In this document: one piece after another, positions 1-64,000 of the stretch
Numbering within the stretch: the first letter of the stretch is position 1
Layout: every line of letters starts with the position of its first letter
Sequence record: PQ374922.1
Origin: a phage
Length of the DNA: 64,000 nt
Direction: 5' to 3' (one strand)
Notes under the pieces: generated by a model
Databases searched by the model: none
Told to the model about the DNA's origin: nothing
Seen by the model: the letters and a program-made list of their open reading frames with translations, nothing else
Made by a program: the position numbers and the translations under genes

Positions 1-3000
1 ATGGCTAATAAACCAACACAGCCTGTTTTCCCTCTCGGTCTGGTGGCTGAAGAGCAGTCTACTTTGGCTGGTGTCGTCAACACGGGTACGATTGAGCATG
101 GACCAGATGCTGTCCTGACTTTACCCGAGGGTAATGCCAGCGCAGGACTCCCGTCTTCCGTTCGCTACAATGCCGACTCCGACGAATTTGAGGGCTTCTA
201 TGAAAATGGTGGATGGTTGCCGCTGGGTGGCGGTGGTATCCGCTGGGAAGTCCTTCCGCATGCCTCTACGACAACGCTCACTGAAGGGCGAGGCTATCTC
301 ATTAATAATACCACAGGGGCATCTACAGTGGTTCTCCCTTCCCCTACGCGTATTGGGGATTCCGTTACTATTTGTGATGCTTATGGGAAATTTGCCACTT
401 ACCCATTGACCGTGTCTCCTTCTGGAAATAATTTGTATGGCTCCACTGAAGACATGGCTATAACAACTGATAACGTATCAGCAACGTTCACTTGGTCTGG
501 ACCTGAACAAGGTTGGATTATTACATCCGGCGTCGGTCTTGGCCAAGGTCGCGTCTACAGTCGTGAAATCTTTACAAAAATTTTGGCGTCTGAAACAAGT
601 ACTGTCGCTCTCAATACCCCACCAACAATCGTGGACGTGTATGCTGACGGAAAACGTCTTGCGGAATCCAAATATTCACTAGATGGGAATGTAATCACTT
701 TCAGCCCTTCTTTGCCAGCCAACACAGAACTTCAGGTGATTGAATATACTCCTATTCAATTGGGTAATGGCGGTGGTTCTAGTTCTTCTACGATTACCTG
801 GGTCTATAATGGGGGTTCAGCGATTGGCGGTGAAACCGAAATCACGTTGGACGTCGTTGTTGATGATGTTCCGGCCATTGATATAAACGGAAGTCGCCAG
901 TATAAAAATCTGGGATTCACATTCGATCCATTAACCAGTAAAATCACTCTTGCGCAAGAACTGGAACCAGAGGATGAAGTTGTTGTGATTATAAATGGGA
1001 CACCAAACATTTATAACCAAATCGATCGTTCTTTACAGGAAGTTGCTCGTGCTGCTAACGTTAAAAATAGTGAAGTAATTCTTAGCACTGATATCACTCA
1101 ATTCTTGAATGACAAGAAAGTTGTTTATGATGTTACCGAACAGAAGGCTTATGGCCTACCTTCTTTGCCAACTAACGTTTGTATTGGTTCAGTATCTAAT
1201 GGTCAGCTTACTTATAATCCAGGCAGCATTACCGTAGATTTGATTCCATTGCCTAACTCCGTCGAACTGTTAAGCAATAATTTGATGTCATCTACAGGGT
1301 CTAGCTTCGTTAAGCATGGGGATAAGACTGTAGGGGAAATCTTGGATACCTTATCCAGTGTTCAACTACACTACTCTTCCTTTGCCTCTCTTACGGAGTT
1401 ACATGACTATATCATTAACAATAACCTTACTAACGTGGATATTATTTTTGATAAGGTATTAACTTTAGGTCCAGGCTCTGGTGGGTTAGGAACTCTGTTT
1501 GTACTCAGTAACATGAAGCACCTTGGTATCCACAACCTGGTTATAGATGACACTCTCCTCTATTCTGGTTCGTTTGATTTAACCCGTGTATTCGACCTTG
1601 CTAACATAGGTAATTTATACATGGAGGTAGATGCTACCAGTACCCTGGAATATGTTGGTGATGATAAAAGGGGGCTAACCCCATTACGTTTAAATGGCTG
1701 CGATAATTTTACGTTTATTGGTAAAACTACACGCTGTTATCAAGGTTATGAATGTACTAATGTAAAAAATCTCCATGCTCGTAGTGTGAATAATGATACT
1801 CGCTATCCACATCTTCTTGGTAATGTTGGTACAGTTGATATCCACACAGTTAATAATGGTTGTCGTCGTGACTTCTTCCTGACGAATAATTGTGCTGGGG
1901 GGAAGATTACAGTTGATGCCGTGGATACACAGCAGGGTACACCAATCAAAATGTACTTCTATAATGGGAACATGGACAACCAAATAAGTAACCTGACAAT
2001 TAATTATAAGTACCGTAGCACAGGTCGTTACACACTTCCGTACCGAGTAGCACCAATATGGTTGGATTGGGGCTGGGACAGCACCATAACGGAGTCTATG
2101 GTTGCTGGGCTGATGCGTAACATAACCATCATTTATGATGTCGTCGGGGGGAATTGGGGGAGTGTTATCGGCACAACAAAGCTGATTGATGAGTCTGTAG
2201 CAGACAACAACCCACGTGGCTATGGCTATTCAAATATTGTGATCACCGGACGCATAGAATTGGGGGGTGGGGACTCCAATAATCACGCATGGTTCTTTAA
2301 CTTCAACTCTAATGATAACTGGGTATCAGGAGATACTATTAATGGGTTTATCTGTCGTGACCTGGTGGTCCGGAAGCTGAATGGTGGTGATGTATACGTC
2401 AACACCAATCAGCTTACAGGTGCAGTGACAAATTATGGAGGAGTTAAATTTGAAGGTGTTAGTGCACCAGAAGCTAAGTTAACAGCTACTGATTACAGTA
2501 AAGTAAAATTTGCTAATTGCACGTTTTCTGATTTTGCATCTTTAGGTGCAGCAACTGATTCAAGCAAATGTGCTACGGGTTCCTTGCTGTTTATTAAAGC
2601 TGCTGGAAACCCAGGAAAATTCAAACTTGGAACGGTTAGTACATATCGTAACGTGAGCCTGTGGACCGTTGATGTTGTCGCTAACTCCCCTCTCTCTGGG
2701 GTATCGTCGGCATGGCATGGGCGTTTACAGGGAACACTGGCGATGGCTACAACTCCAGCAGCAAGCACAATGGAAGGTTCAGTACAAAGCTCGTTCACAA
2801 AAGGAACAGCAGCTACGCCGACTATATCAGTCGATGCTAGTGGTAACGTGTTCCTTAACTTTGATGGATGGGACGCACTAGAGGCTAACGTGGCTGTAAA
2901 TGTTAAAATGCAGTATGACGAATACAGTGGCGGAGGCAACAAAACTGTACGTGGTATGTTAAGCAAAGCTAATGGTGGGTTTAGTCTGAACCTTAGTTAA
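1..3000 (+). CDS. Tailspike protein with long N-terminal extension, shared anchor module and beta-rich C-terminal receptor-binding region; may be 5'-truncated by window edge
   Basis: 999-aa ORF starting at window position 1; internal module SEVILSTDITQFLNDKKVVYDVTEQKAYGLPSLPTNV..QLTYNPGSITVDLIPLP is paralogous to modules in the ORFs at 6468 and 9357; GC-hairpin terminator follows. Confidence 0.8.
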   Translation: MANKPTQPVFPLGLVAEEQSTLAGVVNTGTIEHGPDAVLTLPEGNASAGLPSSVRYNADSDEFEGFYENGGWLPLGGGGIRWEVLPHASTTTLTEGRGYLINNTTGASTVVLPSPTRIGDSVTICDAYGKFATYPLTVSPSGNNLYGSTEDMAITTDNVSATFTWSGPEQGWIITSGVGLGQGRVYSREIFTKILASETSTVALNTPPTIVDVYADGKRLAESKYSLDGNVITFSPSLPANTELQVIEYTPIQLGNGGGSSSSTITWVYNGGSAIGGETEITLDVVVDDVPAIDINGSRQYKNLGFTFDPLTSKITLAQELEPEDEVVVIINGTPNIYNQIDRSLQEVARAANVKNSEVILSTDITQFLNDKKVVYDVTEQKAYGLPSLPTNVCIGSVSNGQLTYNPGSITVDLIPLPNSVELLSNNLMSSTGSSFVKHGDKTVGEILDTLSSVQLHYSSFASLTELHDYIINNNLTNVDIIFDKVLTLGPGSGGLGTLFVLSNMKHLGIHNLVIDDTLLYSGSFDLTRVFDLANIGNLYMEVDATSTLEYVGDDKRGLTPLRLNGCDNFTFIGKTTRCYQGYECTNVKNLHARSVNNDTRYPHLLGNVGTVDIHTVNNGCRRDFFLTNNCAGGKITVDAVDTQQGTPIKMYFYNGNMDNQISNLTINYKYRSTGRYTLPYRVAPIWLDWGWDSTITESMVAGLMRNITIIYDVVGGNWGSVIGTTKLIDESVADNNPRGYGYSNIVITGRIELGGGDSNNHAWFFNFNSNDNWVSGDTINGFICRDLVVRKLNGGDVYVNTNQLTGAVTNYGGVKFEGVSAPEAKLTATDYSKVKFANCTFSDFASLGAATDSSKCATGSLLFIKAAGNPGKFKLGTVSTYRNVSLWTVDVVANSPLSGVSSAWHGRLQGTLAMATTPAASTMEGSVQSSFTKGTAATPTISVDASGNVFLNFDGWDALEANVAVNVKMQYDEYSGGGNKTVRGMLSKANGGFSLNLS

Positions 3001-3004
3001 TAAA

Positions 3005-3030
3005 ATTCCCCTCTTCGGAGGGGATCTTGT
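3005..3030 (+). terminator. Rho-independent terminator-like hairpin (cccctc-ttcg-gagggg) followed by T-rich tract
   Basis: Perfect 6-bp GC stem with UUCG-type loop directly after the stop at 3000. Confidence 0.6.
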
Positions 3031-3063
3031 TATACCTTTGTTCATAAATTTGATTAGTTCAGA

Positions 3064-3074
3064 CTAAATACCCC
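3064..3074 (+). promoter_or_regulatory. Late-promoter-like motif CTAAATACCCC
   Basis: Recurring box about 30 nt upstream of late-gene ATGs; here followed by complementary TATGGGGTA near the RBS. Confidence 0.6.
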
Positions 3075-3103
3075 ATATTGGACATCCTTTATGGGGTATT
3101 ATC

Positions 3104-6100
3104 ATGATTTCTCAATTCAATCAACCACGCGGCTCCACTTCCATAGAAGTTAACAAACAATCTATCGCTCGAAATTTCGGTGTCAAAGAAGACGAAGTCG
3201 TTTATTTCACTGCTGGTATTGATCTCAGTGGATTTAAAGTAATTTATGATGAGTCTACCCAACGGGCCTATTCTCTTCCTTCAGGTATTGTTTCAGGAAC
3301 GACTGCGATAAGTCTGAACGGACAAGCCATCCTCACTCATTCCGCTGGTTCTGTTGACCTCGGAGAATTAGCCGTATCCCGTGAGGAATATGTTACATTG
3401 CCTGGTTCATTTGATACAGGTGTAACTGTTAATTGTAAGAATGAATTAGTTGTCTTTACCGAGGGCAAGTACCGCTGGGATGGTGAATTACCTAAAGAAG
3501 TTCCTGCTGGTTCGACTCCTGAATCGTCTGGCGGCATTGGTGATGGGAAATGGGTCGGTGTTGGGGATGTGGCACTGCGTGGACAGATTTCAGACCCCGA
3601 GGGTGCAACAAAATATCCTGAACTACAAATGGCTCGCTGGCGTGATAATGGCGATCCGCGTGGATGGGGTGTTAAAGGTGATGCTGTACATGATGATACA
3701 GCAGCATTAACGAGCGTATTAAACGACACACCGGTTGGACAAAAGATTAATGGCAATGGGAAGACATATAAGGTCACATCCCTGCCTGACATTAGTAGAT
3801 TCGTCAATACTCGTTTTGTATATGAACGTATTCCTGGTCAGCCGCTTTATTATGCCTCTGAAGAATTTGTTCAGGGTGAGCTGTTCAAAATAACGGACAC
3901 CCCTTATTACAATGCGTGGCCACAAGATAAAGCGTTCGTTTACGACGATGTTATTTACTGTCCGTTCATGGCTAGTGATAGACATGGGGTTAGCAGGCTG
4001 CATGTATCCTGGGTTCGTTCAGGGGATGACGGACAGACCTGGACAACCCCGGAGTGGTTAACCGACCTACATCCTGACTATCCGACAGTTAACTACCACT
4101 GCATGAGTATGGGGGTGATGCGTAATCGTCTCTTTGCGATGATTGAGACCCGTACATTGGCATCTAACGCACTGGTAACCTGTGAGTTGTGGGATCGCCC
4201 CATGTCCCGTAACTACCATCCGACAGGCGGTATCACTAAAGCCGCCAACCAGCCTGTGGCTGTAATTACTATCCCTGAACACGGTCTTTTTGCTGGGGAT
4301 TTTGTTAACTTCTCAAACTCTGGGGTGACTGGAGTTTCAGGGAATATGACTGTAACTTCAGTTATTGACCGCAACACTTTCACAGTTACCACGCCAAATC
4401 AACAGGCGTTTGACCAAAATAATTCTGCCAGCCGTTGGCATATGGGTACATCGTTCCATGAGTCGCCGTGGCGTAAAACCAGCCTTGGGTTAATCCCAAT
4501 GGTGACTGAAGTTCATAGTTTTACCGCCATCAATAATGATTCATTCATGATGGGGTATCACCAAGGTGATGTTGCTCCTCGTGAAGTTGGCATGTTGTAT
4601 TTCCCGGATGCGTTTAATAACCCGGGTTTATACCAAAAACGTCGTATTCCTGCTGATTATGAACCTGATGCGGCAGAGCCTTGCGTTAAATATTTTGATG
4701 GCGTTCTTTATGTCTTAACTCGTGGTACTCGTTCAGATCGTTTGGGGAGTTCGTTGCATCGTAGTCATGATTTGGGCATGACTTGGGAATCACTCAGATT
4801 TCCTAATAATGTTCACCACTCTACGTTGCCGTTCGCTAAAGTCGGTAATGAACTAATCATTTTCGCCACAGAGCGTGCTGATAACGAATGGGAAGCCAAT
4901 GTACCTGATCAACGATACTTTACTTCTTATCCACGAACGTTCTACACGCGAGTGAACCTAGACACCTGGAACCTGGATAATACTCAGTGGGTGAATATCA
5001 CTGACCAGATTTATCAGGGCGGTATTGTCAACTCTGGAGTCGGTGTTGGCTCAGTGGTTGTTAAGGATAGTTATATCTATTACATGTTCGGTGGGGAAGA
5101 CCATCTGAACCCCTGGACATATGGAGATAACTCAGCGAAAGACCCATTCAAATCAGATGGTCATCCCTCAGATTTGTATTGCTACAAAATGAAGATTGGC
5201 CCAGACAATCGTGTTTCCAGGGATTTCAGATATGGTGCTGTACCTGACAGAGCTGTTCCCGTGTTTTTTGATACGAATGGGGTTCGCACTGTCCCTGCGC
5301 CAATGGAATTTACAGGAGATTTGGGTTTAGGTCATGTGACCCTTAGGGCCAGCACCAGTAATAACATTCGCTCTGAAATGCTACTGGAAGGCGAGTATGG
5401 GTTTATTGGGAAATCTGTACCTACTAATAACCCAGCAGGACAGCGCACCATATTTTGCGGTGGAGAAGGAACCAGTTCTTCTACTGGTGCACAGATTACG
5501 CTTTACGGTGCGAATAACACAGCTTCTCGCAGGATAGTTTACAACGGAGCTGAGCACCTGTTCCAGACTGCTGATGTTAAGCCTTATAACGATAACGCTA
5601 TTGCTCTTGGTGGGCCCAGCAACCGTTTCACCACTGCATACCTCGGAAGCAACCCTATTGTTACTTCTAACGGAGAGAAGAAAACGGAGCCGGTAGTTTT
5701 TGATGATGCTTTCCTGGATGCCTGGGGTGACGTTCACTACATCATGTACCAGTGGTTAGATGCTGTTCAACTGAAAGGCAATGAAGCTCGTATTCACTTC
5801 GGGGTTATTGCTCAGCAAATTCGTGATGTATTCATTGCACATGGTCTGATGGACGAAAACAGTACGGATTGTCGTTATGCCGTTCTGTGCTATGACAAGT
5901 ATCCACGGATGACCGATATGGTATTTTCGCACAATGAAATCGTTGAACACACTGACGAGGAGGGTAATGTCACCACCACGGAAGAGCCTGTATTCACTGA
6001 GGTGGTTATTCACGAAGAGGGTGAGGAGTGGGGCGTGCGGCCTGACGGAATTTTCTTTGCTGAAGCTGCTTATCAGCGAAGAAAACTGGAAAGAATCGAA

Positions 6101-6130
6101 GCCAGACTTTCTGCTCTTGAACAGAAGTAA
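3104..6130 (+). CDS. Tailspike protein with sialidase-like beta-propeller (two Asp-box motifs) and C-terminal intramolecular chaperone-like domain
   Basis: 1008 aa; Asp-boxes SGDDGQTW (4019-4042) and SHDLGMTW (4763-4786); N-terminal anchor-like module; acidic C-terminal ~150 aa (about 5680-6130) resembling self-cleaving tail-fibre chaperone domains. Confidence 0.8.
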   Translation: MISQFNQPRGSTSIEVNKQSIARNFGVKEDEVVYFTAGIDLSGFKVIYDESTQRAYSLPSGIVSGTTAISLNGQAILTHSAGSVDLGELAVSREEYVTLPGSFDTGVTVNCKNELVVFTEGKYRWDGELPKEVPAGSTPESSGGIGDGKWVGVGDVALRGQISDPEGATKYPELQMARWRDNGDPRGWGVKGDAVHDDTAALTSVLNDTPVGQKINGNGKTYKVTSLPDISRFVNTRFVYERIPGQPLYYASEEFVQGELFKITDTPYYNAWPQDKAFVYDDVIYCPFMASDRHGVSRLHVSWVRSGDDGQTWTTPEWLTDLHPDYPTVNYHCMSMGVMRNRLFAMIETRTLASNALVTCELWDRPMSRNYHPTGGITKAANQPVAVITIPEHGLFAGDFVNFSNSGVTGVSGNMTVTSVIDRNTFTVTTPNQQAFDQNNSASRWHMGTSFHESPWRKTSLGLIPMVTEVHSFTAINNDSFMMGYHQGDVAPREVGMLYFPDAFNNPGLYQKRRIPADYEPDAAEPCVKYFDGVLYVLTRGTRSDRLGSSLHRSHDLGMTWESLRFPNNVHHSTLPFAKVGNELIIFATERADNEWEANVPDQRYFTSYPRTFYTRVNLDTWNLDNTQWVNITDQIYQGGIVNSGVGVGSVVVKDSYIYYMFGGEDHLNPWTYGDNSAKDPFKSDGHPSDLYCYKMKIGPDNRVSRDFRYGAVPDRAVPVFFDTNGVRTVPAPMEFTGDLGLGHVTLRASTSNNIRSEMLLEGEYGFIGKSVPTNNPAGQRTIFCGGEGTSSSTGAQITLYGANNTASRRIVYNGAEHLFQTADVKPYNDNAIALGGPSNRFTTAYLGSNPIVTSNGEKKTEPVVFDDAFLDAWGDVHYIMYQWLDAVQLKGNEARIHFGVIAQQIRDVFIAHGLMDENSTDCRYAVLCYDKYPRMTDMVFSHNEIVEHTDEEGNVTTTEEPVFTEVVIHEEGEEWGVRPDGIFFAEAAYQRRKLERIEARLSALEQK

Positions 6131-6135
6131 TAAAC

Positions 6136-6166
6136 AAAACCCCGCTTCGGCGGGGTTAGTTTTTAC
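6136..6166 (+). terminator. Rho-independent terminator (aaaccccgcttcggcggggtt + T-tract)
   Basis: 8-bp GC stem, UUCG loop, T-run; same hairpin sequence recurs near 24378 and 31115. Confidence 0.7.
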
Positions 6167-6172
6167 TTATTA

Positions 6173-6430
6173 ATAATACTTTTTATATAGAGTTTACTGT
6201 TTGCATTACCCTTACTGATACAGCAGTTAAGGTAATAGTCTGACCTGATATGTTGAACATACCTAACTGTATACCATCCACCATGAAAGGGTCTGCTGAA
6301 CCTAGTGTGTAAGTAGCTAAAACGTTATCCCTGTTGGCTATATCTACACCCTGAACTTTGGTACTGGCATCTGAACCTACTATTGTAGTTCCATTGGTTC
6401 TCCTTGTTATACCTTTGTTCATAAATTTAT
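6173..6430. repeat. Copy A of ~240-bp intergenic direct repeat
   Basis: About 85% identical to 11305-11525 by eye; carries an intact 79-codon minus-strand ORF. Confidence 0.6.
6183..6422 (-). CDS. Small hypothetical protein (79 aa) encoded inside the repeat element; possibly a relic
   Basis: Intact ORF in copy A only; no convincing RBS; second copy is frameshifted. Confidence 0.25.
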   Translation of the reverse strand: MNKGITRRTNGTTIVGSDASTKVQGVDIANRDNVLATYTLGSADPFMVDGIQLGMFNISGQTITLTAVSVRVMQTVNSI

Positions 6431-6439
6431 TAGTTCAGA

Positions 6440-6450
6440 CTAAATACCCC
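6440..6450 (+). promoter_or_regulatory. Late-promoter-like motif CTAAATACCCC
   Basis: Same box and downstream TATGGGGTA complement as at 3064; leader nearly identical to that of the 3104 gene. Confidence 0.6.
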
Positions 6451-6467
6451 ATATTAGCAAATCCTCT

Positions 6468-8912
6468 ATGGGGTATCTTCAAATGACCAGAAACGTCGAG
6501 AGCATCTTTGGAGCGGTCGTAACAGCTCCGCACCAGATTCCATACACTTACACAGCAACGGGCGGAGAGAAGTTTATCTCCCTCCCTTTCTACCCTGTCA
6601 CGGGTATAGTCACAATCAACGGTGGTATGCAAGTTCCGTTAGACAACTTTGAAATCGATGGAAATACGTTGAATCTCGGGTGTGCATTATCCAAAGGTGA
6701 CGTTGTGTTCTGTCTGTTTGATAAGATTCTGTCTCCAGAAGATTATAAAACCGGGATTCGAATCTATAAGTTTCAGGCTATAGGAGGTGAAACCGAGTTC
6801 ACTCCTGATTACACATCTTATGGAGTCCAATCTCTTTATATCGGTGGTGAGTACAAAACACCCGAAATTGAATATTCCTATGACAGCACGACAGGGAAAG
6901 TGACTTTACAAACTGCGCTGACTGCAGGCGTTTGGGTAGTCGCTGAAATGTCTGTTAAACAACCGAATATCAGTCCGTTGTTTGACCGAAGTATTCAAGA
7001 AATCGCCCGTTCAGCTAATGTAAAAGATTCTGAAGTAATTCTTAGTACTGACACTACGCAATTATTGAATGGTAAAAAGATTGTCTACTCTGTTAGTGAG
7101 CAGAAGTCATATGGTTTACCTGTATTACCAGCGAATGTATATATTCAGTCTGTTAATGCAGGTAAGTTAACATATTCCCCTGGCGAAATTGTTGTTGATC
7201 TACTTCCTGTACCATCTTCAGTAAGAGATGAGCTGACTGCATATAAAGCGGATTTAGCTAGTGATTCCGGTGCAAGTAAGATTGGTATTAAGATTTCTTT
7301 GCCTGGGACAATTTCTCGTACATTGCAGGAACGGGCAGAAGATAGTGTTAGTGTCAAAGATTTTGGTGCAGTGCCTAATCTTACAACAGATAGTACTTAC
7401 GCCATTCAAGCTGCAATTGATGCGACTCCGTCTGGAGGTACTTTAGGTTTCTATGGCGGACCCTATAGGTTTGGTACTGTTACCGTGGACAAACCTATTA
7501 CACTAGTTGGAGATGCAGACTTGCAGTTTGAGTGTATTCGTATCAAAACAAGTAAGTTTCATAGTTTCTTGACAGGGACACTTACTGCTGCGAGATATGA
7601 CAACGCATGTCGTGCATTTCAAATATTGGCCTATGAAGACGGTAGAGACTATGAGGACATCAAGGTACATGGTGCACGTTTCGAGGGTTTCTTCTATAAC
7701 ACAGACTTCCGAGGTCGCTCTTACGATGCGTCAGAAAGCGATCCTACTAACAGAGTAGTTCGTGACACCTCTATTATGGGCTGTACTTCAGTTCAGCCTA
7801 AAGATGGTAAAGATAGAGGCCACTTTCAACACGTAGGTGTGACCAATGCCAAGTGCATAGGTAACTCGACGTATGGTGGCAAGAATGCTACTTCTTATAA
7901 CTTCATTAATGGTAACGGCTCTTTGGTGGTTATTGGTAACTATGACCATGACAATGAATATGGATCCTTAGAGATTGAGAATAACCAGATAAGCTACGGT
8001 GTTGTTACTGGTAATATCTTCCATAAACAGCTATGGATAGATGATACTAGCAACATTAACGTAATAGGTAACACCTGCACGGATAGGATTTTCATTACTG
8101 CACAATCTAACAACTCTGAGAACGTATCAGTAGTAGGAAACAATGTACCTCGCATCTACGTCAGTAAGTTTGGTCAAAGCCCAACAGGTCGTCACCGTAA
8201 CTTGACTATACGTGGCAACCATATCACTGGCAAGGATGTTCCTAACTGTATATTCTTAGATGATTCTATTGATTCCGCTTCTATTGAGGGTAATGATTGT
8301 TATGGTGTGTCTGGTGTTAGAGGTATAGCCATTACTCGCCATTCCGGTGCTAACTATACGGTGCGTCATAATAACTTACATGGCACTAACTTACTCTTTA
8401 GTGGTTCAGGCGGCAAAGTTTATAGTTATGACAACTTTGATGTTGGGGTTGATGAATCCCCTGTTATAAACAGAACTGACGCAATGCACATTGACAACCT
8501 TCTTCGTGTAAATGAAGAATACCTTGATTTGCCAGGAAAGTACCTATACAAATCTAAGTATGCAGGAGAAATTGCACAAGGTGGGTCAGTTACTATTGAG
8601 TTACCTGTATCAACAAGTGGTACTTTGTCTTTCCGTGGTCTTAGTCTGTGGGTTCTTATCCGTAACGTTTCTACAGGAAACTTTTCTTCCTATCGTGTCG
8701 ATGGAAGGCATGCAGTATTTGGCTCCTCTGTTACTGTTAGCTTTGGTGATAAATATGGAGCAGTAGGAGTAAATACTGGCGATATTACTGTTAGTGATGA
8801 TTCCTCCACAGCTAATCTTATTCGTATCAAGGTAATCAATGGGCACGTAGATCAAACAATGCAAGTGACAGTCATACCAGAGGTAACGAGCAGACTTGGG
8901 ACTGAAGAGTGA
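6468..8912 (+). CDS. Tailspike protein, pectate-lyase-like beta-helix type (true start may be ATG at 6483)
   Basis: 814 aa; anchor module SEVILSTDTTQLLNGKKIVYSVSEQKSYGLPVLPANV; VKDFGAV..TDSTYAIQAAIDA beta-helix entry motif. Confidence 0.8.
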   Translation: MGYLQMTRNVESIFGAVVTAPHQIPYTYTATGGEKFISLPFYPVTGIVTINGGMQVPLDNFEIDGNTLNLGCALSKGDVVFCLFDKILSPEDYKTGIRIYKFQAIGGETEFTPDYTSYGVQSLYIGGEYKTPEIEYSYDSTTGKVTLQTALTAGVWVVAEMSVKQPNISPLFDRSIQEIARSANVKDSEVILSTDTTQLLNGKKIVYSVSEQKSYGLPVLPANVYIQSVNAGKLTYSPGEIVVDLLPVPSSVRDELTAYKADLASDSGASKIGIKISLPGTISRTLQERAEDSVSVKDFGAVPNLTTDSTYAIQAAIDATPSGGTLGFYGGPYRFGTVTVDKPITLVGDADLQFECIRIKTSKFHSFLTGTLTAARYDNACRAFQILAYEDGRDYEDIKVHGARFEGFFYNTDFRGRSYDASESDPTNRVVRDTSIMGCTSVQPKDGKDRGHFQHVGVTNAKCIGNSTYGGKNATSYNFINGNGSLVVIGNYDHDNEYGSLEIENNQISYGVVTGNIFHKQLWIDDTSNINVIGNTCTDRIFITAQSNNSENVSVVGNNVPRIYVSKFGQSPTGRHRNLTIRGNHITGKDVPNCIFLDDSIDSASIEGNDCYGVSGVRGIAITRHSGANYTVRHNNLHGTNLLFSGSGGKVYSYDNFDVGVDESPVINRTDAMHIDNLLRVNEEYLDLPGKYLYKSKYAGEIAQGGSVTIELPVSTSGTLSFRGLSLWVLIRNVSTGNFSSYRVDGRHAVFGSSVTVSFGDKYGAVGVNTGDITVSDDSSTANLIRIKVINGHVDQTMQVTVIPEVTSRLGTEE

Positions 8913-9061
8913 TGCCATTAATCAAGTCAGTTAAGCAAAGTGCTGTACGCCGGAACGCAGAAGAACTCATCAAGGAAGAGTGTGACCCTAAGCAGGCTTA
9001 CGCCATTGCTAAGGATGTACAACGTCGTGCAATGAAGAAACCTTCTGTATCTTCTGCGTAA
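8912..9061 (+). CDS. Small hypothetical ORF (49 aa) translationally coupled to the upstream tailspike gene
   Basis: ATG overlaps the upstream stop (TGATG); basic helical-looking product; below the ORF-track size cut-off. Confidence 0.2.
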   Translation: MPLIKSVKQSAVRRNAEELIKEECDPKQAYAIAKDVQRRAMKKPSVSSA

Positions 9062-9356
9062 GCAGGTTAATATCTTAGTGTACACAAGGGCAGACCTATG
9101 ATAGCTCACAGCACACCTATGAGTGCCGCTCTGGAGTCTATGACTTGTTCCCTGACTATCTAGGTTTGCTCTTAGTGTATTCCAAGTATTAATATGAAAG
9201 GTTGGTGTAACATTGTAGGAGGGAATGGATGGTTATTGTATCTAGTAAGAGGAAAAGTCTAGATAAGATAATGCATACTGGCCTACGCTACCGTGTACTT
9301 ACCTAGTTATAAGACCCCGCTGAAGCGAGGTCTTCTAGAAAAACAAAGAGGTTGCT

Positions 9357-11264
9357 ATGAACGAGATGTTCTCTCAAGGTGGTAAAGGCTCTACGGGTAT
9401 TCTTACCAATATACAAGCCATTGCTCGTGCATGTAACGTAGCAGAAGGTAAAGTTATTCTCAGTACGAATACTAATACATTGCTAGATGATAAGACTGTA
9501 CTCTTCGATCGTAATGCTAAGAAGATATGGACTTTACCTACTCTCCCCTCCGGGGCAACCATTGCTAATGTAAATGGTGACCAATTAACCTATAACCCAG
9601 GAGGTATTACCGTTAGTCTACTTCCTGCACCAAATGACATTGCTGTACGAGTTAATGAAGCCATTACAGCAGTATATGACGAACTGGCTTCTAACACTGG
9701 CTCTAGTAAGGTTGGTCACATTACCGGACGTGTTGGTGAAGTTGCTCGCACTGTACAGGCTGCATTAGGTGATTGGGTAAGTCTGAAGGACTTTGGTGCA
9801 GTAGGTGATGGGATTACCGATGACACTGATGCTATTCAGGCTATGGTTGCTTGGGTAAACTCCCGAGCCAAATACTCTGCACCCATTTCTGTTATCTTTC
9901 CTGCTGGTCATTATAAGTACACTACTGGTATAAACTTTACACGCCCTGTAGCAGTATATGGTTTTCAGTCAGCTACTCTGGACTACTCAGGTACAGGTGC
10001 AGCAATGTACTTAGGTGACCCAACTCCAGAAGATGCACCTACTGCTGATAACTTTTATCAGTCTGAATACACTATAGAGGGTCTGCGATTCACTGGTGGT
10101 GTGCAAGCAGGTTTCGGTATTTTCATTAAGTCCTTCGTATTCACACCTAGAATCAGATACTGCATCTTTATGGACTATGGTAACTCTGCAACCTATGACA
10201 TCTATTCTCAGTATGAGAACTGGGATGGAATCATTGAGTGTTGTGAGAAACATACCTACTTCAGTACAGTAGCAACTGGTAGTTTCATAGCTCTCCTTGG
10301 CAAGAAGACTGATGGTAGTGCCTATGATGGTGGTAACTCACGATTTACCATACGTGACTGCTCAATGGGTGCATACGATAACCAAGACTTAGGTTACTTT
10401 GCATATATCAACTCTACATTGTGCCGTGTAATCGGAGGTAACGCACACCACTGTACCGGAGGTATTCTCCTTGGACCAAATGCTCACGGTGCTATTATTG
10501 ATGGATACTACACAGAGGTGAGTACAGCTGTACGACCTTGGATGGTTTCAGTGCTTAGTGACAAGACTAATCCTGCAAACTACCTTTTCCCACAGAGTGT
10601 ACGAATCCGTAACTGTTACATCAACATGCATAGCGAGAAGATAGGGAATAACGGTCGCATCATCGGAATGATGGATGGTAACGTTAAGTTACGTGATTGG
10701 GTAGTAGAGGATATTGCTGTTAGTACATTTGCTAATGGGCAGGTTCTGATTGATATGAACAACCTTGATGAACAGGTTAATAACACCTTTGCGCGAATTA
10801 ATCCTGTATTCATCCCTTATAACTCAGGTGCGGGTGCTAAATTCACTGTTGTCAATAACCCACCATTATCACCAAATGCATGGACATCCTCTGATGTTAT
10901 AGAAGGTACATGGACCCCTTCTGTAGGTGGTAATGCCACTTACAACATTCAGAAGGGTAAGTACCGTAAGGAAGGTCGTAAGGTAACAGTAGAGTTTGAT
11001 ATTCATATCAATACTATTGGTACAGGAAATCAGTCAGCAATTTTAGGTCTGCCTTTTGCGTGTGGTGATTCCACAGGTACAGGTAGTGTAAGCTACTATG
11101 CTGAACTTGCCTTACCTGTTTATGGTTTGTATATCCGAGTAGATGCACTAAGCTCCGATATTACAATCTCTGCATCCACAGCCTCAGCAGCGGGTATCTC
11201 TGGTTCTGTTGCAGCACTGGGGAATAATTCACGAATCATGGGTACATTGGTTTACTTTGTATAA
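9357..11264 (+). CDS. Tailspike protein, pectate-lyase-like beta-helix type
   Basis: 635 aa; N-terminal anchor module KVILSTNTNTLLDDKTVLFDRNAKKIWTLPTLP..QLTYNPGGITVSLLPAP; LKDFGAVGDGITDDTDAIQAMVAW motif; RBS aaagagg. Confidence 0.75.
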   Translation: MNEMFSQGGKGSTGILTNIQAIARACNVAEGKVILSTNTNTLLDDKTVLFDRNAKKIWTLPTLPSGATIANVNGDQLTYNPGGITVSLLPAPNDIAVRVNEAITAVYDELASNTGSSKVGHITGRVGEVARTVQAALGDWVSLKDFGAVGDGITDDTDAIQAMVAWVNSRAKYSAPISVIFPAGHYKYTTGINFTRPVAVYGFQSATLDYSGTGAAMYLGDPTPEDAPTADNFYQSEYTIEGLRFTGGVQAGFGIFIKSFVFTPRIRYCIFMDYGNSATYDIYSQYENWDGIIECCEKHTYFSTVATGSFIALLGKKTDGSAYDGGNSRFTIRDCSMGAYDNQDLGYFAYINSTLCRVIGGNAHHCTGGILLGPNAHGAIIDGYYTEVSTAVRPWMVSVLSDKTNPANYLFPQSVRIRNCYINMHSEKIGNNGRIIGMMDGNVKLRDWVVEDIAVSTFANGQVLIDMNNLDEQVNNTFARINPVFIPYNSGAGAKFTVVNNPPLSPNAWTSSDVIEGTWTPSVGGNATYNIQKGKYRKEGRKVTVEFDIHINTIGTGNQSAILGLPFACGDSTGTGSVSYYAELALPVYGLYIRVDALSSDITISASTASAAGISGSVAALGNNSRIMGTLVYFV

Positions 11265-11280
11265 CGCGTGACATTACTAA

Positions 11281-11310
11281 AAGCCCCCAATTAAGGGGGC
11301 TTTTCTTATA
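11281..11310 (+). terminator. Rho-independent terminator (aagcccccaattaagggggctttt)
   Basis: GC-rich stem plus T-tract after stop at 11264. Confidence 0.65.
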
Positions 11311-11525
11311 TAGAGTTTACCGTTTGCATTACCCTAATTGATACTGCTGTCAGGGTGATTACTTGCCCAGATATATTAAACATACCTAGTTGAATACCAT
11401 CCACCATGAAAAGGGTCAGTTGAACCAAGCGTGTAAGTAGCTAATACATTATCCCTGTTAGCAATGTCCGTTTTATACTAGCGTCTGAACCTACTACTGT
11501 AGTTCCATTGGTTCATCCCATTCTC
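11305..11525. repeat. Copy B of ~240-bp intergenic direct repeat (degenerate; internal ORF disrupted)
   Basis: Alignable by eye to 6173-6430; extra A in the homopolymer breaks the ORF found in copy A. Confidence 0.55.
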
Positions 11526-11635
11526 TTGCTGTACCACCACAAATAGCAGAGGTCTTGAATCCATGACCATAACCACAGAAAGATAATCAAAGACCCTTCG
11601 GACTTATTTCTTTCTATTCCTCGGTTGGTTGTATA

Positions 11636-11646
11636 CTAAATATCTC
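11636..11646 (+). promoter_or_regulatory. Late-promoter-like motif variant CTAAATATCTC
   Basis: About 30 nt upstream of ATG 11677. Confidence 0.45.
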
Positions 11647-11676
11647 TATAATGGCACCTATCGATGGAGCATCAAA

Positions 11677-14600
11677 ATGCAAGAAATGAACCTCAACCGC
11701 CGCCCATATTGGGATGACTGGAATCCAGAGAAGCGTTTTTCGCGCATCCTATTCCGCCCGGCACCTATCAAAGTTCAGACGCGTGAACTGAACCAGATGC
11801 AGACCATCTTCCAGGATCAACTGGAGAAACTTGGCAACCATCTGTTCAAAGACGGATCAATGGTTATCCCCGGCGGCCTGACGATCACCAATACTGCTGT
11901 GTCCATGAAGTTCACTCTGGCTGGTGGTAGTGAGTTCACTGATCTGGAAGGTATCTCCGAACTCTATGTTCTGGGCAAGGACAACAATGCGAAAGCACGC
12001 GTCCTGTCCTTGGAACGTTATCCAGCTGAGCCGGATACAATGTATGCCATCTTAGAGATGACTGAGAGTGGTAGTTCAGACGGTTTCGAAGCTGGCGACA
12101 ACCTATACTTCAACACCTATGACGTGAACGATAACTTCATCCGTGTCGGCTATGGTGTGGCCGATACTGTTGGTGGTTCGATTGTTGCTCGCATGACAAA
12201 GGGTGTTTATTTCGTTCGTGGTATGTTCCTGGATGTTGAACCAGCCACTCTGATCGTAGACAACGCATCGAACTCTACATCTCACCGCATTGGCTTCAAA
12301 GTTACAGAAACAATCGTGACCGAAGCAGAAGATGAAAGTCTGTTCTCCAATGCTCAGGGTACTCCGAACTCTAAAGCCCCTGGTGCGCATCGCCTGCGCG
12401 TCGACCTCGTGTTGTCTCGCTACGGTTATGATGAAGAAGTGGCCGACTTCGTTGAACTGGCGAAGGTGAAAGACGGTCGTGTTCAGTCCATGGTCACCCA
12501 GTCAACGTACAACATCCTCGAAGACGCCATGGCTCAGCGTACCTATGAGACCAACGGGGATTACAACGTCTCTACTCACCAGATCGACCTGCGCGAACAT
12601 CTGAAACAGAACAACAACGGCGGCGTTTACACTCCGGCCGAAGGTGGCGACGAAAGCAAATTCGTGGCGGTTATGAAGCCAGGGATATCCTACGTTCGTG
12701 GTCGTCGTATCGAAAACCTCGGCGAAGAGCTGGTCATAATTGACAAAGCCCGTGACACTGATATCCTGAACAACAACCCTGTGGCTGTTTCGACTGGCAA
12801 CTATCTGGTGTCCAAGAACTCCAAAGGGGTTCCGGTTGTCTCCCGCACAATCCGCTACAAGTTCCTGAACGCATCCAGCGATGTGCAGGCCACCGCCCTG
12901 CTGATTTCGGCAGAGCGCTCTGGTGCTGAATTCCGTCTGTATATGCGCGACCTGGTTGTGACTGGGGACATGGGCACGGTGACCAAAGTCGCTTATGAAG
13001 AAAGCGGCACAACCATGTTCTCTTGTGAACTGGAGTCCAATCAGTTCAGCCAGAGTTCAGCAATTGACCTGATCTTCCCTCTGCCTGTATTTGGTGTGAA
13101 GACTCTAGCACCTACAGGCACCATCGACATCAACTACACTGTCCTGCGGTCAAACAAGATCACGTTGAACGCCGCTGGTGCAGGCTCAATTTCTGCTCCT
13201 CTGGGTTACAGCTTCAGCCCTGAGTTTTCACTGTATTCCGCAGCGAAAGCAGATGGCACTGCAGCTCAGTTTGATATCTCTTCGGGACTGTCCCTGGCTG
13301 GTACTCCGGTTGGTTCAGCACTGCAGATTTCCCTGGGCGCGGGGTACGCCAACCAGTCTATCAACCTGTTGGCATTGATGGTCCGCACCACAGCGACGAT
13401 CAAGACCAAGACTGTTACCGAAGTCACCGAGACTGTGACGTTTACCGCGGCAGCCAGCGCACAACTTGGGAACCATGATGGTTACAAGCTGATCAGCGTG
13501 AAGAACGCAAATGGCGCTGACGTCACCTCTAACTTCACTCTGGACGGCGGTCAGCGTGATGCTGCATACTACCTTTCTAACCTCATATCGTCCACAGGAG
13601 CCATTTCAGGGACGTTCACGGTGGTGTATCAGTATTTCGCTCACAGCTCTGGTGATTTCTTCACAGCGGACTCCTATTCGTCCATCAACTACCCAGACAT
13701 CCCGAACTATGTTTCATCCAGTTCTGGTACTGTGTATGGGTTGGCCGACAGTCTGGACTTCCGTCCCAAGATCACCAGCGGAGCGTCTGACACGGACATG
13801 GTTCGCCCGAACACCGCGATCATCCTAGATGCAGAGTACTATCTGCCTCGTATTGATGCTGTGTATCTGGCAGACAACGGTGTGTTCAACGTTGCTCGTG
13901 GTGTGAGTTCCAACAACCTGGCTTCCCCTGCGATCCCAGACAACGGCATGCGCCTGTATGAATTGATGATCCCACCATACACGGCCAACATTGACGACAT
14001 CCAGATTCGTACTATCGACAACCGCCGCTACACGATGCGCGATATCGGTAAACTGGAGACCCGTATCTCCAATGTCGAATATTACACCTCACTGTCTCAG
14101 CTGGAATCCTCGGCGATGTCACAACAGGTGTTCGATCCAATTACTGGCAACCCGCGCTTCAAGAACGGTATCGCAGCAGACCCGTTCAAAGACTTCCGTC
14201 TGATCGACGATTTGTCTGCAGACTGGGTGGGTTCAATCGACACTGACAATGGTCGCCTGCGTCCGTTTGTTCAGCAGAACGCGATTGACCTGACGCCAGT
14301 CGGTTGGAACAACGTTCAGGATGGCATGGTTGTATGCAACTACACCCGTGAGATCTCTGTCCGCCAGGACTATGCAACCACGACCATCAACGTGAACCCG
14401 TATGCGGTGTTCAACTGGGAAGGTTTCTTGAAGCTGAACCCAACTACTGATTACTGGTTTGAGAACTACTATGTTACTCCACGTGTGATCAACGAAACGA
14501 TCAACACCCGTGGTGCGATCAAAGAAGGTTCTGTGTATGGCACATGGCGTACTGTGTCCGTGTCTGAGCGTGTGTGGGAACCGCATGGTGCAGGTGGTGT

Positions 14601-16515
14601 ATGGTGGGGCTATCGCTACCGCACGACTGTGTCTACCCGTGACGTCACCACGTACACGTACACCGACAAGACGACCACTACCCTGACTGGCGAGCAGATC
14701 GTTGAAACGCAGGTTATCCCATACATGCGCAAAACGAACATCAACTTCGAAGCCACAGGCCTGCGTCCGTTCACTCGTGTGTATCCGTTCTTCTCTGGGC
14801 GTGATGTGAGCGCGTACTGTACCCCAAACGGTGGTGTACTGGGTGGTGCGTTGAATACTGATGCCAACGGCAACATCAAAGGTGTGTTTGCGGTTCCTCA
14901 GAACGAGACTATCAAGTTTAACACGGGTGACAACGTCTTCCGTCTGACTGACAGTCCTGTGGACAGCAAGTCTGCTGATGATACCCTGACCAATGCCGAG
15001 GCTGTTCATAAGTCCTTCGGCAAGAAACAGGGCATCCAGAAGACTTATGTCAACACCCGCGTCCTGGGATACACTGCGACCAAGTCTACGGAAAACAAAA
15101 CAGAGACGGTTGAAGTCGCGAAGTGGAAAGATCCTATCGCCCAGTCCTTCATGGTTGCCACCAATATCGGCGGCGAATACATCGAAGGCATCGAAGTGTT
15201 CTTCTCTACCAAGTCCCGTGATATCCCGATCACTCTGGAAATCCGCGAGATGAGCAATGGTCTGCCAGCGACGACTGTCGTCACTCGTAAGACTCTGAAT
15301 CCATCAGAAGTTTCCATCTCCACAGACTCTTCTGTGCCGACGATGTTCAAGTTTGATTATCCTGTGTATCTGCAGGCGCAAACCGAGTTCGCGATTGTTC
15401 TCTTGGCCAACACTCAGGACTACAACGCATACATCGCAGAGATGGGCAAGAAGAACTTGCTGACCAACGAGTTCATTGCCAAACAGCCGTACACAGGCGT
15501 GTTCTTCACATCTTCAAATGGTACGACCTGGACTCCAAACCAGACTGCCGATATGAAGTTCCGTGTATATCGCTGTAACTTCTCCGCTGGTTCGAACATC
15601 GTGACCTTCGATGCTAAAGTCGGTCCGAAGATCCGCCCTCTGGGTCTGAATACCGTGAAATGTGTCAACGGTTCTTCAACTGTTACTGTGTACGCTCCGG
15701 GGCATGGCCTGACTGCGGGTGAAAGTGTTACTCTGTCTGGGTTGACGGGTGGTTGCGGTTTCACTCCTGAGCAACTGAACGCTCAACACACTGTGACTGA
15801 TGCGACGTTCACGACGTTCAAATTCGTTCTGAGTTCCAACGCCGACTCCGACGGTCAGATTGGTGGTGAAGCGGCTTCTTTCCTAGGCAACTACTTGGTA
15901 GACATGTTCTACGCAAGCGTCACCAATTCAGCCCTAGAAGGATCTGTATTGAAACTGGAATACCGCTATCGCGATGCGACCTCCAACTCATTCTCTGATT
16001 GGGTTGAGTTCGAATCCGATACGGACGTGTCTCTGCCGACGGAAGGTATCTATCGTCAGGTGGGCGACTTCCAGGTTCGTGCAACCATGACTCGCAACGA
16101 GAGTAATGTCTACACGGCTCCAATGATCGACGGTGATGATTTCACTATCATCTTCAACACCTACGGTGTGGATCCGTTTGAAGATGTGTTCAGCTATGTG
16201 ACCAAGGATATCGGATTCGATAACCCTTGCACCACTCTGAAGCAATACTTCGGCGCGATGCTACCTTCTCAGTCTTCAATGACTGTGCAGGTTAAACTTC
16301 TGCGCGCAGGTCAGGAGATGGATAATGTGCCATGGGAAACAGTGACACCGACATCCCCTCTGGTCAATGACGGTTCTACATTCTTCGAATATGAGTATGA
16401 CAAGACTGTAGAAAGCACCAATCCTTTCGTTGGTCTGAAGATCCGCCTGCTGGTCAGAGGCAACCGCACAGCACCGCCGTCATTCAAAGATTTCCGTTTG
16501 ATTGCTCTGGCATAA
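11677..16515 (+). CDS. Large virion structural protein (1612 aa), likely baseplate or tail-fibre associated
   Basis: Long ORF between the tailspike cluster and the neck genes; ORF track begins at TTG 11629, first ATG with RBS (ggag) is 11677; E. coli-like codon usage; function not assignable by eye. Confidence 0.6.
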   Translation: MQEMNLNRRPYWDDWNPEKRFSRILFRPAPIKVQTRELNQMQTIFQDQLEKLGNHLFKDGSMVIPGGLTITNTAVSMKFTLAGGSEFTDLEGISELYVLGKDNNAKARVLSLERYPAEPDTMYAILEMTESGSSDGFEAGDNLYFNTYDVNDNFIRVGYGVADTVGGSIVARMTKGVYFVRGMFLDVEPATLIVDNASNSTSHRIGFKVTETIVTEAEDESLFSNAQGTPNSKAPGAHRLRVDLVLSRYGYDEEVADFVELAKVKDGRVQSMVTQSTYNILEDAMAQRTYETNGDYNVSTHQIDLREHLKQNNNGGVYTPAEGGDESKFVAVMKPGISYVRGRRIENLGEELVIIDKARDTDILNNNPVAVSTGNYLVSKNSKGVPVVSRTIRYKFLNASSDVQATALLISAERSGAEFRLYMRDLVVTGDMGTVTKVAYEESGTTMFSCELESNQFSQSSAIDLIFPLPVFGVKTLAPTGTIDINYTVLRSNKITLNAAGAGSISAPLGYSFSPEFSLYSAAKADGTAAQFDISSGLSLAGTPVGSALQISLGAGYANQSINLLALMVRTTATIKTKTVTEVTETVTFTAAASAQLGNHDGYKLISVKNANGADVTSNFTLDGGQRDAAYYLSNLISSTGAISGTFTVVYQYFAHSSGDFFTADSYSSINYPDIPNYVSSSSGTVYGLADSLDFRPKITSGASDTDMVRPNTAIILDAEYYLPRIDAVYLADNGVFNVARGVSSNNLASPAIPDNGMRLYELMIPPYTANIDDIQIRTIDNRRYTMRDIGKLETRISNVEYYTSLSQLESSAMSQQVFDPITGNPRFKNGIAADPFKDFRLIDDLSADWVGSIDTDNGRLRPFVQQNAIDLTPVGWNNVQDGMVVCNYTREISVRQDYATTTINVNPYAVFNWEGFLKLNPTTDYWFENYYVTPRVINETINTRGAIKEGSVYGTWRTVSVSERVWEPHGAGGVWWGYRYRTTVSTRDVTTYTYTDKTTTTLTGEQIVETQVIPYMRKTNINFEATGLRPFTRVYPFFSGRDVSAYCTPNGGVLGGALNTDANGNIKGVFAVPQNETIKFNTGDNVFRLTDSPVDSKSADDTLTNAEAVHKSFGKKQGIQKTYVNTRVLGYTATKSTENKTETVEVAKWKDPIAQSFMVATNIGGEYIEGIEVFFSTKSRDIPITLEIREMSNGLPATTVVTRKTLNPSEVSISTDSSVPTMFKFDYPVYLQAQTEFAIVLLANTQDYNAYIAEMGKKNLLTNEFIAKQPYTGVFFTSSNGTTWTPNQTADMKFRVYRCNFSAGSNIVTFDAKVGPKIRPLGLNTVKCVNGSSTVTVYAPGHGLTAGESVTLSGLTGGCGFTPEQLNAQHTVTDATFTTFKFVLSSNADSDGQIGGEAASFLGNYLVDMFYASVTNSALEGSVLKLEYRYRDATSNSFSDWVEFESDTDVSLPTEGIYRQVGDFQVRATMTRNESNVYTAPMIDGDDFTIIFNTYGVDPFEDVFSYVTKDIGFDNPCTTLKQYFGAMLPSQSSMTVQVKLLRAGQEMDNVPWETVTPTSPLVNDGSTFFEYEYDKTVESTNPFVGLKIRLLVRGNRTAPPSFKDFRLIALA

Positions 16516-16564
16516 GTAATATTAACAAGGCGGGGTTGCCCCGCCATTAACAGAGGATATTATC

Positions 16565-16813
16565 ATGCGTGGTGTAAAAGTACAAGGGCATGCATCGATG
16601 ATGAGAAGTAGCTCTTGCCCTGGGGCTATCATCTGCACAGACAATGCTGCCGGTTTGGCAGCACTGAACGCTCGTCGAAATCAGGAAGAAAAGGACAAAA
16701 CTATTGCAGCGCAGGCAGCGCAAATAGATCAACTGACAGCGATGGTACAACTCATGGCAGAACACCTCGGGATTGAACTCCCGTCAGGAGGCCAAGATGG
16801 CAACCCAAACTGA
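16565..16813 (+). CDS. Hypothetical protein (82 aa)
   Basis: ATG with RBS agagga; overlaps next gene by 17 nt. Confidence 0.5.
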   Translation: MRGVKVQGHASMMRSSSCPGAIICTDNAAGLAALNARRNQEEKDKTIAAQAAQIDQLTAMVQLMAEHLGIELPSGGQDGNPN

Positions 16814-17135
16814 CACTGTGATCGATGTGAAAGCGATCCTCACCGGGGTGCTGACGGCGACGATAGTCTCTGTTGGCTCGGTTGTTTGGATGATGGGTAA
16901 ATTTGAGAATCGCCTTGATGTGGTTGAGCGTGACTCCAACAAGGTCGACCTAATCCTCACCAAGGTGAACGATATGAATGAGAAGATTGCTGTGTTAAAC
17001 ACAGACGTTAACTACGTCAAGCAGAACGTTGCTGAGTTGAAACTCAATAGCAACAGTCTATCCGACGACGTTCGCACTTTACGTATCACCGTCGCTGATA
17101 TCCAGAGCAACAAGGGGAATGGCAATGGCCGTTAA
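16797..17135 (+). CDS. Hypothetical protein with N-terminal hydrophobic segment and C-terminal coiled coil (112 aa)
   Basis: RBS aggagg before ATG 16797; hydrophobic stretch ILTGVLTATIVSVGSVVWMMG followed by heptad-like repeats. Confidence 0.5.
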   Translation: MATQTDTVIDVKAILTGVLTATIVSVGSVVWMMGKFENRLDVVERDSNKVDLILTKVNDMNEKIAVLNTDVNYVKQNVAELKLNSNSLSDDVRTLRITVADIQSNKGNGNGR

Positions 17136-17877
17136 TTCTATTGTTGATCGTAAAGGATTTATGAATTACATTCTCAAGAAATTGGGGGCACCTGTAATTC
17201 AGATCAACCTTGACCCAACGCAAGTTTCGGATGCTGTAGACGATGCTCTACAGAAGTTTTGGGAGTATCATCGTGATGGCAGTCAGGACGCATTCTTTGT
17301 TCACCAGGTGACTGAAGAAACTATCACCAACGGTTACATCGAATTCCCCAAAGACATCGACGACGTGGTTGAAGTCATCGTTGGCCCTCCGATTGAATCG
17401 ATCGGTAACTGGGCAACCCCTCAATGGCAGATGGCCCAAGCCATGTTGGTACCAAAGGCCGCCCTCGTTTCCATCCGCTTGGTCGACTATGTTTCAATGC
17501 AACAGCGTTTGTCTGACATCACCAGTGTGCTGAACGTGAAGCGCACCTTCGTTTACAAGAAATTCCAGCGCAAACTCTACCCACAATTCGCCCTGATAAA
17601 GGACGAGGTGTTGGCGTTCAAATGCTTCCAGAACATCGACCCAGAGGTTGAGGGTAATGAAGAAGCATGGAATGATATGTGGCTGAAGGCATATGCAACT
17701 GCGTTGGTCAAGCGCCGCTGGGCAGAAGTGCTCAAGAAGGCAAGAGGCATCCGTCTCCCTGGCGGTATCGAGCTGGATGGCGATAGTATGTTCAGTGAGG
17801 CTGAAGCGGAGATCGAGCGTTTAGAGGAAGAATTGCGTACTGGTCAGCAGTACCCTATCGACTTCTACATGGGATAA
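17119..17877 (+). CDS. Neck protein, T4 gp13-like
   Basis: N-terminal ILKKLGAPVIQINLDPTQV and C-terminal LKAYATALVK...RLPGGIELDG match my recollection of T4 gp13; position upstream of gp14/gp15-like genes. Confidence 0.8.
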   Translation: MAMAVNSIVDRKGFMNYILKKLGAPVIQINLDPTQVSDAVDDALQKFWEYHRDGSQDAFFVHQVTEETITNGYIEFPKDIDDVVEVIVGPPIESIGNWATPQWQMAQAMLVPKAALVSIRLVDYVSMQQRLSDITSVLNVKRTFVYKKFQRKLYPQFALIKDEVLAFKCFQNIDPEVEGNEEAWNDMWLKAYATALVKRRWAEVLKKARGIRLPGGIELDGDSMFSEAEAEIERLEEELRTGQQYPIDFYMG

Positions 17878-17879
17878 GG

Positions 17880-17906
17880 AAAGGCGGGATTACCCGCCCT
17901 TCTTTT
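17880..17906. terminator. Hairpin terminator shared by convergent genes (aaggcgggattacccgccctt)
   Basis: GC stem-loop between the plus gene ending 17877 and the minus gene ending 17905. Confidence 0.6.
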
Positions 17907-18117
17907 AGATTTTCAAATCCAGGTTTCCGTTGCCACTACCACGCAGCAGACCGTCTTCTGTCTTGTCTTTGGAGTTCCACCACTCAATGAAGTCTGTGCC
18001 ATCTACTTCTTTCACCAGACCGACGATGTCGTAATCACCACCTCCAATCTTGGCGTCCACACAGATGATTCGGACGCGACGACCGCTGCGAACTTCTTTG
18101 ATGTCTTCCACTTGCAT
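17905..18117 (-). CDS. Small hypothetical protein (70 aa) on the opposite strand inside the late structural operon
   Basis: Good RBS (gagga) 6 nt before the minus-strand ATG; flanked by terminator; product unrecognised. Confidence 0.45.
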   Translation of the reverse strand: MQVEDIKEVRSGRRVRIICVDAKIGGGDYDIVGLVKEVDGTDFIEWWNSKDKTEDGLLRGSGNGNLDLKI

Positions 18118-18146
18118 GAGCTATTCCTCAAAAGAATAAACTTCGA

Positions 18147-18157
18147 CTAAATACCTT
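18147..18157 (+). promoter_or_regulatory. Late-promoter-like motif CTAAATACCTT
   Basis: About 20 nt upstream of ATG 18177; followed by GAGGGTAT complement. Confidence 0.5.
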
Positions 18158-18176
18158 CAAAATTGAGGGTATCGAT

Positions 18177-18827
18177 ATGGCCACTTCTAAATATTTCAAC
18201 GCCACCAATCACCAAGGCACACAGAAGCTGATTGAAGATTTGGTACAGGAAATGATTGAGTTGCGCGGGATAGACATCAAGTATATACCCCGTTCCATCG
18301 TTGAAAAATTTCCTATCACTAACGATGCTAACCACAGATTCGACCAGGCGTTCGACATCGAAGCGTACATGCAGGATTATCAGGGCTTCAACACCCAGAT
18401 GTGGGAGAAGTTTGGGGGTATCCAATTGCAAGACGAAGTGACGTTCTCTATCTCGCGCCGCCGATTTGCCGAGGTGATAGGCAACGGTGTTGGGTTTGAA
18501 CAACAACCTCAGGAAGGTGACCTGATCTATCTACCACTGGCAAACAAGATCTTCAAGGTCAACAACCCGAACAACGATGAAGACTTCATGCAATTTGGCA
18601 AATGGTATACGTTCTCTCTGCCGTGTACGTTGTTCCAGTACGGCAACGAAAACTTCGATACGGGCGTTCCGGAGATCGACGATATCGACAAACGTCTGTC
18701 CATCTTGGACGAAGAGAACGAACCGGACGTGTACAAGGATTCTTCTCTGCAGACCGACAATGCTTTGGCGGATGTGCTTGAGAAGGGGCTTGCAGTAGAC
18801 AAGATGAAGATCGACTTTGGAGAATAA
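18177..18827 (+). CDS. Neck protein, gp14-like (by position)
   Basis: 216 aa; RBS gaggg; lies between gp13-like and gp15-like genes as in T4. Confidence 0.55.
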   Translation: MATSKYFNATNHQGTQKLIEDLVQEMIELRGIDIKYIPRSIVEKFPITNDANHRFDQAFDIEAYMQDYQGFNTQMWEKFGGIQLQDEVTFSISRRRFAEVIGNGVGFEQQPQEGDLIYLPLANKIFKVNNPNNDEDFMQFGKWYTFSLPCTLFQYGNENFDTGVPEIDDIDKRLSILDEENEPDVYKDSSLQTDNALADVLEKGLAVDKMKIDFGE

Positions 18828-18829
18828 TC

Positions 18830-19525
18830 ATGGCCAGACCATTTGAAAATTACTTCTACCATGATTCATTGATGAAATACATCAATCTGTTTGCCACCAT
18901 TATGTCTGATCTGAAGGTGAACACAGAGCGTGGTCTTATGGAAGTCCCATTACACATGGCCATCGGGAGACGCAATGACCTCAACAGGAACGTGCCATCC
19001 AACATGCTCCCATTTGCGACCTTCTCTTTTGGTCAGTTTGAGATCAACAAACAGGTGACGAAGACGTACCACAATCGACAATCGACACCAACAGCAGGGG
19101 CGAAGCAGCGAATCCCCCTGATTATCGATTTTGAGTACAATATCCGAACCAAGAAATTAGTTGAGATGTTACAGGTGCTAGAGCAGGTTTATTCGGTATT
19201 CACTCCCTCTCTAGACTGTGGTATCAAGGACAACGATACACTACAGCAAGACCAGAAGATCAAGATCCAACTGGTCAGCCACCAGATGTCCGATAACTGG
19301 GAAGGGGATGCTTCTGATTCACCACACGTCGACTGCTCCTTCATGTTCCAGCTGAGCGGCTTCATCTACGGGTATGACTATTGGGTGGACAACGAGGGAG
19401 GCGGGGATCCTAACGGGATCAAAGAGATAATTATCGAAATGTCTAATGATTTGAAAACACCGTGGACGGAACTGCCGGAGTGGTTCCGTGTTGACAAAGA
19501 CGGTGTACATCATCCTGGAGATTGA
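18830..19525 (+). CDS. Tail completion and sheath stabiliser protein, gp15-like
   Basis: 231 aa; segment KKLVEMLQVLEQVYSVFTPSL resembles the T4 gp15 region FQIVEQILPYFQP; synteny. Confidence 0.65.
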   Translation: MARPFENYFYHDSLMKYINLFATIMSDLKVNTERGLMEVPLHMAIGRRNDLNRNVPSNMLPFATFSFGQFEINKQVTKTYHNRQSTPTAGAKQRIPLIIDFEYNIRTKKLVEMLQVLEQVYSVFTPSLDCGIKDNDTLQQDQKIKIQLVSHQMSDNWEGDASDSPHVDCSFMFQLSGFIYGYDYWVDNEGGGDPNGIKEIIIEMSNDLKTPWTELPEWFRVDKDGVHHPGD

Positions 19526-19527
19526 TT

Positions 19528-20235
19528 ATGAGTGCTATGTCAGAACGCCTATTATCCACCCTCAGTGCTATCCAAGCGCGGGATGAGGTCGCTCAAGAAG
19601 TCATGGAGAAGACCTCGCCTATGGCCGGAAAAGATTACGATCCGGATACAGGCGAATGGTTGGGTGAAAAGCCTGCGGGGTATGAGCCTGTGGTGTTTCC
19701 TCCTTCATTGGACCCAGAAGAGCTGAAGCCCAAGGAGTCTAAGGTTCCAGACTTCGAAGACACTGATGCCACCACCGACTACAAACGCATCCGTGACACG
19801 ACTTATGCCATGCAGGAAGCCACGATGTTCATGATGGGACAGGCAGCCAAACTTGCGACGACGACTGAAGCACCCCGTGCCTTCACAGTCTTCAAAGAGT
19901 TGGGTGAACTCATGCGCGGTCTGAACAAAGACCTGATGGAGAACCAGAAAACTATCAAGGCGGTCACGGGCGACAGAGAGCCACCTCCTGGAGACGAAAC
20001 AACCGTCGAGGTCACCACGTCCCCTGATGGCACAACCACGGTCAACGTCGGTAAACAGGCCAGGTCTTCCCGTGATCTACTGAAGACCATCGAAGACGCT
20101 CGTAAACGTGCTGAAGAACGTACTGCAGCGAAAGCTGCGTCCAAAGGACCTGAACCCGAAGAAGATGTAATCGACGTTCAGGCCGAGCCGCAGCCGAAGG
20201 AAGAAGGTGAAGACAATGGCGTATCAGAAGCGTGA
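19528..20235 (+). CDS. Terminase small subunit, gp16-like
   Basis: Region APRAFTVFKELGELMRGLNKDLMENQKTIK resembles the T4 gp16 core; lies immediately upstream of the large terminase. Confidence 0.7.
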   Translation: MSAMSERLLSTLSAIQARDEVAQEVMEKTSPMAGKDYDPDTGEWLGEKPAGYEPVVFPPSLDPEELKPKESKVPDFEDTDATTDYKRIRDTTYAMQEATMFMMGQAAKLATTTEAPRAFTVFKELGELMRGLNKDLMENQKTIKAVTGDREPPPGDETTVEVTTSPDGTTTVNVGKQARSSRDLLKTIEDARKRAEERTAAKAASKGPEPEEDVIDVQAEPQPKEEGEDNGVSEA

Positions 20236-22426
20236 TGTAGAATACGCCCCACTCAAGACGGGGTTTAAGACAGAAGACGTCAGACTGCGTATGGACCAAA
20301 CGTTCATGCGCAAGCCGTCTGTGCGTGCTCCTCGTGTGGAGTTGATGCTAACCGACGAACAAGAATCGGAGTTCGTCGAGTGCGCGATGGACGCCCATTA
20401 CTTCGCCGCCAACTACTACAAGATCACGACCATCGATAAAGGCTTCATCCTCTTTGACATGCACGATTACCAGAAGCAGTTGTTCCATGACTTCCAGGAC
20501 TATCGATTCAATGCGGTCGTCCAGGCTCGTCAGTCTGGGAAATGTGTAAAAGGTGACACGCTTGTCACAGTTTACGATACTCTCAGCCAAGAGCAGTTGC
20601 TCCTGACCATAGGGGAGCTTCACAGCCGCTTCGAGGACGTCAATCACGCTGTGCCGCTGAATACCATTGGCAATCATGACAAGTTCGTGGACAGCCGCTT
20701 CGGCAAGCGTTACTTTGTGCAATCCGATAGTGGCTGGGTTCCGGTTATCGCAGCGCATAAGACGAAGAAATATGCGGAATTCGTTATTGTGACTGTTACT
20801 GGGCGGCGAATTAACGTGGCCGACGAACATATATTCTTCACTCCGGAAATGAAGGAGATATTTGCCAAAGACCTGAATGCTGGGTCATACATCATGACGT
20901 CAGAAGGTTCAGAAGAAATCCGTGAGGTTTGGCAGACTGGTGAGACGCATCACATGTATGACCTACAGGTGAAATCTAGTGATCAGCGCTACTACACCAA
21001 CGGCTTCCTCAGCCACAACACGACTGTCGTGGCAGCGTTCCTGCTCTGGTATGCGATGTTCCACTCCGACAAAGAGATCGCAGTACTGGCGAACAAAGAG
21101 AAGCAGGCGATTGAAATCCTAGATCGTATTCGCAAAGCATATCAAGATTTGCCATTCTTCCTCCAACAGGGTTGTGAGAAGTTCGGTTCCACGCTGATCG
21201 AGTTCGAAAACGGATCAAAGATCTACGCCTATGCGACATCTTCCGACTCCATCCGTGGTCGATCTGTATCGCTCCTGTATGTGGACGAAGTGGCGTTCAT
21301 TGAAAACGACTTTGAATTCTGGGAGTCTACATTCCCGGCGATTGCATCTGCAGAGACTTCACGTTGTATTCTGACCAGTACGCCGAAAGGTCAGCGCGGG
21401 TTGTTCTACGACATCGTCACCAAGGCGAACCCAGAACACCCACAATACAACGACTTCAAACTCACAGAGGTCCCATGGTATCGTGTTCCAACGTACACCA
21501 AAGATCCAGACTGGGAATCCAAACAAAGGGCGAAGCTGGGTGATGCACGTTTCGATCAAGAATTTGGCATTAAGTTCCGTGGTTCTGTGGGATCACTGAT
21601 ACCTGCCAAGTGTCTGGACAAGATGACCTCGAAGCTGTATCAGGAGCCGAACGAGTTCACCAAGATTTATCACGACTACGATCCTAAGCGCATCTATATG
21701 GGTATCGCAGATACAGGCAAGGGTGTCGAAGGGGATTATTCTGTGCTGACCATTATCGACATCACAGACTATCCTCACAAGATCGCAGCCAAGTATCGAA
21801 ATAACACGATACCTCCAATGATGTACGCGTACACAATCGCCGATATGGGTGAGAAGTATGGAACGTGCCCGATGCTAGTCGAGACCAACAACGACGTGGG
21901 TGGTCAGGTAATCACAATTCTATACCAGGAAATTGAATATCCAGAGATCATCTTCACCACAACAGATACCAAGGGTACAGGCAAGAGAATCGGTGGTCGC
22001 CGCCCTGAGCCTGGTATCAATACCAACAAGAAGGTGCGCACAAACGGCTGTGCCAACCTGAAAGCCCTGATTGAACGTGAAATGCTGGTGATAGATGACC
22101 AGGACACGATAGATGAACTCAGTACATTCGTATGGACTGGAACAAGGTATGAAGCCGATGATGGTTGTCATGATGACTGTGTAATGCCCCTCGTGTTGTA
22201 TGCATGGGCGGTGAAACAAGAATGGTTTAGTGATCTCACCAATTCAAATATCTCTGTGGACATGAGAGGACGGTTGTCTGCGATGGAAGAATCACAGATG
22301 CTACCATTTGGGGGTATGATGTCGACACCAGATCCTCACTCTGTGGAGAACATCCCAGGGTTCGGTGGAATTCAGGTTTATGATGAACGCTCTGGTATGT
22401 CTATGGAAGAATGGCTGAGACGGTGA
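20216..22426 (+). CDS. Terminase large subunit, gp17-like, interrupted by a mini-intein in the Walker A motif
   Basis: Walker A halves ARQSGK / TTVVAA flank the insert; Walker B LLYVDEVAF; nuclease-region similarity to T4 gp17 (..YHDDLVM.. equivalent CHDDCVM). Confidence 0.9.
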   Translation: MAYQKRDVEYAPLKTGFKTEDVRLRMDQTFMRKPSVRAPRVELMLTDEQESEFVECAMDAHYFAANYYKITTIDKGFILFDMHDYQKQLFHDFQDYRFNAVVQARQSGKCVKGDTLVTVYDTLSQEQLLLTIGELHSRFEDVNHAVPLNTIGNHDKFVDSRFGKRYFVQSDSGWVPVIAAHKTKKYAEFVIVTVTGRRINVADEHIFFTPEMKEIFAKDLNAGSYIMTSEGSEEIREVWQTGETHHMYDLQVKSSDQRYYTNGFLSHNTTVVAAFLLWYAMFHSDKEIAVLANKEKQAIEILDRIRKAYQDLPFFLQQGCEKFGSTLIEFENGSKIYAYATSSDSIRGRSVSLLYVDEVAFIENDFEFWESTFPAIASAETSRCILTSTPKGQRGLFYDIVTKANPEHPQYNDFKLTEVPWYRVPTYTKDPDWESKQRAKLGDARFDQEFGIKFRGSVGSLIPAKCLDKMTSKLYQEPNEFTKIYHDYDPKRIYMGIADTGKGVEGDYSVLTIIDITDYPHKIAAKYRNNTIPPMMYAYTIADMGEKYGTCPMLVETNNDVGGQVITILYQEIEYPEIIFTTTDTKGTGKRIGGRRPEPGINTNKKVRTNGCANLKALIEREMLVIDDQDTIDELSTFVWTGTRYEADDGCHDDCVMPLVLYAWAVKQEWFSDLTNSNISVDMRGRLSAMEESQMLPFGGMMSTPDPHSVENIPGFGGIQVYDERSGMSMEEWLRR
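20543..21019 (+). mobile_element. Mini-intein (159 aa, no homing-endonuclease domain) in the terminase large subunit P-loop
   Basis: Starts with Cys (CVKGDTLV), ends with ..GFLSHN, +1 residue Thr of the GKT Walker A; extein halves join to the canonical SRQxGKT motif. Confidence 0.85.
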
Positions 22427-22429
22427 TCA

Positions 22430-22440
22430 CTAAATATCTT
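22430..22440 (+). promoter_or_regulatory. Late-promoter-like motif variant CTAAATATCTT
   Basis: About 40 nt upstream of the sheath ATG. Confidence 0.45.
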
Positions 22441-22478
22441 TCAAATTGAGCGAAACTCTACAGAGAAGGAATAAGATT

Positions 22479-24374
22479 ATGGCAACTCAAAGCTTCAGCG
22501 TTGCGCCGTCCGTACAGTGGACTGAGCGTGATGCCACGCTTCAGACGTCTCCATCCGTTGTTGTTCAGGGTGCGACTGTCGGCAAATTCCAATGGGGTGA
22601 AGCAGAACTCCCTGTGTTGGTCACTGGTGGCGAAACTGGTCTGGTGAAGAAATTCTTCAAGCCAAACGATGCAACTGCCACCGACTTCTTGGTGATTGCT
22701 GACTTCCTGTCTTACAGCTCTGTTGCATGGGTGACCCGTGTGGTCGGTCCGGCGGCACGCAACGCTGTAACCAAAGGTCAGACTGCAATCCTTATCCGCA
22801 ACAAATTAGACTTCGAAACTGCGTCCCCATCTGCGTCTATTACCTGGACAGGCCGCTATGCTGGCTCCCTGGGTAACGACATTGCTGTGAACATCTGTGA
22901 CGCTGCGCTGTTCCCGACCTGGGAATTCCGTAACAACTTCGCATATGCTCCGCAGGATGGCGAGTACCATATCGCCATCGTTGACAAAGTAGGTCGCATC
23001 ACCGACTCTTCTGGCGCTGTTAGTCAGGTTGATCGTATCTCTGTATCCGGTACGGCCACCGCTGCTGGTTCCATCTCTGTTGCTGGTGAAGCCGTGGCGT
23101 ACACTGACGCTGACACCCCGGCGACTCTGGCGACAAAGATCGGAACTGCGCTGACGTCTCTGTCTAGCGTGTATTCTTCTGTTGTCGTGAAGTCCAACAC
23201 CGTCACCGTCACTCACAAAGCAATCGGTCCTCAGGCTGCGACTGCGATTGTTCCAGACGCGAATGGTCTGACTGCTACCGCTGCCGTCACCACTGTTGGT
23301 GCTTCCGGTACGATCATCGAGAAGTATGAACTAGTGCAGACCGCTCAGGGTTCTAAGAAATCTGATGGATCCAATGCGTACTTCAAAGACGTGATCAACG
23401 GCACCTCAAATTGGGTGTACACCTTCGCCAATACCCTGGCTGCTGGTGTCATTGAACTCGAAGGTGGTGTAGACGATTACACTGGGAACCGTGTTGCGGC
23501 TATCCAGGCACTGAACAACGCCGAAGCGTATGATGCCAAGCCAGTGTTCGGTTTCTGTGAAGAACTGATTGAGCAGCAGGCACTGATCGACCTGTCCACT
23601 GAGCGTAAAGACACAGTGTCCTTTGTGTCTCCTCTTCGCGATACGGTCGTCGGAAACCGTGGCCGTGAGATGGATGATGTTGTGGCCTGGCGTGAAAGCC
23701 TTGTTCGCGACTCCTCCTACTTCTTCATGGATGACAACTGGGCGTATGTGTACGACAAGTACAACGACAAAATGCGTTGGATTCCGGCTTGTGGCGGCAC
23801 CGCAGGTGTTTGGGCGCGAAGCATTGAAATCGCGGGCATCTACAAATCTCCGGCGTTCCACAACCGTGGTAAATACAACAACTATAATCGAATGGCGTGG
23901 TCTGCGTCTTCTGATGAGCGTGCTGTGCTGTATCGCAACCAGATCAACAGCATCGTCACCTTCTCCAACGAAGGCATCGTGTTGTACGGCGACAAGACTG
24001 GCCTGACCCGCCCATCTGCGTTCGACCGCATCAACGTTCGTGGTCTGTTCATTATGGCAGAGCAGAACATCGCAGCCATCGCCAAATACTACCTTGGTGA
24101 GAACAACGATGCATTCACTCGTGGGTTGTTCAGCAACGCTGTCCGCCCATATATCCGCCAGTTGGCCAACATGGGCGCGATCTATGACGGGATGGTGAAG
24201 TGTGACGAGGACAACAACACCGCTGATGTTATCGCAGCCAACACCATGGTCGCGGGCATTTGGCTGAAACCAGAGTACAGCATAAATTGGGTGTATCTTG
24301 ATTTTGCTGCCGTTCGTCCGGACATGGAATTCAGTGAGATCGAATCCGGCGGTGGTATCGTCGCTGCGTCCTAA
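22479..24374 (+). CDS. Tail sheath protein, gp18-like
   Basis: N-terminal GKFQWGEAE and C-terminal PSAFDRINVRGLF...SINWVYLDFAAV match the T4 gp18 pattern; start chosen at ATG with RBS agaagga (ORF track begins at TTG 22446). Confidence 0.9.
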   Translation: MATQSFSVAPSVQWTERDATLQTSPSVVVQGATVGKFQWGEAELPVLVTGGETGLVKKFFKPNDATATDFLVIADFLSYSSVAWVTRVVGPAARNAVTKGQTAILIRNKLDFETASPSASITWTGRYAGSLGNDIAVNICDAALFPTWEFRNNFAYAPQDGEYHIAIVDKVGRITDSSGAVSQVDRISVSGTATAAGSISVAGEAVAYTDADTPATLATKIGTALTSLSSVYSSVVVKSNTVTVTHKAIGPQAATAIVPDANGLTATAAVTTVGASGTIIEKYELVQTAQGSKKSDGSNAYFKDVINGTSNWVYTFANTLAAGVIELEGGVDDYTGNRVAAIQALNNAEAYDAKPVFGFCEELIEQQALIDLSTERKDTVSFVSPLRDTVVGNRGREMDDVVAWRESLVRDSSYFFMDDNWAYVYDKYNDKMRWIPACGGTAGVWARSIEIAGIYKSPAFHNRGKYNNYNRMAWSASSDERAVLYRNQINSIVTFSNEGIVLYGDKTGLTRPSAFDRINVRGLFIMAEQNIAAIAKYYLGENNDAFTRGLFSNAVRPYIRQLANMGAIYDGMVKCDEDNNTADVIAANTMVAGIWLKPEYSINWVYLDFAAVRPDMEFSEIESGGGIVAAS

Positions 24375-24375
24375 A

Positions 24376-24406
24376 AATAAACCCCGCTTCGGCGGGGTTT
24401 TCATTT
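24376..24406. terminator. Bidirectional Rho-independent terminator (aaaccccgcttcggcggggttt)
   Basis: Sits between convergent sheath (+) and GIY-YIG (-) genes; same hairpin sequence as near 6138 and 31115. Confidence 0.7.
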
Positions 24407-25195
24407 CCTCTGTATTGACCACCCAGAAGTATTTGTCCTCTTGGTAGAAGACTTTCTGTATGGTGCTGGGATGGGATTCGGCTTTCTCCCTGCGAGAGCC
24501 ATATTAAAGGTCTCTGAACAAAGTTCCCTTTCCTTGCAAAACTTCAACAGATTCTTAATTTCATATTTCTCTCCATCAGGAGATATCAATATAAATTCTC
24601 GACCTAAGCCAGCATTGACTTTATTTTGAAAAGAAGGGTCAGATCTCAATTTATCCATCGCTTTCTTTAAATTTTTCTTCTTTTCAGGGTCTTTGAAAAC
24701 TTCCTTCAACAACTGCGACTGGGATTTCTTCTTTTCTTCTGTCCAAACCGCTTGTTGAGATGCTGACATCTTCAACCGACTTTCTTCTTTATGAACTGCC
24801 CCGTATTGTTTCGCCACGAATAAAACGCCCCAACCCTCATCGTCAACTGGTTTCATACCGACATATTTTCTGGTGTTAATATCAAAGGCAGCCGCCATAC
24901 CAGATATATCGATTTGTCCTCCTTTGCTGATGTTCATGCCACCCTGACTAATATGGGATTTATGGAGTTCAATGTAATAGATTTCCCTCTCGTTTAAATA
25001 CCCAACGGGACACTCTTCCAATATTTCATAAGAGATGGCTTCTTCGCCGTATTTTCTTATGCAATTGTAGAGATATGCTTTGTTGCCCCTTCGCGCTTCT
25101 TGGATATGTTCCCTGAAGCGTTGTTGAAAGCCGTTCCTTGTTTGCCCGATGTAGGTCTTGTTGTTGATTTTGAGCAGATAAATAATACCAAGCAT
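24401..25195 (-). CDS. GIY-YIG family homing endonuclease (free-standing)
   Basis: N-terminal GIIYLLKINNKTYIGQT..R..EH motif; AT-rich relative to neighbours; inserted antisense between sheath and tube genes. Confidence 0.85.
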   Translation of the reverse strand: MLGIIYLLKINNKTYIGQTRNGFQQRFREHIQEARRGNKAYLYNCIRKYGEEAISYEILEECPVGYLNEREIYYIELHKSHISQGGMNISKGGQIDISGMAAAFDINTRKYVGMKPVDDEGWGVLFVAKQYGAVHKEESRLKMSASQQAVWTEEKKKSQSQLLKEVFKDPEKKKNLKKAMDKLRSDPSFQNKVNAGLGREFILISPDGEKYEIKNLLKFCKERELCSETFNMALAGRKPNPIPAPYRKSSTKRTNTSGWSIQRK

Positions 25196-25237
25196 AATAC
25201 ACCTCCTTGGTGCATTTTACCTGTAATTTCTTCAAGA

Positions 25238-25248
25238 CTAAATACCGA
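25238..25248 (+). promoter_or_regulatory. Late-promoter-like motif CTAAATACCGA
   Basis: About 35 nt upstream of the tube ATG. Confidence 0.5.
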
Positions 25249-25282
25249 ATATGAAACCCATTCTCTATAGGAGAGTAATACA

Positions 25283-25816
25283 ATGGCTACAGTTAATGAA
25301 TTCAGAGCAGCTATGTCACGCGGGGGCGGCGTTCAGCGCCAACACCGTTGGCGTGTGACTGTTAACTTCCCTTCCTTCGTGGCTGGAAGCGATACTATCC
25401 GTGATGTTTCGCTGTTGGCAGTGACCACAAATACCCCAACAGGCCAGCTCGGGGAAATACTCGTCCCATGGGGTGGTCGTGAACTTCCATTCCCAGGCGA
25501 CCGTCGTTTCGAAGCGCTGCCTGTAACGTTTATCAACGTTGTGGACAACGCCCCGTACAACGCATTCGAAGTCTGGCAGCAGTATATCAACGGCAGCAAC
25601 AACAACCGTGCGTCTGCTAACCCAGATGATTATTTCCGTGATGTAATCATGGAACTGCTGGATGCGAATGACAATGTCACCAAGACCTGGACCCTTCAGG
25701 GCACCTGGCCTCAGAACCTCGGTCAGCTGGAACTGGACATGTCTGCAATGGACTCTTATACTCAGTTCACTGTTGACCTGCGTTACTTCCAGGCCATTTC
25801 AGACAAGTCTCTCTAA
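25283..25816 (+). CDS. Tail tube protein, gp19-like
   Basis: C-terminal TWTLQGTWPQNLGQLELDMSAMDSYTQFTVDLRYFQ matches the T4 gp19 pattern GLWPTNVGELQLDWDS..FEVTLALDYW. Confidence 0.85.
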   Translation: MATVNEFRAAMSRGGGVQRQHRWRVTVNFPSFVAGSDTIRDVSLLAVTTNTPTGQLGEILVPWGGRELPFPGDRRFEALPVTFINVVDNAPYNAFEVWQQYINGSNNNRASANPDDYFRDVIMELLDANDNVTKTWTLQGTWPQNLGQLELDMSAMDSYTQFTVDLRYFQAISDKSL

Positions 25817-25836
25817 TGTCCTCAGTGCTGGGGGAT

Positions 25837-25847
25837 CTATATTCCCC
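25837..25847 (+). promoter_or_regulatory. Possible late-promoter variant CTATATTCCCC
   Basis: About 35 nt upstream of portal ATG; weaker match to the recurring box. Confidence 0.3.
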
Positions 25848-25882
25848 CTCACTAATTACAAGAAAATGTTGAGGACTTAATC

Positions 25883-27577
25883 ATGGCATTCGGTAATGGT
25901 GCATTCGGAAATGGGTTCTTCGGCCTGTTCGGTAGAGGCGGCAAAGTAGAAGCGCCGATTGATACTGACAAGATGGTCACGAACCAAGAAGAGAAGTTGC
26001 TTTCAAAAGCGACTGTTGTTGCGCTGGACGATTCTCAGGATGGCTCGATCATCCTCCAGGGCGGCGCGAACACATTCAATTTCGTTGGTGTTGAGAATGA
26101 GTTGCTCAACGTCAAACAGCTGGTCGAAGAGTACCAGTCTATGGCTCAGCAGCCTGAGATTCGTAAAGCTGTGGATATCATTGTCAACGACGTCGTCACT
26201 TGTGAAGAGGAAGAGACTCCTGTAACCATCAACCTGGAAAAGGTAGATGGCATCACAGACGAAGTCAAAGAGAAGATCACTGACGCATTCAAAGAGATCA
26301 TGCATCTCCTTGACTTTGACAACACGGCGTATCAGAAGATCCGCAAATGGTATATTGAAGGCCGTCAGGCATTCCACGTTGTAGTGGACCCGAAGAACAA
26401 GAAAGCGGGTATCGCCAAACTCATCATGATGGACTCACGCTGTATCCGCCCAGTGTACATCGTTCAAAAGGCGATGCGCGACGGTATCGAAGTCATCAAT
26501 GACGTAAAACTTCAATACTACTACAACCCGAACTACAACCGCAACCAATTCACTGGCCAGTCCGGTACGTCTCAGAACTTCCAACCGTCACAGCAAGAGC
26601 TGGTGTTTGATGATGAGAGCATAGTGTATCTGGACAGTGGTGAAGAGCCTCTGGCGAATGGGGTTGTACCAAGCCTGCTGAACCCAGCTATCCGTCCCCT
26701 GAACAACCTTGTTACAACTGAAGATGCAACGGTGATCTATGCGATCACACGTGCTCCTGAGAAGCGAGCGTTCTATCTCGACGTGGGTACGCTGGGTAAG
26801 AAGTCGGCAGAAGAATACATGCAAGCCATGATGGGTAAATTCAAGAACCGTCTGGCGTATGACCGCACCACTGGTAAGGTGGCTGGCAACACTCATTTGA
26901 TGGGTATCGCTGAGGACTACTGGTTACCACGTCGCGAAGGGCAGAACGCAACCGAGATCTCCAACGTAGGCGGTGGCGACCAACTGGGTCAAATGGATCA
27001 TGTGGTATACTTCCGCGAGAAGCTCTACGAGGCTCTGATGATCCCTAAAAGCCGCCTGCAAGAGGAAGGTTCCATCAACATCGGTGGTTCCAATCTTGCT
27101 GAAATCACACAGGAAGAATTGCGCTTCAACAAGTTCTGTGCGAGCCTGCGCCGTCGTTATTCTTCTGGTATCTTCCTGGAACTTCTGCGTCGCCATCTGA
27201 TATTAAAAGGCATTACAGACCAGGCTGACTGGAATGAGAAGATCAAGCCGTTCGTCAAGTTCGAATTCACTTCTGACAGCTTCATCCGTGAACAACAAGA
27301 GAACGAAATCTTGTCGCAGCGTATGGCGGCTCTCGGTCAGATCGAACCATATATCGGCACTCTCTTCTCTATCGATTTTGCTCAACGCAATCTGCTGCGC
27401 ATGTCTGATGAAGACATCAAAGACCAGCAAGAGAAGATCGCGAAAGAGAAGAAAGAAGGCAAATATCCTGAAGTACAGGCAGATGAGTCCGGCGGCTTCG
27501 GCAGCGGGGAAGTCAGTCCACTGAAATTCAGACCTAACGTCATCCCAGCGACTAACCCTCCTGGTGGTGAAGAATAA
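25883..27577 (+). CDS. Portal protein, gp20-like
   Basis: Region TEDATVIYAITRAPEKRAFYLDVGTL...GIAEDYWLPRREGQNATEISNVGGGDQ closely follows the T4 gp20 core. Confidence 0.9.
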   Translation: MAFGNGAFGNGFFGLFGRGGKVEAPIDTDKMVTNQEEKLLSKATVVALDDSQDGSIILQGGANTFNFVGVENELLNVKQLVEEYQSMAQQPEIRKAVDIIVNDVVTCEEEETPVTINLEKVDGITDEVKEKITDAFKEIMHLLDFDNTAYQKIRKWYIEGRQAFHVVVDPKNKKAGIAKLIMMDSRCIRPVYIVQKAMRDGIEVINDVKLQYYYNPNYNRNQFTGQSGTSQNFQPSQQELVFDDESIVYLDSGEEPLANGVVPSLLNPAIRPLNNLVTTEDATVIYAITRAPEKRAFYLDVGTLGKKSAEEYMQAMMGKFKNRLAYDRTTGKVAGNTHLMGIAEDYWLPRREGQNATEISNVGGGDQLGQMDHVVYFREKLYEALMIPKSRLQEEGSINIGGSNLAEITQEELRFNKFCASLRRRYSSGIFLELLRRHLILKGITDQADWNEKIKPFVKFEFTSDSFIREQQENEILSQRMAALGQIEPYIGTLFSIDFAQRNLLRMSDEDIKDQQEKIAKEKKEGKYPEVQADESGGFGSGEVSPLKFRPNVIPATNPPGGEE

Positions 27578-27614
27578 TTCGACTAAGTATAGAAAACATT
27601 TAGAGGATATGAAC

Positions 27615-27785
27615 ATGGCCGCTATCGATCTGGTAAAAGCAATCATCGCTGGTGATACTGATGCCGCTGCTGCTGAATGCGAAATGGAGCTATCCGCTCG
27701 CGCCCAAGAACTGGTCCAGCAGGGTACTGAATATGTCTTGAACTCCCTGAGCCAAGACATGGGTCCTTTCGGCGACGACCAGTAA
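27615..27785 (+). CDS. Small acidic prohead core protein (gp67-like by position)
   Basis: 56 aa from ATG with RBS agagga (ORF track begins at GTG 27564); between portal and prohead protease. Confidence 0.45.
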   Translation: MAAIDLVKAIIAGDTDAAAAECEMELSARAQELVQQGTEYVLNSLSQDMGPFGDDQ

Positions 27786-27797
27786 GAGGAATGTATC

Positions 27798-28103
27798 ATG
27801 GAAATCGAAGAAGTTGCAACGTTCGCTGATTTCCTGGCTTCCCGCATGGATGAGCAGAAAGTCATTGACAAGGTGAACGCAAAAGGCAAACGCCGTCGCC
27901 GTCTGCAGTGTGCTCCTGGTTTCAAACTGTCTGCGGATGGTTCCCGTTGTGAAGTGATGGTCGCCAGTGAGCGCCGTACTCGCAAGCTGGGCAACCGCAA
28001 GGCGATCCGAGCCAAGAAACGCATGGGTATGGGATACCAGCGCAAAATCGAGCGTCGTAAGAAAAAAGCAATGAAGTTCCGTCGTATGATGGGGCTGAGT
28101 TAA
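27798..28103 (+). CDS. Highly basic prohead core or internal protein (gp68-like by position)
   Basis: 101 aa, Arg/Lys-rich C-terminus; RBS agagga. Confidence 0.45.
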   Translation: MEIEEVATFADFLASRMDEQKVIDKVNAKGKRRRRLQCAPGFKLSADGSRCEVMVASERRTRKLGNRKAIRAKKRMGMGYQRKIERRKKKAMKFRRMMGLS

Positions 28104-28110
28104 GGAGCGA

Positions 28111-28779
28111 ATGATGAAACTGTTGCGTGAGATCACTGCGATAGGGAAAGACCTTCAGATTGGTGAAGCGGCCACGGCTACTGGCGGCAAGGCCATGTAC
28201 ATCGAAGGTCCATTCGTGATGTGTAACCAGGTGAACCGTAATGGTCGCAACTACGATCTCCAAAAGGTGGGTATCCCTGCTGTCGAAGCATACGACAAAG
28301 AGTATATCCAGGATCGTCGTGCAATCGGTGAACTCAAGCATCCGGATTATCCTTTCCCCGATATCGAACACGCTGCACTCAAAACCGAATCTTTGCGCTG
28401 GGAAGGCACCAACGCTATCGGTCGAGCGCGGATCCTGAATACACCGAAAGGTCAGATCATTCGTGCTCTGGCTGAAGCAGACTTCAACCTGGCCGTGTCT
28501 ACACGTGGCCTTGGTGAGACCAAGTCAGTGAACGGCTATGATGACGTTCAACCCGGCTTTATGCTCACTGCTGTTGATGCAGTCGACCGTCCTTCTGGAC
28601 AAGTTTGTTATGTAAAGGCTGTGAGCGAATCTGTGGAATGGCAGCTTGATGAATCTTCAGGAATTTGGGTTCCTAAGGACATTAAGGGGCATGTGGTCGA
28701 TTCATTGGTGAAAACCAATATTCAGTTAGAAGACGACTTCCTGCGCCGCCTCGATATCGCATTGAAACATCTGGGCTGA
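28111..28779 (+). CDS. Prohead core protein and protease, gp21-like
   Basis: Motifs AMYIEGPFVMCNQVNRNGRNY, AIGELKHPDYP, GRARIL, LAVSTRGLGE match the T4 gp21 pattern. Confidence 0.85.
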   Translation: MMKLLREITAIGKDLQIGEAATATGGKAMYIEGPFVMCNQVNRNGRNYDLQKVGIPAVEAYDKEYIQDRRAIGELKHPDYPFPDIEHAALKTESLRWEGTNAIGRARILNTPKGQIIRALAEADFNLAVSTRGLGETKSVNGYDDVQPGFMLTAVDAVDRPSGQVCYVKAVSESVEWQLDESSGIWVPKDIKGHVVDSLVKTNIQLEDDFLRRLDIALKHLG

Positions 28780-28790
28780 ATTCAGCCTCA

Positions 28791-28800
28791 CTAAATACTG
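28791..28800 (+). promoter_or_regulatory. Late-promoter-like motif CTAAATACTG
   Basis: About 25 nt upstream of scaffold ATG; preceded by palindrome gggctgaattcagccc. Confidence 0.45.
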
Positions 28801-28824
28801 AAAATCGTTCAGAAGGAAACAATC

Positions 28825-29676
28825 ATGAAACCTGAATTGCAAAAACTGTTTGAGGGCGTTAACGGCCTCAGCACCGACTTCTTGGATAAAGTGTCTGGTC
28901 TGCTGGAATCTAAAGTAGAAGCCGCTCGCCTGACCGCTATTCAAGAAACCGAAAACGCTGCCAATATTGAGCGCCTGCGTCTGGTTGAAGCTCATCAGGC
29001 TGAGATTGCTCAGCTGAAAGAGTCTCACTTGATGGAAATCGCGACGAAAGTCGATGGCTTCCTGAATGCTGTTGTAGAAGAGTGGGCTAACAAGAACGCT
29101 CCTGCAATCGATGCTCAGATCAAACGTGAAGCGGCTGAAAACCTGCTGACTGGCCTGACTGGTGTTCTGAAAGAAGCTGGTATTAACTTTGCCACCGACG
29201 AAAACGGCCAGATCGCTGCGTTGACTGCCCGCCTGGCCGAAGCAGAACAACGCGCTGCGGCTGCTGAAAGCGAAAACCGTCAAATCAAAGAAGCCGCGAA
29301 TGCGACTCTGCGTGACTCTGTGATCGCCCGTATCTGTGAAGGTATGGTCGATACCAAGAAAGCAACGGTTGTCAATCTGCTGGAAGCGGTGCAGTTCACC
29401 ACCGAAAGCGAATTCGCTTCCCGCGTACACACCTTCCGCAACCTGGTAGAAGGTAAGTCCGTGAAGAAAGAAGGCGATGACGATGACGATGACTTCCAGG
29501 ACAAAGTCGGCGGAAAAGACGGCGATGACGACAACAAAGATGTTAAAGCCGAAGGCAAAAAGCCTAAGAAAGAAGGCGATGAAGATGACGATGAAGATGA
29601 AACAGACAAAGAGCTGAAAGAATCTATCAAGCGTCAGTTGGCCGACTATAATCGTCGCTTCGGCATCAACGGCTAA
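28825..29676 (+). CDS. Prohead scaffolding protein, gp22-like
   Basis: Ala/Glu-rich coiled-coil protein with acidic poly-D/E C-terminal tract; position between protease and capsid genes. Confidence 0.7.
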   Translation: MKPELQKLFEGVNGLSTDFLDKVSGLLESKVEAARLTAIQETENAANIERLRLVEAHQAEIAQLKESHLMEIATKVDGFLNAVVEEWANKNAPAIDAQIKREAAENLLTGLTGVLKEAGINFATDENGQIAALTARLAEAEQRAAAAESENRQIKEAANATLRDSVIARICEGMVDTKKATVVNLLEAVQFTTESEFASRVHTFRNLVEGKSVKKEGDDDDDDFQDKVGGKDGDDDNKDVKAEGKKPKKEGDEDDDEDETDKELKESIKRQLADYNRRFGING

Positions 29677-29766
29677 TTTAGCAGCCACAGCCCTCGAAAG
29701 GGGGCTTGATTTTGAACTACTAAGTAATTTCAACTTAACTGAATATCAATGTAAGGAATGACCATC

Positions 29767-31089
29767 ATGGCTAAGAAACTTGTTACCGAACAAATGCGCG
29801 AGCAGTGGCTGCCAGTTCTTCAGAAAGAATCTGAAAGCATCCAGCCGCTTTCTGCCGAAAACGTTGCCGTCCGTCTGCTGCAAAACCAGGCTGAGTGGAA
29901 CGCCAAAAACCTGGGCGAATCCGACGCTCCTGGCTCCGTGAACGCCTCTGTGGGCAAATGGCAGCCAGTCCTGATCGACATGGCCAAACGTCTGGCTCCG
30001 GTCAACATCGCGATGGACTTCTTCGGCGTTCAGCCGCTGTCTGGTCCTGACGGTCAGATCTTCGCACTGCGTGCTCGCCAGGGTGTTGCAGACGGCTCCA
30101 ACACTACCCAGTCCCGCGCTGAGCTGTTCATGAACGAAGCCAACTCCGGTTACTCCGGTGACGATACTGCACAGGCTGGCGACCCATCTGGCTTCTCCCA
30201 GACTGAGATCGAAGGTTCCGGCGCTGCTACCACCACCATCGGTAAAGGCATGTCAACCTCCGACGCTGAACTGCTGGGCACCACCACCAACCCATGGGCA
30301 CGTGTTGGTATCACCGTTCAGAAAGCAACCGTGACTGCGAAGTCTCGCGGCCTGTACGCTGACTACAGCCACGAACTGCGCCAGGACATGATGGCGATCC
30401 ACGGCGAAGACGTTGACAGCATCCTGTCCGACGTGATGGTAACTGAAATTCAGGCAGAGATGAACCGTGAGTTTATCCGCACCATGAACTTCAGCGCAGT
30501 ACGCTTCAAAAAATTCGGCACCAACGGTATCGTAGACATCTCCACTGACATCTCCGGTCGTTGGGCGCTGGAAAAATGGAAGTACATGACTTTCATGCTG
30601 GAAGTTGAAGCGAACGGCATCGGTGTTGACACCCGTCGTGGTAAAGGCAACCGTGTTCTGTGTTCTCCGAACGTAGCATCCGCTCTGGCGATGTCCGGCA
30701 TGCTGGATTATGCTCCGGCGCTGCAGGAAAACACCAAGCTGGCGATTGATCCGACTGGCCAGACCTTCGCTGGTGTGCTGTCTAACGGTATGCGTGTCTA
30801 CATCGACCCGTATGCAGTAGCAGAATACATCACCCTGGCATACAAAGGCGCAACCGCGCTGGACGCTGGTATCTTCTTCGCACCGTATGTACCGCTGGAA
30901 ATGTACCGCACCCAGGGTGAAACCACCTTCGCACCACGTATGGCATTCAAGACCCGCTACGGGATTTGTGCTAACCCATTCGTTCAGATCCCAGCGAACC
31001 AGGATCCACAGGTCTATGTGACTGCGGATGGTATCGCCAAGGACACCAACGTGTACTTCCGTAAAGGGCTGATCAAAGGCCTGTTCTAA
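29767..31089 (+). CDS. Major capsid protein, gp23-like
   Basis: N-terminal FFGVQPLSGPDGQIFALRA and C-terminal GIFFAPYVPLE...FKTRYGICANPF match the T4 gp23 pattern; start chosen at second ATG for RBS spacing. Confidence 0.9.
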   Translation: MAKKLVTEQMREQWLPVLQKESESIQPLSAENVAVRLLQNQAEWNAKNLGESDAPGSVNASVGKWQPVLIDMAKRLAPVNIAMDFFGVQPLSGPDGQIFALRARQGVADGSNTTQSRAELFMNEANSGYSGDDTAQAGDPSGFSQTEIEGSGAATTTIGKGMSTSDAELLGTTTNPWARVGITVQKATVTAKSRGLYADYSHELRQDMMAIHGEDVDSILSDVMVTEIQAEMNREFIRTMNFSAVRFKKFGTNGIVDISTDISGRWALEKWKYMTFMLEVEANGIGVDTRRGKGNRVLCSPNVASALAMSGMLDYAPALQENTKLAIDPTGQTFAGVLSNGMRVYIDPYAVAEYITLAYKGATALDAGIFFAPYVPLEMYRTQGETTFAPRMAFKTRYGICANPFVQIPANQDPQVYVTADGIAKDTNVYFRKGLIKGLF

Positions 31090-31112
31090 TCGAACAGTTG
31101 TCCTTAACCCTG

Positions 31113-31140
31113 ACAAACCCCGCTTCGGCGGGGTTTTTAT
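31113..31140 (+). terminator. Rho-independent terminator (aaaccccgcttcggcggggttttt)
   Basis: Strong hairpin plus T-tract after the capsid gene. Confidence 0.75.
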
Positions 31141-31193
31141 TTGTTCATATTATCGAACAGGTTATACTAGATACCATATGGAGGAGAATAATT

Positions 31194-32666
31194 ATGTATC
31201 AGGTAATCTGTAGTGTCTGCCATGAACAGTTCAAAGCATCCAGGAAAGATAAGAAATTTTGTTCAGATGCTTGCAAGACCTTCGCATCGAACACCCTAAA
31301 GAACCTCCCGGAAGGTTTCCTTGAAGCAGTGAATGAATTGTCTGACGAGGAATCATATCGCCAATTTTTCTACAAATATATGTTCACCAAGAACAACAAA
31401 TTGGATATCCAAAAATGCAAATCTGAACTGCTTATGAAGCACATCAATGTAGACCTTTTAGTGTTCGCCAATACCCACAACACCCTACAAGATTTGGCTT
31501 GTAAAGTCACAGCTTGGCTGTACAATAGAACCGTGAAAATATGCCCGGTGTGTTCCAAGGAAACCAACTTTTATATCAATAATAAAGATTACAGAACATA
31601 TTGTTCTGAAGAATGTTATCAGGTTTCTATGTGTAAAGGTGGGATTGGTCGGAAAGCCATAGAGAATTCGAATATATCCAAATACGGAAGCTGCTCCACA
31701 CTACAATTACCTGGTGTGAGGGAGAAGGCGTTGGCAACGTTACAAGAACGTTATGGTGTTGACAACCCTATGAAAAATTCGAACATACTAAAACGTGCGT
31801 TGTTCAGCAATGGTTCTATCAGGAACAAGAAATCTTCTTATGAAAAGGAAATATCCGAGTTTCTCACCTCAATGGGAGTTGTAAACACTGTTTCTGATTA
31901 CAGTATATTATCCGGTAAACAACTGGATATCTATTGCCCTGAACACAAATTGGCGATTGAATTTAATGGCCTGTACTGGCATTCAGAAGTTTTTAAAGAG
32001 AAACATTATCACCTGGAAAAGACTGAAATATGTGAAACTCAGGGTATCCAGTTGATCCACATCTGGGAAGATGAATGGGTTGAGAAACAGGAAGTGGTAA
32101 AATCTCTTCTGAAAGCTAAACTTGGAATTAAAACGCCTGCGTCATATGCTCGCCAACACAAAGTCGTTTGGGGAAATATAAGCGGCTTGAGGGAGTTTTT
32201 AGACAACCACCACATACAAGGTTCCGTTTCTTCCACCCACCATTTGTCGTTAATTGACAAGAGTGGGGCCATACAAGCCGTGATGCTATTCACTAAAAGG
32301 AAAGATGGCCTGGAATTAGTCAGATTTGCCTCTAATGATTGCCACGGGGCATTCAGTAAACTTCTTTCACACTTCAGAAGAAAATTTACCGGCACCAAAA
32401 TCTATTCCTTTGGGGATAGGTGTGTTGTAAGCAGGTTGTCCAACATTTACCTATCCCACGGATTCGTAGAAGAGGAAGTACAGAAGCCAGACTACAAATA
32501 TCACAAGCCTGGCACATTTATGCGTGAGCACAAATTCGGTTTCAGAAAAGGTTCATTTGCTCGCATGGGGTATGACGTAGAAGGCAAAACAGAAAGCCAA
32601 TTAGCAACCGAAGCCGGGTTGGTCAGGATTTGGAATTGTGGACTGATCAAATATGTCTTGAACTAA
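31194..32666 (+). CDS. Zinc-ribbon protein with Vsr/DUF559-like endonuclease motif; putative homing-endonuclease-like selfish gene
   Basis: Two CxxC...CxxxC ribbons (CSVCHEQ..FCSDAC; CPVCSKE..YCSEEC); nuclease-like AIEFNGLYWHSE...IHIWEDEW; AT-rich; RBS ggaggag. Confidence 0.6.
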   Translation: MYQVICSVCHEQFKASRKDKKFCSDACKTFASNTLKNLPEGFLEAVNELSDEESYRQFFYKYMFTKNNKLDIQKCKSELLMKHINVDLLVFANTHNTLQDLACKVTAWLYNRTVKICPVCSKETNFYINNKDYRTYCSEECYQVSMCKGGIGRKAIENSNISKYGSCSTLQLPGVREKALATLQERYGVDNPMKNSNILKRALFSNGSIRNKKSSYEKEISEFLTSMGVVNTVSDYSILSGKQLDIYCPEHKLAIEFNGLYWHSEVFKEKHYHLEKTEICETQGIQLIHIWEDEWVEKQEVVKSLLKAKLGIKTPASYARQHKVVWGNISGLREFLDNHHIQGSVSSTHHLSLIDKSGAIQAVMLFTKRKDGLELVRFASNDCHGAFSKLLSHFRRKFTGTKIYSFGDRCVVSRLSNIYLSHGFVEEEVQKPDYKYHKPGTFMREHKFGFRKGSFARMGYDVEGKTESQLATEAGLVRIWNCGLIKYVLN

Positions 32667-32674
32667 AAGAACAT

Positions 32675-32700
32675 TTCAATAACGGGGCGAAAGGTATCAT
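32675..32700 (+). promoter_or_regulatory. Candidate middle-type promoter: TTCAATAA box, 12-nt spacer, TATCAT
   Basis: Recurring TTCAATAA-N12-TAnnnT arrangement about 30 nt upstream of ATG 32730. Confidence 0.4.
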
Positions 32701-32729
32701 TACCCTCTCTATTAATCGAGGAAATCGCA

Positions 32730-32930
32730 ATGAGCCTGAAAGAAGATTCTGTAAACACCACAGTCGCCAACTCCACCTTCCGTGAGTGGCACGACGTATT
32801 ATGTAAAGTCGCGAAAAGCCAGGGTGGTTCAGCCGCCGACGCCGACGCCTGGCGTGATGACTACGAAGCGGGCAAGACACCTCGCCAGTCTTGGGAAGAT
32901 GAATGGGGTTGGGAAGAACAAGAAGGATAA
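32730..32930 (+). CDS. Small acidic Trp-rich hypothetical protein (66 aa)
   Basis: RBS gaggaaa; product unrecognised. Confidence 0.45.
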   Translation: MSLKEDSVNTTVANSTFREWHDVLCKVAKSQGGSAADADAWRDDYEAGKTPRQSWEDEWGWEEQEG

Positions 32931-32935
32931 CAGTT

Positions 32936-32961
32936 TTCAATAACGGGGTGAGAGGTATTAT
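32936..32961 (+). promoter_or_regulatory. Candidate middle-type promoter: TTCAATAA box, 12-nt spacer, TATTAT, with the -10 inside a hairpin
   Basis: Same box arrangement; arms acgggg and ccccgt flank the TATTAT. Confidence 0.4.
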
Positions 32962-32990
32962 TGCCCCGTCTACTATCCGAGGGTTGTACC

Positions 32991-33215
32991 ATGTACTTGA
33001 AAAAGATCGTGAAGAAGCCGAAAGCCGGTGTTGCCGAGGTGCGCCTCATCGAGGTTTACGTTGATTCTTGTAACAATGAGCAGTGTTACTTCATGGTCGA
33101 CACGATGGTGTATGTGCCAGCCTCTCACCTGAACCGTGATTTCGTCACAACCGAAAATGTCGTCCGCTGGGAGATTGCAACGCAGTCCGATATCGACGAA
33201 CACAACATTCTTTGA
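32991..33215 (+). CDS. Hypothetical protein (74 aa)
   Basis: First ATG in frame with RBS gaggg; ORF track begins at TTG 32961. Confidence 0.45.
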   Translation: MYLKKIVKKPKAGVAEVRLIEVYVDSCNNEQCYFMVDTMVYVPASHLNRDFVTTENVVRWEIATQSDIDEHNIL

Positions 33216-33232
33216 AAGGAAGGATCTATATC

Positions 33233-33676
33233 ATGTGTAACAAGAATTTCATTTTCATTAGTCCCGCCAAGAAACAGTTCTTCCGTAGCTCCGTTGGGGA
33301 CAAGGTGGAAGGTTTCCGTAAATTCAAAGATTATCGCCTGGCATGTGGTGATGTTGATTTTCAGAGTTTCGACAATGATCGCCAGGATTTGAACGATGAG
33401 GGTTGGACAGAAGTTCCATCCCCTCAGTATATCCATATCAAGCTGTACTACATGAAGGACAGCGGGAAGTATTATTCTGAAGGTGAACTCGTCCTCAATC
33501 GTGGAGAGGCTGAAGCTGAACCTGCTAAGTCCTGGATGGACACTATGGATAAAATCCGATATCTACTCGACTCAGGCAATTTGCCCGGTTTGGTTAAAGG
33601 TGCCCGGTACGAGGTCTTCGTGACCGGAGAAGGGCATCCAGGTGGTTATCCACAACTGTTCCGCATTAACAACTGA
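33233..33676 (+). CDS. Hypothetical protein (147 aa)
   Basis: RBS aaaggaagga; ORF track begins at TTG 33212. Confidence 0.5.
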   Translation: MCNKNFIFISPAKKQFFRSSVGDKVEGFRKFKDYRLACGDVDFQSFDNDRQDLNDEGWTEVPSPQYIHIKLYYMKDSGKYYSEGELVLNRGEAEAEPAKSWMDTMDKIRYLLDSGNLPGLVKGARYEVFVTGEGHPGGYPQLFRINN

Positions 33677-33684
33677 GGTTAAAC

Positions 33685-33921
33685 ATGATTATCAAAAAGA
33701 TCGGCGCAAGTCCTCTCACTGGTACTATATTCCAGGGCAGGTTGAACACCAAAACCAGCATGTGGGTTGGTGAGAAGACCGACGTGACAGATGACTGCGT
33801 GGCAGCTGTAGCTGAACACTTGCGTCACATCAAGAAAGACTATTGCTTCCCAACGACGGATGGTAAGTTTCTGGTGCTGAGCGCCGAGGTTCACGACACC
33901 CTTCCTGATCGCTTCAAATAA
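33685..33921 (+). CDS. Hypothetical protein (78 aa)
   Basis: RBS gagg; followed by hairpin acgggg...ccccgt. Confidence 0.5.
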   Translation: MIIKKIGASPLTGTIFQGRLNTKTSMWVGEKTDVTDDCVAAVAEHLRHIKKDYCFPTTDGKFLVLSAEVHDTLPDRFK

Positions 33922-34123
33922 ATTTTAAATTTATTCAATAAACGGGGTTTAATTCTTCAATAAACCCCGTATACTTCATTCCATAAGCAGCACAACACTG
34001 ACTCTGAAATGAAGGGACTATCACCAATCTCGTTACAAAGTAACATTGCAGCAATTTGTTCTAAACCTTTGAACAGGGTATGTTAACCGCATACCCTATC
34101 CCCTACAAATAGAGGACTTTACC

Positions 34124-34468
34124 ATGGCAGCAGACACCAAACTGAACAAATCCGTGGAGATCCCCCACATCGTCAAATTCGAAAAGCCGAGTGAGCGCAA
34201 GCCACGCAAAACGCGCCGCCTGGTCACCAAGCTGGATCTTCTGAAACAGAAGTTCGGCGACCACAGCGTGTTCACTCGCATTCGAAATGCAATAAAGGAA
34301 GGGCGAACTGAGCTGGAGCTATATCGACCGAACGGTTCGACACGCGCGTATCAGACCACTGACGGCTTACTGGAACTGATCCGCCTGAGCGGGATGACGA
34401 TCGAACCGCGTTCGTCAGGCACTCCTCTGTGCTCCCTGTACGTAATCGGCAATCTTGGGGCGCTGTGA
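34124..34468 (+). CDS. Hypothetical basic protein (114 aa)
   Basis: RBS agagga; Lys/Arg-rich N-terminal half. Confidence 0.5.
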   Translation: MAADTKLNKSVEIPHIVKFEKPSERKPRKTRRLVTKLDLLKQKFGDHSVFTRIRNAIKEGRTELELYRPNGSTRAYQTTDGLLELIRLSGMTIEPRSSGTPLCSLYVIGNLGAL

Positions 34469-34473
34469 GTTCT

Positions 34474-34896
34474 ATGAAGAAGTATATCGTTCTCATTACG
34501 GGTTCCCGCTCAATCACCGAGCGGGATAAGGTATTCGCCAAGCTGGACGAACTCCTCGATCCTCATGAGGTCTATACACTGATTGAGGGTGAAGCCTCTG
34601 GTGTGGACAAGATTTGCCGTGACTGGGCTGAAATCAATTATGTTCATATCACTCCTATGCCAATACCTCCGAGCTATTATGAAAAGTATGGGAAAGGGAT
34701 GGGCAACAAACGCAATCAGGACATGTTAGACAAGGCATTGGATCTCGTCAGGCAGACCAAGCTGGAAGTGTATCCGATTGCGATGTGGGATGGTTCGTCC
34801 ACTGGCACCCTGGACATGATCAACCGTTGCAAGAAAGCTGGCCTCCCTGTGGATATCACTCTAATGGGTAAGCCGAAGACCAAGCGCCTTTTGTAA
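34474..34896 (+). CDS. SLOG/LOG-like (Rossmann-fold, DUF2493-like) nucleotide-binding protein
   Basis: YIVLITGSR...EGEASGVDK...WDGSSTGTLDMI motifs typical of LOG/SLOG nucleotide-processing domains. Confidence 0.5.
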   Translation: MKKYIVLITGSRSITERDKVFAKLDELLDPHEVYTLIEGEASGVDKICRDWAEINYVHITPMPIPPSYYEKYGKGMGNKRNQDMLDKALDLVRQTKLEVYPIAMWDGSSTGTLDMINRCKKAGLPVDITLMGKPKTKRLL

Positions 34897-34937
34897 CATA
34901 TCATAAATAATTTGAGTATACACAGCGGAGATACATC

Positions 34938-35108
34938 ATGTTTGTCGTCATCAATCTGTTCTGTTACATCTTCACGGCGTACTTCTTGGGCGCGGTAGGG
35001 ATTGAGACCTACAATGACCTGAAGGATGGGGAATACGCCAACCGAATGGTTTATGTCAAGAAGTTTGTTCGTAAGTTCTGGTCCAACTTCGTTTACAAAC
35101 TACCATGA
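34938..35108 (+). CDS. Small hydrophobic protein (56 aa, one predicted TM helix)
   Basis: ATG preceded by ggag; below ORF-track cut-off; MFVVINLFCYIFTAYFLGAVG hydrophobic N-terminus. Confidence 0.35.
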   Translation: MFVVINLFCYIFTAYFLGAVGIETYNDLKDGEYANRMVYVKKFVRKFWSNFVYKLP

Positions 35109-35111
35109 TCC

Positions 35112-35122
35112 CTAAATACCCC
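35112..35122 (+). promoter_or_regulatory. Late-promoter-like motif CTAAATACCCC with complementary ATGGGGGTAT hairpin arm
   Basis: Exact box about 25 nt upstream of ATG 35147. Confidence 0.55.
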
Positions 35123-35146
35123 CATCATCCATGGGGGTATTTTCTT

Positions 35147-35875
35147 ATGAACACACAGATCTATGACGCCCTATCACAGGGCAACGCCTTTACCAATCCT
35201 CTCCCGTCCCTCAGCAGCGCCTCACAGGGGTTAATCACCAGTGGTAAGGCGACTACAGCGTCACTGGCTAACACCGGAAATGCGCAGATTCAGGAAGCGC
35301 TGACGGCAGGTGGGTTGACTACAGCCAAACTCAACGAATCTACAGCAATGTTCAACTCAGCCAACAACAGCATCACTACTTTGAACAACTATGGCGACCA
35401 GTCAGTGAACGAGGCATATTCCCGCATCGGTACATCTGTGTCGTATAAGTCCGCCCTGAAGTCTATAGGTCGAGAACCGAACAACTGTGATCTGATCAAT
35501 AATGCATTTGGGGTTATTCAGAACCTCGGCAAACAGTGGATCAACACCATGCAAAGTGTTCTCACAACTATCACAAACAAGATGAATGAGCTGGCTGAGT
35601 TGGTAGCTCAGGGTGTCAGTGCTGGTCTTGATGCTATTCGGGCACTGGCTGCTGAAGTTACTCAAGCCATCGACACTGCTGTCGCATCAGTAGCCTCTAT
35701 TGCTCAGGACATCACGAACGGTATTGCAGCAGAGTTAGCCCATATCCAAGACATGGTTGGTAAGTGTCTTAACTTCTCTTTTGCCAACGTGATCTCAGAG
35801 TGGGCGAAAGATATCTGCGCCGGAGGTGTCATCAACAGCATTGGTTCCGATAATCTGAAGAACGCGCTGAAGTAA
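35147..35875 (+). CDS. Ser/Thr/Asn/Ala-rich hypothetical late protein (243 aa), possibly virion-associated
   Basis: Late-promoter box directly upstream; low-complexity alpha-helical-looking sequence; start chosen downstream of the promoter box (ORF track ATG 35105 overlaps the box). Confidence 0.5.
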   Translation: MNTQIYDALSQGNAFTNPLPSLSSASQGLITSGKATTASLANTGNAQIQEALTAGGLTTAKLNESTAMFNSANNSITTLNNYGDQSVNEAYSRIGTSVSYKSALKSIGREPNNCDLINNAFGVIQNLGKQWINTMQSVLTTITNKMNELAELVAQGVSAGLDAIRALAAEVTQAIDTAVASVASIAQDITNGIAAELAHIQDMVGKCLNFSFANVISEWAKDICAGGVINSIGSDNLKNALK

Positions 35876-36283
35876 TCAGTGCTCCCGCGCCGGAAGAACT
35901 CCCACTGGTTCGATGCCATCCAACAGCAGGGAGTTCACACCCACATTACTCAGTCTGATCAAGATCGTTCCCCCTGGGTTAACTTCAAAGATACTCATCC
36001 CATTTCCAACCGCGTCGTTGTTAACGAACACACCCTGAGTTGCGATTCGTACTGGTTTATCTGAGTCATTCATGATCTTGAACGTCACGATTATATCTGA
36101 TGTTGTATCCAGTCGCCCAACCATGTGTTGCTTCAGCTTGGCATGGAATGATGGATTAAAAGTGATAATGATGCTGTTATTCTGAGAGTAATAAATACTT
36201 GCTGATAGGTATGGAATCTTCCCTTCATCGCCATGCCGCAGGAGAGGAATTGTGGTCTTCCAGTATGGCTTGAGGGTGCTCAT
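35876..36283 (-). CDS. Hypothetical protein on minus strand (about 135 aa; start uncertain)
   Basis: Only the C-terminal part of the 271-codon antisense ORF looks protein-like; convergent with the gene ending 35875; weak RBS. Confidence 0.3.
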   Translation of the reverse strand: MSTLKPYWKTTIPLLRHGDEGKIPYLSASIYYSQNNSIIITFNPSFHAKLKQHMVGRLDTTSDIIVTFKIMNDSDKPVRIATQGVFVNNDAVGNGMSIFEVNPGGTILIRLSNVGVNSLLLDGIEPVGVLPAREH

Positions 36284-36554
36284 GTTCTCATCAAAGCAAC
36301 CTAAAGGTACGAGCTTCTGGAAGGGCTGGAACTCTTGCACGATGATGTCCAGCATACCCTTGTTACAAGTGGGAACGCTGGCCGACAACGTCACAGGTAC
36401 AGTGCGCACTTCTGGGTTCCAGAGTTCGGAAACAGAAATTATTGGCGTGACAAAGATGCGACAGCTCGTAAACAAGAGCATCGAGCATGCCAACAACAAT
36501 CTACTGATCCCGCGCATCAGGGTCACAAAATATCTCCACAGCAAAGGTGCTATT

Positions 36555-37067
36555 ATGTCCAACGTACAATTTAAGAACGAAAACCCTAATTTCGCGGCGT
36601 CCGATAAGTGGCGTCTGACTATCGGAGACCTTGTACTCCTAACCCGTAACATCCACGACTTCAGTATACCAGGGGTGTACTCCGAAGGCATCGATGGTCC
36701 GTCTCCTGGTGACGTGTTGGTTTCTATACCTTCAGAGCGTTTAACCTATGATCCCGTCGTATTTACTTTCGTTATAGACGAGGACTGGAAATCATGGTTA
36801 CAGATCCACCAATGGATTACCAGCAACGTCGGCAAGGATTTGCCTGTCAGCAAGGACATTACCATTGAATTGCTGGATAACCTCAACCGACCGATTGGCC
36901 TCACTCTCGTGCTGGAGGAAGCCCGCCCGACTGCTTTGGACAACGTACTGGTGGACGTAGACGCAGCTGTACCTCAGCTGGTGACGACAGTGACCTTCAA
37001 GTTCCAACAGCTGGTTCCACTATCTGGTGGGAAGGCGATTGATTCTAATCCGCGAAATGCGGTATAA
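36555..37067 (+). CDS. Tail-tube-fold paralogue (gp19-like), possibly a baseplate tube component such as gp48/gp54
   Basis: C-terminal ITIELLDNLNRPIGLTLVLEEARPTALDNVLVDVDAAVPQLVTTVTFKFQ aligns by eye with the tube protein at 25283; start chosen at ATG 36555. Confidence 0.6.
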   Translation: MSNVQFKNENPNFAASDKWRLTIGDLVLLTRNIHDFSIPGVYSEGIDGPSPGDVLVSIPSERLTYDPVVFTFVIDEDWKSWLQIHQWITSNVGKDLPVSKDITIELLDNLNRPIGLTLVLEEARPTALDNVLVDVDAAVPQLVTTVTFKFQQLVPLSGGKAIDSNPRNAV

Positions 37068-37097
37068 TTCTATGACATTGACAAGCTGGGATATTTT

Positions 37098-37550
37098 ATG
37101 AAAGAACAACTACAGACAATGGCTACCGAGGACATCATGAACGAACTGGAGCCGCTGATCACAGTGGACCCAGAAGACATGAACCTTGACCAGATCTCAC
37201 TGAAAATCGGGCGCTCTTGGATGGCTGTACAGCGGCATTATCTGCGCGAGGGGCGTTATCTTGAATTTCTCAACGGGCGCTTCCGCCAGATCGATCTCTA
37301 TCTGCGCCGCTACTATGCAGGGGAGTTACCCCCTAACATCTACGCAGAGCGCCCCCTGAAGGTTCGCCCCCTGAAGTCTGACCTAGATACATGGGTCAAA
37401 GCAGACGATGACTATGTGGAGTTGTCTGTTCTGTTACAAGAACAAAAAGCAAAAGTCAAGTTCATAGAGACTTGTTTGGATCGCCTGAACAAACTGGGAT
37501 ACGAAGTGAAAAATGCTATTGAGTGGAGAAAATATATTGATGGTGTATAA
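37098..37550 (+). CDS. uvsY: Recombination mediator, UvsY-like
   Basis: 150 aa; segment YYAGELPPNIYAERPLKVRPLKSDLDTWVKADDDYVELSVLLQE resembles the T4 UvsY core; lies two genes upstream of uvsW as in T4. Confidence 0.65.
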   Translation: MKEQLQTMATEDIMNELEPLITVDPEDMNLDQISLKIGRSWMAVQRHYLREGRYLEFLNGRFRQIDLYLRRYYAGELPPNIYAERPLKVRPLKSDLDTWVKADDDYVELSVLLQEQKAKVKFIETCLDRLNKLGYEVKNAIEWRKYIDGV

Positions 37551-37565
37551 CGAGGATCACACATA

Positions 37566-38312
37566 ATGGCATCCCTCCAAGATCTACGCAAGCTGAACGA
37601 CTTCGAAAACCGTCATTACACATTCCAGCAATACGAACTTCCTTACAAGGAACTGGAGTGTGTTACGACGGAGAATGGTCGTCATTACGTTTCACCGTCT
37701 GGTGTAAAACTGACATCCGTCACGACTATGCTGGGACGCACTGGAGATCATGAATGGCTTGAGTCTTGGAGGAAGAAGCTGGGCGCAGAGGCCGCTGACC
37801 TTGAGACCATGCGCTGTGCTGACCGAGGGGAGAAGCTGCACCTTGCGTGTGAACTGTATCTAAAGAACCGCCCAATGAAAGAAGTGTTGGAAGCGGCTGG
37901 CGAATACATGTTCATGTTCAAGCAGCTGTTCCCTTACCTGAACAAGATGACAAAGATCTATGCTCAGGAGATCCCATTATATAGCGAGGTGCTTGGTCTT
38001 GCAGGTCGTGTAGACCTTATCGGGGTTTATGAGGGTAAACCTGCTGTCATCGACTTCAAGACATCGAACACCATGAAGACGCGGGGCATGATCGAGGATT
38101 ACAGTATCCAGCTATGCTTATATTCGGTCATGTTCCAGCAGATGTTCGGCGTCAAGATCACCCGCCTCATCAACGTGATCGCCAACGAGTCTTCCCCTCT
38201 ACCAACCGTCATTGAGTTCAACCGTGATGACATTCTGACAAAGATGTTTGAGCGTGTTCGTCTGTATCATCGCATGGATAAAGAACAAAACGGAGTCTGG
38301 CCGGATCACTAA
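37566..38312 (+). CDS. PD-(D/E)xK superfamily nuclease (exonuclease-like)
   Basis: Motifs GRVDLIGVY (Asp) and PAVIDFKTS (D-x-K) in beta-strand context. Confidence 0.55.
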   Translation: MASLQDLRKLNDFENRHYTFQQYELPYKELECVTTENGRHYVSPSGVKLTSVTTMLGRTGDHEWLESWRKKLGAEAADLETMRCADRGEKLHLACELYLKNRPMKEVLEAAGEYMFMFKQLFPYLNKMTKIYAQEIPLYSEVLGLAGRVDLIGVYEGKPAVIDFKTSNTMKTRGMIEDYSIQLCLYSVMFQQMFGVKITRLINVIANESSPLPTVIEFNRDDILTKMFERVRLYHRMDKEQNGVWPDH

Positions 38313-38319
38313 ATACCCC
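38309..38319 (+). promoter_or_regulatory. Late-promoter-like motif CTAAATACCCC upstream of uvsW
   Basis: Exact box 22 nt upstream of ATG 38341, overlapping the upstream stop codon. Confidence 0.55.
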
Positions 38320-38340
38320 ATAATCCTTGGGAGATTTTGT

Positions 38341-39849
38341 ATGGTAGACATTCAGATTGTTAAGGTTAACGAAGTCCGCATGCGTTGCATCGCAGATCTT
38401 TCTATCAGGGAAGAACTTAATGACTACTTCAAATTCGAAGACCCGAACTTCGTTCCCAACCCCTTTTCTAAATGGGACGGGGTTGTCCGCCTATTTACCA
38501 AGTCATCTGGTCTAATCGATATCGGTCTGCTGTTTGAGGTATTTAAGTTCTGTAAGAACAACGGATACACCATTGAACTGGATCCGGCACTGAAGTACAT
38601 TCAGGACATCCCAGATGAAGAAATCCGTGACTTCATCGACAGTCTGCATCCAAAGATCCGCACCGAAAATCACGAATATATCGATGCCGAGACTCGTGAC
38701 TACCAGTACGACACCATCGCCAAGGCTATGCGTCAAACCAGATGCGTCTGTGAACTGGCTACGAGTGCCGGTAAGTCCTTTATTCTGTATGTCATGGCGC
38801 GGTACTACAGGCGGCGCAGAGAAGCTCTCGAAAGTCCTCTGAAGACGCTTATCGTGGTGCCGTCAATCCACCTAGTCACTCAGCTGTACGACAACTTCGA
38901 AGAGTATGCACATGGCAGTGATTGGAAGCCCGTTGTTAACACCCAGCTGATTTTTGAGGGCGCGACAAAGGATATCAGCAAACCAATCGTCATCAGTACA
39001 TGGCAAGGCATTCAAGACCAGCCGAAGGAATGGTTCCACCAGTTCGGTGATATCGTGGTGGATGAAGTGCACACCTCCAAGTCTGAGAAACTGTCTTACA
39101 TCCTAAACAACTGCATCTATGCCGACCAGCGCCTGGGGGTTACAGGTACGCTGGCGAATACCAAAGTTGCCGGGCTTCAGGTGGTGGCTCACTTCGGGGC
39201 GTACCATAAGATCATCACGGCTCGCGATCTTATCAATCTCGGGTACGCCACTGACATCAAAGTGAAGATGATCCAGCTGAAGCACACTCCGGCGGATGCT
39301 GTTGGTCTGGACGGGGATTATTCCAAGGAAATAGAATACCTTATCACACACCAGTCCCGCAACGAACTGATCGCCAAGATGGCACTGAATCTGAAAGGAA
39401 ACGTGGCCATCATGTTCGAACGTATTGATGGTCACATGATGGTCGTGTATGATATGCTGAGCGCGGTCAAGCCCAACGTGTTTGTCATCAACGGGGAAGT
39501 AAAGATCGAAGACCGCCGCCGCATACAGAAAGCGATGGAGGATGGAGAGGACATCACCCTGTTGGCATCATACGGGACAATGCAGCAGGGAGTGTCGATC
39601 AAGAAGCTACACCACCTTGTACTGGCACACCCGAGCAAGTCATATATCCGCGTCATACAGACATTGGGTCGTCTGATGCGTCAGCACTCCTCTAAGGACG
39701 TCGCGTGGATATGGGACTTAGTGGATGATGCATCGTACAACGCCAGCACGAACCACGCTCTTAGGCACTCTCACGAGCGTTACAAGTTTTACCTGGCAGA
39801 GCGCCACCCTGTGGAGTTCATGAAGGTGGCGCTGGGTAATCACGATTAA
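38341..39849 (+). CDS. uvsW: UvsW-like SF2 DNA/RNA helicase
   Basis: Walker A ELATSAGKS, DEVH box, VISTWQGIQDQPKEWFHQFG, C-terminal LASYGTMQQGVSIKKLHHLVLAHPSKS all matching the T4 UvsW pattern. Confidence 0.9.
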   Translation: MVDIQIVKVNEVRMRCIADLSIREELNDYFKFEDPNFVPNPFSKWDGVVRLFTKSSGLIDIGLLFEVFKFCKNNGYTIELDPALKYIQDIPDEEIRDFIDSLHPKIRTENHEYIDAETRDYQYDTIAKAMRQTRCVCELATSAGKSFILYVMARYYRRRREALESPLKTLIVVPSIHLVTQLYDNFEEYAHGSDWKPVVNTQLIFEGATKDISKPIVISTWQGIQDQPKEWFHQFGDIVVDEVHTSKSEKLSYILNNCIYADQRLGVTGTLANTKVAGLQVVAHFGAYHKIITARDLINLGYATDIKVKMIQLKHTPADAVGLDGDYSKEIEYLITHQSRNELIAKMALNLKGNVAIMFERIDGHMMVVYDMLSAVKPNVFVINGEVKIEDRRRIQKAMEDGEDITLLASYGTMQQGVSIKKLHHLVLAHPSKSYIRVIQTLGRLMRQHSSKDVAWIWDLVDDASYNASTNHALRHSHERYKFYLAERHPVEFMKVALGNHD

Positions 39850-40217
39850 TCTTGATTCACATAGGCGGGGGTGGCCTCGCCTTCATCAGTTACTACACCG
39901 AACAATTTGTCCAGAGAAGCCAGACATTGTGCGTTCAGGTGTTCACTGATCGTATCCTTCAGCATTTGTTCGCTGTTCAATTGGAATGGCAGAACCTTCG
40001 CTTCGATGCCGTTATCAAACGTCACAACGCCAACATACAGACCAACTTTCAGGCCTGTCATCAAGCCAAGGGGGACAAATCGCGGCTCCGATGGTAAGTT
40101 CTTGTCTGACGCCAGCTGTGTCAGATAAACTGGGGTGCCTGTGATAAATTGACCTGTGGTGAGGTTGGCGTCTGGCTTACTACACCCGACTGCGTATAAT
40201 CCTACGAACTGTTTCAT
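39846..40217 (-). CDS. Hypothetical protein (123 aa), possibly exported or lipid-anchored
   Basis: Minus strand, convergent with uvsW; N-terminus MKQFVGLYAVGCSK is weakly signal or lipobox-like. Confidence 0.45.
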   Translation of the reverse strand: MKQFVGLYAVGCSKPDANLTTGQFITGTPVYLTQLASDKNLPSEPRFVPLGLMTGLKVGLYVGVVTFDNGIEAKVLPFQLNSEQMLKDTISEHLNAQCLASLDKLFGVVTDEGEATPAYVNQD

Positions 40218-40404
40218 ATATTACTCTCGTGTGTTGGTTAACATGACATACATATTATTTCGCGTGCATGTTTAGACCAAATAAATTATTTTTGTTGTTG
40301 AATAAAAACTGCTTTCTTGTTGAACAATGGCGTGGTATTATACGAGTTGTGAGCGTTAGCGAACAACGAGTATTTGTTTTATGAGCGAAGCGAATAGGAT
40401 TAAT

Positions 40405-40445
40405 AAAAGTTATTATCTTTAATAAGGTTATTATCTTTAATAAAG
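40405..40445. repeat. Tandem duplication of an 18-nt AT-rich unit (gttattatctttaataag, two copies) in a 360-bp AT-rich intergenic region
   Basis: Direct tandem copies followed by palindrome aaatgccgaaggcattt; region 40218-40577 separates divergent genes. Confidence 0.5.
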
Positions 40446-40577
40446 TCCATAAATGCCGAAGGCATTTATTAATAACGCGTAGCGCAATTTGCCACTTGTT
40501 CTATAAGCAAAACACAGCGATACTAGATTTCGTCAAACATGACTTGAACCACCACTATATTTTGAGGATACATACAA

Positions 40578-41246
40578 ATGCAAGAGATCACTCTCTCCGA
40601 ACGTACACTTCAGTTGCTGGCCAACTTTGAGACCATCAACCCATCTATCGTTCTGACACCGGGCAAGATGCTGCGCAGTATTAATGATTCTTCTACTGTG
40701 ATCGCCGTGGCGCAGATCGAAGAAGACTTCCCGTTTGAGTTCCCGATTCTGGACCTGACCAAACTTCTGGCCATCCAGCGCCTACCTTCCTTCAAAGGTG
40801 CCAAAGCCGAATTCCATCAGGACTACATCCTGTTGAAAGGTGAAAGTTCTCAGCTGCAATTCTGGCGTTCTGCTAAAGAACTCACGGTTGTCCCGGCTGA
40901 TACTATCGAACTGCCGTCTGTTGACTTTGAAGCGATCATCACTCCAGAGAAGATGAAAGAACTGACCCGCGCCTGTTCTACCCTCGGACATAAGACTGTG
41001 CGCCTGGTTGCTCAGGGTGGCAAAACTCGCCTGGTTGCAACCACCACTACCCTGGACAACTCCAACAACTACACTGTTGAGCTGGGTGAAACCGCGCTGC
41101 CGGACTTCGTAATGCCGCTGGATGTTGCCAACCTGAAAATGATCGAAGGCAACTACACTCTGCGTGCCTGTGCTGATCTACAGATGGTGAACTTCCAATC
41201 ATCCGACGCGACGATCAATTACTTCGTCGGCGCACAGATTGAGTAA
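40578..41246 (+). CDS. Sliding clamp, gp45-like
   Basis: N-terminal TLQLLANFETINPSIVL matches T4 gp45 TTALLKNFATINSGIML; RBS gagga; optimal-codon-rich. Confidence 0.9.
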   Translation: MQEITLSERTLQLLANFETINPSIVLTPGKMLRSINDSSTVIAVAQIEEDFPFEFPILDLTKLLAIQRLPSFKGAKAEFHQDYILLKGESSQLQFWRSAKELTVVPADTIELPSVDFEAIITPEKMKELTRACSTLGHKTVRLVAQGGKTRLVATTTTLDNSNNYTVELGETALPDFVMPLDVANLKMIEGNYTLRACADLQMVNFQSSDATINYFVGAQIE

Positions 41247-41262
41247 TCAATCTCCAGCCTGA

Positions 41263-41300
41263 TGCTATAATGTGTGGGCGGGGCGTTCCCCGCCTATTTG
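41263..41300 (+). promoter_or_regulatory. Extended -10 promoter-like element (TGcTATAAT) followed by GC hairpin ggcgggg-cgtt-ccccgcc
   Basis: Between gp45 stop and gp44 start; the hairpin may be a 5'-UTR structure or a terminator. Confidence 0.4.
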
Positions 41301-41327
41301 AAATGATTCTTCTACACGAGGCTGAAA

Positions 41328-42317
41328 ATGTCTAATATCACAATTGTAAAAGACCAGTATGCATGGGAAAACCGCTTCCGCCCTGACAACCTGGACGAGA
41401 TTATCATCCCTCAAGACGTCCGCGCTAAAATCCATGGCTACATCACCAGCGGCAACGGCAACATCCCGTCTATGCTGTTCTACTCCCCTCAGCCTGGTAC
41501 TGGCAAGACTACCTCCGCCCTGGCCGTGTGTAACGAGATCGGTTGTAAGCAACCACTGATGATCAACGCATCCCTGGACAACAGCATCGACGTTATCCGT
41601 GACCGCGTGATTCAGTACTCTACTGGTGTGAGCGTATTCGGTGGTCGCAAAGTCGTTATCCTCGACGAAGTAGAGCGTCTGTCTATGGCGGCACAGGAGT
41701 CGCTGAAGGGTATTGTGGAGAAGGTCTCCAAGAACTGTTCATTCATCCTGACCACCAACGCCAAGCAACGTGTGAACGAACCTCTGCGCTCTCGTTGCCG
41801 TGAAATCGACTTTATCTGGAATGAGACCGAGGCTGATGAGGTCAAACTTCAGTTCATGCGCCGCTGTGCTGAAATCCTTCGCTGCGAAGGTGTTGAGTAT
41901 GACCCTCCTGTGTTGGCTGCTATTGTCAAGCGCCATTTCCCTGATAACCGCCGCATCATGGGTGTTCTACAGGATAACGTCACCACTTACGGCAAGATCG
42001 ACGAACGTGCACTGGCTGTGTTAAAATCGGCCGATATGGGCATGTTGGTGAATATGTTGAAGGATAATGACTGGGCTGGGATGAAGCAGTGGGTGACCGA
42101 CAACCAGAACTATATCACTGAAGACTTCTATTCCCGCTTCTTCCAGTTCTGTGTACCACAGGATAAAGAGAAGCAAATGTTGGTTCAGAATGAGTCTATC
42201 CCTGATCTGGTATGTGTATGTGGTCAGTCTCAGATTGAACACCGTCAAGTCGGCGATGTCTGGCTGCATGCTGTGTTTTTCCTGACCAATGTCATGCTCA
42301 ACATCAAGTGGAAGTGA
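41328..42317 (+). CDS. Clamp loader large subunit, gp44-like AAA+ ATPase
   Basis: Walker A PQPGTGKTTSA, Walker B ILDEVE, sensor region; follows gp45 as in T4. Confidence 0.85.
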   Translation: MSNITIVKDQYAWENRFRPDNLDEIIIPQDVRAKIHGYITSGNGNIPSMLFYSPQPGTGKTTSALAVCNEIGCKQPLMINASLDNSIDVIRDRVIQYSTGVSVFGGRKVVILDEVERLSMAAQESLKGIVEKVSKNCSFILTTNAKQRVNEPLRSRCREIDFIWNETEADEVKLQFMRRCAEILRCEGVEYDPPVLAAIVKRHFPDNRRIMGVLQDNVTTYGKIDERALAVLKSADMGMLVNMLKDNDWAGMKQWVTDNQNYITEDFYSRFFQFCVPQDKEKQMLVQNESIPDLVCVCGQSQIEHRQVGDVWLHAVFFLTNVMLNIKWK

Positions 42318-42321
42318 TATT

Positions 42322-42744
42322 ATGGCCGCCCTTGGATTGTTCGATTACCTGGCTGCTCTGAACAGCAGCAAAGAAAACCTTTTGCGGTCTGATGACCCAG
42401 AAGTGTTGAAAGGATTCGACCCGTTTATGACGCGGCGTGGTTTAGCTCAGAGCAAAGACACTCTAGTGGCTGCGCAACAGATGAATAAGCTACATGCTAT
42501 CACTCCATGGATGCAATGGTCATATGCCTTTTACACCATTCCGGCTCGGAAACGCTACGACAAATGGTCTAAGAAAGGTCCGATTGATCCTGACGTGAAG
42601 TTACTCTCAGAGTACTTCTACATCAGCATGGAGAAGGCATCGGAGTACGTCCGTTTCTTGCCGAAGGAAGTCCTGGCCGAGATACGCGAGAAGATGAGAC
42701 GCACTGAGCTGAACGCCAAAGCGAAACCGCGCAAGGCTAAGTAG
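42322..42744 (+). CDS. Clamp loader small subunit, gp62-like
   Basis: ARKRYDKWSK resembles T4 gp62 RGKRYGKWAK; position after gp44. Confidence 0.7.
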   Translation: MAALGLFDYLAALNSSKENLLRSDDPEVLKGFDPFMTRRGLAQSKDTLVAAQQMNKLHAITPWMQWSYAFYTIPARKRYDKWSKKGPIDPDVKLLSEYFYISMEKASEYVRFLPKEVLAEIREKMRRTELNAKAKPRKAK

Positions 42745-42773
42745 TTCAAACTATTGTAAAAGGGGAATGAGTC

Positions 42774-43238
42774 ATGGCGCGTAATACGCTAGACATATTG
42801 AATATTTCAGCAGTCAACGATGAGGCCAGCATCGTTGATTGTATGGTTGAAGTTCAATTGAACCAAGATCGGCCAGGTATATTCCTGGGGATCAAGGAAA
42901 CACTGAGTCGAATTGGGGTAAACACGCGCCAAGAGCCGAATACTCTGTATCAGACTTGCCATATTCTTCATAAGTGTGGTAAGTATTATATCGTCCACTT
43001 CAAGCATCTATTTATGCTGGACGGGCATTATAACGGATTTAACCGCGAAGATGTCCTGAGGATGAACCGAATCATCAAGCTGCTGGAGCAGTGGAACATG
43101 GTGAAGGTCATTCATCCTGAGCAGGTCACTGAAGCAGCCGATATGTCTCGCATTAAAGTGGTTAAACACGATCAGGTTCCTGAATGGAAACTGGTTCCAA
43201 AATACATCATCCGGCCTACGAAGGCAAAAAGCGAATAA
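42774..43238 (+). CDS. regA: Translational repressor RegA
   Basis: IKETLSRIGVNTRQEPNTLYQTCHILHKCGKYYIVHFKHLFMLDG and PEWKLVPKYII closely match T4 RegA. Confidence 0.9.
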   Translation: MARNTLDILNISAVNDEASIVDCMVEVQLNQDRPGIFLGIKETLSRIGVNTRQEPNTLYQTCHILHKCGKYYIVHFKHLFMLDGHYNGFNREDVLRMNRIIKLLEQWNMVKVIHPEQVTEAADMSRIKVVKHDQVPEWKLVPKYIIRPTKAKSE

Positions 43239-43254
43239 CTGGAGTCGCTAAATC

Positions 43255-44127
43255 ATGACAACTACATTTTCCAAGAACGTGAATCTGAATCTGGCTTTCG
43301 GTAATGCAAAGGGCGACGTCACATCGCCCGACTTTGGTAAGATCCGCAATCAGGCGAAACTGGTGCTGGAAGAAACCCGTGAACTGCTGGAAGCGGCGTA
43401 TTTCGACCACGAGGTGAAAATTGAGTTCACTGCATCTCCGCGAGTCCTGAAAGAACCCGTTGTTGTCGACATCAAAGACATTATGCGCCAGATCATGGAT
43501 GCTCAGGGCGACATCACAACAGTCAACGACGGCGTGGCTCATATTGCTGGTTTCGACGGTGACGAATGCCTACAGCGCGTGTATGCCTCTAACATGAGCA
43601 AGTTCATCCGTAATGAAGGTGAAGTTGTGCCAGCACTGGATTACTACTACAACAAAGGATTCCCACGCGAAAGTCTACGCATCGAAGGGGAATTCCCTCA
43701 GGCGTGCATCAAAGTGGTAGACACCATCACCGTCGACGGCAAAGAATACCCGGCTGGCAAGTTCCTGAAGAACATGGCAACCTTCAAAGAGCCTGACTTC
43801 TCTGATATGTTGACCGCCGAGCCTAAGCGCCAGATCACCGAAATCATTCTGACAGGTACGGCTACCCCAGGTCGACTCGGATGCAACGAACACGCTGGTG
43901 TTGCCTACGCACCGTTCGATTTTATTGACGAGATCGTGGGATACACCAAGATGGGCTTCCAGGCGTTCTCTGGCGAAACAGTCGAGAGCTACATTCCCGT
44001 GTTTGTTTTCAATGAAGACAACTTCCCAACTCTACCGTTGATCTGGGGTGAATGGAAAGCCAACGTCCGTATCTATGTGGCCAGCCCAGTGCAATCATCT
44101 ATCACCCAACTGACCCGTATCGATTAA
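43255..44127 (+). CDS. Hypothetical protein (290 aa), possibly with MazG-like NTP pyrophosphohydrolase-type N-terminal helix pair
   Basis: KLVLEETRELLEAAYFDHE resembles the EExxE metal-binding helix of all-alpha NTP pyrophosphatases; weak. Confidence 0.45.
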   Translation: MTTTFSKNVNLNLAFGNAKGDVTSPDFGKIRNQAKLVLEETRELLEAAYFDHEVKIEFTASPRVLKEPVVVDIKDIMRQIMDAQGDITTVNDGVAHIAGFDGDECLQRVYASNMSKFIRNEGEVVPALDYYYNKGFPRESLRIEGEFPQACIKVVDTITVDGKEYPAGKFLKNMATFKEPDFSDMLTAEPKRQITEIILTGTATPGRLGCNEHAGVAYAPFDFIDEIVGYTKMGFQAFSGETVESYIPVFVFNEDNFPTLPLIWGEWKANVRIYVASPVQSSITQLTRID

Positions 44128-44148
44128 GATATACAGTTGTTCACTAAA

Positions 44149-44176
44149 CAACAGAGGCTATAATGGCCTCTGTTTT
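44149..44176 (+). terminator. Hairpin terminator (cagaggc-tataatg-gcctctg + T-tract) with TATAAT in the loop
   Basis: 7-bp stem plus T-run after stop at 44127. Confidence 0.6.
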
Positions 44177-44195
44177 CGTATTCTAAGAGGATACC

Positions 44196-45416
44196 ATGAA
44201 AGATAAAGCCCTGGACGTCCCGTACTGCGGTGTCCGTGAAGAAAAGATAAAGTCGGCCAAACCGGTTCTCAGTCCGACCCATACCTGCCTGTCTTACGAA
44301 TGGATGCGCGATCGTTATCAGATCCACGTCAAGAAGGACGTCCAGCGCCTTCCTGCTCCTTGGACTGATAATCCCATATTACGGCAGGTCAAGTTCTGTA
44401 ACGTCCGGAGAGAGCACGACAGGCAGTCTCTCAACCTGATCAACAACATCGTCAACAACGATGCTCTGGGTATGGCCGACAAGATGTTCAACTGCGTGTT
44501 GTTCCGCATGTTCAACCTCTGGGATCCAATCCAGGCTATCGGCGGCGCGATGACGATCAAAGAATTCGCCGAGATCAACCTCGATGCAACCCGCGAACGA
44601 CTTAAGAAGTTCGAGGCCGACGGCGGTAAGGTATTCACCAATGCCTTCAACACGGGCGGCCTGAAACAATGCCTGGCTTTCCCTGAGATGGTTGTCAACC
44701 ACAAGGAGCAGCGCTTCGGTGGGATGATGGTGAATCTGATCTGTAAAGATGGTTCAACCCAGAACATGGATTATAAAGAAGCCAAGGCGATAGCCGAAGC
44801 AGAACCGGACTTCTACACCATCGAAGGTTGGGAACCGTACATGCCAATGCGTGTCATCCGCTCCCTGAAGGCATTCGTCAACAAGTATCCAAATTACTTC
44901 CATGACCTGCTGCGCCTTGGTACTCCTTTGGAAGTATACCAGCGCATGTACGACGACATCGAAGGGCTTGGTCCATTCCTGGCCTATCAGATCTGGGTAG
45001 ACTTCACTTACATTCCTGAATATCCTTTCAGTGAGAACCACTTCACGGTTGCTGGACCAGGCTGTCGCGCAGGGATCGACCTGATGTTCCAGGACAAAGA
45101 TGGCATGACGCATGAAGAATGCATCTTCTGGTTGCGGGACAATCAGGACGCGGTTTATGGCCCTCTTGGGTATAACAGGGAAGAATTTTGGTCTGCGGAA
45201 GAGCCTTGGGATCAGTGTATGAATGTGATGAGCATCGAGAATATGGCATGTGAATTGTCGAAATATACTCGTTGTGTAGAGGCCATACAGCAAGGTAAAA
45301 AACCGCGCGGGAAGGTTGGATATGACGGCGGTGGGGAATACAAAAAGCGCTGTGATGAAGTCGTGCTCAAACGTGGTTCCGTCAATTTGCTGGACCGTTT
45401 GAAGAAACCTGAATAA
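44196..45416 (+). CDS. Hypothetical protein (406 aa)
   Basis: RBS aagagga; no recognisable motif by eye. Confidence 0.55.
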   Translation: MKDKALDVPYCGVREEKIKSAKPVLSPTHTCLSYEWMRDRYQIHVKKDVQRLPAPWTDNPILRQVKFCNVRREHDRQSLNLINNIVNNDALGMADKMFNCVLFRMFNLWDPIQAIGGAMTIKEFAEINLDATRERLKKFEADGGKVFTNAFNTGGLKQCLAFPEMVVNHKEQRFGGMMVNLICKDGSTQNMDYKEAKAIAEAEPDFYTIEGWEPYMPMRVIRSLKAFVNKYPNYFHDLLRLGTPLEVYQRMYDDIEGLGPFLAYQIWVDFTYIPEYPFSENHFTVAGPGCRAGIDLMFQDKDGMTHEECIFWLRDNQDAVYGPLGYNREEFWSAEEPWDQCMNVMSIENMACELSKYTRCVEAIQQGKKPRGKVGYDGGGEYKKRCDEVVLKRGSVNLLDRLKKPE

Positions 45417-45436
45417 AGATTCCCTTTACTTCGTTC

Positions 45437-45462
45437 TTCAATAACTCAATCCAGCGTATATT
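45437..45462 (+). promoter_or_regulatory. Candidate middle-type promoter: TTCAATAA box, 12-nt spacer, TATATT
   Basis: Same arrangement as at 32675 and 32936; about 70 nt upstream of ATG 45531 with a GC hairpin in the leader. Confidence 0.4.
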
Positions 45463-45530
45463 GACCTCACTTAAACGAAGCGCCCTGGCAAACGGGGCGC
45501 ACATTTGAACTGAAACAGGAAGATTACACC

Positions 45531-47549
45531 ATGTCAGATTTTAAGCCCTTCGCAGTAGCTGTCAACAATAACGTGCTGGCCATGTCAGCAACTGGTCTGT
45601 TCATGACCAACATCGATAAAGATGCTCTGTGGGATCTGTATCTGTCTTCTTTCCCTGCTGGCACTAACCCGCTTTATCGTGAGCGTACCGAGCACGACTG
45701 TACCTGCTGCAAACAATTCATCCGTAACATCGGCGGTGTAGTCACCATCGACTCCGATCTGAACGTGATCTCTATCTGGGATAACATTCAGCTGGGTAAC
45801 GAATACGACGTTGTCGCTGCGGCGCTGTCAGCATATGTTAAGCAGCACGCAATCGTCGACGTGTACTTCAACGACACCAAGAAAGTTGGTGTTGAATCGA
45901 ATCACGAAATGAAAGACGGTATTGTCCGCACCTACAACCACTTCCACACCGACCTGCTGGGCAGCTATGTTCTGCGGGCAGATACCATCGCTTCTAAGAA
46001 GGGTGAAATCCGCCAGGCGATTGAAGTGTTTGAGCGCGGCCTGCGTGAACTGTCTCTGGAATCGGCTGAAATCGTTCTGGAATTGATCGACCAGAATTCT
46101 CTGTATCGCGGTGAAGAGCACAAAGCGGCAGTGCAGGCGTTCGTGGTGAACAAGACCCTGTACGAACAAACTGCAGAAGAGAAACGCGCTCTGTGGGCTT
46201 GGCGCACTGGCTACCGTGCAAACGGTCATACCCCTCACGGCATTCGTAATACCGTGATTGGCTCTCTGCTGGTAGACCTCAATGAAGGCCGGGATCTGGA
46301 AACCGCCGTGAAGTCCTTTGAAGCCAAAGTCGCTCCGACGAACTACAAGCGCCCAACCGCGCTGGTCACGAAATCCATGATTGAAAACGCGCAGAAAGAA
46401 GTCGAAGCGCTGGGTCTGACTGATTCACTGGGTCGCCGTTATGCCGTGTATGACGATCTGACCATCAACAACGTTCTGTTCGCCGACCTAGCAGCTCAGA
46501 AGAAGATGGACCCGTTTGCTCAGCTGGCGTCTGAAGTGAAGACTCCGACCAAGTCCCTGGACAAGGTTGAAGAGATCACGATCGACGACTTCCTGACCAA
46601 CGTGTTGCCAAAGGCGCATTCCCTGGAAGTGCTGGTCGAAAACTCTCACATTGGCAACCTGATGTCCCTGATCGCTCCGGCCACCGCAGGCGCTCCTAAC
46701 CTGTTCAAGTGGAACAACGGCTTCAGCTGGTCGTACAATGGCGAAGTGGCCGACTCCATCAAAGAGCGCGTGAAGACCGCAGGCGGCAATGTCGACAGCT
46801 TCCTCCGTGTGTCACTGGCTTGGCATAACAACGACGACCTGGATCTGAGCCTGAACGATCCTCTTCACAACCACGTGTATTATCACAACCGTCGTTCGAC
46901 AACTGGCGCAACTCTAGACATCGACATGAACGGTATGGACGGCATTGATCCAAACCGCCGTCCGGTGGAGAACATCTTCTTCAGCGATGAACGCAAGCTG
47001 CGTGATGGTCTGTACGAGTTCTATGTCACTAACTTCAGCCAGCGTGAAACCTGTGATATGGGCTTCGAAATCGAAGTTGAATACAAAGGCCAGACCAAGC
47101 GTTTTTCGCATCCTGGCCTGAAGCACAAAGATCGCACTCTGGCTGTTGTGATTGATGTCCGCGCTGGACAAGTGGTAGACATCCGTTCTACCCTGAAAGA
47201 CGACGCTCGCTCTCAGGAAATCTGGGGCATCAAGACCTCCGTCTTCCAGAAGGTACAGCTGGTTCTGAACTCACCAAACCATTGGGACGGCGAGCAGACT
47301 GGCAACAAGCACGTGTTCTTCATCCTGGAAGGTTGTGCTAACCCTGTCGGCACCCGTGGTTTCTATAACGAATATCTGAAGCCGGAACTTGATAAACACC
47401 GCAAGGTTTTTGAAATGTTAGGTGGTAAGATTAAAGTACAGCCAAGCACTGAGCAGCTGTCCGGTCTGGGCTTCTCTACCACCCAACGCAACCACGTGTT
47501 CGTGAAGGTGAGCGGTTCGTTCAACCGCACTGTGAAAGTTGTGTTCTAA
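45531..47549 (+). CDS. Large hypothetical protein (672 aa); weak ADP-ribosyltransferase-like signature in the C-terminal half
   Basis: RBS aggaag; R...STT...EIE spacing loosely reminiscent of R-S-E ADP-ribosyltransferases; not confirmed. Confidence 0.5.
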   Translation: MSDFKPFAVAVNNNVLAMSATGLFMTNIDKDALWDLYLSSFPAGTNPLYRERTEHDCTCCKQFIRNIGGVVTIDSDLNVISIWDNIQLGNEYDVVAAALSAYVKQHAIVDVYFNDTKKVGVESNHEMKDGIVRTYNHFHTDLLGSYVLRADTIASKKGEIRQAIEVFERGLRELSLESAEIVLELIDQNSLYRGEEHKAAVQAFVVNKTLYEQTAEEKRALWAWRTGYRANGHTPHGIRNTVIGSLLVDLNEGRDLETAVKSFEAKVAPTNYKRPTALVTKSMIENAQKEVEALGLTDSLGRRYAVYDDLTINNVLFADLAAQKKMDPFAQLASEVKTPTKSLDKVEEITIDDFLTNVLPKAHSLEVLVENSHIGNLMSLIAPATAGAPNLFKWNNGFSWSYNGEVADSIKERVKTAGGNVDSFLRVSLAWHNNDDLDLSLNDPLHNHVYYHNRRSTTGATLDIDMNGMDGIDPNRRPVENIFFSDERKLRDGLYEFYVTNFSQRETCDMGFEIEVEYKGQTKRFSHPGLKHKDRTLAVVIDVRAGQVVDIRSTLKDDARSQEIWGIKTSVFQKVQLVLNSPNHWDGEQTGNKHVFFILEGCANPVGTRGFYNEYLKPELDKHRKVFEMLGGKIKVQPSTEQLSGLGFSTTQRNHVFVKVSGSFNRTVKVVF

Positions 47550-47593
47550 ACCTGATTTGAAATTGTAACCCATTCATCATTGAGGATAGTAAA

Positions 47594-47965
47594 ATGTTTG
47601 ATAAAGCAACCCGTATGAAACTGCGCTTCGAGTCTAACAAAGGTCTGCTGTCTGTTGAGCAGGTCTGGGACCTGAGCCTGACTGCCCTGAACGAAATGGC
47701 GAAAGGTCTGAGCCGTCAGGTGAAAGCAGCAGAAACCGATGAAGAAGATTTCATTGGTACCAAAAGCAACGTTGACTCCGAACTGCAGCTGCGCTTCGAC
47801 GTTGTCAAGCACATCATCGGCGTTAAGCTGAAAGAACGTGACGACAGCAGAGAAGCGGCAGAGCGTAAGGCGAACAACCAGGTTATCCTGGAGCTGATCC
47901 AGCGTAAGAAACAGCAAGAGCTGGAAAGCAAATCTGTTGAAGAACTGGAAGCGCTGCTGAAATAA
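47594..47965 (+). CDS. Hypothetical protein (123 aa)
   Basis: RBS gaggata; charged helical-looking protein. Confidence 0.5.
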   Translation: MFDKATRMKLRFESNKGLLSVEQVWDLSLTALNEMAKGLSRQVKAAETDEEDFIGTKSNVDSELQLRFDVVKHIIGVKLKERDDSREAAERKANNQVILELIQRKKQQELESKSVEELEALLK

Positions 47966-47985
47966 CCCTGTTGGCCTCGGCCTGA

Positions 47986-48014
47986 GCAACCCCGCCATGT
48001 GCGGGGTTTCTTTT
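47986..48014 (+). terminator. Rho-independent terminator (aaccccgccatgtgcggggtttctttt)
   Basis: GC stem plus T-tract after stop at 47965. Confidence 0.65.
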
Positions 48015-48025
48015 GGACAAAGAAT

Positions 48026-48436
48026 ATGAAACTTGTCATCTGTGATTACTGCGGCCTCCTAGCCGAATTCGTCGGTGGTGATGTTCTCTACCCTCATCGC
48101 CCTGACCTCCGCAATCTGAAGTTCTGGGTTTGTACCCCATGTGATGCCCGTGTCGGTTGCCATGCCCATGGCGACGGCAGACAACCTCTGGGAAGGATGG
48201 CGAATGCCGCTCTCCGTGCCGAGAAGCAAAAAGCCCATAGATCGTTTGACCCATTATGGAAAGGCGGAGAGAGGAGCAGGAGCGACGCTTACAGTTGGCT
48301 GGCGCATAAGCTGGGGATAAAGAAGCGTGAGTGTCATATTGGCTTGTTCGATATCGACATGTGCCGTAAAGTAGTTGTTGTCTGTCAACAATACGAGGCA
48401 CATATCAATGTCAAAGGAAATACAAGAAGCGTTTGA
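48026..48436 (+). CDS. Zinc-ribbon hypothetical protein (136 aa)
   Basis: CDYC...CTPC cysteine pairs; ORF track begins upstream at 47999. Confidence 0.5.
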   Translation: MKLVICDYCGLLAEFVGGDVLYPHRPDLRNLKFWVCTPCDARVGCHAHGDGRQPLGRMANAALRAEKQKAHRSFDPLWKGGERSRSDAYSWLAHKLGIKKRECHIGLFDIDMCRKVVVVCQQYEAHINVKGNTRSV

Positions 48437-48713
48437 GAATCTAACTCAGGCGCTCACCAACTGCAACCGTCTCAACTATTGCAACGACCCATTGCAAAAG
48501 CTGAAGTCCCTGGTAGAATCAGAACTGGCTAAACTGGCCGAATACAACGCCATCCAAGAAGACGTGGCGTTCATGTCGGACACGGTCGTAGACACCCTTC
48601 CGCGCGAAGTGTACAATGTCTTGGACCGCATCGCAAAGGTGGGTTTCCGTGAACCACAAGACGCCAAACCCACCCCCGAAATTCTTACATCCATCGTTGA
48701 CTCGTTTAAGTGA
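48408..48713 (+). CDS. Hypothetical protein (101 aa)
   Basis: Internal ATG with RBS gagg, overlapping the end of the previous gene. Confidence 0.4.
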   Translation: MSKEIQEAFENLTQALTNCNRLNYCNDPLQKLKSLVESELAKLAEYNAIQEDVAFMSDTVVDTLPREVYNVLDRIAKVGFREPQDAKPTPEILTSIVDSFK

Positions 48714-48720
48714 GACCACC

Positions 48721-48954
48721 ATGTCTAAAGAGATTATCTTTACCGGGGCGGCGCTTGACACCATGTATGCCCTGTACAATCGTGGTCCACTGAGCATTGG
48801 CGATATCCCGTCTAAGTCAGGTCTGGACTTCCTGTTGCGACATAAGCTGGTTGTGGCTGTGGTAGTCAGGGGTGAAACGCAATACGCCGGGTCGATGGCC
48901 ATGGCTTCCCACTACAAACGTCAGACATGGAAGGGCGCTTCCTCCAAATCCTGA
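48721..48954 (+). CDS. Hypothetical protein (77 aa)
   Basis: ATG 8 nt after the previous stop. Confidence 0.4.
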   Translation: MSKEIIFTGAALDTMYALYNRGPLSIGDIPSKSGLDFLLRHKLVVAVVVRGETQYAGSMAMASHYKRQTWKGASSKS

Positions 48955-49025
48955 GTTTGTCAAAACCTTTTCAATATCAATAACGTCCAGCGTAAATGCT
49001 GGGCGTTTCAATTTGTGCATCACAG

Positions 49026-49031
49026 TATAAT
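49026..49031 (+). promoter_or_regulatory. Sigma70-like -10 hexamer TATAAT upstream of the Prs-like/Nampt-like pair
   Basis: Perfect TATAAT about 30 nt upstream of ATG 49063; upstream region also holds overlapping TTCAATA-like boxes. Confidence 0.4.
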
Positions 49032-49062
49032 ACGGCTGTACAATACACCATGAGGCTACATT

Positions 49063-49917
49063 ATGTTTCGTTTGAAATTGAACGACCAAGATGTGTTCTA
49101 CAAACACTTCACCTTCCCAGGTGGTGAGGAACATATCAAGATTCAAAAGTCTGGTATCCCTATCGGCCACGTTCAGAACGTGGCGATTGATGCTCACATC
49201 AAATCATCGGCTGACTTCATTGAGCTGGCGCTTCTGGTAAACGCCGTTCGTGGTCTGGGTAACGTGGACCGTCTGACGACATTCCATGCGTATATCCCTT
49301 ACTTCCCGTATGCTCGCCAGGACCGCCATTGTGACTTCGGTGAGCCTCTGTCTGTGAAGTGGGCGGCTGAGTTCATCAATAGCATGAACTTTGACCGCGT
49401 GGCGATCAAAGATCCTCACAGCCATGTTGTGTCTTCTCTGATCAACAACGTCCATGTTGTCCCGCAAGATTACATCGTGCGTCAGTATCTGGGCTGGTTC
49501 ATCCGTGGGAACAACGCTGTGTTGGTAGCCCCTGACGGCGGCGCGGCTAAGAAGACCGAAGCCCTCAGTCTGTCGTTGGACGGTGTTCCTGTTGTCTACG
49601 GTCACAAGAACCGTGACACCAAGACTGGTGAGATCATTGGGGTGAGTATTACGAACCCTGAACTGATCAAAGACCGCTATCTGGTGGTGGTCGATGATAT
49701 CTGCGACGGTGGGCGCACGTTCGTTGAGTTAGGCAAAGAGCTTCAGAAGCACAAGCCTAAGCACATGACGCTCTTCGTTACCCATGGCATCTTCAGCAAA
49801 GGTCTCTCTGTTTTCGACGGGATCTATGATGCTGTGTATGCCGACACTGTCTGGTGGGAGAACATCACCGCCGACGGGCTTCCTTTCAAAACTGAAAATA
49901 CAGGACGTGTAAAATGA
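49063..49917 (+). CDS. Ribose-phosphate pyrophosphokinase-family protein (Prs-like; candidate ADP-ribose pyrophosphate synthetase of NARP1)
   Basis: 284 aa; phosphoribosyl-binding loop LVVVDDICDGGRT (diverges from canonical DTGGT); RBS gagg. Confidence 0.8.
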   Translation: MFRLKLNDQDVFYKHFTFPGGEEHIKIQKSGIPIGHVQNVAIDAHIKSSADFIELALLVNAVRGLGNVDRLTTFHAYIPYFPYARQDRHCDFGEPLSVKWAAEFINSMNFDRVAIKDPHSHVVSSLINNVHVVPQDYIVRQYLGWFIRGNNAVLVAPDGGAAKKTEALSLSLDGVPVVYGHKNRDTKTGEIIGVSITNPELIKDRYLVVVDDICDGGRTFVELGKELQKHKPKHMTLFVTHGIFSKGLSVFDGIYDAVYADTVWWENITADGLPFKTENTGRVK

Positions 49918-51578
49918 GCATGCGCCACTTAGACCCAATCCATGCGATCGACTTCTACAAATCGGGGCACATCTATCAGTTCCCTGAAGGCAGTGAGCTG
50001 GTGTTCTCCAACGGAACTCCGCGCTCTAACAAACTGTTCAACTCTCACCTGCCGAAGAACGGCGTGGTGGTCTGGGGCATCCAGGGCTTCATGACCTGGT
50101 TCCACGAACTGTTTGACGAAGCATTCTTCCAGCGCCCGAAGGCCAAGGTGCTGAAGAAGTATGCCCGTCGCATGAACAAAGTCCTGGGTCCAGGCCGCGT
50201 CGGCACAGAGCATATTGAAGCCCTGCATGACCTCGGCTACCTGCCTATCGAAGTCCGTGCGCTGCCTGAAGGCACCATGTGTCCGTATGGCGTTCCGGTG
50301 TATGTGATGTTCAATACCCTGCCGGAGTTCTACTGGCTGACCAACTATCTGGAGACTGTGTTCAGCTCTGAGATCTGGAAGCCGATGACGAACGCCACCA
50401 TAGCTCTGCATTACAAGGCACTGATGGTGAAAGCTGCCCTCGCTACGGGAGTATCACCAGACCATTGGTTCATCGACTACCAAGGTCACGACTTCTCCTT
50501 CCGTGGTATGAGCGGGTGGCATGACGCCGCGTCTTCCGGTTCCGGTCATCTGGTGTTCTTCAAAGGCACCGACACCAACCCTGCCCTGGACTTCGTAGAA
50601 GAGTATTATGGCGCAGACATCGACGAAGACTATGTCGTTGCTGGGTCGGTTGCCGCAACGGAACATGCGGTGATGTGTATGGGCACGAAGGATGGTGAAT
50701 TCGAAACCTTCCGCCGCCTGGTGCAGGACGTGTATCCTGATGGCATCGTCAGCATCGTGTCTGATGCGTGGGATTACTGGCAGGTCATCGACGACTATCT
50801 GCCTCGCCTGAAAGACATTATCATGGCGCGCAATGGTAAAGTCGTGATCCGCCCCGACTCGGGCGACCCTGTACACATCGTCGGCGGCTACCGCATCGAG
50901 GGGTTCAAAGACCGCGCTACGCTGAACATCAGCGGCGTGTCTAGCAGCACCGAAGTTATCCACATCGAAGAGACGAACACCTATCACCTGATCACAGGCG
51001 AAGGCACGATCAACTCTCTGATGGCAGATGACCGTAATATCATCAGCCGTTCAGAAGCGGTCGGCTCTATCCAGCGCCTGTGGGAGATCTTTGGTGGCAC
51101 CCAGACTGAAACTGGGCACTTCCTGTTGGATGAGCACATCGGCCTGATCTACGGTGATTCTATCACCCTGGCGCGTGAAGACCAGATCTTTAGCCGTCTG
51201 GCTGACCGGAACTTCGCTTCCATCAACGTGGTGTTCGGTATCGGTTCCTACACCTACCAGATGAACACCCGTGACAGTACTGGCACAGCAGTGAAAGCCA
51301 CGGCTGGTAAAGTGAACGGTGAATTCCGTGAGATCTTCAAAGAGCCGAAGACCGATAAAGGCGGGACTAAAAAGTCTGCGCGTGGTTTCCTTAAAGTCAT
51401 TAAAGACCCTCAGGGTAAACTAGTGTTGGTTGACGGTATCACTTTTGATCAGGTGCAAGACGCCGACAACCAGCACCAGCTGGTGTATCGTGATGGCGAG
51501 TTCTTCAATACTCAAACACTGGAAGATGCGCGTGTTCGTGCTGCTCCTCTGGTGACGGAACTGGCATCACAAATCTGA
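49914..51578 (+). CDS. Nicotinamide phosphoribosyltransferase-family protein (Nampt/NadV-like; candidate nicotinamide ADP-ribose transferase of NARP1)
   Basis: 554 aa; DFYKSGH and RPDSGDP hallmarks of the Nampt family; start overlaps upstream stop (ATGA). Confidence 0.85.
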   Translation: MSMRHLDPIHAIDFYKSGHIYQFPEGSELVFSNGTPRSNKLFNSHLPKNGVVVWGIQGFMTWFHELFDEAFFQRPKAKVLKKYARRMNKVLGPGRVGTEHIEALHDLGYLPIEVRALPEGTMCPYGVPVYVMFNTLPEFYWLTNYLETVFSSEIWKPMTNATIALHYKALMVKAALATGVSPDHWFIDYQGHDFSFRGMSGWHDAASSGSGHLVFFKGTDTNPALDFVEEYYGADIDEDYVVAGSVAATEHAVMCMGTKDGEFETFRRLVQDVYPDGIVSIVSDAWDYWQVIDDYLPRLKDIIMARNGKVVIRPDSGDPVHIVGGYRIEGFKDRATLNISGVSSSTEVIHIEETNTYHLITGEGTINSLMADDRNIISRSEAVGSIQRLWEIFGGTQTETGHFLLDEHIGLIYGDSITLAREDQIFSRLADRNFASINVVFGIGSYTYQMNTRDSTGTAVKATAGKVNGEFREIFKEPKTDKGGTKKSARGFLKVIKDPQGKLVLVDGITFDQVQDADNQHQLVYRDGEFFNTQTLEDARVRAAPLVTELASQI

Positions 51579-51585
51579 TAACCGA

Positions 51586-51610
51586 AGGGGAGGCAACTCC
51601 CCTGTTTTGA
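51586..51610 (+). terminator. Rho-independent terminator (aggggaggcaactcccctgtttt)
   Basis: GC stem plus T-tract after stop at 51578. Confidence 0.65.
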
Positions 51611-51680
51611 GGGAAACCTGATGTCTGTGAAGACCGTTATTAAATCCCAACAGGGCTTCGTCTCTGTTAAGTGAGATCAA

Positions 51681-51896
51681 ATGATACTGAAAGAATGTTT
51701 TACCGACCTGAAGGCGACGTCTGAAAGTATTCCGGCTTGCATTCAGAACTATGCTCCAAAGGATGTGCTCTTGGCTCAGCTGGAGCAGTCTCGTGAATTT
51801 ATCAACAATATGCTGGACTCTGTAAAGACGCGCATCGAAGCCGCTGATGAGTCTGAACTTAACCCTTACGCACAAGGCGAAGAAAACAATGATTGA
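51681..51896 (+). CDS. Small hypothetical protein (71 aa)
   Basis: Weak RBS; overlaps the start of the vWA gene by 8 nt. Confidence 0.35.
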   Translation: MILKECFTDLKATSESIPACIQNYAPKDVLLAQLEQSREFINNMLDSVKTRIEAADESELNPYAQGEENND

Positions 51897-54090
51897 ATCA
51901 TTAGAATTTAAGAATGCGGTTGCGACTGCTGCCCCGTCCAACCATGTAATCGTTGTAGACATTTCCGGCTCTATGTACCGTGCGCTCCCTGAAGTCCGCA
52001 AGCACCTGAAGGAGAACCTGCCATCCCTGGTGAAACCGGAAGACACTGTGAGTGTTCTATACTTCTCATCCAAAGGCGACTTTGGTACTGTGTTCGCTGG
52101 CCGTCAGATCAATGCAGCATCCGACCTGAGCGAAATCAACAATCTGATTGACCGCTTCCTGAAACCGTCTGGTTGCACTGGCTTTGTTGAGCCGTTGAAA
52201 CTGGCGATGGACACTGCTCGTGGCCTGAAGAAGCCTGGCTATGTCAACAACCTGGCGTTCATGACTGACGGGTATGACAACTGCTGGCGTACCAACGAAA
52301 TTCTACTGGTTGCTGAGACCCTGCCATTTGCTTTCGATAACATTACATTTATTGAATATGGCTGGTACTGTAACCGCGAACTGCTGGCGCAGATGGCCGA
52401 ACGCTCTGGTGCTACTCACGTGTTTGCCGAAGGTCAGACCGAATACCAGACCGAACTGGAAAACGTGCTGAAGTCATCAGTGCCGAAGGTGAAAGTTGAT
52501 GTCCCAGTCATCTACACCCATGCCATCTACGTCGAAAACGGTGTGGCAACAGTACTGGCGGTGCAGGACGATGACTCTCACCCGGTCGGCTATGTGAGCA
52601 TCCCTGAGAGCATCACCAAGCTGTGGGTTGTAAACCCTAACATGATCGACCAGCTTGATGCGCTGGCGGATATCCAGGCGGCATACGTGCTGGCGTTCTA
52701 CGGCGTACACATCATGGACGCGGACCTGGTGTGGGCTGCACTGAAGAAAACGGGTGACGTTCGCTTCATCAAACAGTACAGCAACTGCTTCACCAAGCAG
52801 GACTACTCCAACATCAAGAACGATCTGGTTCAGGCGATTGTTGACGACCAGCTGCGCGGCGTTGACGGTATTGACTATGACCTGGTTCCGGCTGAAGATG
52901 CGACCACCGTCGTTGATGTGCTGACGTACCTGGCTGAAGCTGGTGTGCCTGTTGCTACCAAGCATCCGATGTTCTCCTATAAGAGCATCGGGCGCGGTAC
53001 TGTGCAGAAAACCGACGACACCGAAGACAAGCTGGCAGAACAGATCGCGAATGCTCAGTCCAAAGAAGAGCGTAAAGCCCTGGCTCTCAAGCTGGCAGAA
53101 CACGAAGAGTGGAACCCGACGTTCGAACCTACCAACGACCTGGGTGTTGTGCCAATCAGCGATTTGGTCTATAACTCCGAGCGCCCGAACATCAGTGTGC
53201 GTACAATTCAACACGGTACTGTGGCTGTGCCTGAATTCGCACAGAAGAAGTTTGGCCTGCCTGAAGAACTGGACACTTTCCAGTGGCGCAACTACACCAT
53301 CGTCAAAGACGGCATCATCAACGTGAAGACTCTGCCGTTCAAGGCTGATATCGAAGTTGTACAGAAGCTGATCGAAATGGGCGTCCACGTGTTTGGTGGT
53401 CCGGAAGTGTTCATCCTGAACCTGGAAAGCGTACCACTGGTCAACCGCGCCATGGTCAAGAACATCAGTGCTGCTCAGTTCTTTGCGGATAATGTCCGTT
53501 TGGAAGCCCTGAAAGGCAAGCAGAAGGTGCTGAAGTTCTATCGAGACGCCCTGGTTGGTAAGGGTAACGCCAAAGGCCTGGCAGTACAGTACGGTGCTGA
53601 GGCGGCCGAGTTCCTGTCCTCCTACGGTATCCGCGATTACGGCTTCTCACCGAAGACTGAGACCAAAGAGTCTACCGACTTCTACATGAGCCGTGAGCTG
53701 AACGTTAAGATCGCCGGGGCGTCTTCACTACCGAGCATCGCGGCAGTACAGAAGAAGATCGCAGAGAATAAGAAACTCAATGCTGGTGACTTGTTTATCG
53801 CCAATGCTCTGAAAGAGTACGAAGCATTCGTGAAGTCTCCTATGATCACTGCCGTGCCTGAAGCCTTACAGAAACAGCTGATCGAAAACTGGATCGACGC
53901 TGCTGCCAAGGCGGCCATCACCGAAGTCCGTGCCCTGAACAAGACACTGTCTAAAGTGGTGTATGGTATCGTTGCTGGCCACGGCTGGTTCACCGACCTC
54001 GACCTGGAAGAGTCCACCATGGAAGTTGAAGTGGATGGCGTGAAGTACAAGGTCACTGCCGAACTGACAGAGAAAGAAATCAAAATCTAA
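51889..54090 (+). CDS. von Willebrand factor type A (vWA) domain protein (733 aa)
   Basis: N-terminal MIDAS-like VIVVDISGSMY (DxSxS); long C-terminal region unrecognised; start chosen at second in-frame ATG. Confidence 0.6.
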   Translation: MIESLEFKNAVATAAPSNHVIVVDISGSMYRALPEVRKHLKENLPSLVKPEDTVSVLYFSSKGDFGTVFAGRQINAASDLSEINNLIDRFLKPSGCTGFVEPLKLAMDTARGLKKPGYVNNLAFMTDGYDNCWRTNEILLVAETLPFAFDNITFIEYGWYCNRELLAQMAERSGATHVFAEGQTEYQTELENVLKSSVPKVKVDVPVIYTHAIYVENGVATVLAVQDDDSHPVGYVSIPESITKLWVVNPNMIDQLDALADIQAAYVLAFYGVHIMDADLVWAALKKTGDVRFIKQYSNCFTKQDYSNIKNDLVQAIVDDQLRGVDGIDYDLVPAEDATTVVDVLTYLAEAGVPVATKHPMFSYKSIGRGTVQKTDDTEDKLAEQIANAQSKEERKALALKLAEHEEWNPTFEPTNDLGVVPISDLVYNSERPNISVRTIQHGTVAVPEFAQKKFGLPEELDTFQWRNYTIVKDGIINVKTLPFKADIEVVQKLIEMGVHVFGGPEVFILNLESVPLVNRAMVKNISAAQFFADNVRLEALKGKQKVLKFYRDALVGKGNAKGLAVQYGAEAAEFLSSYGIRDYGFSPKTETKESTDFYMSRELNVKIAGASSLPSIAAVQKKIAENKKLNAGDLFIANALKEYEAFVKSPMITAVPEALQKQLIENWIDAAAKAAITEVRALNKTLSKVVYGIVAGHGWFTDLDLEESTMEVEVDGVKYKVTAELTEKEIKI

Positions 54091-54096
54091 TCCAAC

Positions 54097-54121
54097 GGGC
54101 GGGGCAACCCGCCTTTCTTTG
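54097..54121 (+). terminator. Terminator-like hairpin (ggcggg-gcaa-cccgcc + T-tract)
   Basis: After stop at 54090. Confidence 0.6.
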
Positions 54122-54132
54122 GGAGAAGTAGC

Positions 54133-54456
54133 ATGAGCAGTAAACCAACATATGTTGAAGTCATGCGTCATCTGGCTCAGTACGCCACTGACAATCTGAA
54201 TATGGATCTGTGGCGTGACGATGACAAGCGCAAATTGCTGGACGACGTGGCATCTCAGAACGAGGACGCCCTGGACAAGCTGGCTGGCCTCCGTACCAAG
54301 AAAGACCTCGGCGGTGATGAACTGGATGCCATCGAAATTGTAATGGAACTAGAAGAAGAGTTCAACGTCGAAATCGACGACGGTTGGCTGGGTAGTAAAG
54401 GTGATGACCCGACCATGGGTGAACTCGCTGAACTCGTGGTTGCCCTGCGCAAATAA
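54133..54456 (+). CDS. Acyl carrier protein-like protein with Glu replacing the phosphopantetheine-attachment Ser
   Basis: KDLGGDELDAIEIVMELEEEFNVEI aligns with the E. coli ACP core [25 protein letters not shown]; residue 63 (54319-54321) is GAA/Glu where ACP has Ser. Confidence 0.65.
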   Translation: MSSKPTYVEVMRHLAQYATDNLNMDLWRDDDKRKLLDDVASQNEDALDKLAGLRTKKDLGGDELDAIEIVMELEEEFNVEIDDGWLGSKGDDPTMGELAELVVALRK

Positions 54457-54460
54457 CAGA

Positions 54461-54490
54461 AGCCCCCAACAAACGTTGGGGATTTTTACT
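54461..54490 (+). terminator. Rho-independent terminator (cccccaac-aaac-gttggggg + T-tract)
   Basis: 8-bp stem plus T-run after stop at 54456. Confidence 0.65.
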
Positions 54491-54564
54491 TTTAGGGGTT
54501 TACTTCCTCTAAGGAATGTCCTATTATTCAATAACTGGCGAACGATGGCGTTCACCAGATTGAG

Positions 54565-54819
54565 ATGAAGGATTACATTATGAAACTGCCTGGTTACGTT
54601 GACATCTATGCCCGCCTCGATAAAGACGGCAATCTGAAAGCCAAAGAATTGACGCACATGATTATCAAGTACGGCGTCGACACTGTGGTCGAAGTTGAAA
54701 ACGAACAAGTTAAAGGTGAGTATGTCAAAATTAAAGGGTGTGGCCTCAGAACAAACCCGACTTACTTTGTGGGAGTTCACCTTGACACAGGTAAAGAAGT
54801 CGTGGAGATGGTGGCATAA
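54565..54819 (+). CDS. Hypothetical protein (79-84 aa; start 54565 or 54580)
   Basis: Second ATG has better RBS (aagga). Confidence 0.45.
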   Translation: MKDYIMKLPGYVDIYARLDKDGNLKAKELTHMIIKYGVDTVVEVENEQVKGEYVKIKGCGLRTNPTYFVGVHLDTGKEVVEMVA

Positions 54820-55064
54820 TGTCAAATAAGAACAAGATGGTAGAAACCTCAGTAGAGATTGATCGCAATTGGGGATTGCTCCGCGCTAAAGGGTTCCGCC
54901 GTGTGTATGCGACCAAAGAAGTCTACGCACAGCGTCGTGACGTTATCATCAGCAAGAAAGGCAAAGAGTGGGTTGCTGAAGAAGTTGATGTCGAGACAGG
55001 CATCGTGGGAAAGGTAAAGGCCAAGGCCGCGATCCTCTTCGCTCTTCTGAAGCACATCAGTTAA
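54819..55064 (+). CDS. Hypothetical protein (81 aa)
   Basis: TAATG stop-start overlap with the upstream gene. Confidence 0.45.
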   Translation: MSNKNKMVETSVEIDRNWGLLRAKGFRRVYATKEVYAQRRDVIISKKGKEWVAEEVDVETGIVGKVKAKAAILFALLKHIS

Positions 55065-55123
55065 TTCTATAACTTTGGGCGGGGTATGATTACCCCGTCT
55101 ATTTGAAACCAAGAGACTATATC

Positions 55124-55498
55124 ATGAAAAAGTTAATCCTCGCTGTTGCCCTGCTGGGCGCTTCCTTTGCTGCTGTTTCCGCCCCTCCTGTCATCACCGG
55201 AGTGTCTACCAACGGTGTTTATGCTTTCAAGGCGTATGGCCAAGACCTCGTTCTGTATAAGAACGGGAAGATGATTGAGCGCTGCGTATCAGACGACGTG
55301 AATCGTGGGATCGACAATCAGGGCAGCCCATACGTCCTGGACATCTATTCCTGCTCTAACGGGACGAAGTCCTTTGGCGTCAAGACCTTTGGCAACGTCG
55401 CCGACGGTGGCTGGGGCTTCATGTTCGAAACCCGCAACCACCACCCGGTCAAGACCATGCAAGAAGAGTTCTTGATCTCTGTCGGGGGTACGTTATGA
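55124..55498 (+). CDS. Exported protein with cleavable signal peptide (124 aa precursor)
   Basis: MKKLILAVALLGASFAAVSA followed by PP; two Cys in mature part; ORF track begins at TTG 55103. Confidence 0.55.
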   Translation: MKKLILAVALLGASFAAVSAPPVITGVSTNGVYAFKAYGQDLVLYKNGKMIERCVSDDVNRGIDNQGSPYVLDIYSCSNGTKSFGVKTFGNVADGGWGFMFETRNHHPVKTMQEEFLISVGGTL

Positions 55499-55782
55499 CA
55501 CCATCAGAGAGAAGTTCTATCAAGGAGATGATCAGAGACAAGGCGTGTGTTGACCATACTCAGTCAGAGAACATCTTGCGCCTGATGGTAATAAAGAACG
55601 ATATCGATAACAGCCGATTCCAATCAGCGCTCTACGGGCTTCTCGAGTTCGTTCTCCGCCAGGCTGATCTTGGTCCTGTCGGTACTCTTGATGATCTAAC
55701 CAAGCTGTTGAACACGGGCGGGGAAACTTTCGACGCCGCTCGTATCCTGATTGACGGTAGACCTGAAGAAGACGAGGTATAA
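55495..55782 (+). CDS. Hypothetical protein (95 aa)
   Basis: ATGA overlap with upstream stop. Confidence 0.45.
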   Translation: MTPSERSSIKEMIRDKACVDHTQSENILRLMVIKNDIDNSRFQSALYGLLEFVLRQADLGPVGTLDDLTKLLNTGGETFDAARILIDGRPEEDEV

Positions 55783-55942
55783 TTTGGATAAAGAATTGGT
55801 TTGGGAAATTGTGAAGGGTGTCCTAGTAATAATCGCGGTGGTTTTCATCTTGGGTGGGAACTTCTTCTATTGGTTATTCCGATCCGACCAGAAACGTCGC
55901 GAACGCAAGGAGAAAGAGAGAAAGGATCGATGGATGCGCTAA
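55751..55942 (+). CDS. Possible tiny membrane protein (non-ATG start, position uncertain)
   Basis: Hydrophobic segment VLVIIAVVFILGGNFFYWLF followed by a basic tail; no in-frame ATG before the hydrophobic segment. Confidence 0.2.
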   Translation: MTVDLKKTRYNLDKELVWEIVKGVLVIIAVVFILGGNFFYWLFRSDQKRRERKEKERKDRWMR

Positions 55943-55974
55943 CTAAGGGATAACCCTATATCCCGAGGTGTGTC

Positions 55975-56424
55975 ATGTTCCTTACATCTTTTATTGACTG
56001 GTTGAACATCATTAACGGCCTGAGGATTCCTGTTGGGAACCTCGGGCTTTCGCGTTCTTCTATGCCACAAATCGATGCCGACAAACAAGAAGATTTTCAC
56101 AAATATCTTGAAGACAACGGCGTGTCCATAGATGCTGTACAAGTGCCCATCAAAATGCTTCGTCTCACCCAGAACGAAATCAACAAGATGAAGGTCTGGA
56201 AGATCATGAAGAACATCAGAAATAAGAAACCTATGGGTCGAGTTTGGGTGTCTTCTGACAATTACGTTGTTGACGGTTCTCACCGATTTGTCGCTGCGTT
56301 GAACATGGACGGCAAACAGCGCATGAAGGTCTACAAAGTTGATTTGCCAGCGATGGAATTTGTTAAACTCGCTAAACAGTTTCAGGGTGTGCGATACAGA
56401 ACGGTCAGCGATACTCGTTTCTGA
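55975..56424 (+). CDS. ParB/sulfiredoxin-like nuclease-domain protein
   Basis: 149 aa; VVDGSHRFVAAL resembles the ParB N-terminal DGxHR motif; RBS gagg. Confidence 0.55.
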   Translation: MFLTSFIDWLNIINGLRIPVGNLGLSRSSMPQIDADKQEDFHKYLEDNGVSIDAVQVPIKMLRLTQNEINKMKVWKIMKNIRNKKPMGRVWVSSDNYVVDGSHRFVAALNMDGKQRMKVYKVDLPAMEFVKLAKQFQGVRYRTVSDTRF

Positions 56425-56503
56425 ATACGATAGTTTATTGAATCCCTTTACTCATCATGGTGAGCCGCCTATCATTTCATCCAATGAAATAAGGAGAATC
56501 ACC

Positions 56504-57190
56504 ATGAAACGTTTAATCCTCGGGGTTGTGCTGGCTGGTCTGGCATTACCCGCCGCTGCCAAGCTGAACTCCACAGGTGATAAACTGTGGTCCGACCTTT
56601 CCTATTGTGCTGGGTTCTCCCAGGCGGTTGCCATCGACAAGTCTGGTTCCATAGAGAACTTCGCTGAACTCTGGAACACAGGCAACGTCTCCACTGCTGT
56701 CATCAATGCCGGAATTGAGTTCAACCGTTACAAACAGGGAGCCTATAACCTCAAAGGCTACCTCAATGACGACGAATTTAACCGTGGAGGCATGGAGGCT
56801 GGCGATTTGATCATGACTGGGCGTATGGGCACCCAAGGCCGAATGACCGTAAGACAGTGCCGTTCGCTCCCTTCTCCGGCATTACAGAAGGGTGTGCAGG
56901 TTGGTCGCCGCCACCTGAACCTTATCAACGATGGCAACCAGTGCATCAAAGTATTCGAATACAGCGCTACGCAGACCTCTGATCGCGTCCTGAAGAAGGA
57001 ATGGCGCACCCGCGCTCTTGGTCTCAGAGCCTGGCTGGTTGAGAACGATTATTACTTTGAAGACAGGGTTCAGAACGGTCTGAAAGACCTGGCCACGAAT
57101 CTGAGCGTGAACCTTGATGATCCCCGCATGTCGCGCGAACTCCAGCAGACTCGTGTTGACTGCGACAATATGATGAAGGAGAACGAGTGA
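56504..57190 (+). CDS. Exported protein with signal peptide (228 aa precursor)
   Basis: MKRLILGVVLAGLALPAAA followed by K; RBS aaggaga; ORF track begins upstream at 56339. Confidence 0.55.
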   Translation: MKRLILGVVLAGLALPAAAKLNSTGDKLWSDLSYCAGFSQAVAIDKSGSIENFAELWNTGNVSTAVINAGIEFNRYKQGAYNLKGYLNDDEFNRGGMEAGDLIMTGRMGTQGRMTVRQCRSLPSPALQKGVQVGRRHLNLINDGNQCIKVFEYSATQTSDRVLKKEWRTRALGLRAWLVENDYYFEDRVQNGLKDLATNLSVNLDDPRMSRELQQTRVDCDNMMKENE

Positions 57191-57516
57191 TGAAATGTAA
57201 AATCCTGCTCTTGTTGGTACTGATAGCCGGGTGTGTAAATGCCGCGCCACCGTCTAAACTGAACACATGTGTGGCATGGATGGAGACGTATCAGCAGTTC
57301 CACCCAGATGACAAAGACACATCTATCCTCCTGTCCGACTTCGAGGGGGAGCTGAAGCGCCTTGATCTGTTCAGTGTTGATCAGATAGAGAATGCGCTGG
57401 ATCTTCCCATGATGCTGACTGCGGCTGACAACAGTACACAAACGAAGAAAGACCTGATGTATTGCCGGGGGATTGCCCAGGACTTTGTCGGATTTCAAAA
57501 TAAAGTTTCGGGTTAA
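57190..57516 (+). CDS. Predicted lipoprotein (108 aa precursor)
   Basis: Signal MKCKILLLLVLIAGC with lipobox LIAGC; start overlaps upstream stop. Confidence 0.6.
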   Translation: MKCKILLLLVLIAGCVNAAPPSKLNTCVAWMETYQQFHPDDKDTSILLSDFEGELKRLDLFSVDQIENALDLPMMLTAADNSTQTKKDLMYCRGIAQDFVGFQNKVSG

Positions 57517-57555
57517 AATTTAGCCCTACAATGTGAACTGAAGGAATACACTGTG

Positions 57556-58422
57556 ATGCTCCTGACCAAAACAATCGCTGCGGCGATTATCGAAAAGAAT
57601 AAGGCTTTTGCCCCCAACGCAGCCAAAGTTATGTTGGTACACGAAGACGCTCGCGTGATCTTCGCCGAGAAGTTCGAGATGGGCGCGAAGTTCTGGTATG
57701 CCGACAACTTGCGTGAGAGCAAACTTCAGGGTATCATCCACAAACTGACTCTGGTCGCCAAGCGTAATGACCAGGGTGACTGGGTCGGCGTTTCTGACTT
57801 CAGTACGAAGATCACCCCAAAGGCTCCGCTTTCTCGTCAAGAGCGCATTCTGGAAGCCCAGGAAAAGCTGCGTGCGGCTCGGAGTACCCCAAAGGCGAAA
57901 CCAGATGCAAGCCCTGTCATCAAGCCAGCGGTTGTTCCTAAGTCCAAATACCTCCCGCCCGTGAGTCAAAAGGCTGTGGAGCAATTGGTCGAGAAGCGCA
58001 AGGGTGACGTTGTGATGAAGTCTGACTCTTCAGTGGAGCCGTTCAAGCCGGATCCAGCAGAAGTACAGGCGCTGGCAGAAAAGGTAAAGAATTCACAATT
58101 CATTTCCTTGCGTGAACTTGAACCGCCTACTCGCCGTCGTGTCGCCAACGAGCTGTTTGTGTCGTTCAGGTCGGATGGCAAGATCGTCCTGTGCAAAGCC
58201 CTGCGCGATGCAATCCCTTGGACAACTCTGAACATGATGGTCACTCGCGACTTCAAGCGTTTTGGTATCATGCAAGGCAAGGACTACAACGTCAACCAGA
58301 GCGGGACTTATGTTAATCGCGCCATGTGTGACAAACTGACCTTCCCAGAAGATACCGGAACGATCCGTGTCGTTCTGAACTGGGACGACAAGCTGAACAT
58401 GTATGTTGGCGATTTCCAATAA
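57556..58422 (+). CDS. Hypothetical protein (288 aa)
   Basis: RBS aaggaa; Lys/Pro-rich central linker. Confidence 0.5.
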   Translation: MLLTKTIAAAIIEKNKAFAPNAAKVMLVHEDARVIFAEKFEMGAKFWYADNLRESKLQGIIHKLTLVAKRNDQGDWVGVSDFSTKITPKAPLSRQERILEAQEKLRAARSTPKAKPDASPVIKPAVVPKSKYLPPVSQKAVEQLVEKRKGDVVMKSDSSVEPFKPDPAEVQALAEKVKNSQFISLRELEPPTRRRVANELFVSFRSDGKIVLCKALRDAIPWTTLNMMVTRDFKRFGIMQGKDYNVNQSGTYVNRAMCDKLTFPEDTGTIRVVLNWDDKLNMYVGDFQ

Positions 58423-58478
58423 TCAATAACCTCGGGCGGCTTATCATAAAGCTGCCCTTTCATTTGAGTGACTATATC

Positions 58479-58940
58479 ATGGAAAAACTTTATTCTATTA
58501 TCGTCGGTCCTGATCCTGACGGATTATTCTTCGCCCCGTTGTCTTATATTGCCCACGCCCGTATCGGTAGCCATTACGCATATTGCACACGTGGCCACGA
58601 CGGTTCCAATATCCTCCATTATAGCCGCCTGAACGATTTCCTGGCACTTCAACCAGAAGATGTTGTGTTGGCGCGTCGCGTGTTCATCGACTTCAACGCG
58701 ATGCACAACAACGAAATCGACGCTCGCTATCATGCCATGCGTTCTATGGAAGGGGGAGACTGCATTTATCGTATCGACCATTTTAGTGAGTTTACCCAAT
58801 CTATTGATTGGTTCGTTTCAGAAAAGACGTTGGGTGAAAGAATCGTCACAACTCCGTGGGCACATGCGGACAACTTCGTGTGTCTACCGATGCGTACAAA
58901 GAAGTCGACAATCTGTGCAACAAGTTCCGCATCTCGGTGA
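58479..58940 (+). CDS. Hypothetical protein (153 aa)
   Basis: First ATG in frame (ORF track begins at TTG 58464); 3' end overlaps the next ORF in another frame. Confidence 0.45.
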   Translation: MEKLYSIIVGPDPDGLFFAPLSYIAHARIGSHYAYCTRGHDGSNILHYSRLNDFLALQPEDVVLARRVFIDFNAMHNNEIDARYHAMRSMEGGDCIYRIDHFSEFTQSIDWFVSEKTLGERIVTTPWAHADNFVCLPMRTKKSTICATSSASR

Positions 58941-59140
58941 CCTGTAATCAAGACCTGGGCGAAGAGATACAATGGACAGCTGAGTCTCCTCATTTCAGTG
59001 GCCTGGTGATGACGGCCGAAACCCGTTCCCGTGCTGTTGTCCAGTTAGTACTCTGGGCGTTCTACCAGCGCACCCCGTTCTCATACATGGGACAGAAAGA
59101 GATTGATGAACTCCTGAAGTCTCACGCGGTGGAGGTATGA
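58856..59140 (+). CDS. Hypothetical ORF overlapping the 3' end of the previous gene (possible frameshift continuation or separate gene)
   Basis: Protein-like translation in the +1 frame relative to 58479-58940; no RBS before ATG 58856. Confidence 0.3.
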   Translation: MGTCGQLRVSTDAYKEVDNLCNKFRISVTCNQDLGEEIQWTAESPHFSGLVMTAETRSRAVVQLVLWAFYQRTPFSYMGQKEIDELLKSHAVEV

Positions 59141-59141
59141 C

Positions 59142-59420
59142 ATGGCTGGTGTATGGTGTGATGTCTTGCTGGTTCGTTACAGCGTAAATGGGAGCACGCA
59201 AGTGTGTTCTGCTTTCTATCCGGTCCCGTTCTCTTCCGGTGGCCTGACGGTTCAGCGAGTTCTCAATATTGAGGCAGAACTGAACAAAAAGTCTTTTGGT
59301 GTACAAGTCCTGGGGTACGATCTTCTGAATGAAATGATGGTTGAAGAAGACAAAGTTGAGACTGTCATTGGTCGTCAGGAGATGGAATCGTTAATCTCCA
59401 AATCGGAGGTCAAATCATGA
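59142..59420 (+). CDS. Hypothetical protein (92 aa)
   Basis: RBS ggaggt. Confidence 0.45.
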   Translation: MAGVWCDVLLVRYSVNGSTQVCSAFYPVPFSSGGLTVQRVLNIEAELNKKSFGVQVLGYDLLNEMMVEEDKVETVIGRQEMESLISKSEVKS

Positions 59421-59668
59421 GTCCCAACATGGCAATAATCTGGGTTGGTGAATCGTCAATGCGTTGTCCTCACAAGACGATCACCTTCTTGGACGATGAG
59501 CGCCTGGCCGAACAACGGGTTGAAGTCCGCGAAATGCAGGTTTCTTCAAAGGCGGTGAACGTTCCTGTGACTAATATTCAGACTTTTAAGCCTTGCGTTA
59601 GAGTGATTTGTGAACGCTGTGGATGTTATGGCACGATGACGACTGAAGACGTGGCGAAAGGCTATTAA
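59417..59668 (+). CDS. Hypothetical Cys-containing protein (83 aa)
   Basis: ATGA overlap; CxxC pair near C-terminus. Confidence 0.45.
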   Translation: MSPNMAIIWVGESSMRCPHKTITFLDDERLAEQRVEVREMQVSSKAVNVPVTNIQTFKPCVRVICERCGCYGTMTTEDVAKGY

Positions 59669-59688
59669 TTCCGCTTTATTCAATAAAA

Positions 59689-59714
59689 TTTGTTAGTTAA
59701 ACTGTAGTCCTCTT
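59689..59714 (+). promoter_or_regulatory. Candidate middle-type promoter: TTCAATAA box, about 12-nt spacer, TAAACT
   Basis: About 45 nt upstream of the HU-like gene ATG. Confidence 0.35.
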
Positions 59715-59758
59715 GTAGTGAACATGAAAGTAAACATTAACCCAACGGAGAAATCCAG

Positions 59759-60037
59759 ATGAATCGTACTGAATTTGTTGCCCACATTGCTTCGACCCAG
59801 AATATCACCAAAGGCGAAGCGGAGAAAGTAGTGGCATCCTTTATCGACGGTGTTAAAACTGCAGTTGCTGCAGGCGCATCTGTACAGCTGGTCGGCTTCG
59901 GTGCGTTCGAAGTGAAACACCAAGAAGCGCGTGAAGGCCGCAACCCTCTGAACGGCCAGACTATTCAGATCGCGGCGAAAAACGTTGTGAAATTCAAAGT
60001 GGGCGAAGGTCTGAAGAACGCTGCCAACGGCAAGTAA
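59759..60037 (+). CDS. HU/IHF-family histone-like DNA-binding protein
   Basis: 92 aa; GFGAFEVKHQEAREGRNPLNGQTIQIAAKNVVKFKVGEGLK is the classic HU arm and body. Confidence 0.85.
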   Translation: MNRTEFVAHIASTQNITKGEAEKVVASFIDGVKTAVAAGASVQLVGFGAFEVKHQEAREGRNPLNGQTIQIAAKNVVKFKVGEGLKNAANGK

Positions 60038-60085
60038 TTCTATCTGACGCGCGGCCAGGCTCTGCAATCAGGGCATGGCAAAAGA

Positions 60086-60118
60086 GAAAGCCGGAGTACA
60101 ATGCTCCGGCTTTTTCGT
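60086..60118 (+). terminator. Rho-independent terminator (aagccggag-tacaatg-ctccggctt + T-tract)
   Basis: 9-bp stem plus T-run after the HU-like gene. Confidence 0.7.
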
Positions 60119-60165
60119 TCTTGGGGATCGGGTAAACTATAGGCGAATCCCATAGGAGGAAGAAA

Positions 60166-61884
60166 GTGACAGCATTCAACCAATATACCAAGGCGCTTGA
60201 CGGCGTCGGACCAGTCAGCATAGACCGCATCAAGTCTCTTGCCACTGAGTTCTTCCCGTATGACACCGCCAACCCCGGCCAGATGGAATGCATCGTTGAA
60301 GCCATTGATGCCCTTGTGAATAAGAAATTCAAACACGTGATCATCGAGGCTCCGACTGGTGTGGGTAAATCCCTCATCGGCACTACCATCCATAACGTGC
60401 TTCGCCATTTGGTTCTTGAGCACAACCCGTATGGTCAGTTCCGCACGTCTATCACGACGCCGACCAAAGGTTTACAGGATCAGTATGCAGCAGAGAAAGC
60501 CGTGACGATAGACATCCTGAAGGGCAAGAAGAACTACCGTTGCCACATCAGTCCCGACCTATACTACAACGCCATTCAGTGCCGTATGGCATGCCGTGAT
60601 GGCCACTGTAGTAAGAATCGTTGCCCATATGTTCAGGCGCGTAGACAGTGGACCGACGTCTCCTCCCTGCGCTGCACCAACGCCGCCATGATGGTGGAGA
60701 TGTGTACGACGATTTGTATGAAGCCGGAAAACCGTGCCGATATGCTGATCCTTGACGAGTGTCATAAGATGCCCTCTACGCTCCTAGAGCATACTATCAT
60801 GGAATACAACATAAAGGCTGTGGAAGGGTTGCTTACGATCCCCGAGGGAGTGCCTATCGTGGAGACCATCAAGGATATCATCATCCGCACAGATAACTAT
60901 GAATTGGGCAAGCTGTATTCCCTGTCTGGTGAGATGCATGCGATATTTGATGAACTGCACGGCAAGGTTGAAGCCCTGTTGGAAACTCTTGAGGAACTGG
61001 TAGAGGACGAGCGCCTGACTGAAGCCCAGGTGATGAAGCTGTCTGATATTATTGATACTCTTCACAACCTCAGCGACTACTGTGGTATCATGGGGCAGAC
61101 CAACGCCAGCACTTTCATCGTACAGGAGAAGGACAAGGGTATGATTCAGTTCAAGCCTGTCATCGCCTCTGATGTATCCCAGTTCGGCCTGTTCCGCAAG
61201 GGTGACTACCACGTTCACATGTCGGCTACCATTTGCGGGATTGACTCGTACGCCCGGTCACTGGGTATCCGCGAGGGTGAGTACCACAAGATACAGATCG
61301 GCAACCCTATCCCGATTGAGAACCGGAAAGTCAACTACATGCCCATCATGAAGATGACAGCGAACATGGGTGACTACGAGATGAAGAAGCTGGCTGAATA
61401 CGTGGATGAAATTATCGCGTTCCACCCTGGGCAGTCTGGCATCATTCACACAGTCAGTTATGACCGCGCCCTGGCTCTACAAAAGTTCAGTAAGTACCGG
61501 AATATGATTCACGTTCCTCGTACTCGTAAGGCTCTGATGGACATCATGGAACACGCGTTCAGGACGAAGACACCTTGTGTCATCGCCAGTCCGTCCATGG
61601 AAGAGGGGTATGACTTCAAAGGCGATTATAGTCGATTTCAGATCTTGATCAAGGTGCCATATGATTACCTTGGTGATCCTCTGGTGGCCCACGTCAACAG
61701 TGTGGACCCATCGGCGTACTTCAGGATGGCGGTACTGCGTATCGTTCAGATGTGTGGGCGTTCGGTCAGGGGCGTGAATGACTGGGCTGCGACGTACATC
61801 CTTGATTCTTCTTTTGAATCACTGATGATGCGCAACCCAGAGTTCTTCCCCGCTTGGTTCACTGATGCCGTGTTTGAGGTTTAG
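60166..61884 (+). CDS. DinG/XPD-family Fe-S helicase (SF2)
   Basis: GTG start with RBS aggagga; Walker A EAPTGVGKS, DECH box, Cys cluster CH..C..C..C between motifs. Confidence 0.8.
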   Translation: MTAFNQYTKALDGVGPVSIDRIKSLATEFFPYDTANPGQMECIVEAIDALVNKKFKHVIIEAPTGVGKSLIGTTIHNVLRHLVLEHNPYGQFRTSITTPTKGLQDQYAAEKAVTIDILKGKKNYRCHISPDLYYNAIQCRMACRDGHCSKNRCPYVQARRQWTDVSSLRCTNAAMMVEMCTTICMKPENRADMLILDECHKMPSTLLEHTIMEYNIKAVEGLLTIPEGVPIVETIKDIIIRTDNYELGKLYSLSGEMHAIFDELHGKVEALLETLEELVEDERLTEAQVMKLSDIIDTLHNLSDYCGIMGQTNASTFIVQEKDKGMIQFKPVIASDVSQFGLFRKGDYHVHMSATICGIDSYARSLGIREGEYHKIQIGNPIPIENRKVNYMPIMKMTANMGDYEMKKLAEYVDEIIAFHPGQSGIIHTVSYDRALALQKFSKYRNMIHVPRTRKALMDIMEHAFRTKTPCVIASPSMEEGYDFKGDYSRFQILIKVPYDYLGDPLVAHVNSVDPSAYFRMAVLRIVQMCGRSVRGVNDWAATYILDSSFESLMMRNPEFFPAWFTDAVFEV

Positions 61885-62648
61885 TAACCCGCAACGAAGG
61901 ACAGATGGCACTTGACATTCGGTTCCAACGACGTCACAGAAACCGTCATATTGTCCGTATCTTGGCTGAAGTCAATGGTGGCGAGAGGTTTGGTCTGAAT
62001 ATGGTTGTATACACTGTAGATCAGATCCTCGCCACGATACCCTACCTTCCCGTCTGTGTCTTGCCAATGACCCAGTGTCTCATCGTAGACATGCACTCTG
62101 AACTCGATCATATGGAAGAGTGCCTTGGGGATGTCCTTGAGTACGCTGGTGCCAACCACGGGAATCTCTATGCTGGAATCATTAGAGTTCCCTTCATAGA
62201 CCGAAGCCCATGCAAAGGTAGGATCACCCCCAGCAACAGGGGTTCGCTTCCAGTATTGGAATTCTGGGTTGCCTGAAGCGTTCTTCTGAAGTAGAATGAC
62301 CTCACCACCTTTGAAGTTCGAGGTATCGATGTCGCCTCGCTGAAGTTCATCTGCTGGAGATCCAATAAATTTCCAGCCTTCGCGATCCAGTAAAGACTTA
62401 TAATAGTCGGTGAACACGTTGCTGTCTTCTGCATCGTTGATGGCATCTTTGAGACCTTGGCCTGTCACCATCTCGTTGAGCTTCAACCACATGTTCTTGA
62501 CAGCAGAAGCTGCTGCGACTTGTCCAGCAGTCCCACCTGCAGCATAATCATAGATGATATCTTCTGACTTGATAGCATCATAGATAGAGAGGAGCAATTG
62601 CTCAATCTGCGGGGCGGTGAGACTGAAACGATATGCGCGGGGTGCCAT
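61881..62648 (-). CDS. Hypothetical protein (256 aa) divergent from the RNase H gene
   Basis: Strong RBS (agaggaa) before minus-strand ATG 62648; stop overlaps the DinG-like stop; product unrecognised. Confidence 0.5.
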   Translation of the reverse strand: MAPRAYRFSLTAPQIEQLLLSIYDAIKSEDIIYDYAAGGTAGQVAAASAVKNMWLKLNEMVTGQGLKDAINDAEDSNVFTDYYKSLLDREGWKFIGSPADELQRGDIDTSNFKGGEVILLQKNASGNPEFQYWKRTPVAGGDPTFAWASVYEGNSNDSSIEIPVVGTSVLKDIPKALFHMIEFRVHVYDETLGHWQDTDGKVGYRGEDLIYSVYNHIQTKPLATIDFSQDTDNMTVSVTSLEPNVKCHLSFVAGY

Positions 62649-62693
62649 AGTTTCATTCCTCTTTCTATAAAACCAGTTTGGGATATTTATATC

Positions 62694-63221
62694 ATGATAG
62701 AAATTTATTCTGACGGGGGTTCTAACCCGAAGACCAACCAGGCCGCAGGCTGGGCATTTGTCATCAGGCCAATAACGGGTATGCAATGGAAGGTGTTCTT
62801 CGGTCATCTACCTCCCCCGTCCACTAACAATATCGCCGAGTTGTTGGGTGTGACCAACGCATTGAAGCTACTGTGGGCATTCTCAGGAAAGGGTGAGCGC
62901 AGAATACCAAAGGCAACAATTTGGTCTGACAGCCAATATGCCATCAAGAGTGTCACCGAATGGCGAACGAAGTGGGAGTATCAGGGTTTCCCAGAAAAGA
63001 ACGTTGAACTCATCAAAGATCTGTTCAGAATCTATGATCTCGTTTGTTCAATTTGTGATGTTGAACTAAAATGGGTTAAGGGTCATGCGGGACACGAAGG
63101 CAACGAACTTGCCGATGACTGGGCTACAGCAGCCAAAAACGACAGCAACTTCCTGATTGAGAATGACAAGATCTCGGTGAAGAAGGTTGTTGGATCTTTT
63201 GATGAATTTATCGGTATCTGA
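62694..63221 (+). CDS. rnh: Ribonuclease H (RNase HI family)
   Basis: MIEIYSDGGS...WAFVI; IWSDSQYAI; KWVKGHAGHEGNELADDWA catalytic motifs. Confidence 0.8.
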   Translation: MIEIYSDGGSNPKTNQAAGWAFVIRPITGMQWKVFFGHLPPPSTNNIAELLGVTNALKLLWAFSGKGERRIPKATIWSDSQYAIKSVTEWRTKWEYQGFPEKNVELIKDLFRIYDLVCSICDVELKWVKGHAGHEGNELADDWATAAKNDSNFLIENDKISVKKVVGSFDEFIGI

Positions 63222-63232
63222 GGACTATCATA

Positions 63233-64000
63233 ATGGGAATGAACTTCGTGGACAGAGGGGAGAATGTCGTCAAATATTTCACGGACGAAGACAACGAGCG
63301 TGTCATTAGTATCCTTCGTGATTGGATCCCTGCTCGCAAGAAAGCACTTGCTGAGGGCACCAGGCTTCCAAAGATCCCCAACTATGTTGCTCTGCAGGTC
63401 CAGCGCATCATCACCAAGATGAGTACCCGCTACAACTATCGCGATTATCCCTTCCGTGAAGACATGGTCTCTGAAGCAATAGTCAACATCTTGCGCTACC
63501 TCCACACATTTGACGTCGAACACATTGGAAAGAAAGGGAAGATCAACTTCTTCTCTTGGGTGACCATGTGTGCTGATCGATCATTCGCTCGTAAACTGAA
63601 TATCGAAGAAGAGCACACGTACATTAAATTGCGCTCATTTGAAGAGGCGGGTGGGTTCGCAGGCCTGGCAGACGATCCCGACTTCCAACAAGAGGTCTTT
63701 GTTGATGCTACAGGAATTGGCATGGACTTCCGTGAACGTATCGGCAACTTTGAGAACAAAAAGGACGCTCAAAGGCAGAAGGAGCGAGAGAAGGTGGAGG
63801 CAGCTCGTCTCGCAGAATCGAATAAAAAGATTGCGAAAGGCATACTTCAATACATGGCGCAGGCTAAGAATACGGTAACAGCGCAGGCCGAAGACAATTC
63901 AGATCAAGACTTCGGCAAAACCCAATTCAATCTGGAAGATGATATCTGTGCGATGGAACCAGATTGGGAAGCCCTCAAACAAAGATTAGAAGAACGGGAG
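63233..64000 (+). CDS. gp55-like late-transcription sigma factor (3' end beyond window)
   Basis: No stop before window end; helix pattern FSWVTMCADRSFARKLNIEEEH resembles the T4 gp55 region ITQACFNAFVQRIKKERKE. Confidence 0.65.
   Translation, partial: MGMNFVDRGENVVKYFTDEDNERVISILRDWIPARKKALAEGTRLPKIPNYVALQVQRIITKMSTRYNYRDYPFREDMVSEAIVNILRYLHTFDVEHIGKKGKINFFSWVTMCADRSFARKLNIEEEHTYIKLRSFEEAGGFAGLADDPDFQQEVFVDATGIGMDFRERIGNFENKKDAQRQKEREKVEAARLAESNKKIAKGILQYMAQAKNTVTAQAEDNSDQDFGKTQFNLEDDICAMEPDWEALKQRLEERE

Follow-up and report, generated by a model that had tools for sequence, protein, structure and literature searches.

An Agtrevirus protein of the YAcAr/DUF2493 family: a stand-alone SLOG domain with a possible DprA-like role

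Small genes of uncharacterised function that lie among the structural genes of large phages raise the question of which process their products serve, and one such gene, encoding a predicted Rossmann-fold protein, is considered here. The stretch of DNA that was analysed (the window; 64,000 nucleotides of record PQ374922.1) belongs to an Agtrevirus (Ackermannviridae); its identity is 99.9% to Escherichia phage YX22 and 88-97% to other Agtrevirus genomes. The gene occupies positions 34474..34896 of the plus strand, from an ATG at 34474 to a TAA ending at 34896, and encodes a protein of 140 amino acids (15.9 kDa, pI 8.8). An alternative GTG start at 34429 overlaps the upstream gene and the ATG is used by nearly all homologues, so the start was placed at 34474. 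Judged by its matches to PF10686 and phrog_289 and by the length-conserved homologues of its product at 44-95% identity, this is a real and conserved gene, well past what chance would produce.

The product belongs to the YAcAr/DUF2493 family and is a SLOG-superfamily domain that stands alone. The Pfam family PF10686 (YAcAr) is matched with an E-value of 3.6e-11 and a score of 43.2 bits (cut-off 28.2), positions 2-55 of the 66-position profile aligning with residues 5-58, and phrog_289 is matched with an E-value of 1e-39; searches of NCBIfam and PADLOC with the protein returned nothing useful, and no PADLOC match. YAcAr stands for the YspA, cpYpsA-related SLOG family, formerly DUF2493 and listed in InterPro as 'Mycobacteriophage D29 Gp61'; the family was reportedly defined by Burroughs et al. 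in 2015. In size and in its four conserved motif blocks the protein agrees with other members, and the stand-alone form is typical of those from phages. Three motifs on which the initial annotation had relied are all present, and the alignment columns that they occupy are invariant or nearly so among 84 diverse YAcAr members: ITGSR (residues 8-12, 34495..34509, plus strand) in the loop that follows strand 1, with invariant G10 and nearly invariant R12; GEASGVDK (residues 39-46, 34588..34611, plus strand) with G39, A41, G43 and D45 after strand 2; and WDGSSTGT (residues 105-112, 34786..34809, plus strand) with S109, G111 and T112 after strand 4. Together with GNKRN (34702..34716, plus strand), which contributes the invariant G77, R80 and N81 where the long helix alpha3 begins, they reproduce the complete motif set of the family, that is, GxR after strand 1, GxAxGxD, GxxRN and SxGT. 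All the positions named are invariant in the 84 members except R12 and A41, which like A76, M84 and M115 are kept in at least 90% of them.

Structure prediction and fold comparison, the check that the initial annotation had proposed, agree with this assignment. An alignment-based AlphaFold model (pLDDT 94.2, pTM 0.86) has the topology beta-alpha-beta-alpha-beta-alpha-beta-alpha-beta, that is, a five-stranded Rossmannoid alpha/beta fold of which the nearest structural neighbours are SLOG proteins. In a Foldseek search of the PDB, the CARF-type domain of Cam1 came first (E 1.9e-4), followed by DprA and ShosA, and the same search against predicted viral structures retrieved DUF2493/YspA proteins of many phages, pandoraviruses and marseilleviruses and of one archaeal virus. 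At the sequence level, a PDB search with the single protein gave no match, and a search with the YAcAr family profile found DprA proteins as the sole relatives, with weak E-values of 0.019-0.06. Each of the conserved residues of the protein lies just behind one of strands 1-4, in a loop or at the start of a helix. This edge of the sheet is the site at which SLOG and other Rossmannoid domains hold nucleotides.

The description of the protein as SLOG/LOG-like with a Rossmann fold is thus borne out for the superfamily and the fold by PF10686, the model and Foldseek, and has to be abandoned for the likeness to LOG. The signature PGGxGTxxE of LOG and PpnN (PF03641) reads GSSTGTLDM here, the position of the catalytic Glu being taken by the nearly invariant Met115, and PF03641 gave no match to the protein even at E<=1. 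On these two grounds, a LOG-type enzyme was rejected and, the catalytic Glu being absent, we infer a non-LOG SLOG module that probably binds a ligand rather than cleaving one in the manner of LOG.

The family assignment itself is correct but already known, given that the UniRef name of a 95%-identical protein is YspA/cpYpsA-related SLOG domain protein and that viral SLOG domains were surveyed in 2022. In that survey, SLOG domains were found in 7% of small, 19% of medium and 31% of jumbo phages, were predicted to sense or degrade cADPR-type signals, and were called experimentally uncharacterised (Iyer et al., 2022; PMC9503650). In the literature, we found no experimental study of a stand-alone YAcAr/DUF2493 protein from a phage. 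A search with the YAcAr profile detected 26,197 representative clusters (50% identity) when E<=0.001 was required and 7,656 under E<=1e-10. Of 50,697 phage records, 957 contain relatives of the present protein according to tblastn, and 296 of these are mycobacteriophages, where the gene is annotated as 'DprA-like DNA processing chain A'. The family, which extends to giant and archaeal viruses, is therefore among the most widespread uncharacterised families of small phage proteins, and a decision between the two roles weighed mainly below, namely soaking up or destroying ADPR-derived signals and acting on DNA as a reduced form of DprA, would give thousands of genes an annotation and add either an anti-Thoeris-type tool or an accessory factor of replication and recombination. 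The copy studied here represents no new kind of system; it is of value as a tractable, well-conserved representative from a phage of E. coli/Salmonella, with a clade-specific tail that points to a concrete candidate binding partner.

The gene is syntenic in every genus of Ackermannviridae sampled, namely Agtrevirus, Kuttervirus and Miltonvirus. In relatives of the window, it is preceded by the genes for portal, prohead core, protease, scaffold, major capsid protein and an HNH homing endonuclease and by six small genes of unknown function, and is followed by an ORF for a 56-aa hydrophobic protein, DUF7217, DUF7424 (on the opposite strand), gp3 tail completion protein and UvsY, after which come exonuclease, UvsW, clamp and clamp loader. 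The same order surrounds the gene in Kuttervirus CBA120 and in the Miltonvirus Kevin, a Serratia phage, and is kept with small rearrangements in metagenomic relatives at 42-53% identity. Between Agtrevirus and Kuttervirus the SLOG protein is 77% identical, compared with about 60% for its neighbour DUF7217, and the gene behaves as a core gene and not as a variable accessory gene. Its immediate upstream neighbour (phrog_4663; 34124..34468, plus strand; 114 aa, pI 10.1) ends 5 nt before the SLOG start, so that the two genes are probably co-transcribed and translationally coupled. An obligate partnership between their products was considered and rejected, unrelated ORFs being found in place of phrog_4663 in diverged relatives. 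Downstream, a small ORF (phrog_4845; 34938..35108, plus strand; 56 aa with a hydrophobic N-terminus) separates the gene from DUF7217 and is syntenic in CBA120 and Kevin. Searches of solved structures for DUF7217, DUF7424 and phrog_4663 gave low-complexity noise or nothing.

The gene had also been described as lying in the early region. Its map position, between the head genes and the tail-completion and UvsY genes, speaks otherwise: small genes form an island at this locus, flanked by late modules, which is not a usual early region. The temporal sense of the description fares better. The motif CTAAATAC, which is of the late-promoter type, occurs seven times in the window, all on the plus strand, against 1.09 copies expected. 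Five copies (3064, 6440, 18147, 25238 and 28791) precede large ORFs of the tail and head structural part by 25-45 nt, one (38309) lies 32 nt upstream of UvsW, and one (35112..35119, plus strand) marks DUF7217, with a probable start at 35147, as a separate late unit. No copy of CTAAATAC precedes the pair of phrog_4663 and SLOG. A terminator-like hairpin with a 10-bp stem (33942..33970, plus strand; -14.2 kcal/mol, z -4.15) parts the preceding small-gene operon from this pair, and TTCAATAA, which lies within sigma70-like elements, is present in 10 copies against 2.05 expected, four of them within 1.3 kb upstream of the pair. Taken together, the missing late motif, the upstream hairpin and the cluster of sigma70-like elements make non-late expression of the SLOG gene plausible. 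The T4 late promoter TATAAATA proved uninformative as a marker of timing, with one copy against 0.95 expected. We found no transcriptome study of Ackermannviridae in the literature; virion mass spectrometry of phage AG3 covered six gel bands and did not address the SLOG protein.

With regard to function, we tentatively favour a DNA-associated, DprA-like binding role over that of a sponge or hydrolase of ADPR-derived signals, on account of motif kinship with DprA, fusions to DNA enzymes, core-like conservation and a docking-type tail. As in a minimal DprA, the pocket would receive a nucleotide (or base) within single-stranded DNA, or else a DNA-borne nucleotide adduct; single-stranded DNA might be engaged during phage replication or recombination; and the flexible tail K-T-K-R-L-L may dock the protein on a partner, perhaps the phage sliding clamp.

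The kinship with DprA, the bacterial, dimeric, ssDNA-binding RecA loader also known as Smf, is evident mainly in the motifs. In H. pylori DprA, the motifs G-S/T/A-R (R52) and F/L/Y-x-x-R-N/D (R143, N144) form a pocket for one base of single-stranded DNA, the second motif also occurring as the variant A-M-x-R-N/D, and the substitution R52E lowers affinity about 315-fold (PMC3950713). The first motif is kept as G10-S11-R12, its counterpart in the alignments being GSR in S. pneumoniae DprA and E. coli Smf and GTR (R52) in H. pylori DprA. The GxAxGxD motif of YAcAr aligns with SGxAxGID of DprA, GEASGVDK thus resembling SG(L)A(K/R)GID, and WDGSSTGT aligns weakly with SxG(T/S); hhalign and hmmsearch against E. 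coli Smf give the same DprA alignment as the family profile. The invariant R80-N81 lies, as in DprA, in the helix that precedes the strand leading to SxGT, and is a candidate equivalent of R143-N144 by motif order and topology compared by eye, a correspondence that the HMM alignment does not recover; the aromatic position of the second motif is Gly or Ala here. Several features argue against a DprA-like role. PF02481 (DprA) gave no match to the protein at E<=1, and a few YAcAr members give only sub-threshold matches; the domain has about 130 residues instead of about 205 in DprA, being some 75 residues shorter and without one beta-alpha unit; the flanking SAM and winged-helix domains of DprA are absent; the aromatic platform F140 has no counterpart; and the tail, noticed post hoc, is basic.

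The genomic associations of YAcAr domains are compatible both with a module that binds DNA and with a sensor of nucleotides by which DNA enzymes are regulated. Fusions of YAcAr/SLOG domains to HNH, 3'-5' exonuclease and SF1 helicase domains have been described (PMC9503650); the accessory helicase HelB (SF1B) of phage ICP1 carries a C-terminal DUF2493 domain, and DciA homologues of Streptomyces carry a YspA domain. Other multidomain members contain tandem repeats or, in one protein, NADAR-DarT1 with three YAcAr copies and DUF4326; the occurrence of tandem repeats within single polypeptides suggests that YAcAr domains act as dimers, as DprA does. Stand-alone members in other genomes are found in arrays of small non-structural genes on phage-like contigs, with neighbours that include thymidylate kinase, dNMP kinase, PD-(D/E)XK nuclease, ERF and Fic. 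In a Jedunavirus, the gene adjoins that of DNA polymerase; in the 42.8-kb Klebsiella phage RCIP0046, it follows the RNA polymerase gene; and in a cluster A mycobacteriophage, it lies in the replication arm with DnaB, primase and EndoVII, directly after a phosphoribosyltransferase gene. The positions beside ERF, beside the DNA polymerase gene of the Jedunavirus and in the mycobacteriophage arm place the gene in replication or recombination modules. In the window, the genes for UvsY, exonuclease and UvsW begin 2.2 kb downstream of the SLOG gene, an adjacency that may mean little given the late genes in between.

What is new here is the tail. In two features the Ackermannviridae clade departs from other YAcAr proteins: helix alpha3 carries about 10 inserted residues, and the C-terminus is an invariant basic-hydrophobic GKPKTKRLL (34867..34893, plus strand). 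All proteins of the clade end in GKPKTKRL[LIF], with K135, K137 and R138 invariant and L139 in at least 90%, and KTKRLL is missing from other YAcAr proteins; the tail is predicted to be flexible, the model having a pLDDT below 50 at residues 137-140. It resembles the end of the phage's homologue of the late-transcription coactivator gp33 (PF16805), which reads KSKKL[VIF] and shows no variation across 18 homologues with identities as low as 66%. The end of this homologue coincides with the end of the PF16805 profile and with the C-terminal region of T4 gp33, the end of which binds the sliding clamp. A six-frame scan of ORFs in the window and in 150 kb of a relative found only four ends that match [KR][KR]L[LVIFM], namely those of SLOG and gp33, that of one hypothetical protein and that of a spurious ORF lying within the portal gene. 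The similarity, although noticed post hoc, suggests a docking partner common to both tails, possibly the gp45 homologue (40578-41246); the clamp comes into consideration since the look-alike K-S-K-K-L-V of the phage's gp33 homologue takes the place of the clamp-binding end of T4 gp33. Two observations are less easily accommodated: the tails of the DNA polymerase and of gp55 in this phage family have no KTKRLL-like motif, and the clamp-binding ends of T4 are hydrophobic and acidic (TLDFLL) whereas the SLOG tail is basic. The complete proposal, in which KTKRLL docks on the gp45-type clamp and the SLOG pocket acts at forks or late-transcription complexes as that of a miniature DprA tethered there, is accordingly put forward as a rather unlikely elaboration of the DprA-like role; if true, it would define a new class of sliding-clamp clients and the first role for a stand-alone DUF2493 protein.

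Counter-defence, which the initial annotation had already raised, is the principal competing explanation, and we consider it possible but doubtful. Here the pocket would sponge up or hydrolyse an immune nucleotide derived from NAD+ and so blunt abortive-infection signalling, the ligands proposed being 2'/3'cADPR, His-ADPR and N7-cADPR of Thoeris-type systems or another ADPR derivative. Such a function has been predicted computationally for viral YpsA-like SLOG domains (PMC9503650), and fusion to or co-occurrence with Macro, NADAR and Nudix domains accompanies the prediction that viral SLOG proteins degrade cADPR (PMC9503650; PMC7824862). The pocket residues are invariant and polar, one YAcAr protein is fused to NADAR-DarT1 and DUF4326, an ADP-ribosyltransferase gene is annotated in the genome of a close relative, and the absence of a late promoter motif would allow early production. 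On the other hand, no experimental support for such activity in any phage YAcAr protein was found in the literature, the known sponges Tad1, Tad2, Acb2 and Acb4 are absent among the fold-search matches listed, and the annotation of 150 kb of a relative's 152.5-kb record lists no product of the Macro, NADAR or Nudix type. Nor does the gene look like an anti-defence locus, these being typically patchy and accessory, whereas this gene is syntenic and core-like across the phage family and is shared with hundreds of mycobacteriophages; hydrolysis would have to proceed without the LOG-type catalytic Glu, and a soluble sponge has no obvious need for a conserved docking-type tail. The SLOG domain of ThsA (Thoeris; PDB 7UXS with 3'cADPR) is a sensor fused to an effector, whereas the phage protein stands alone, and no sequence-level match between the two was found. 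No effector or TIR signal producer is fused to the SLOG gene or encoded beside it, the neighbours being small unknowns, DUF7217 and DUF7424, with no PADLOC match.

Compared with the DprA-like role and with counter-defence, the other explanations have little in their favour. An N-glycosidase of the nucleotide pool, acting on (d)NMPs like LOG/PpnN or like nucleoside deoxyribosyltransferases, might remove a canonical nucleotide, and Ackermannviridae replace thymidine with hypermodified derivatives of 5-hmdU. Such an enzyme is nonetheless improbable: the Glu of PGGxGTxxE is Met and PF03641 gives no match, the gene lies apart from the nucleotide-metabolism cluster of the genome (thymidylate-synthase-like protein, dNMP kinase), and YAcAr is found in very many phages beyond Ackermannviridae. 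A mimic of the DprA-like antitoxin ShosA would neutralise the host phosphoribosyltransferase toxin of a Shosta-type defence; we regard it as very improbable given the lack of a PADLOC match, the lack of an annotated PRTase nearby or elsewhere in 150 kb of the relative's record, the 308-residue chain of ShosA against 140 residues here, and the dimerisation and RecA binding of ShosA, features of which are not identifiable in the SLOG sequence.

YpsA (DUF1273; PDB 2NX2), a Bacillus cell-division inhibitor of the SLOG YpsA clade, is 15% identical to the SLOG protein. The substrate-binding signature of that clade is GxD/E (PMC6459960), and it is present here as G43-V44-D45, with the G and the D invariant; the Pfam name cpYpsA marks YAcAr as a circular permutation relative to YpsA. 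PF10686 is the only HMM match found, the GpsB context is absent and the host range differs. Modulation of host physiology in the manner of YpsA, which inhibits cell division when overproduced, is the least probable of the explanations.

The label 'GTP-binding domain', which PHROGs and pharokka attach to this protein, was rejected as well. The Walker A motif GxxxxGK[ST] of P-loop GTPases is absent from the sequence, and the label comes from phrog_289, a composite profile that covers both the SLOG and the DUF7217 proteins. The source of the composite is a 475-aa ORF (a BFVD entry) of Salmonella phage 38, the record of which contains many frameshift-split genes, and alignment to CBA120 reveals seven small indels that create the fusion ORF; a Rosetta-stone link between SLOG and DUF7217 was therefore dismissed as an artefact. 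DUF7217, in addition to having its own late-type promoter motif, is found without SLOG in Felixounavirus. Through phrog_289, pharokka-style annotations also pass the label 'GTP-binding domain' on to the DUF7217 gene.

The motif CTAAATAC occurs 7 times in the window compared to 1.09 copies expected, with all 7 copies on the + strand (at 3064, 6440, 18147, 25238, 28791, 35112 and 38309), and looks like the late-promoter element of the phage family. Six of the 7 copies are located 25-45 nt 5' of gene starts, namely those of large structural-region ORFs and of UvsW; the same kind of count across the window reveals no enrichment of T4's TATAAATA. The seventh copy, at 35112, falls within the mechanical ORF (35105-35875) of the DUF7217 gene, the downstream neighbor of the SLOG (YAcAr/DUF2493) gene. 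Given that this late-type motif (35112-35119) lies just inside the mechanical ORF, which starts at 35105, and that the Pfam and PHROG alignments of the DUF7217 protein start only from residue 15, the true start is probably the ATG at 35147. The length of this protein is inconsistent between the annotations of relatives (247, 256 and 242 aa).

The 'GTP-binding domain' family phrog_289 combines SLOG and DUF7217 in one composite profile that derives from a 475-aa ORF of Salmonella phage 38 (KR296692.1, 59288-60715; excerpt L027 5289-6716). This ORF was created by small indels, and the record contains many frameshift-split genes. The 'GTP-binding domain' label on DUF7217 genes in newer annotations is wrongly propagated from this composite. 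Felixounavirus phages also carry DUF7217, without any SLOG gene (e.g., Escherichia phage Andreotti, excerpt L023 3411-4208); in these phages, the gene is located inside a tRNA cluster, directly 5' of the terminase gene, and its product is at times named a putative membrane protein.

On the upstream side, the SLOG gene is preceded by the probably translationally coupled phrog_4663 gene (34124-34468), which encodes a strongly basic protein of 114 aa (pI 10.1) with an N-terminal third rich in Lys and Arg and no relatives detectable in Pfam or PDB. Farther upstream, TTCAATAA, which is enriched in the motif count (10 copies compared to 2.05 expected), is found in two near-identical sigma70-like elements of about 30 nt each (32675-32710 and 32936-32970), which read ATTTCA/TTTTCA-N16-TATCAT/TATTAT and are located 5' of small genes. 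Two further copies, at 33934 and 33956, lie beside or extend into the 33942-33970 hairpin. The major capsid gene, with its strong terminator at 31115-31136, is directly followed by a gene (31197-32666) for an HNH/Vsr-like homing endonuclease of roughly 490 aa, and relatives contain several more homing endonucleases dispersed among core genes.

The Ackermannviridae homologs of the late-transcription coactivator gp33 consist of 81 aa, as in the close relative PQ306799 (excerpt L003 42077-42322), compared to 112 aa in T4 gp33. The C-terminus of these homologs is a basic, invariant KSKKL[VIF] in place of the TLDFLL of T4, which suggests that the clamp-binding interface was re-tuned in Ackermannviridae.

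An RNA polymerase ADP-ribosylase (Alt/Mod-like) gene is annotated in PQ306799 (excerpt L020 26672-27175); thus, going by the annotation of this relative, the phage family itself consumes NAD+ for ADP-ribosylation. In Mycobacterium phage Dixon (genes 74-73, excerpt L005 3248-4363), a phosphoribosyltransferase gene is located immediately 5' of a YAcAr 'DprA-like' gene, an arrangement that echoes the ShosTA defense pair (phosphoribosyltransferase toxin and DprA-like antitoxin) but is phage-borne.

Follow-up and report, generated by a model that had tools for sequence, protein, structure and literature searches.

A conserved promoter-like and double-hairpin element upstream of the sliding clamp gene in phages of the Ackermannviridae

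The antitermination RNAs of the putL and putR sites of phage HK022 form two stem-loops immediately after a promoter and act in cis on RNA polymerase. The replication origins oriF and oriG of phage T4 comprise a promoter plus an A+T-rich tract, and lie near points of transcription divergence and skew shift (PMC3016281). The 'mini-hairpin DNA' motif class, GCGNAGC or GCGNNAGC, occurs in G4, St-1, alpha3 and plasmid ssi signals, and the St-1/alpha3 sequence is GCGTTAGC (PMC13037366). Here we compare with these systems the spacer upstream of the sliding clamp gene gp45 in a 64,000-nucleotide stretch of phage DNA (PQ374922.1; hereafter the window).

The window belongs to a member of the Ackermannviridae (Aglimvirinae) that shows 98.8% identity to Escherichia phage YX22, and the features of the locus are given in Table 1. 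The spacer lies in the replication module, with UvsW to the left and gp45/44/62 to the right. An earlier note had pointed to it as a long, AT-rich, ORF-free region with a tandem repeat and a palindrome, and all of this holds: no genuine intergenic stretch in the central part of the window is longer, the A+T content of the spacer is 67.2% compared with 51.5% over the window, the 64-kb maximum of A+T (100-nt windows) falls within it, and it contains both an 18-nt repeat and a 21-nt hairpin. One small ORF of the spacer is annotated as a CDS in the record of phage Mooltan. Coding by the small spacer ORFs was rejected, as close relatives are separated there by 1-nt indels.

The UvsW-like and 123-aa genes overlap tail to tail with neither a terminator nor a hairpin between them, and the late-promoter motif CTAAATA precedes the UvsW-like gene at 38309. 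Because substitutions relative to Ds25CZ fall mostly at third codon positions (7/5/32 by position) and the product matches PHROG 4255, the 123-aa ORF is evidently a real gene. A structure model of the protein gave only weak, generic fold matches, and the suggestion that it is lipid-anchored fails since Cys12 is confined to one clade. On the other side of the spacer, the translation initiation region of gp45 is 97.5% conserved. A strong terminator lies between gp45 and gp44 (Torf165, Ag3 Table S2), and the Ag3 genome has 40 intergenic terminators, one of them directly after gp45; the published promoter and terminator table of Ag3 has no entry for the present spacer.

Table 1. Positions of genes and candidate signals at the gp45 locus (window coordinates)
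Feature	Position	Strand	Details
UvsW-like helicase gene	38341..39849	+	Pfam UvsW_N/ResIII/DEAD/Helicase_C; annotated in relatives
123-aa conserved hypothetical protein gene	39846..40217	-	Ackermannviridae only
Spacer	40218-40577		360 bp; bounded by the minus-strand 123-aa gene and gp45
Candidate promoter P(-)1 (123-aa gene)	40252..40280	-	TTGGTC 40280-40275, 17 nt, TAATAT 40257-40252
Candidate promoter P1 (non-coding unit)	40303..40341	+	TAAAAAC 40303-40309, CTTTCTT 40312-40318, 17-nt spacer, TATTAT 40336-40341
Hairpin HP1	40340..40373	+	ATAC-GA-GTTGT-GA-GC-GTTA-GC-GA-ACAAC-GA-GTAT
Possible leftward promoter P(-)2	TTGTTC 40366-40361 + TATAAT	-	TATAAT is the minus-strand reading of P1 TATTATA
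Hairpin HP2	40379..40397	+	TTAT-GA-GC-GAA-GC-GA-ATAG; apex GCGAAGC
A+T-rich linker with tandem repeat	40398..40448		82% A+T; full copies 40409-40426 and 40427-40444
Hairpin HP3	40449..40469		ATAAATGCC-GAA-GGCATTTAT; 9-bp stem, 3-nt loop
Candidate promoter P2 (gp45)	40496..40524	+	TTGTTC 40496-40501, 17 nt, GATACT 40519-40524
gp45 translation initiation region	40553..40580	+	invariant CACTATATTTTGAGGATA; Shine-Dalgarno GAGGA 40564-40568; ATG 40578
gp45 sliding clamp gene	40578..41246	+	annotated in relatives; weak Pfam gp45-slide_C match

The divergent promoter hub proposed in the earlier note is supported by the arrangement of the locus: the two flanking genes are transcribed away from the spacer, and each has a candidate promoter of the phage's own class, TTG(T/G)TC-N16-18-TAnnnT. 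The conserved hexamers and variable spacers expected of sigma-70-type promoters are found in P(-)1 (-35, 98%; -10, 85%; spacer, 70%) and in P2 (both hexamers, 100%; spacer, 67%), at the usual distance of 16-18 bp. P(-)1 would drive the 123-aa gene and P2 would drive gp45. The TTGTTC promoter class is enriched just upstream of genes, and the class of P2 is shared with six other gene-proximal sites in the window. In P1, CTTTCTTGTTGAAC is 96% conserved, the remaining spacer 61% and the -10 87%, and the -35 (TTTCTT) bears little resemblance to the sigma-70 consensus. Over all of the spacer promoters, hexamers are 85-100% conserved vs 61-70% for the sequence between them.

No T4-type late promoter (TATAAATA or the phage variant CTAAATA, 25-45 nt before a start codon) occurs in 40218-40577, and CTAAATA stands upstream of nine + strand genes in the window. 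The reading of HP3 as a T4-type late promoter (CATAAATG) was dropped because the late motif of this phage proved to be CTAAATA. A MotA-box middle promoter was also rejected: the distance between the TGCTTTC block and the -10 is 19 nt instead of 11-13, and other clades do not conserve TGCTT.

The main feature of the spacer, absent from the earlier note, is the pair of hairpins HP1 and HP2 to the left of the repeat. HP1 comprises three helices with two tandem G·A/A·G mismatches between them, is capped by the mini-hairpin sequence GCGTTAGC, and has a predicted RNA folding energy of -12.3 kcal/mol; RNAalifold independently predicts HP1 and HP2. The module of HP2, which is 88% conserved, is that of the top of HP1, and by their predicted structure both hairpins are built on this one module, namely a Watson-Crick stem, a tandem G·A/A·G, a G-C plus a C-G pair, and a variable loop. 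Comparison of relatives shows the predicted pairing to be maintained through compensatory and G·U changes. In orthologs and paralogs, 12 of the 12 HP1 pairs are always standard, with double changes at three of them (A-U/C-G and A-U/U-A in the outer stem, and C-G/U-A at the apex, paralogs included). In the HP1/HP2 alignment, which has three double-change pairs, 96% of the cells are paired vs 15-52% when the partners are slid, and the HP2 pair adjoining the G·A tandem is U-A in some clades and C-G in others. The G·U pairs appear on the + strand only. A covariance model gives HP1 67 bits in the window and finds one copy in the window and two in phage Vi01.

The loop of HP2 is 3 or 4 nt long, and one paralog carries an extra helix of 18 nt; since loops vary in this way, the data fit a hairpin rather than a duplex operator. 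The apices also vary by clade: that of HP1 is GCTTTGC in Kuttervirus and Taipeivirus and GTGTTAAC in Ag3, and that of HP2 is GCAAAGC in EP75 vs GCGAAGC in the window. An apex with the mini-hairpin motif (GCGNAGC or GCGNNAGC) is present in the window, in phiEa2809 and in L192.

The palindrome reported previously, aaatgccgaaggcattt, is the core of HP3, whose RNA folding energy is -8.2 kcal/mol. Its stem is identical in Agtrevirus, Limestonevirus and Kuttervirus, with loops of GAA or GTCA; in Taipeivirus it is replaced by an unrelated A+T hairpin, and phiEa2809 has none. HP3 does not have the composition of an intrinsic terminator, as its 9-bp stem holds only 3 G-C pairs and is followed on the + strand by TAATAACG, and a terminator scan flags it on the minus strand only.

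The spacer is more strongly conserved than the synonymous sites of the flanking genes: in comparison with Vi01 its identity is 86%, vs 76% for gp45 overall and 51% for gp45 third codon positions. By blastn it is detectable in 273 Ackermannviridae records (Agtre-, Limestone-, Kutter- and Taipeivirus), and Erwinia phage phiEa2809 also retains the hairpin core. Apart from the repeat, the spacer is evidently under strong purifying selection. In its back-to-back promoters, conserved hexamers, variable spacers and bidirectional TATTATA -10, the region resembles an ordinary divergent sigma-70 region. It differs from a plain one in having around 60 nt of covarying hairpins, two further loci, and conservation above that of coding sequence.

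The two further loci lie, in related genomes, upstream of gp6 and gp5, both of them baseplate genes, and carry paralogous units; in Vi01 the units are at 92.4, 133.8 and 47.9 kb. Aligned, the loci show a recurring unit that consists of an A-tract/CTTTyCT/N17/TAnnnT promoter-like block, the hairpins, an A+T-rich tract and a GC hairpin. The A-tract/CTTT(T)CT/N17/TAnnnT block heads all three Vi01 loci and only those, and within a given clade the gp5 locus has an HP2 identical to that of the gp45 locus. The gp6-locus version has a folding energy of -60.8 kcal/mol (z = -2.9) and additional covarying helices. A long-range helix closing the gp6-locus RNA was discarded, as it is not reproducible at the gp45 locus.

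All genera carry these three loci in synteny, and a search of 5,426 E. coli genomes gave no match to the element; a MITE, REP, mobile or host-derived element was rejected on these two grounds. Rfam and ARAGORN gave no gathering-score match in the window and only chance-level matches at the three loci (E > 0.4), and 80 metagenome loci around gp45 genes of distant T4-like phages have no such hairpins. A search of the literature for Ackermannviridae transcript maps and small RNAs yielded nothing usable, and we found no Rfam family, annotation or paper describing a promoter plus double-hairpin element. Tentatively, and with more doubt than confidence, HP1 and HP2 might be taken as a new family of phage cis-acting elements, three per genome in enterobacterial Ackermannviridae, representing either a put-like RNA or a structure of R-loop origins.

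As a best reading, to which we give about an even chance of being correct, the unit would be a transcribed structured RNA or leader. Rightward transcription from P1 would then yield either a structured RNA some 110-130 nt long or, if transcription passes HP3, an extended leader of gp45, and the conserved YGAGC...GCGAR modules may be recognition sites of a trans-acting factor, for which the candidates are RNA polymerase itself, as in put-type antitermination of HK022, or an RNA-binding protein of the phage or the host. The architecture is compatible with that of putL and putR, in that paralogous two-stem-loop elements follow dedicated promoters and precede terminator-like hairpins, in a genome with many intergenic terminators. 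It differs from put in showing no sequence similarity and in the variable distance between the hairpins, which is 5-15 nt here or includes a 45-nt inserted domain; moreover, the predicted start at the gp45 locus falls inside HP1.

This last point bears directly on the RNA reading. The P1 -10 (40336-40341) overlaps the 5' arm of HP1, and a P1 transcript starting near 40348 would be unable to form the covarying outer stem, so that this stem requires either an RNA started further upstream or single-stranded DNA. The -35 of P1, remote from the sigma-70 consensus, also weighs against the RNA reading, and the 3' end of a discrete small RNA is uncertain because HP3 lacks a + strand U-tract and is not conserved in Taipeivirus and phiEa2809. 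In addition, GCGTTAGC and GCGAAGC both belong to the classic mini-hairpin motifs of DNA (PMC13037366). Covariation fits RNA and DNA equally, since the sense RNA has the sequence of the non-template strand.

The main rival, which we regard as unlikely, is an R-loop origin like T4 oriF and oriG, in which the primer RNA from P1 would remain annealed along the A+T-rich tract that follows, HP1 and HP2 on the displaced + strand would stabilise the bubble and might mark the site of priming or helicase loading, and the three units would be three origins. At the sequence level the layout of oriF/oriG is present, with the P1-like block of odd -35 (40303-40341) followed by the 82% A+T tract (40398-40448), where A+T content reaches its peak for the 64 kb; the corresponding tracts of the gp6 and gp5 loci, however, are just 18-25 nt long. 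As at oriF (uvsY) and oriG (gene 34), the unit is around 100-150 bp and has a non-sigma-70 -35 and a TAnnnT -10, there are several units per genome, one of them at a point of divergence and skew shift, and the phage has T4-type replication genes including UvsW. That the locus lies within the replication module, flanked by UvsW and gp45/44/62, suits an origin, as does the position of the gp6-locus copy, which lies exactly at the genome-wide cumulative GC-skew minimum and the gene-orientation switch of Vi01. However, skew extremes are ambiguous as origin evidence because they coincide with switches in transcription direction, and the gp45 locus, where genes diverge locally, shows no inflection of GC skew. 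No MotA box stands here at the distance found in oriF/oriG, the TGCTTTC-like block being the one 19 nt from the -10. T4 origins have neither sequence motifs nor hairpins in common with each other, which counts against an origin here; the present units are clear paralogs with conserved hairpins.

The hairpins themselves can be read in favor of the origin model, since a DNA hairpin would account for the overlap between the HP1 outer stem and the -10, and the apices match the DNA mini-hairpin motifs of the primase-dependent origins of G4, St-1 and alpha3 (PMC13037366). As in those signals and in ssi, the motifs (GCGTTAGC in HP1 and GCGAAGC in HP2 of the window) are on one specific strand. However, the known signals function on the single-stranded DNA of phages or plasmids, and the present genome is double-stranded; what is conserved here is not the mini-hairpin, which does not occur in all clades (GCTTTGC, GTGTTAAC and GCAAAGC being the alternatives), but the G·A tandem beneath the apex. 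The abundant G·U pairs in the gp6-locus domain look RNA-like, and this too argues against an origin.

Two further readings seem improbable. According to one, the unit is a DNA-level switch, in which the symmetric -10 TATTATA is shared by P1, to the right, and P(-)2, to the left and inside HP1, and in which cruciform or hairpin extrusion of HP1, or a bound protein, would choose the direction of firing. P(-)2 matches the promoter class of the phage very well (TTGTTC-18-TATAAT in Agtrevirus, TTGCTC-17-TATATT in Kuttervirus and TTGCTC-17-TATAGT in Taipeivirus), in almost every clade the -10 retains TAnnnT whichever way it is read, and there is covariation between the outer stem of HP1 and the sequence of the -10. 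However, HP1 of the gp6 locus has TTGTTC without a -10 on the opposite strand, and phiEa2809 lacks a good leftward promoter. A switch would also leave unexplained both the recurrence of HP2 at three loci and the conserved G·A tandems, whose opposite-strand counterparts would be C·T/T·C mismatches.

According to the other, with an equally slim chance, late UvsW mRNA crosses the 123-aa gene in antisense and continues into the spacer, and there HP1 to HP3 would be 3'-end, stability or RNase-processing structures that shield the gp45 promoters. The overlapping, hairpin-free junction of the UvsW-like and 123-aa genes and the late motif ahead of UvsW are consistent with such read-through; the RNA would contain the whole of HP1, and HP3 would be the first stable + strand stem-loop past UvsW. 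However, read-through does not explain the conserved promoter-like block at the head of all three units, it could not reach the gp6-locus copy, which lies between divergent genes, and the + strand U-tract of HP3 is poor.

There remains the tandem repeat. The two-copy 18-nt repeat noted earlier is present, one base to the right of the position first given (about 40408-40443); Tandem Repeats Finder places it at 40400-40446 (period 18, 2.6 copies), with a score of 78 that is the highest in the window. Among 17 related loci the unit is present once in 11, twice in four (including the window), three times in one and not at all in one, and relatives of >97% identity have one, two or three copies. 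The same tract has been tandemly duplicated independently in IME250 and phiEa2809. The repeat is evidently a recent, lineage-specific slippage duplication in an unconstrained A+T-rich linker, and would alter the length of the linker, nothing more. An iteron-like or operator array for a regulator or the HU-like protein, with copies evenly spaced and conserved in number and sequence among relatives, is already largely refuted and has almost no chance of being correct: each unit does contain an inverted repeat (TTATTA-N4-TAATAA), but most relatives have a single copy, the copy number varies among near-identical phages, the unit is missing in Kuttervirus, Taipeivirus, L192-L194 and phiEa2809, the 64 kb holds no further copy, and the linker is the least conserved segment of the spacer (cross-clade identity, 34%). 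ToxI-like antitoxin repeats were likewise ruled out (18-nt unit, 1-3 copies, no toxin gene, no Rfam match). The repeat is a neutral length polymorphism, at most usable as a strain marker, and the spacer as a whole is, judging from its sequence, a compact, strongly conserved control region rather than a repeat array.

Phages of the Ackermannviridae (ViI, CBA120, Ag3 and LIMEstone-like) find wide use as candidates for biocontrol and therapy, and their transcription and replication signals have so far been known from consensus guesses only. The promoter consensus TTG(T/G)TC-N17-TAnnnT, the likely late motif CTAAATA and a second, odd promoter class can now be tested, as can the function of the conserved three-copy structured element as a regulatory RNA, in antitermination or as an origin. 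If the units were origins, they would be the first sequence-defined ones outside T4 itself. If they were put-like RNAs, they would let RNA polymerase read through intergenic terminators, such as that between gp45 and gp44.

The spacer between the minus-strand 123-aa gene and the sliding clamp gene gp45 was described in the earlier note as A+T-rich and intergenic, and both points hold: its 360 bp are 67% A+T compared with 51.5% in the window, and the A+T-richest 100-nt windows of the whole 64 kb lie within it. The palindrome noticed there proved to be the core of a hairpin (40449-40469) with a 9-bp stem and a 3-nt loop. The closest relative of the 1.8 kb around the spacer is Escherichia phage YX22 (98.8% identity), and other Aglimvirinae (Ag3, AV101, EspM4VN and the Dickeya LIMEstone-like phages) are 87-98% identical. 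Third codon positions of the 123-aa ORF take most of the substitutions against relatives (e.g. 7/5/32 and 17/7/48), and the ORF is, on sequence comparison, a real gene. Its product had also been thought possibly lipid-anchored, but the basis for this, Cys12, is confined to the Agtre/Limestone clade. In phage A221 (record L002, 545-760) the ortholog is annotated at 216 nt only, which could reflect a frameshift or a difference in annotation. UvsW and its minus-strand neighbour, the 123-aa gene, share 4 nt at their stop codons (39838-39857) and no terminator lies between them, so that convergent transcription must collide or read through; read-through would make late UvsW RNA antisense to the 123-aa gene. 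Elsewhere in the window, the RNase H homolog (62598-63221, + strand) ends in ...GSFDEFIGI (GSFNEFIGI in Vi01), possibly another clamp-binding tail.

Features of the spacer, its surroundings and the paralogous loci
Feature	Position	Strand	Remarks
UvsW-like helicase	38341-39849	+	first in gene order
123-aa hypothetical gene	39846-40217	-	
Spacer	40218-40577		between 123-aa gene and gp45
P(-)1, candidate 123-aa gene promoter	TTGGTC 40280-40275, TAATAT 40257-40252	-	17 nt between hexamers
P1 head block, candidate promoter	40303-40341	+	conservation of parts 96%, 61%, 87% (promoter pattern)
HP1	40340-40373	+	ATAC-GA-GTTGT-GA-GC-GTTA-GC-GA-ACAAC-GA-GTAT
HP2	40379-40397	+	TTAT-GA-GC-GAA-GC-GA-ATAG
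Full repeat copies	40409-40426, 40427-40444		18 nt each
P2, candidate gp45 promoter	TTGTTC 40496-40501, GATACT 40519-40524	+	17 nt between hexamers
gp45 clamp	40578-41246	+	then gp44, gp62, RegA homolog
Gene-proximal TTG(T/G)TC-class sites	31141, 34056, 40496, 44137, 48344, 59368	+	
Gene-proximal TTG(T/G)TC-class site	40280	-	
CTAAATA sites	3064, 6440, 11636, 18147, 22430, 25238, 28791, 35112, 38309	+	
gp6-locus paralog	L171 13700-13960 (Vi01 133.7-133.96 kb)	-	outside window
gp5-locus paralog	L169 47800-48035 (Vi01)		outside window

A blastn search with the 360-bp spacer alone matched 273 phage records, all Ackermannviridae except two that carry Enterococcus or Pseudomonas phage names; identity was lowest, at 70%, for the Taipeiviruses of Klebsiella and Serratia. 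Over aligned positions the spacer shares 86% identity with that of Vi01, compared with 76% for gp45 overall and 51% for gp45 third codon positions; the corresponding values for Menlow are 79%, 75% and 47.5%. Judged by these comparisons, the whole spacer is under strong constraint. A hidden ORF was ruled out, because close relatives differ by one-nucleotide indels.

The most conserved non-promoter blocks of the spacer are two hairpins on the + strand, HP1 and HP2, which share a module, YGAGC-loop-GCGAR, made up of a Watson-Crick stem, tandem G·A/A·G, two G-C pairs and a free loop. From the alignment alone, RNAalifold recovered exactly this structure. Among 13 sequences, standard pairs occupy 96% of cells, compared with 15-52% when the partners are slid, and three pairs change on both sides; with paralogs and new relatives added, all 12 pairs of HP1 are standard in every sequence. 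The double changes of HP1 affect its outer stem (A-U/C-G and A-U/U-A) and apex (C-G/U-A), and phage phiEa2809 has one additional G-C pair inserted. The loops vary (GTTA, TTT, GTCA or ATTCAT in HP1; GAA, GTA, GATA, TTCA or an 18-nt extra helix in HP2), as does the distance between the hairpins (29-36 nt). The U·G variants and G·A tandems fit the + strand only; the opposite strand would give A·C and C·T mismatches. Together these features favour folding of a single strand over protein binding to the duplex.

A pattern scan of the whole Vi01 genome revealed a third HP2-like hairpin upstream of the baseplate gene gp5, and local BLAST linked this locus to the spacer upstream of gp6, another baseplate gene, by a 49-nt repeat (96% identical). 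The gp6 locus has a complete HP1 (TTC-GA-GTTGT-GA-GT-GTTA-AC-GA-ACAAC-GA-GAA), an inserted structured domain, HP2 with the 18-nt-helix loop, a short A+T tract and the CGCGCGAGAG block that follows the linker at gp45 loci. All three loci share a head (A-tract, CTTT(T)CT, 17 nt, TAnnnT), and in Vi01 the head block together with the A-tract is confined to these sites. The larger gp6-locus version of the element is very stable, with a folding energy of -60.8 kcal/mol (z = -2.9; none of 200 shuffles was as stable) and additional helices showing G·U and compensatory variation. The family was found in Kutter-, Taipei- and Agtre-like genomes, one of them an IMG/VR contig with exactly the same gp45-locus linker as YX22 (L028 and L181); HP2 is identical between loci within a clade, and an HP1 covariance model has a single match in the window and two in Vi01. 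Searches of Rfam, of 5,426 E. coli genomes and of the sequence upstream of gp45 at 80 distant T4-like metagenome loci gave nothing similar. The region around the repeat belongs to a real, strongly conserved element family, undescribed as far as could be found.

Scanning the window for TTG(T/G)TC-N16-18-(T/G)AnnnT gave 15 sites, compared with about six expected by chance, and seven or eight of them lie directly upstream of genes. The gene-proximal TTG(T/G)TC-N16-18-TAnnnT sites, including P2 and P(-)1, probably define an early or host-type promoter consensus. Conservation is 85-100% in the hexamers of P2 and P(-)1 but only 67-70% in their spacers, which is a promoter signature, and we infer that P2 serves gp45 and P(-)1 the 123-aa gene. 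The published promoter and terminator table of Ag3 has no entry for the spacer, and no Ackermannviridae transcript map was found in the literature. Nine + strand genes, including UvsW, carry (c/g)aCTAAATAcc 25-45 nt upstream of their start codons. CTAAATA appears to be the late-promoter motif of this phage and its relatives, and differs from that of T4, TATAAATA, of which the window has a single copy. No CTAAATA motif lies inside the spacer, so that gp45 looks like a pre-late gene. Another spacer, 33922-34123, is also unusually conserved (95% identical to Vi01 over aligned positions); it contains a terminator, AACGGGGTTTAATTCTTCAATAAACCCCGT, and then a candidate TTGTTC-17-TATGTT promoter with a -35 context, TTGTTCTAAAC, that matches P(-)1.

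The common layout, in which a dedicated candidate promoter (P1 at gp45), conserved sense-strand hairpins, an A+U tract and a GC hairpin lie upstream of the downstream gene's own candidate promoter (the CTAAATA late motif at gp6, P2 at gp45), reads most simply as a small transcription unit. That the unit is a transcribed structured RNA is a reading we hold at about even confidence. The product would measure roughly 110-130 nt at the gp45 locus and some 150 nt at gp6, unless transcription runs on, in which case it would be a long leader. The main difficulty arises at the gp45 locus, where the P1 -10 and the 5' arm of HP1 overlap: the outer stem covaries, but RNA with a start near 40348 cannot form it. 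The stem may form in RNA started upstream, such as late UvsW transcripts, which would run into the spacer in the absence of a terminator, or in DNA; the non-template strand has the same sequence as the RNA, and covariation therefore cannot tell RNA from DNA.

Both hairpin apexes in this window, GCGTTAGC and GCGAAGC, match DNA mini-hairpins described as 'extraordinarily stable' and known from primase-dependent origins (those of G4, St-1 and alpha3; PMC13037366). The rival reading is an R-loop-type replication origin, and several features here do resemble T4 oriF/oriG (PMC3016281): the odd promoter (the P1 block), the A+T-rich tract, the several copies per genome and the position of the gp6 copy, which sits at the cumulative GC-skew minimum and gene-orientation switch of Vi01. 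However, GC skew gives no signal at the gp45 locus, the A+T tracts are short at gp6 and gp5, and the mini-hairpin motif is lost in some clades, and we consider an origin unlikely. Less probable still is a DNA-level switch on overlapping divergent promoters, for which symmetric TATTATA with TTGTTC (40366-40361) inside HP1 offers a good leftward match, P(-)2; we give equally little credence to the hairpins being 3'-end or processing signals of read-through transcripts.

The 18-nt tandem repeat itself is genuine: Tandem Repeats Finder reports 2.6 copies at 40400-40446, the best array in the window (score 78), and no further copies of the motif occur in the 64 kb with up to four mismatches allowed. 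In an alignment of ten close relatives there is one copy in AV101, fGh-Ecl02, Ag3, EspM4VN, SW16-7, CAU_YEP3 and Ds25CZ, two in the window and YX22, and three in A221; across 17 loci with this type of linker, 11 have one copy, four have two, one has three and one has none. Kuttervirus, Taipeivirus, four uncultured relatives and Erwinia phage phiEa2809 have unrelated A+T-rich sequence at this position. The linkers of IME250 (8 nt, TATTTGAG x2) and phiEa2809 (11 nt, CTTAATTTAAG/T x2) carry small tandem duplications of their own after HP2, independent of the 18-nt repeat, marking the A+T tract as a recurrent slippage hotspot, and the linker is the least conserved block of the spacer (34% identity, block-wise, among ten clade representatives). 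The variable copy number, the unrelated linkers elsewhere and this low identity argue for a slippage-prone, length-tolerant A+T tract, and the regulator-binding array proposed in the earlier note is scarcely credible; the finding described there amounts to an ordinary variable-number repeat in a promoter region that is rich in A+T.

If the unit is a transcribed structured RNA, some factor would bind its conserved YGAGC...GCGAR modules. About 40 intergenic terminators are present in these phages, one of them directly after gp45, which makes put-like antitermination one concrete candidate for its role.

What the first reader, a model, noticed from the sequence alone, without database searches (positions are those of the whole stretch)
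49063..51578. Prs-like + Nampt-like gene pair resembling the phage NAD+ reconstitution pathway NARP1
Two translationally coupled genes (stop-start overlap ATGA at 49914-49917) encode a short ribose-phosphate pyrophosphokinase-family protein (284 aa) and a nicotinamide phosphoribosyltransferase-family protein (554 aa, RPDSGDP motif). The Prs-like protein has a non-canonical phosphoribosyl loop (DDICDGGRT rather than DxxDTGGT). This pairing and size match the architecture reported for NARP1, where the Prs-like enzyme pyrophosphorylates ADP-ribose and the Nampt-like enzyme joins nicotinamide to regenerate NAD+, countering NAD+-depleting defences such as Thoeris, DSR and SIR2-type systems. No NMN adenylyltransferase, which classical Nampt-based salvage would need, is visible in the window.
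Basis: partly seen in the sequence, partly recalled or inferred. Interest (0 to 1): 0.8.

Follow-up and report, generated by a model that had tools for sequence, protein, structure and literature searches.

The report
Phage NAD+ rebuilding gene pair (NARP1)
These two overlapping phage genes are a typical copy of NARP1, a known two-enzyme pathway that rebuilds NAD+ from the fragments left by NAD+-destroying bacterial defences, and near-identical copies in the same phage genus are already listed in the paper that discovered the pathway.

Summary

**What is there.** The window comes from an Agtrevirus (Ackermannviridae), 97-99% identical over aligned blocks to E. coli phage LHE287. ORFs 49063-49917 (284 aa) and 49914-51578 (554 aa) overlap by ATGA.

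**First protein.** It groups with validated Adps enzymes: 36% identity to Bas63 Adps, with the same DDICDGGRT loop, and the catalytic Lys is conserved as K182. It falls below NCBI's cellular Prs thresholds.

**Second protein.** It groups with validated Namat:
- It is 43% identical to Bas63 and SPbetaL1 Namat, against 28% to a KVP40-type Nampt.
- An AlphaFold model matches PDB 9w5x best.
- 19 of 20 NAD+-contact residues are kept.
- It carries the Namat-type motif GSYTYQMNTRD.

**Context.** No NMN adenylyltransferase was found in the window or in the whole LHE287 genome. No Macro-domain or RyR-domain accessory gene lies among the seven flanking ORFs. Both genes are under strong purifying selection (dN/dS 0.01-0.14). 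A relative, RPN242, lost exactly these two genes by deletion.

**Prior knowledge.** Osterman et al. 2024 list the orthologues in SKML-39 (98-99.5% amino-acid identity) in their Adps/Namat tables. An Ackermannviridae review already links these genes to escape from NAD+ depletion.

**Not yet described.** Two minor features are Met at one adenine-stacking position and an ordered 58-residue insertion. The enzymes from this genus have not been tested biochemically.

The parts
49063..49917 (+). adps: ADP-ribose pyrophosphate synthetase, a Prs-family protein of 284 aa
   Evidence: ORF. phrog_619 at 1.9e-90. 36-41% identity to Gram-negative phage Adps including the validated Bas63, against 27% to E. 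coli Prs. TIGR01251 score of 104 bits is below the 113-bit cutoff. dN/dS 0.03-0.14.
49914..51578 (+). namat: nicotinamide ADP-ribose transferase, a Nampt-family protein of 554 aa
   Evidence: ORF. PDB Namat 9w5x at E 3.7e-135, against 5e-51 for human NAMPT. 43% identity to Bas63 and SPbetaL1 Namat. AlphaFold model pLDDT 93.3, best fold match 9w5x with TM 0.95. dN/dS 0.01-0.05.
49914..49917 (+). ATGA stop/start overlap, which suggests translational coupling of adps and namat
   Evidence: Read directly from the sequence.
49606..49608 (+). Codon for Adps Lys182, equivalent to the catalytic K162 of SPbetaL1 Adps, whose K162A mutant is inactive
   Evidence: Global alignment mapping. Mutant data from Osterman et al..
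49693..49719 (+). Adps loop DDICDGGRT, equivalent to the ribose-5-phosphate loop DDMIDTGGT of Prs
   Evidence: Identical in Bas63 Adps. Present in 96 of the 120 top homologs. Differs from DDLSSFGGT in SPbetaL1 and DDLSSYGGT in FADO.
50025..50039 (+). Namat selectivity-clamp loop (SCL), residues 38-42, SNKLF
   Evidence: Aligns with Bas63 SDKWF and SPbetaL1 TSRVE. The third residue is Lys, one of the R/K/Y options named by Lan et al. K-L at positions 3-4 occurs in 20 of 120 homologs.
50664..50666 (+). Codon for Namat His251, within the conserved ATEH[AS] motif that Nampt-family enzymes use for the catalytic histidine
   Evidence: Motif ATEHA. H251 is invariant in the 88-sequence alignment.
50850..50870 (+). 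RPDSGDP motif. R313 and D315 are equivalent to R306 and D308 of SPbetaL1 Namat; the R306G and R306A mutants are inactive
   Evidence: Residue mapping. Mutant data.
50889..51062 (+). 58-residue insertion (Namat residues 326-383), absent from solved SPbetaL1 Namat and from Nampts
   Evidence: Gap in the PDB alignment. MAFFT alignment. AlphaFold predicts an ordered alpha/beta element with pLDDT 86-97. dN/dS 0.02-0.20. The same site is expanded in Bas63 and in about half of the homologs.
51243..51275 (+). Namat selectivity-clamp helix motif (SCH), residues 444-454, GSYTYQMNTRD
   Evidence: Matches the Namat consensus GS-X-Phi-X-Phi-X-Phi-TRD. Position 3 is Tyr. Position 7 is Met instead of Tyr, a variant seen in 13 of 120 homologs.
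49026..49055 (+). Possible expression signals: TATAAT at 49026-49031 and GAGG at 49052-49055, the latter 7 nt before the ATG
   Evidence: Read from the sequence. Conserved in RPN242, which lost the genes. The consensus scan did not call a promoter here because there is no -35 match, so confidence is low.

Best explanation
The two genes are a functional core NARP1 operon of an Agtrevirus phage.

**Proposed mechanism.** When a host NAD+-depleting defence (SIR2, TIR or SEFIR-type effectors in systems such as Thoeris, DSR1/2 or SIR2-HerA) cleaves NAD+ into ADP-ribose and nicotinamide, two steps follow:
1. Adps uses ATP to pyrophosphorylate ADP-ribose to ADPR-PP.
2. Namat replaces the pyrophosphate with nicotinamide, giving NAD+ directly with no NMN intermediate and no adenylyltransferase.

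The ATGA overlap suggests the two enzymes are made together.

**Shown here:** gene structure, family and clade placement, conservation of catalytic and NAD+-contact residues, absence of Nmnat, purifying selection, and the accessory presence/absence pattern.

**Inferred by homology:** the actual substrates, products and counter-defence phenotype. These were demonstrated for Bas63, SPbetaL1 and FADO and, per the later preprints, for Gary and DyoEdafos, but not for any Agtrevirus.

**Prediction.** The locus lacks the Macro-domain phosphatase Adpp, so it should not rescue the phage from aRES-type defence, which yields ADPR-1''-phosphate.
For: **Anatomy:**

**Adps**
- Pairwise scores to validated or listed Adps are 130-189 bits, against 73 bits to E. 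coli Prs.
- phrog_619 scores: window 304, Bas63 333, SPbetaL1 248, E. coli Prs 193.
- It falls below all NCBIfam Prs cutoffs, as SPbetaL1 Adps does.
- K182 corresponds to the catalytic K162.
- DDICDGGRT is identical to Bas63.

**Namat**
- PDB Namat 9w5x scores 455 bits, against 177 bits for NAMPT.
- In the phage-wide tblastn, Namat-type relatives score 37-47% identity and KVP40-type Nampts 28-29%.
- 19 of 20 NAD+-contact positions equal SPbetaL1 or Bas63.
- SCH and SCL are of Namat type.
- The AlphaFold model is closest to 9w5x/9w5w, with TM 0.95 and rmsd 2.1 A.

**Context**
- No Nmnat in the window or the LHE287 genome.
- dN/dS 0.01-0.14.
- RPN242 lost the pair by deletions confined to the two genes.

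**Literature**
- The SKML-39 orthologues are in Osterman Tables S1 and S2.
- Mechanism and mutants.
- Clamp definition.
- Agtrevirus presence/absence and the link to NAD+ defence.
Against: - No enzyme or phage-genetics data exist for any Agtrevirus or Ackermannviridae NARP1; none was found in the searches.
- One of the two SCH adenine-stacking aromatics is Met (M450 instead of Tyr396). The residue after the SCL Lys is Leu rather than the Trp of Bas63, so the clamp is not identical to either characterised enzyme.
- Identity to the biochemically purified SPbetaL1 Adps is only 32.5%, and no Adps structure or published specificity determinant exists to test against.
- Namat enzymes can also make NMN from PRPP in vitro, and E. 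coli has NadR and PncC. Absence of a phage Nmnat therefore does not by itself exclude an NMN route.
Confidence: 0.88

Rival explanations
1. Classical two-step nicotinamide salvage that leans on the host. The Prs-like enzyme makes PRPP and the Nampt-like enzyme makes NMN. The E. coli enzymes NadR, or PncC with NadD and NadE, then finish NAD+ synthesis, so no phage adenylyltransferase is needed.
For: - Database annotation of all relatives as ribose-phosphate pyrophosphokinase and nicotinamide phosphoribosyltransferase.
- The second protein passes the NCBIfam equivalog NF006629 (473 bits, cutoff 405).
- Namat retains PRPP-dependent NMN synthesis in vitro.
- M450 replaces an adenine-stacking Tyr.
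Against: - The validated Namats pass the same NCBIfam model (468 and 594 bits), so it does not discriminate.
- The first protein fails every cellular Prs cutoff, and the SPbetaL1 homolog gave a product only with ADP-ribose and ATP, which the authors take as showing it is not a Prs.
- The window's Namat keeps the position-3 aromatic and the SCL Lys, which are the clamp elements whose joint mutation is most damaging (R40A/F392G, 16.6-fold).
- The true NMN-forming HdNadV lacks aromatics at both positions.
Confidence: 0.07
2. A general nucleotide-metabolism booster. The pair raises PRPP and pyridine-nucleotide supply for phage DNA replication, alongside the phage's other nucleotide genes, with no role in counter-defence.
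For: - The genome carries many nucleotide-metabolism genes, including ribonucleotide reductase, thymidylate synthase and dUTPase.
- Sorensen et al. 2023 filed the pair under nucleotide metabolism.
Against: - The same clade and motif evidence applies as for the first rival.
- The pair is dispensable and patchy within the genus (8 of 14 genomes; deletion in RPN242; fusion in Ag3). That pattern fits an accessory counter-defence module better than core metabolism.
- NARP1 phages did not raise NAD+ in defence-free cells.
Confidence: 0.03
3. A decaying, non-functional remnant of NARP1.
For: Relatives show decay: RPN242 has two internal deletions, Ag3 has an Adps::Namat fusion ORF, and Dickeya phiD3 retains only the C-terminal 20%.
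Against: In the window both ORFs are full length. All catalytic residues are intact. dN/dS is 0.01-0.14 against SKML-39 and EspM4VN.
Confidence: 0.02

Closest known systems
NARP1 of Escherichia phage Bas63 (JohannRWettstein; genes 79-80), validated in vivo by Osterman et al. 2024
   Same: - Adps followed by Namat on the same strand.
- Identical Adps loop DDICDGGRT, and the catalytic Lys is conserved.
- Same SCL length and Lys-type clamp (SNKLF against SDKWF).
- SCH motif of the same type (GSYTYQMNTRD against GSYTYQYMTRD).
- An insertion at the same site after RPDSGDPVHIV.
- No Nmnat was found in the window or in the complete genome of its close relative LHE287.
   Different: - Only 36% (Adps) and 44% (Namat) identity.
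- The genes overlap by ATGA here but are 45 bp apart in Bas63.
- The insertion is 58 aa here against about 100 aa in Bas63.
- SCH position 7 is Met against Tyr, and SCL position 4 is Leu against Trp.
NARP1 of Bacillus phage SPbetaL1 (Adps WIT26982, Namat WIT26983; PDB 9w5x and 9w5w), biochemically and structurally characterised
   Same: - Namat is 43% identical.
- The fold match is TM 0.95 with rmsd 2.1 A.
- Catalytic residues D13, Y15, F194, R197, D220, R313 and D315 are conserved.
- Adps K162 corresponds to K182.
   Different: - SPbetaL1 Namat has no 58-aa insertion and has an Arg-type SCL.
- SPbetaL1 Adps has a different loop (DDLSSFGGT) and is only 32.5% identical.
Orthologous pairs in other Agtrevirus and Ackermannviridae phages (SKML-39, AV101, ChubbyThor, MK-13, EspM4VN, Klebsiella 0507-KN2-1)
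   Same: - Same locus, same flanks, 92-99% DNA identity.
- SKML-39 proteins are 98.2% and 99.5% identical.
- Already listed in Osterman Tables S1 and S2 and noted by Sorensen et al. 2023.
   Different: Nothing of substance. This window is another isolate of the same module.
NARP2 (Nampt plus Nmnat of Vibrio phage KVP40)
   Same: The second enzyme belongs to the same Nampt superfamily (phrog_448), and both pathways rebuild NAD+ from nicotinamide.
   Different: - NARP2 uses PRPP and needs an Nmnat, and no Nmnat is present here.
- A KVP40-type Nampt (VH7D) is only 28.5% identical and has the Nampt-type loop GMGGGLLQQLDRD.
NARP1-AP (Adps-Adpp-Namat of Vibrio phage Gary) and the RyDEP-containing NARP1 locus of mycobacteriophage DyoEdafos
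   Same: Same core two enzymes.
   Different: None of the seven ORFs flanking the pair has a Macro or RyR (PF02026) domain in Pfam or PHROG scans. This is the minimal two-gene form.
Bacterial nrtR-prs-nadV operons (Rodionov et al. 2008) and bacterial NARP1 (Lan et al. 2026)
   Same: The closest cellular homologs (44% for Adps, 50% for Namat) are adjacent pairs with the DDICDGG loop and the Namat-type SCH motif.
   Different: They are chromosomal, sit next to an ADP-ribose-responsive NrtR regulator, and probably serve housekeeping. The Fibrella Namat homolog lacks the insertion, but the Motilimonas one has an expansion at that site.

Membership tests
NARP1 pathway (Osterman et al. 2024) | An Adps-clade Prs homolog is present | tested here: met
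   - Closer to Bas63, JohannJBalmer and Aeromonas P19 Adps (130-189 bits) than to E. coli Prs (73 bits).
- phrog_619 score of 304 lies within the range of validated Adps (248-333) and above Prs at 193.
- The 98.2%-identical SKML-39 protein is in Table S1 with Namat nearby marked 'Yes'.
NARP1 pathway (Osterman et al. 2024) | A Namat-clade homolog lies in the immediate vicinity of adps (97% of the clade) | tested here: met
   The genes are adjacent with a 4-bp overlap. The SKML-39 orthologue is labelled 'Adps-associated' in Table S2.
NARP1 pathway (Osterman et al. 2024) | Adps catalytic lysine (SPbetaL1 K162) | tested here: met
   Maps to K182 in GHKNRD.
NARP1 pathway (Osterman et al. 2024) | Adps converts ADP-ribose plus ATP to ADPR-PP and does not make PRPP | not testable with these tools
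   Needs an enzyme assay. The only indirect support is failure of the cellular Prs model cutoffs.
NARP1 pathway (Osterman et al. 2024) | Deleting the pair sensitises the phage to NAD+-depleting defences, independently of host PncC and NadR | not testable with these tools
   Needs phage genetics. I found no such data for Ackermannviridae.
Namat (Lan et al. 2026) | Conserved Nampt-like catalytic core (SPbetaL1 F189, D215, R306, D308, Y15', D13', catalytic His) | tested here: met
   F194, D220, R313, D315, Y15, D13 and H251 are all conserved.
Namat (Lan et al. 2026) | SCH motif GS-X-Phi1-X-Phi2-X-Phi3-TRD with adenine-contacting aromatics at positions 3 and 7 | tested here: inconclusive
   - The motif GSYTYQMNTRD has the correct length and frame, with Tyr at position 3.
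- Position 7 is Met rather than an aromatic.
- Met occurs at this position in 13 of 120 close homologs, and His and Phe also occur.
- Nampt-type loops are longer (GMGGGLLQ..RD).
- The true NadV of H. ducreyi has Gln and Arg at positions 3 and 7.
Namat (Lan et al. 2026) | SCL loop whose third residue is Arg, Lys or Tyr, supplying a stacking residue | tested here: met
   - The loop is SNKLF with Lys at the third position, the same length as Bas63 SDKWF.
- The fourth residue is Leu rather than Trp.
- K-L is the second commonest combination among homologs, at 20 of 120.
Namat (Lan et al. 2026) | Preference for ADPR-PP over PRPP | not testable with these tools
   Needs a competition assay.
NARP2 (Nampt plus Nmnat) | An NMN adenylyltransferase is encoded in the same genome (94% of the clade) | tested here: not met
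   tblastn, phmmer and a five-member NadR-type profile (E. coli NadR plus four phage proteins), with E. coli NadD also used as a tblastn and phmmer query, were run against six-frame ORFs of the window and of the complete LHE287 genome. The best E-value was about 0.5. None is annotated.
NARP1-AP (extended pathway with the Adpp phosphatase) | A Macro-domain protein within two genes of the pair | tested here: not met
   Pfam and PHROG scans of seven flanking ORFs gave only DUF3268, VWA and families of unknown function. HHpred-level sensitivity was not available.
Cellular ribose-phosphate diphosphokinase (Prs) | Scores above the curated NCBIfam Prs cutoffs | tested here: not met
   TIGR01251 gives 104 bits against a cutoff of 113, and PRK01259 gives 82 against 297. 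E. coli Prs scores 423 and 532 on the same two models.

The most novel reading that the evidence does not exclude
The Agtrevirus Namat may be a functionally distinct sub-type. Its altered adenine clamp (Met450 and Leu41) could widen or shift donor specificity to ADP-ribose derivatives other than ADPR-PP. Its ordered 58-residue insertion next to the RPDSGDP active-site strand could provide a docking surface that channels the labile ADPR-PP from Adps. That would differ from SPbetaL1, where no stable complex between the two enzymes was seen.
Probability: 0.08. Interest if true: 0.45.

Novelty: already known. Interest (0 to 1): 0.15.

Why it matters
It confirms that this E. coli Agtrevirus carries a broad-spectrum counter-defence module. 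That is practically relevant for predicting host range and choosing therapeutic phages against strains armed with NAD+-depleting systems. The lack of Adpp also predicts a specific weakness against aRES-type defence. It adds nothing conceptually new, because the pathway, its enzymes, the structural basis of Namat specificity and the presence of the pair in this phage genus are all published.

Tried and rejected
- **Nmnat elsewhere in the genome.** I searched the window and the whole LHE287 genome with E. coli NadD and NadR, four phage NadR-type proteins and a NadR-type profile. Only noise came back.
- **Accessory NARP1 genes nearby.** I looked for Macro-domain Adpp and RyR-domain RyDEP among seven flanking ORFs and found none.
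- **Dedicated NCBIfam models for Adps or Namat.** None exist, and the Nampt/NAPRT equivalog model does not separate Namat from Nampt. phrog_448 likewise lumps Namat with KVP40-type Nampt.
- **Foreign composition.** GC is 0.49-0.56, the same as the flanks.
- **Promoter and terminator scan.** Nothing exceeded the shuffle expectation, and no promoter was called directly upstream.
- **A solved Adps structure or published Adps specificity determinants.** None were found.
- **The insertion as a novelty of this window.** I rejected this because the same site is expanded in Bas63 and in about half of the close homologs.
- **Met450 as evidence against Namat membership.** I rejected this as decisive because Met recurs in the family and single Y396 changes had modest effects in Lan et al..
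- **The second structure job.** I did not model Adps, because without a ligand-bound reference the model could not discriminate between substrates.
Full report
**1. Observation**

The window holds two + strand ORFs, 49063..49917 (284 aa) and 49914..51578 (554 aa). The sequence TAAAATGAGC places the ATG of the second ORF at 49914-49916 and the TGA of the first at 49915-49917, so the ATGA overlap is real.
- Pfam assigns ORF1 to Pribosyltran and Pribosyltran_N, and ORF2 to NAPRTase.
- PHROGs assigns them to phrog_619 (1.9e-90) and phrog_448 (2.2e-193).
- RPDSGDP (residues 313-319) and DDICDGGRT (residues 211-219) are present as described.

**2. Where the window comes from**

The 2.5-kb locus is 99.0% identical to Escherichia phage LHE287, 97.9% to AV101 and 95.2% to Salmonella phage SKML-39. 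SKML-39 is classified as Agtrevirus (Ackermannviridae, Aglimvirinae). Over 50 kb of the window aligns to LHE287, in blocks that are mostly 97-99% identical. The two genes sit in a long co-directional array between hypothetical genes. Upstream is a 672-aa phrog_1735 protein followed by small ORFs, one of which is a DUF3268 zinc-finger protein. Downstream are a 71-aa ORF and a 747-aa VWA-domain protein.

**3. What defines the known system**

Osterman et al. (bioRxiv 10.1101/2024.02.11.579819) described NARP1.
- A Prs-like enzyme (Adps) turns ADP-ribose plus ATP into ADPR-PP. A Nampt-like enzyme (Namat) then joins nicotinamide to give NAD+.
- The pathway was validated in vivo for Bas63 and FADO and in vitro for SPbetaL1. 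Inactive mutants are Adps K162A and Namat R306G.
- 97% of Adps-clade genes have a Namat neighbour, and 859 phage genomes carry the pair.
- NARP2 is the alternative pathway, a KVP40-type Nampt plus Nmnat.

Lan et al. (PMC12774641) solved SPbetaL1 Namat and defined a selectivity clamp. It consists of an SCL loop (third residue R, K or Y) and an SCH motif GS-X-Phi-X-Phi-X-Phi-TRD with adenine-contacting aromatics at positions 3 and 7. The double mutant R40A/F392G is the most damaging.

Two 2026 preprints add accessory genes found in some NARP1 operons: the Macro-domain phosphatase Adpp, which acts against aRES, and the RyR-domain glycosidase RyDEP.

**4. Tests on the first protein (Adps)**

I fetched full-length Bas63 and SPbetaL1 proteins from their genome records and E. 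coli Prs.

| Comparator | Identity to window protein | Bits |
|---|---|---|
| Bas63 Adps | 36% | 130 |
| JohannJBalmer Adps | 40% | 189 |
| Aeromonas P19 Adps | 41% | 148 |
| SPbetaL1 Adps | 32.5% | 95 |
| E. coli Prs | 27% | 73 |

(All.)

- **phrog_619 scores:** window 304, Bas63 333, SPbetaL1 248, E. coli Prs 193.
- **NCBIfam:** the window protein falls below the generic Prs model cutoff (104 against 113) and far below every equivalog. The validated SPbetaL1 Adps does too (106). E. coli Prs scores 423.
- **Catalytic residue:** SPbetaL1 K162 aligns with K182.
- **Loop:** The Gram-positive validated enzymes instead have DDLSS[FY]GGT.

The loop therefore marks a sub-clade of Adps and is not a universal Adps signature. 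No Adps structure is in the PDB by sequence search.

**5. Tests on the second protein (Namat)**

*Sequence and fold comparisons*

| Comparator | Result |
|---|---|
| PDB Namat 9w5x/9w5w | E 3.7e-135 |
| H. ducreyi NadV (PDB 9ke8) | E 6e-105 |
| Mammalian NAMPT | E 5e-51 |
| Bas63 and SPbetaL1 Namat | 43% identity to each |
| KVP40-type Nampt of phage VH7D | 28.5% identity |

- A tblastn census of 50,697 phage records is bimodal. Namat-type relatives fall at 37-47% identity and NARP2-type Nampts at 24-29%.
- An AlphaFold2 model built on an 88-sequence alignment (mean pLDDT 93.3, pTM 0.92) matches solved Namat best (TM 0.95, rmsd 2.1 A). H. ducreyi NadV comes next and NAMPT third.

*Active site and selectivity clamp*
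- Of the 20 SPbetaL1 residues that contact NAD+, 19 are identical to SPbetaL1 or to Bas63 in the window protein. The exception is Y396, which is M450 here.
- The SCH motif is GSYTYQMNTRD. For comparison, Bas63 has GSYTYQYMTRD, SPbetaL1 has GSFTYQYNTRD, KVP40-type Nampt has GMGGGLLQQLDRD, and H. ducreyi NadV has GAQTYQRNTRD.
- All but one of the 120 best homologs carry a recognisable Namat-type motif. Position 7 is mostly Tyr, but Met occurs 13 times, and His and Phe also occur.
- The SCL is SNKLF, of the Bas63 Lys type. K-L at positions 3-4 occurs in 20 of 120 homologs.

I therefore score the SCH feature as inconclusive by the strict published wording and met in substance.

**6. The insertion**

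Residues 326-383 (50889-51062) have no counterpart in SPbetaL1 Namat or in Nampts.
- The model predicts an ordered small alpha/beta element with pLDDT 86-97.
- It is under purifying selection, with dN/dS 0.02-0.20.
- The same site is expanded in Bas63 (about 100 aa) and in roughly half of the close homologs.
- Neither paper's text discusses it.

It is a family feature of unknown role, not a peculiarity of this window.

**7. Partner genes**

No Nmnat is annotated in LHE287. I ran a direct search with E. coli NadD and NadR, four phage NadR-type proteins and a profile built from the five NadR-type sequences, against six-frame ORFs of the window and the complete LHE287 genome. Nothing scored better than E of about 0.5. 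This fails the defining feature of NARP2.

It does not by itself exclude an NMN route through host NadR or PncC. That rival is argued against instead by clade placement, the clamp, and the Bas63 delta-pncC delta-nadR result. No Macro or RyR domain is present in the seven flanking ORFs, so this is the minimal two-gene form.

**8. Functional state and boundaries**

- Against SKML-39 and EspM4VN, dN/dS is 0.03-0.14 for adps and 0.01-0.05 for namat, with no internal stops.
- The Aglimvirinae phage RPN242 is collinear on both sides (96-98% identity) but lacks window positions 49209-51038 and 51184-51626. It keeps the upstream region and the first 49 or so codons of adps.
- Shigella phage Ag3 carries a 547-aa Adps(1-222)::Namat(226-554) fusion ORF, which is what the odd chimeric phrog_12872 represents.
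- Dickeya phiD3 keeps only the C-terminal fifth of namat.
- Sorensen et al. found the pair in 8 of 14 Agtrevirus genomes.

The module is therefore exactly these two genes. It is intact and constrained here, and dispensable in the lineage, which is the pattern expected of an accessory counter-defence module. Composition is not foreign. The consensus scan found no promoter or terminator signal above expectation. A TATAAT at 49026-49031 and a GAGG 7 nt before the ATG are visible but untested.

**9. Novelty**

- Osterman et al.'s Table S1 is the Prs/Adps homolog table, with a column for 'Namat within 10 genes'. It lists SKML-39, Ag3 and Klebsiella phage 0507-KN2-1 with 'Yes'.
- Their Table S2 labels the SKML-39 Namat 'Adps-associated'.
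- The SKML-39 proteins are 98.2% and 99.5% identical to the window's.
- The 2024 Ackermannviridae review (PMC11721090) explicitly links the NAMPT and RPPK genes of Agtrevirus phages to evasion of NAD+-depleting defence, citing Osterman et al..

What remains untested is the biochemistry and phenotype in this genus.

**10. Verdict**

This is a functional core NARP1 operon (confidence about 0.88). The rivals are host-dependent NMN salvage (0.07), a general metabolic booster (0.03) and a decaying remnant (0.02). Interest is low.

The only open questions are small: the role of the ordered insertion, the effect of Met450 on the clamp, and the structural basis of Adps specificity.

One side lead lies outside the window. 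The closest cellular homologs are adjacent pairs next to NrtR regulator genes. That is the nrtR-prs-nadV arrangement of Rodionov et al. 2008, whose repressor is released by ADP-ribose and whose 'second prs paralog' the authors called unexplained.

Noticed in passing
L013 3361-6467 (Fibrella aestuarina HE796683.1); L014/L015 4978-8462 (Motilimonas): The closest cellular homologs of the window's two proteins are adjacent chromosomal pairs next to an NrtR-type regulator gene (NUDIX plus WHD_NrtR). They carry the DDICDGG loop and the Namat-type SCH motif. This is the nrtR-prs-nadV arrangement of Rodionov et al. 2008 (PMC2330246), where ADP-ribose releases the repressor and the dedicated second prs paralog was called unexplained. 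NARP1 chemistry, in which ADP-ribose is both inducer and substrate, would explain it. No paper in the library holds both 'NrtR' and 'NARP1'.
   Followed up: partly
window 49209-51038 and 51184-51626, compared with L016 (Escherichia phage RPN242) 5864-6134: A related Aglimvirinae phage lost NARP1 through two internal deletions that leave the upstream region, about 49 codons of adps and a 130-bp namat fragment. The flanks are collinear at 96-98% identity.
   Followed up: yes
P0129 (Shigella phage Ag3, 547 aa); phrog_12872: Ag3 carries an Adps(1-222)::Namat(226-554) fusion ORF, which is probably a deletion derivative. The chimeric PHROG family 12872, annotated as 'nicotinamide phosphoribosyl transferase', is built on such sequences, which is why it matches both window proteins.
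   Followed up: partly
window 50889-51062 (Namat residues 326-383): An ordered 58-residue insertion lies after the RPDSGDP strand. It is absent from the solved Namat and is variably expanded at the same site in many Gram-negative phage Namats, including Bas63. The two key papers do not discuss it.
   Followed up: partly
Vibrio phage ICP1 records (H28, H76/H77, H124): ICP1 genomes have an Adps-like gene, a Namat-like gene and a NadR-like (Nmnat/RNK) gene. T5-like Salmonella and E. coli phages carry NadR-like plus PnuC-like genes. Phage NAD+ toolkits therefore combine in more ways than NARP1 or NARP2 alone.
   Followed up: no
window 51847-54090 and 45531-47549: The pair is flanked by large conserved proteins of unknown function: a 747-aa protein with an N-terminal VWA domain (phrog_2426) and a 672-aa protein (phrog_1735). 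Both are retained in RPN242, which lost NARP1, so they are independent of the module.
   Followed up: partly
window 47999-48436: A 145-aa ORF with a DUF3268 zinc-finger-containing domain (1.4e-35) lies about 0.6 kb upstream of adps on the same strand. Its function is unknown.
   Followed up: no
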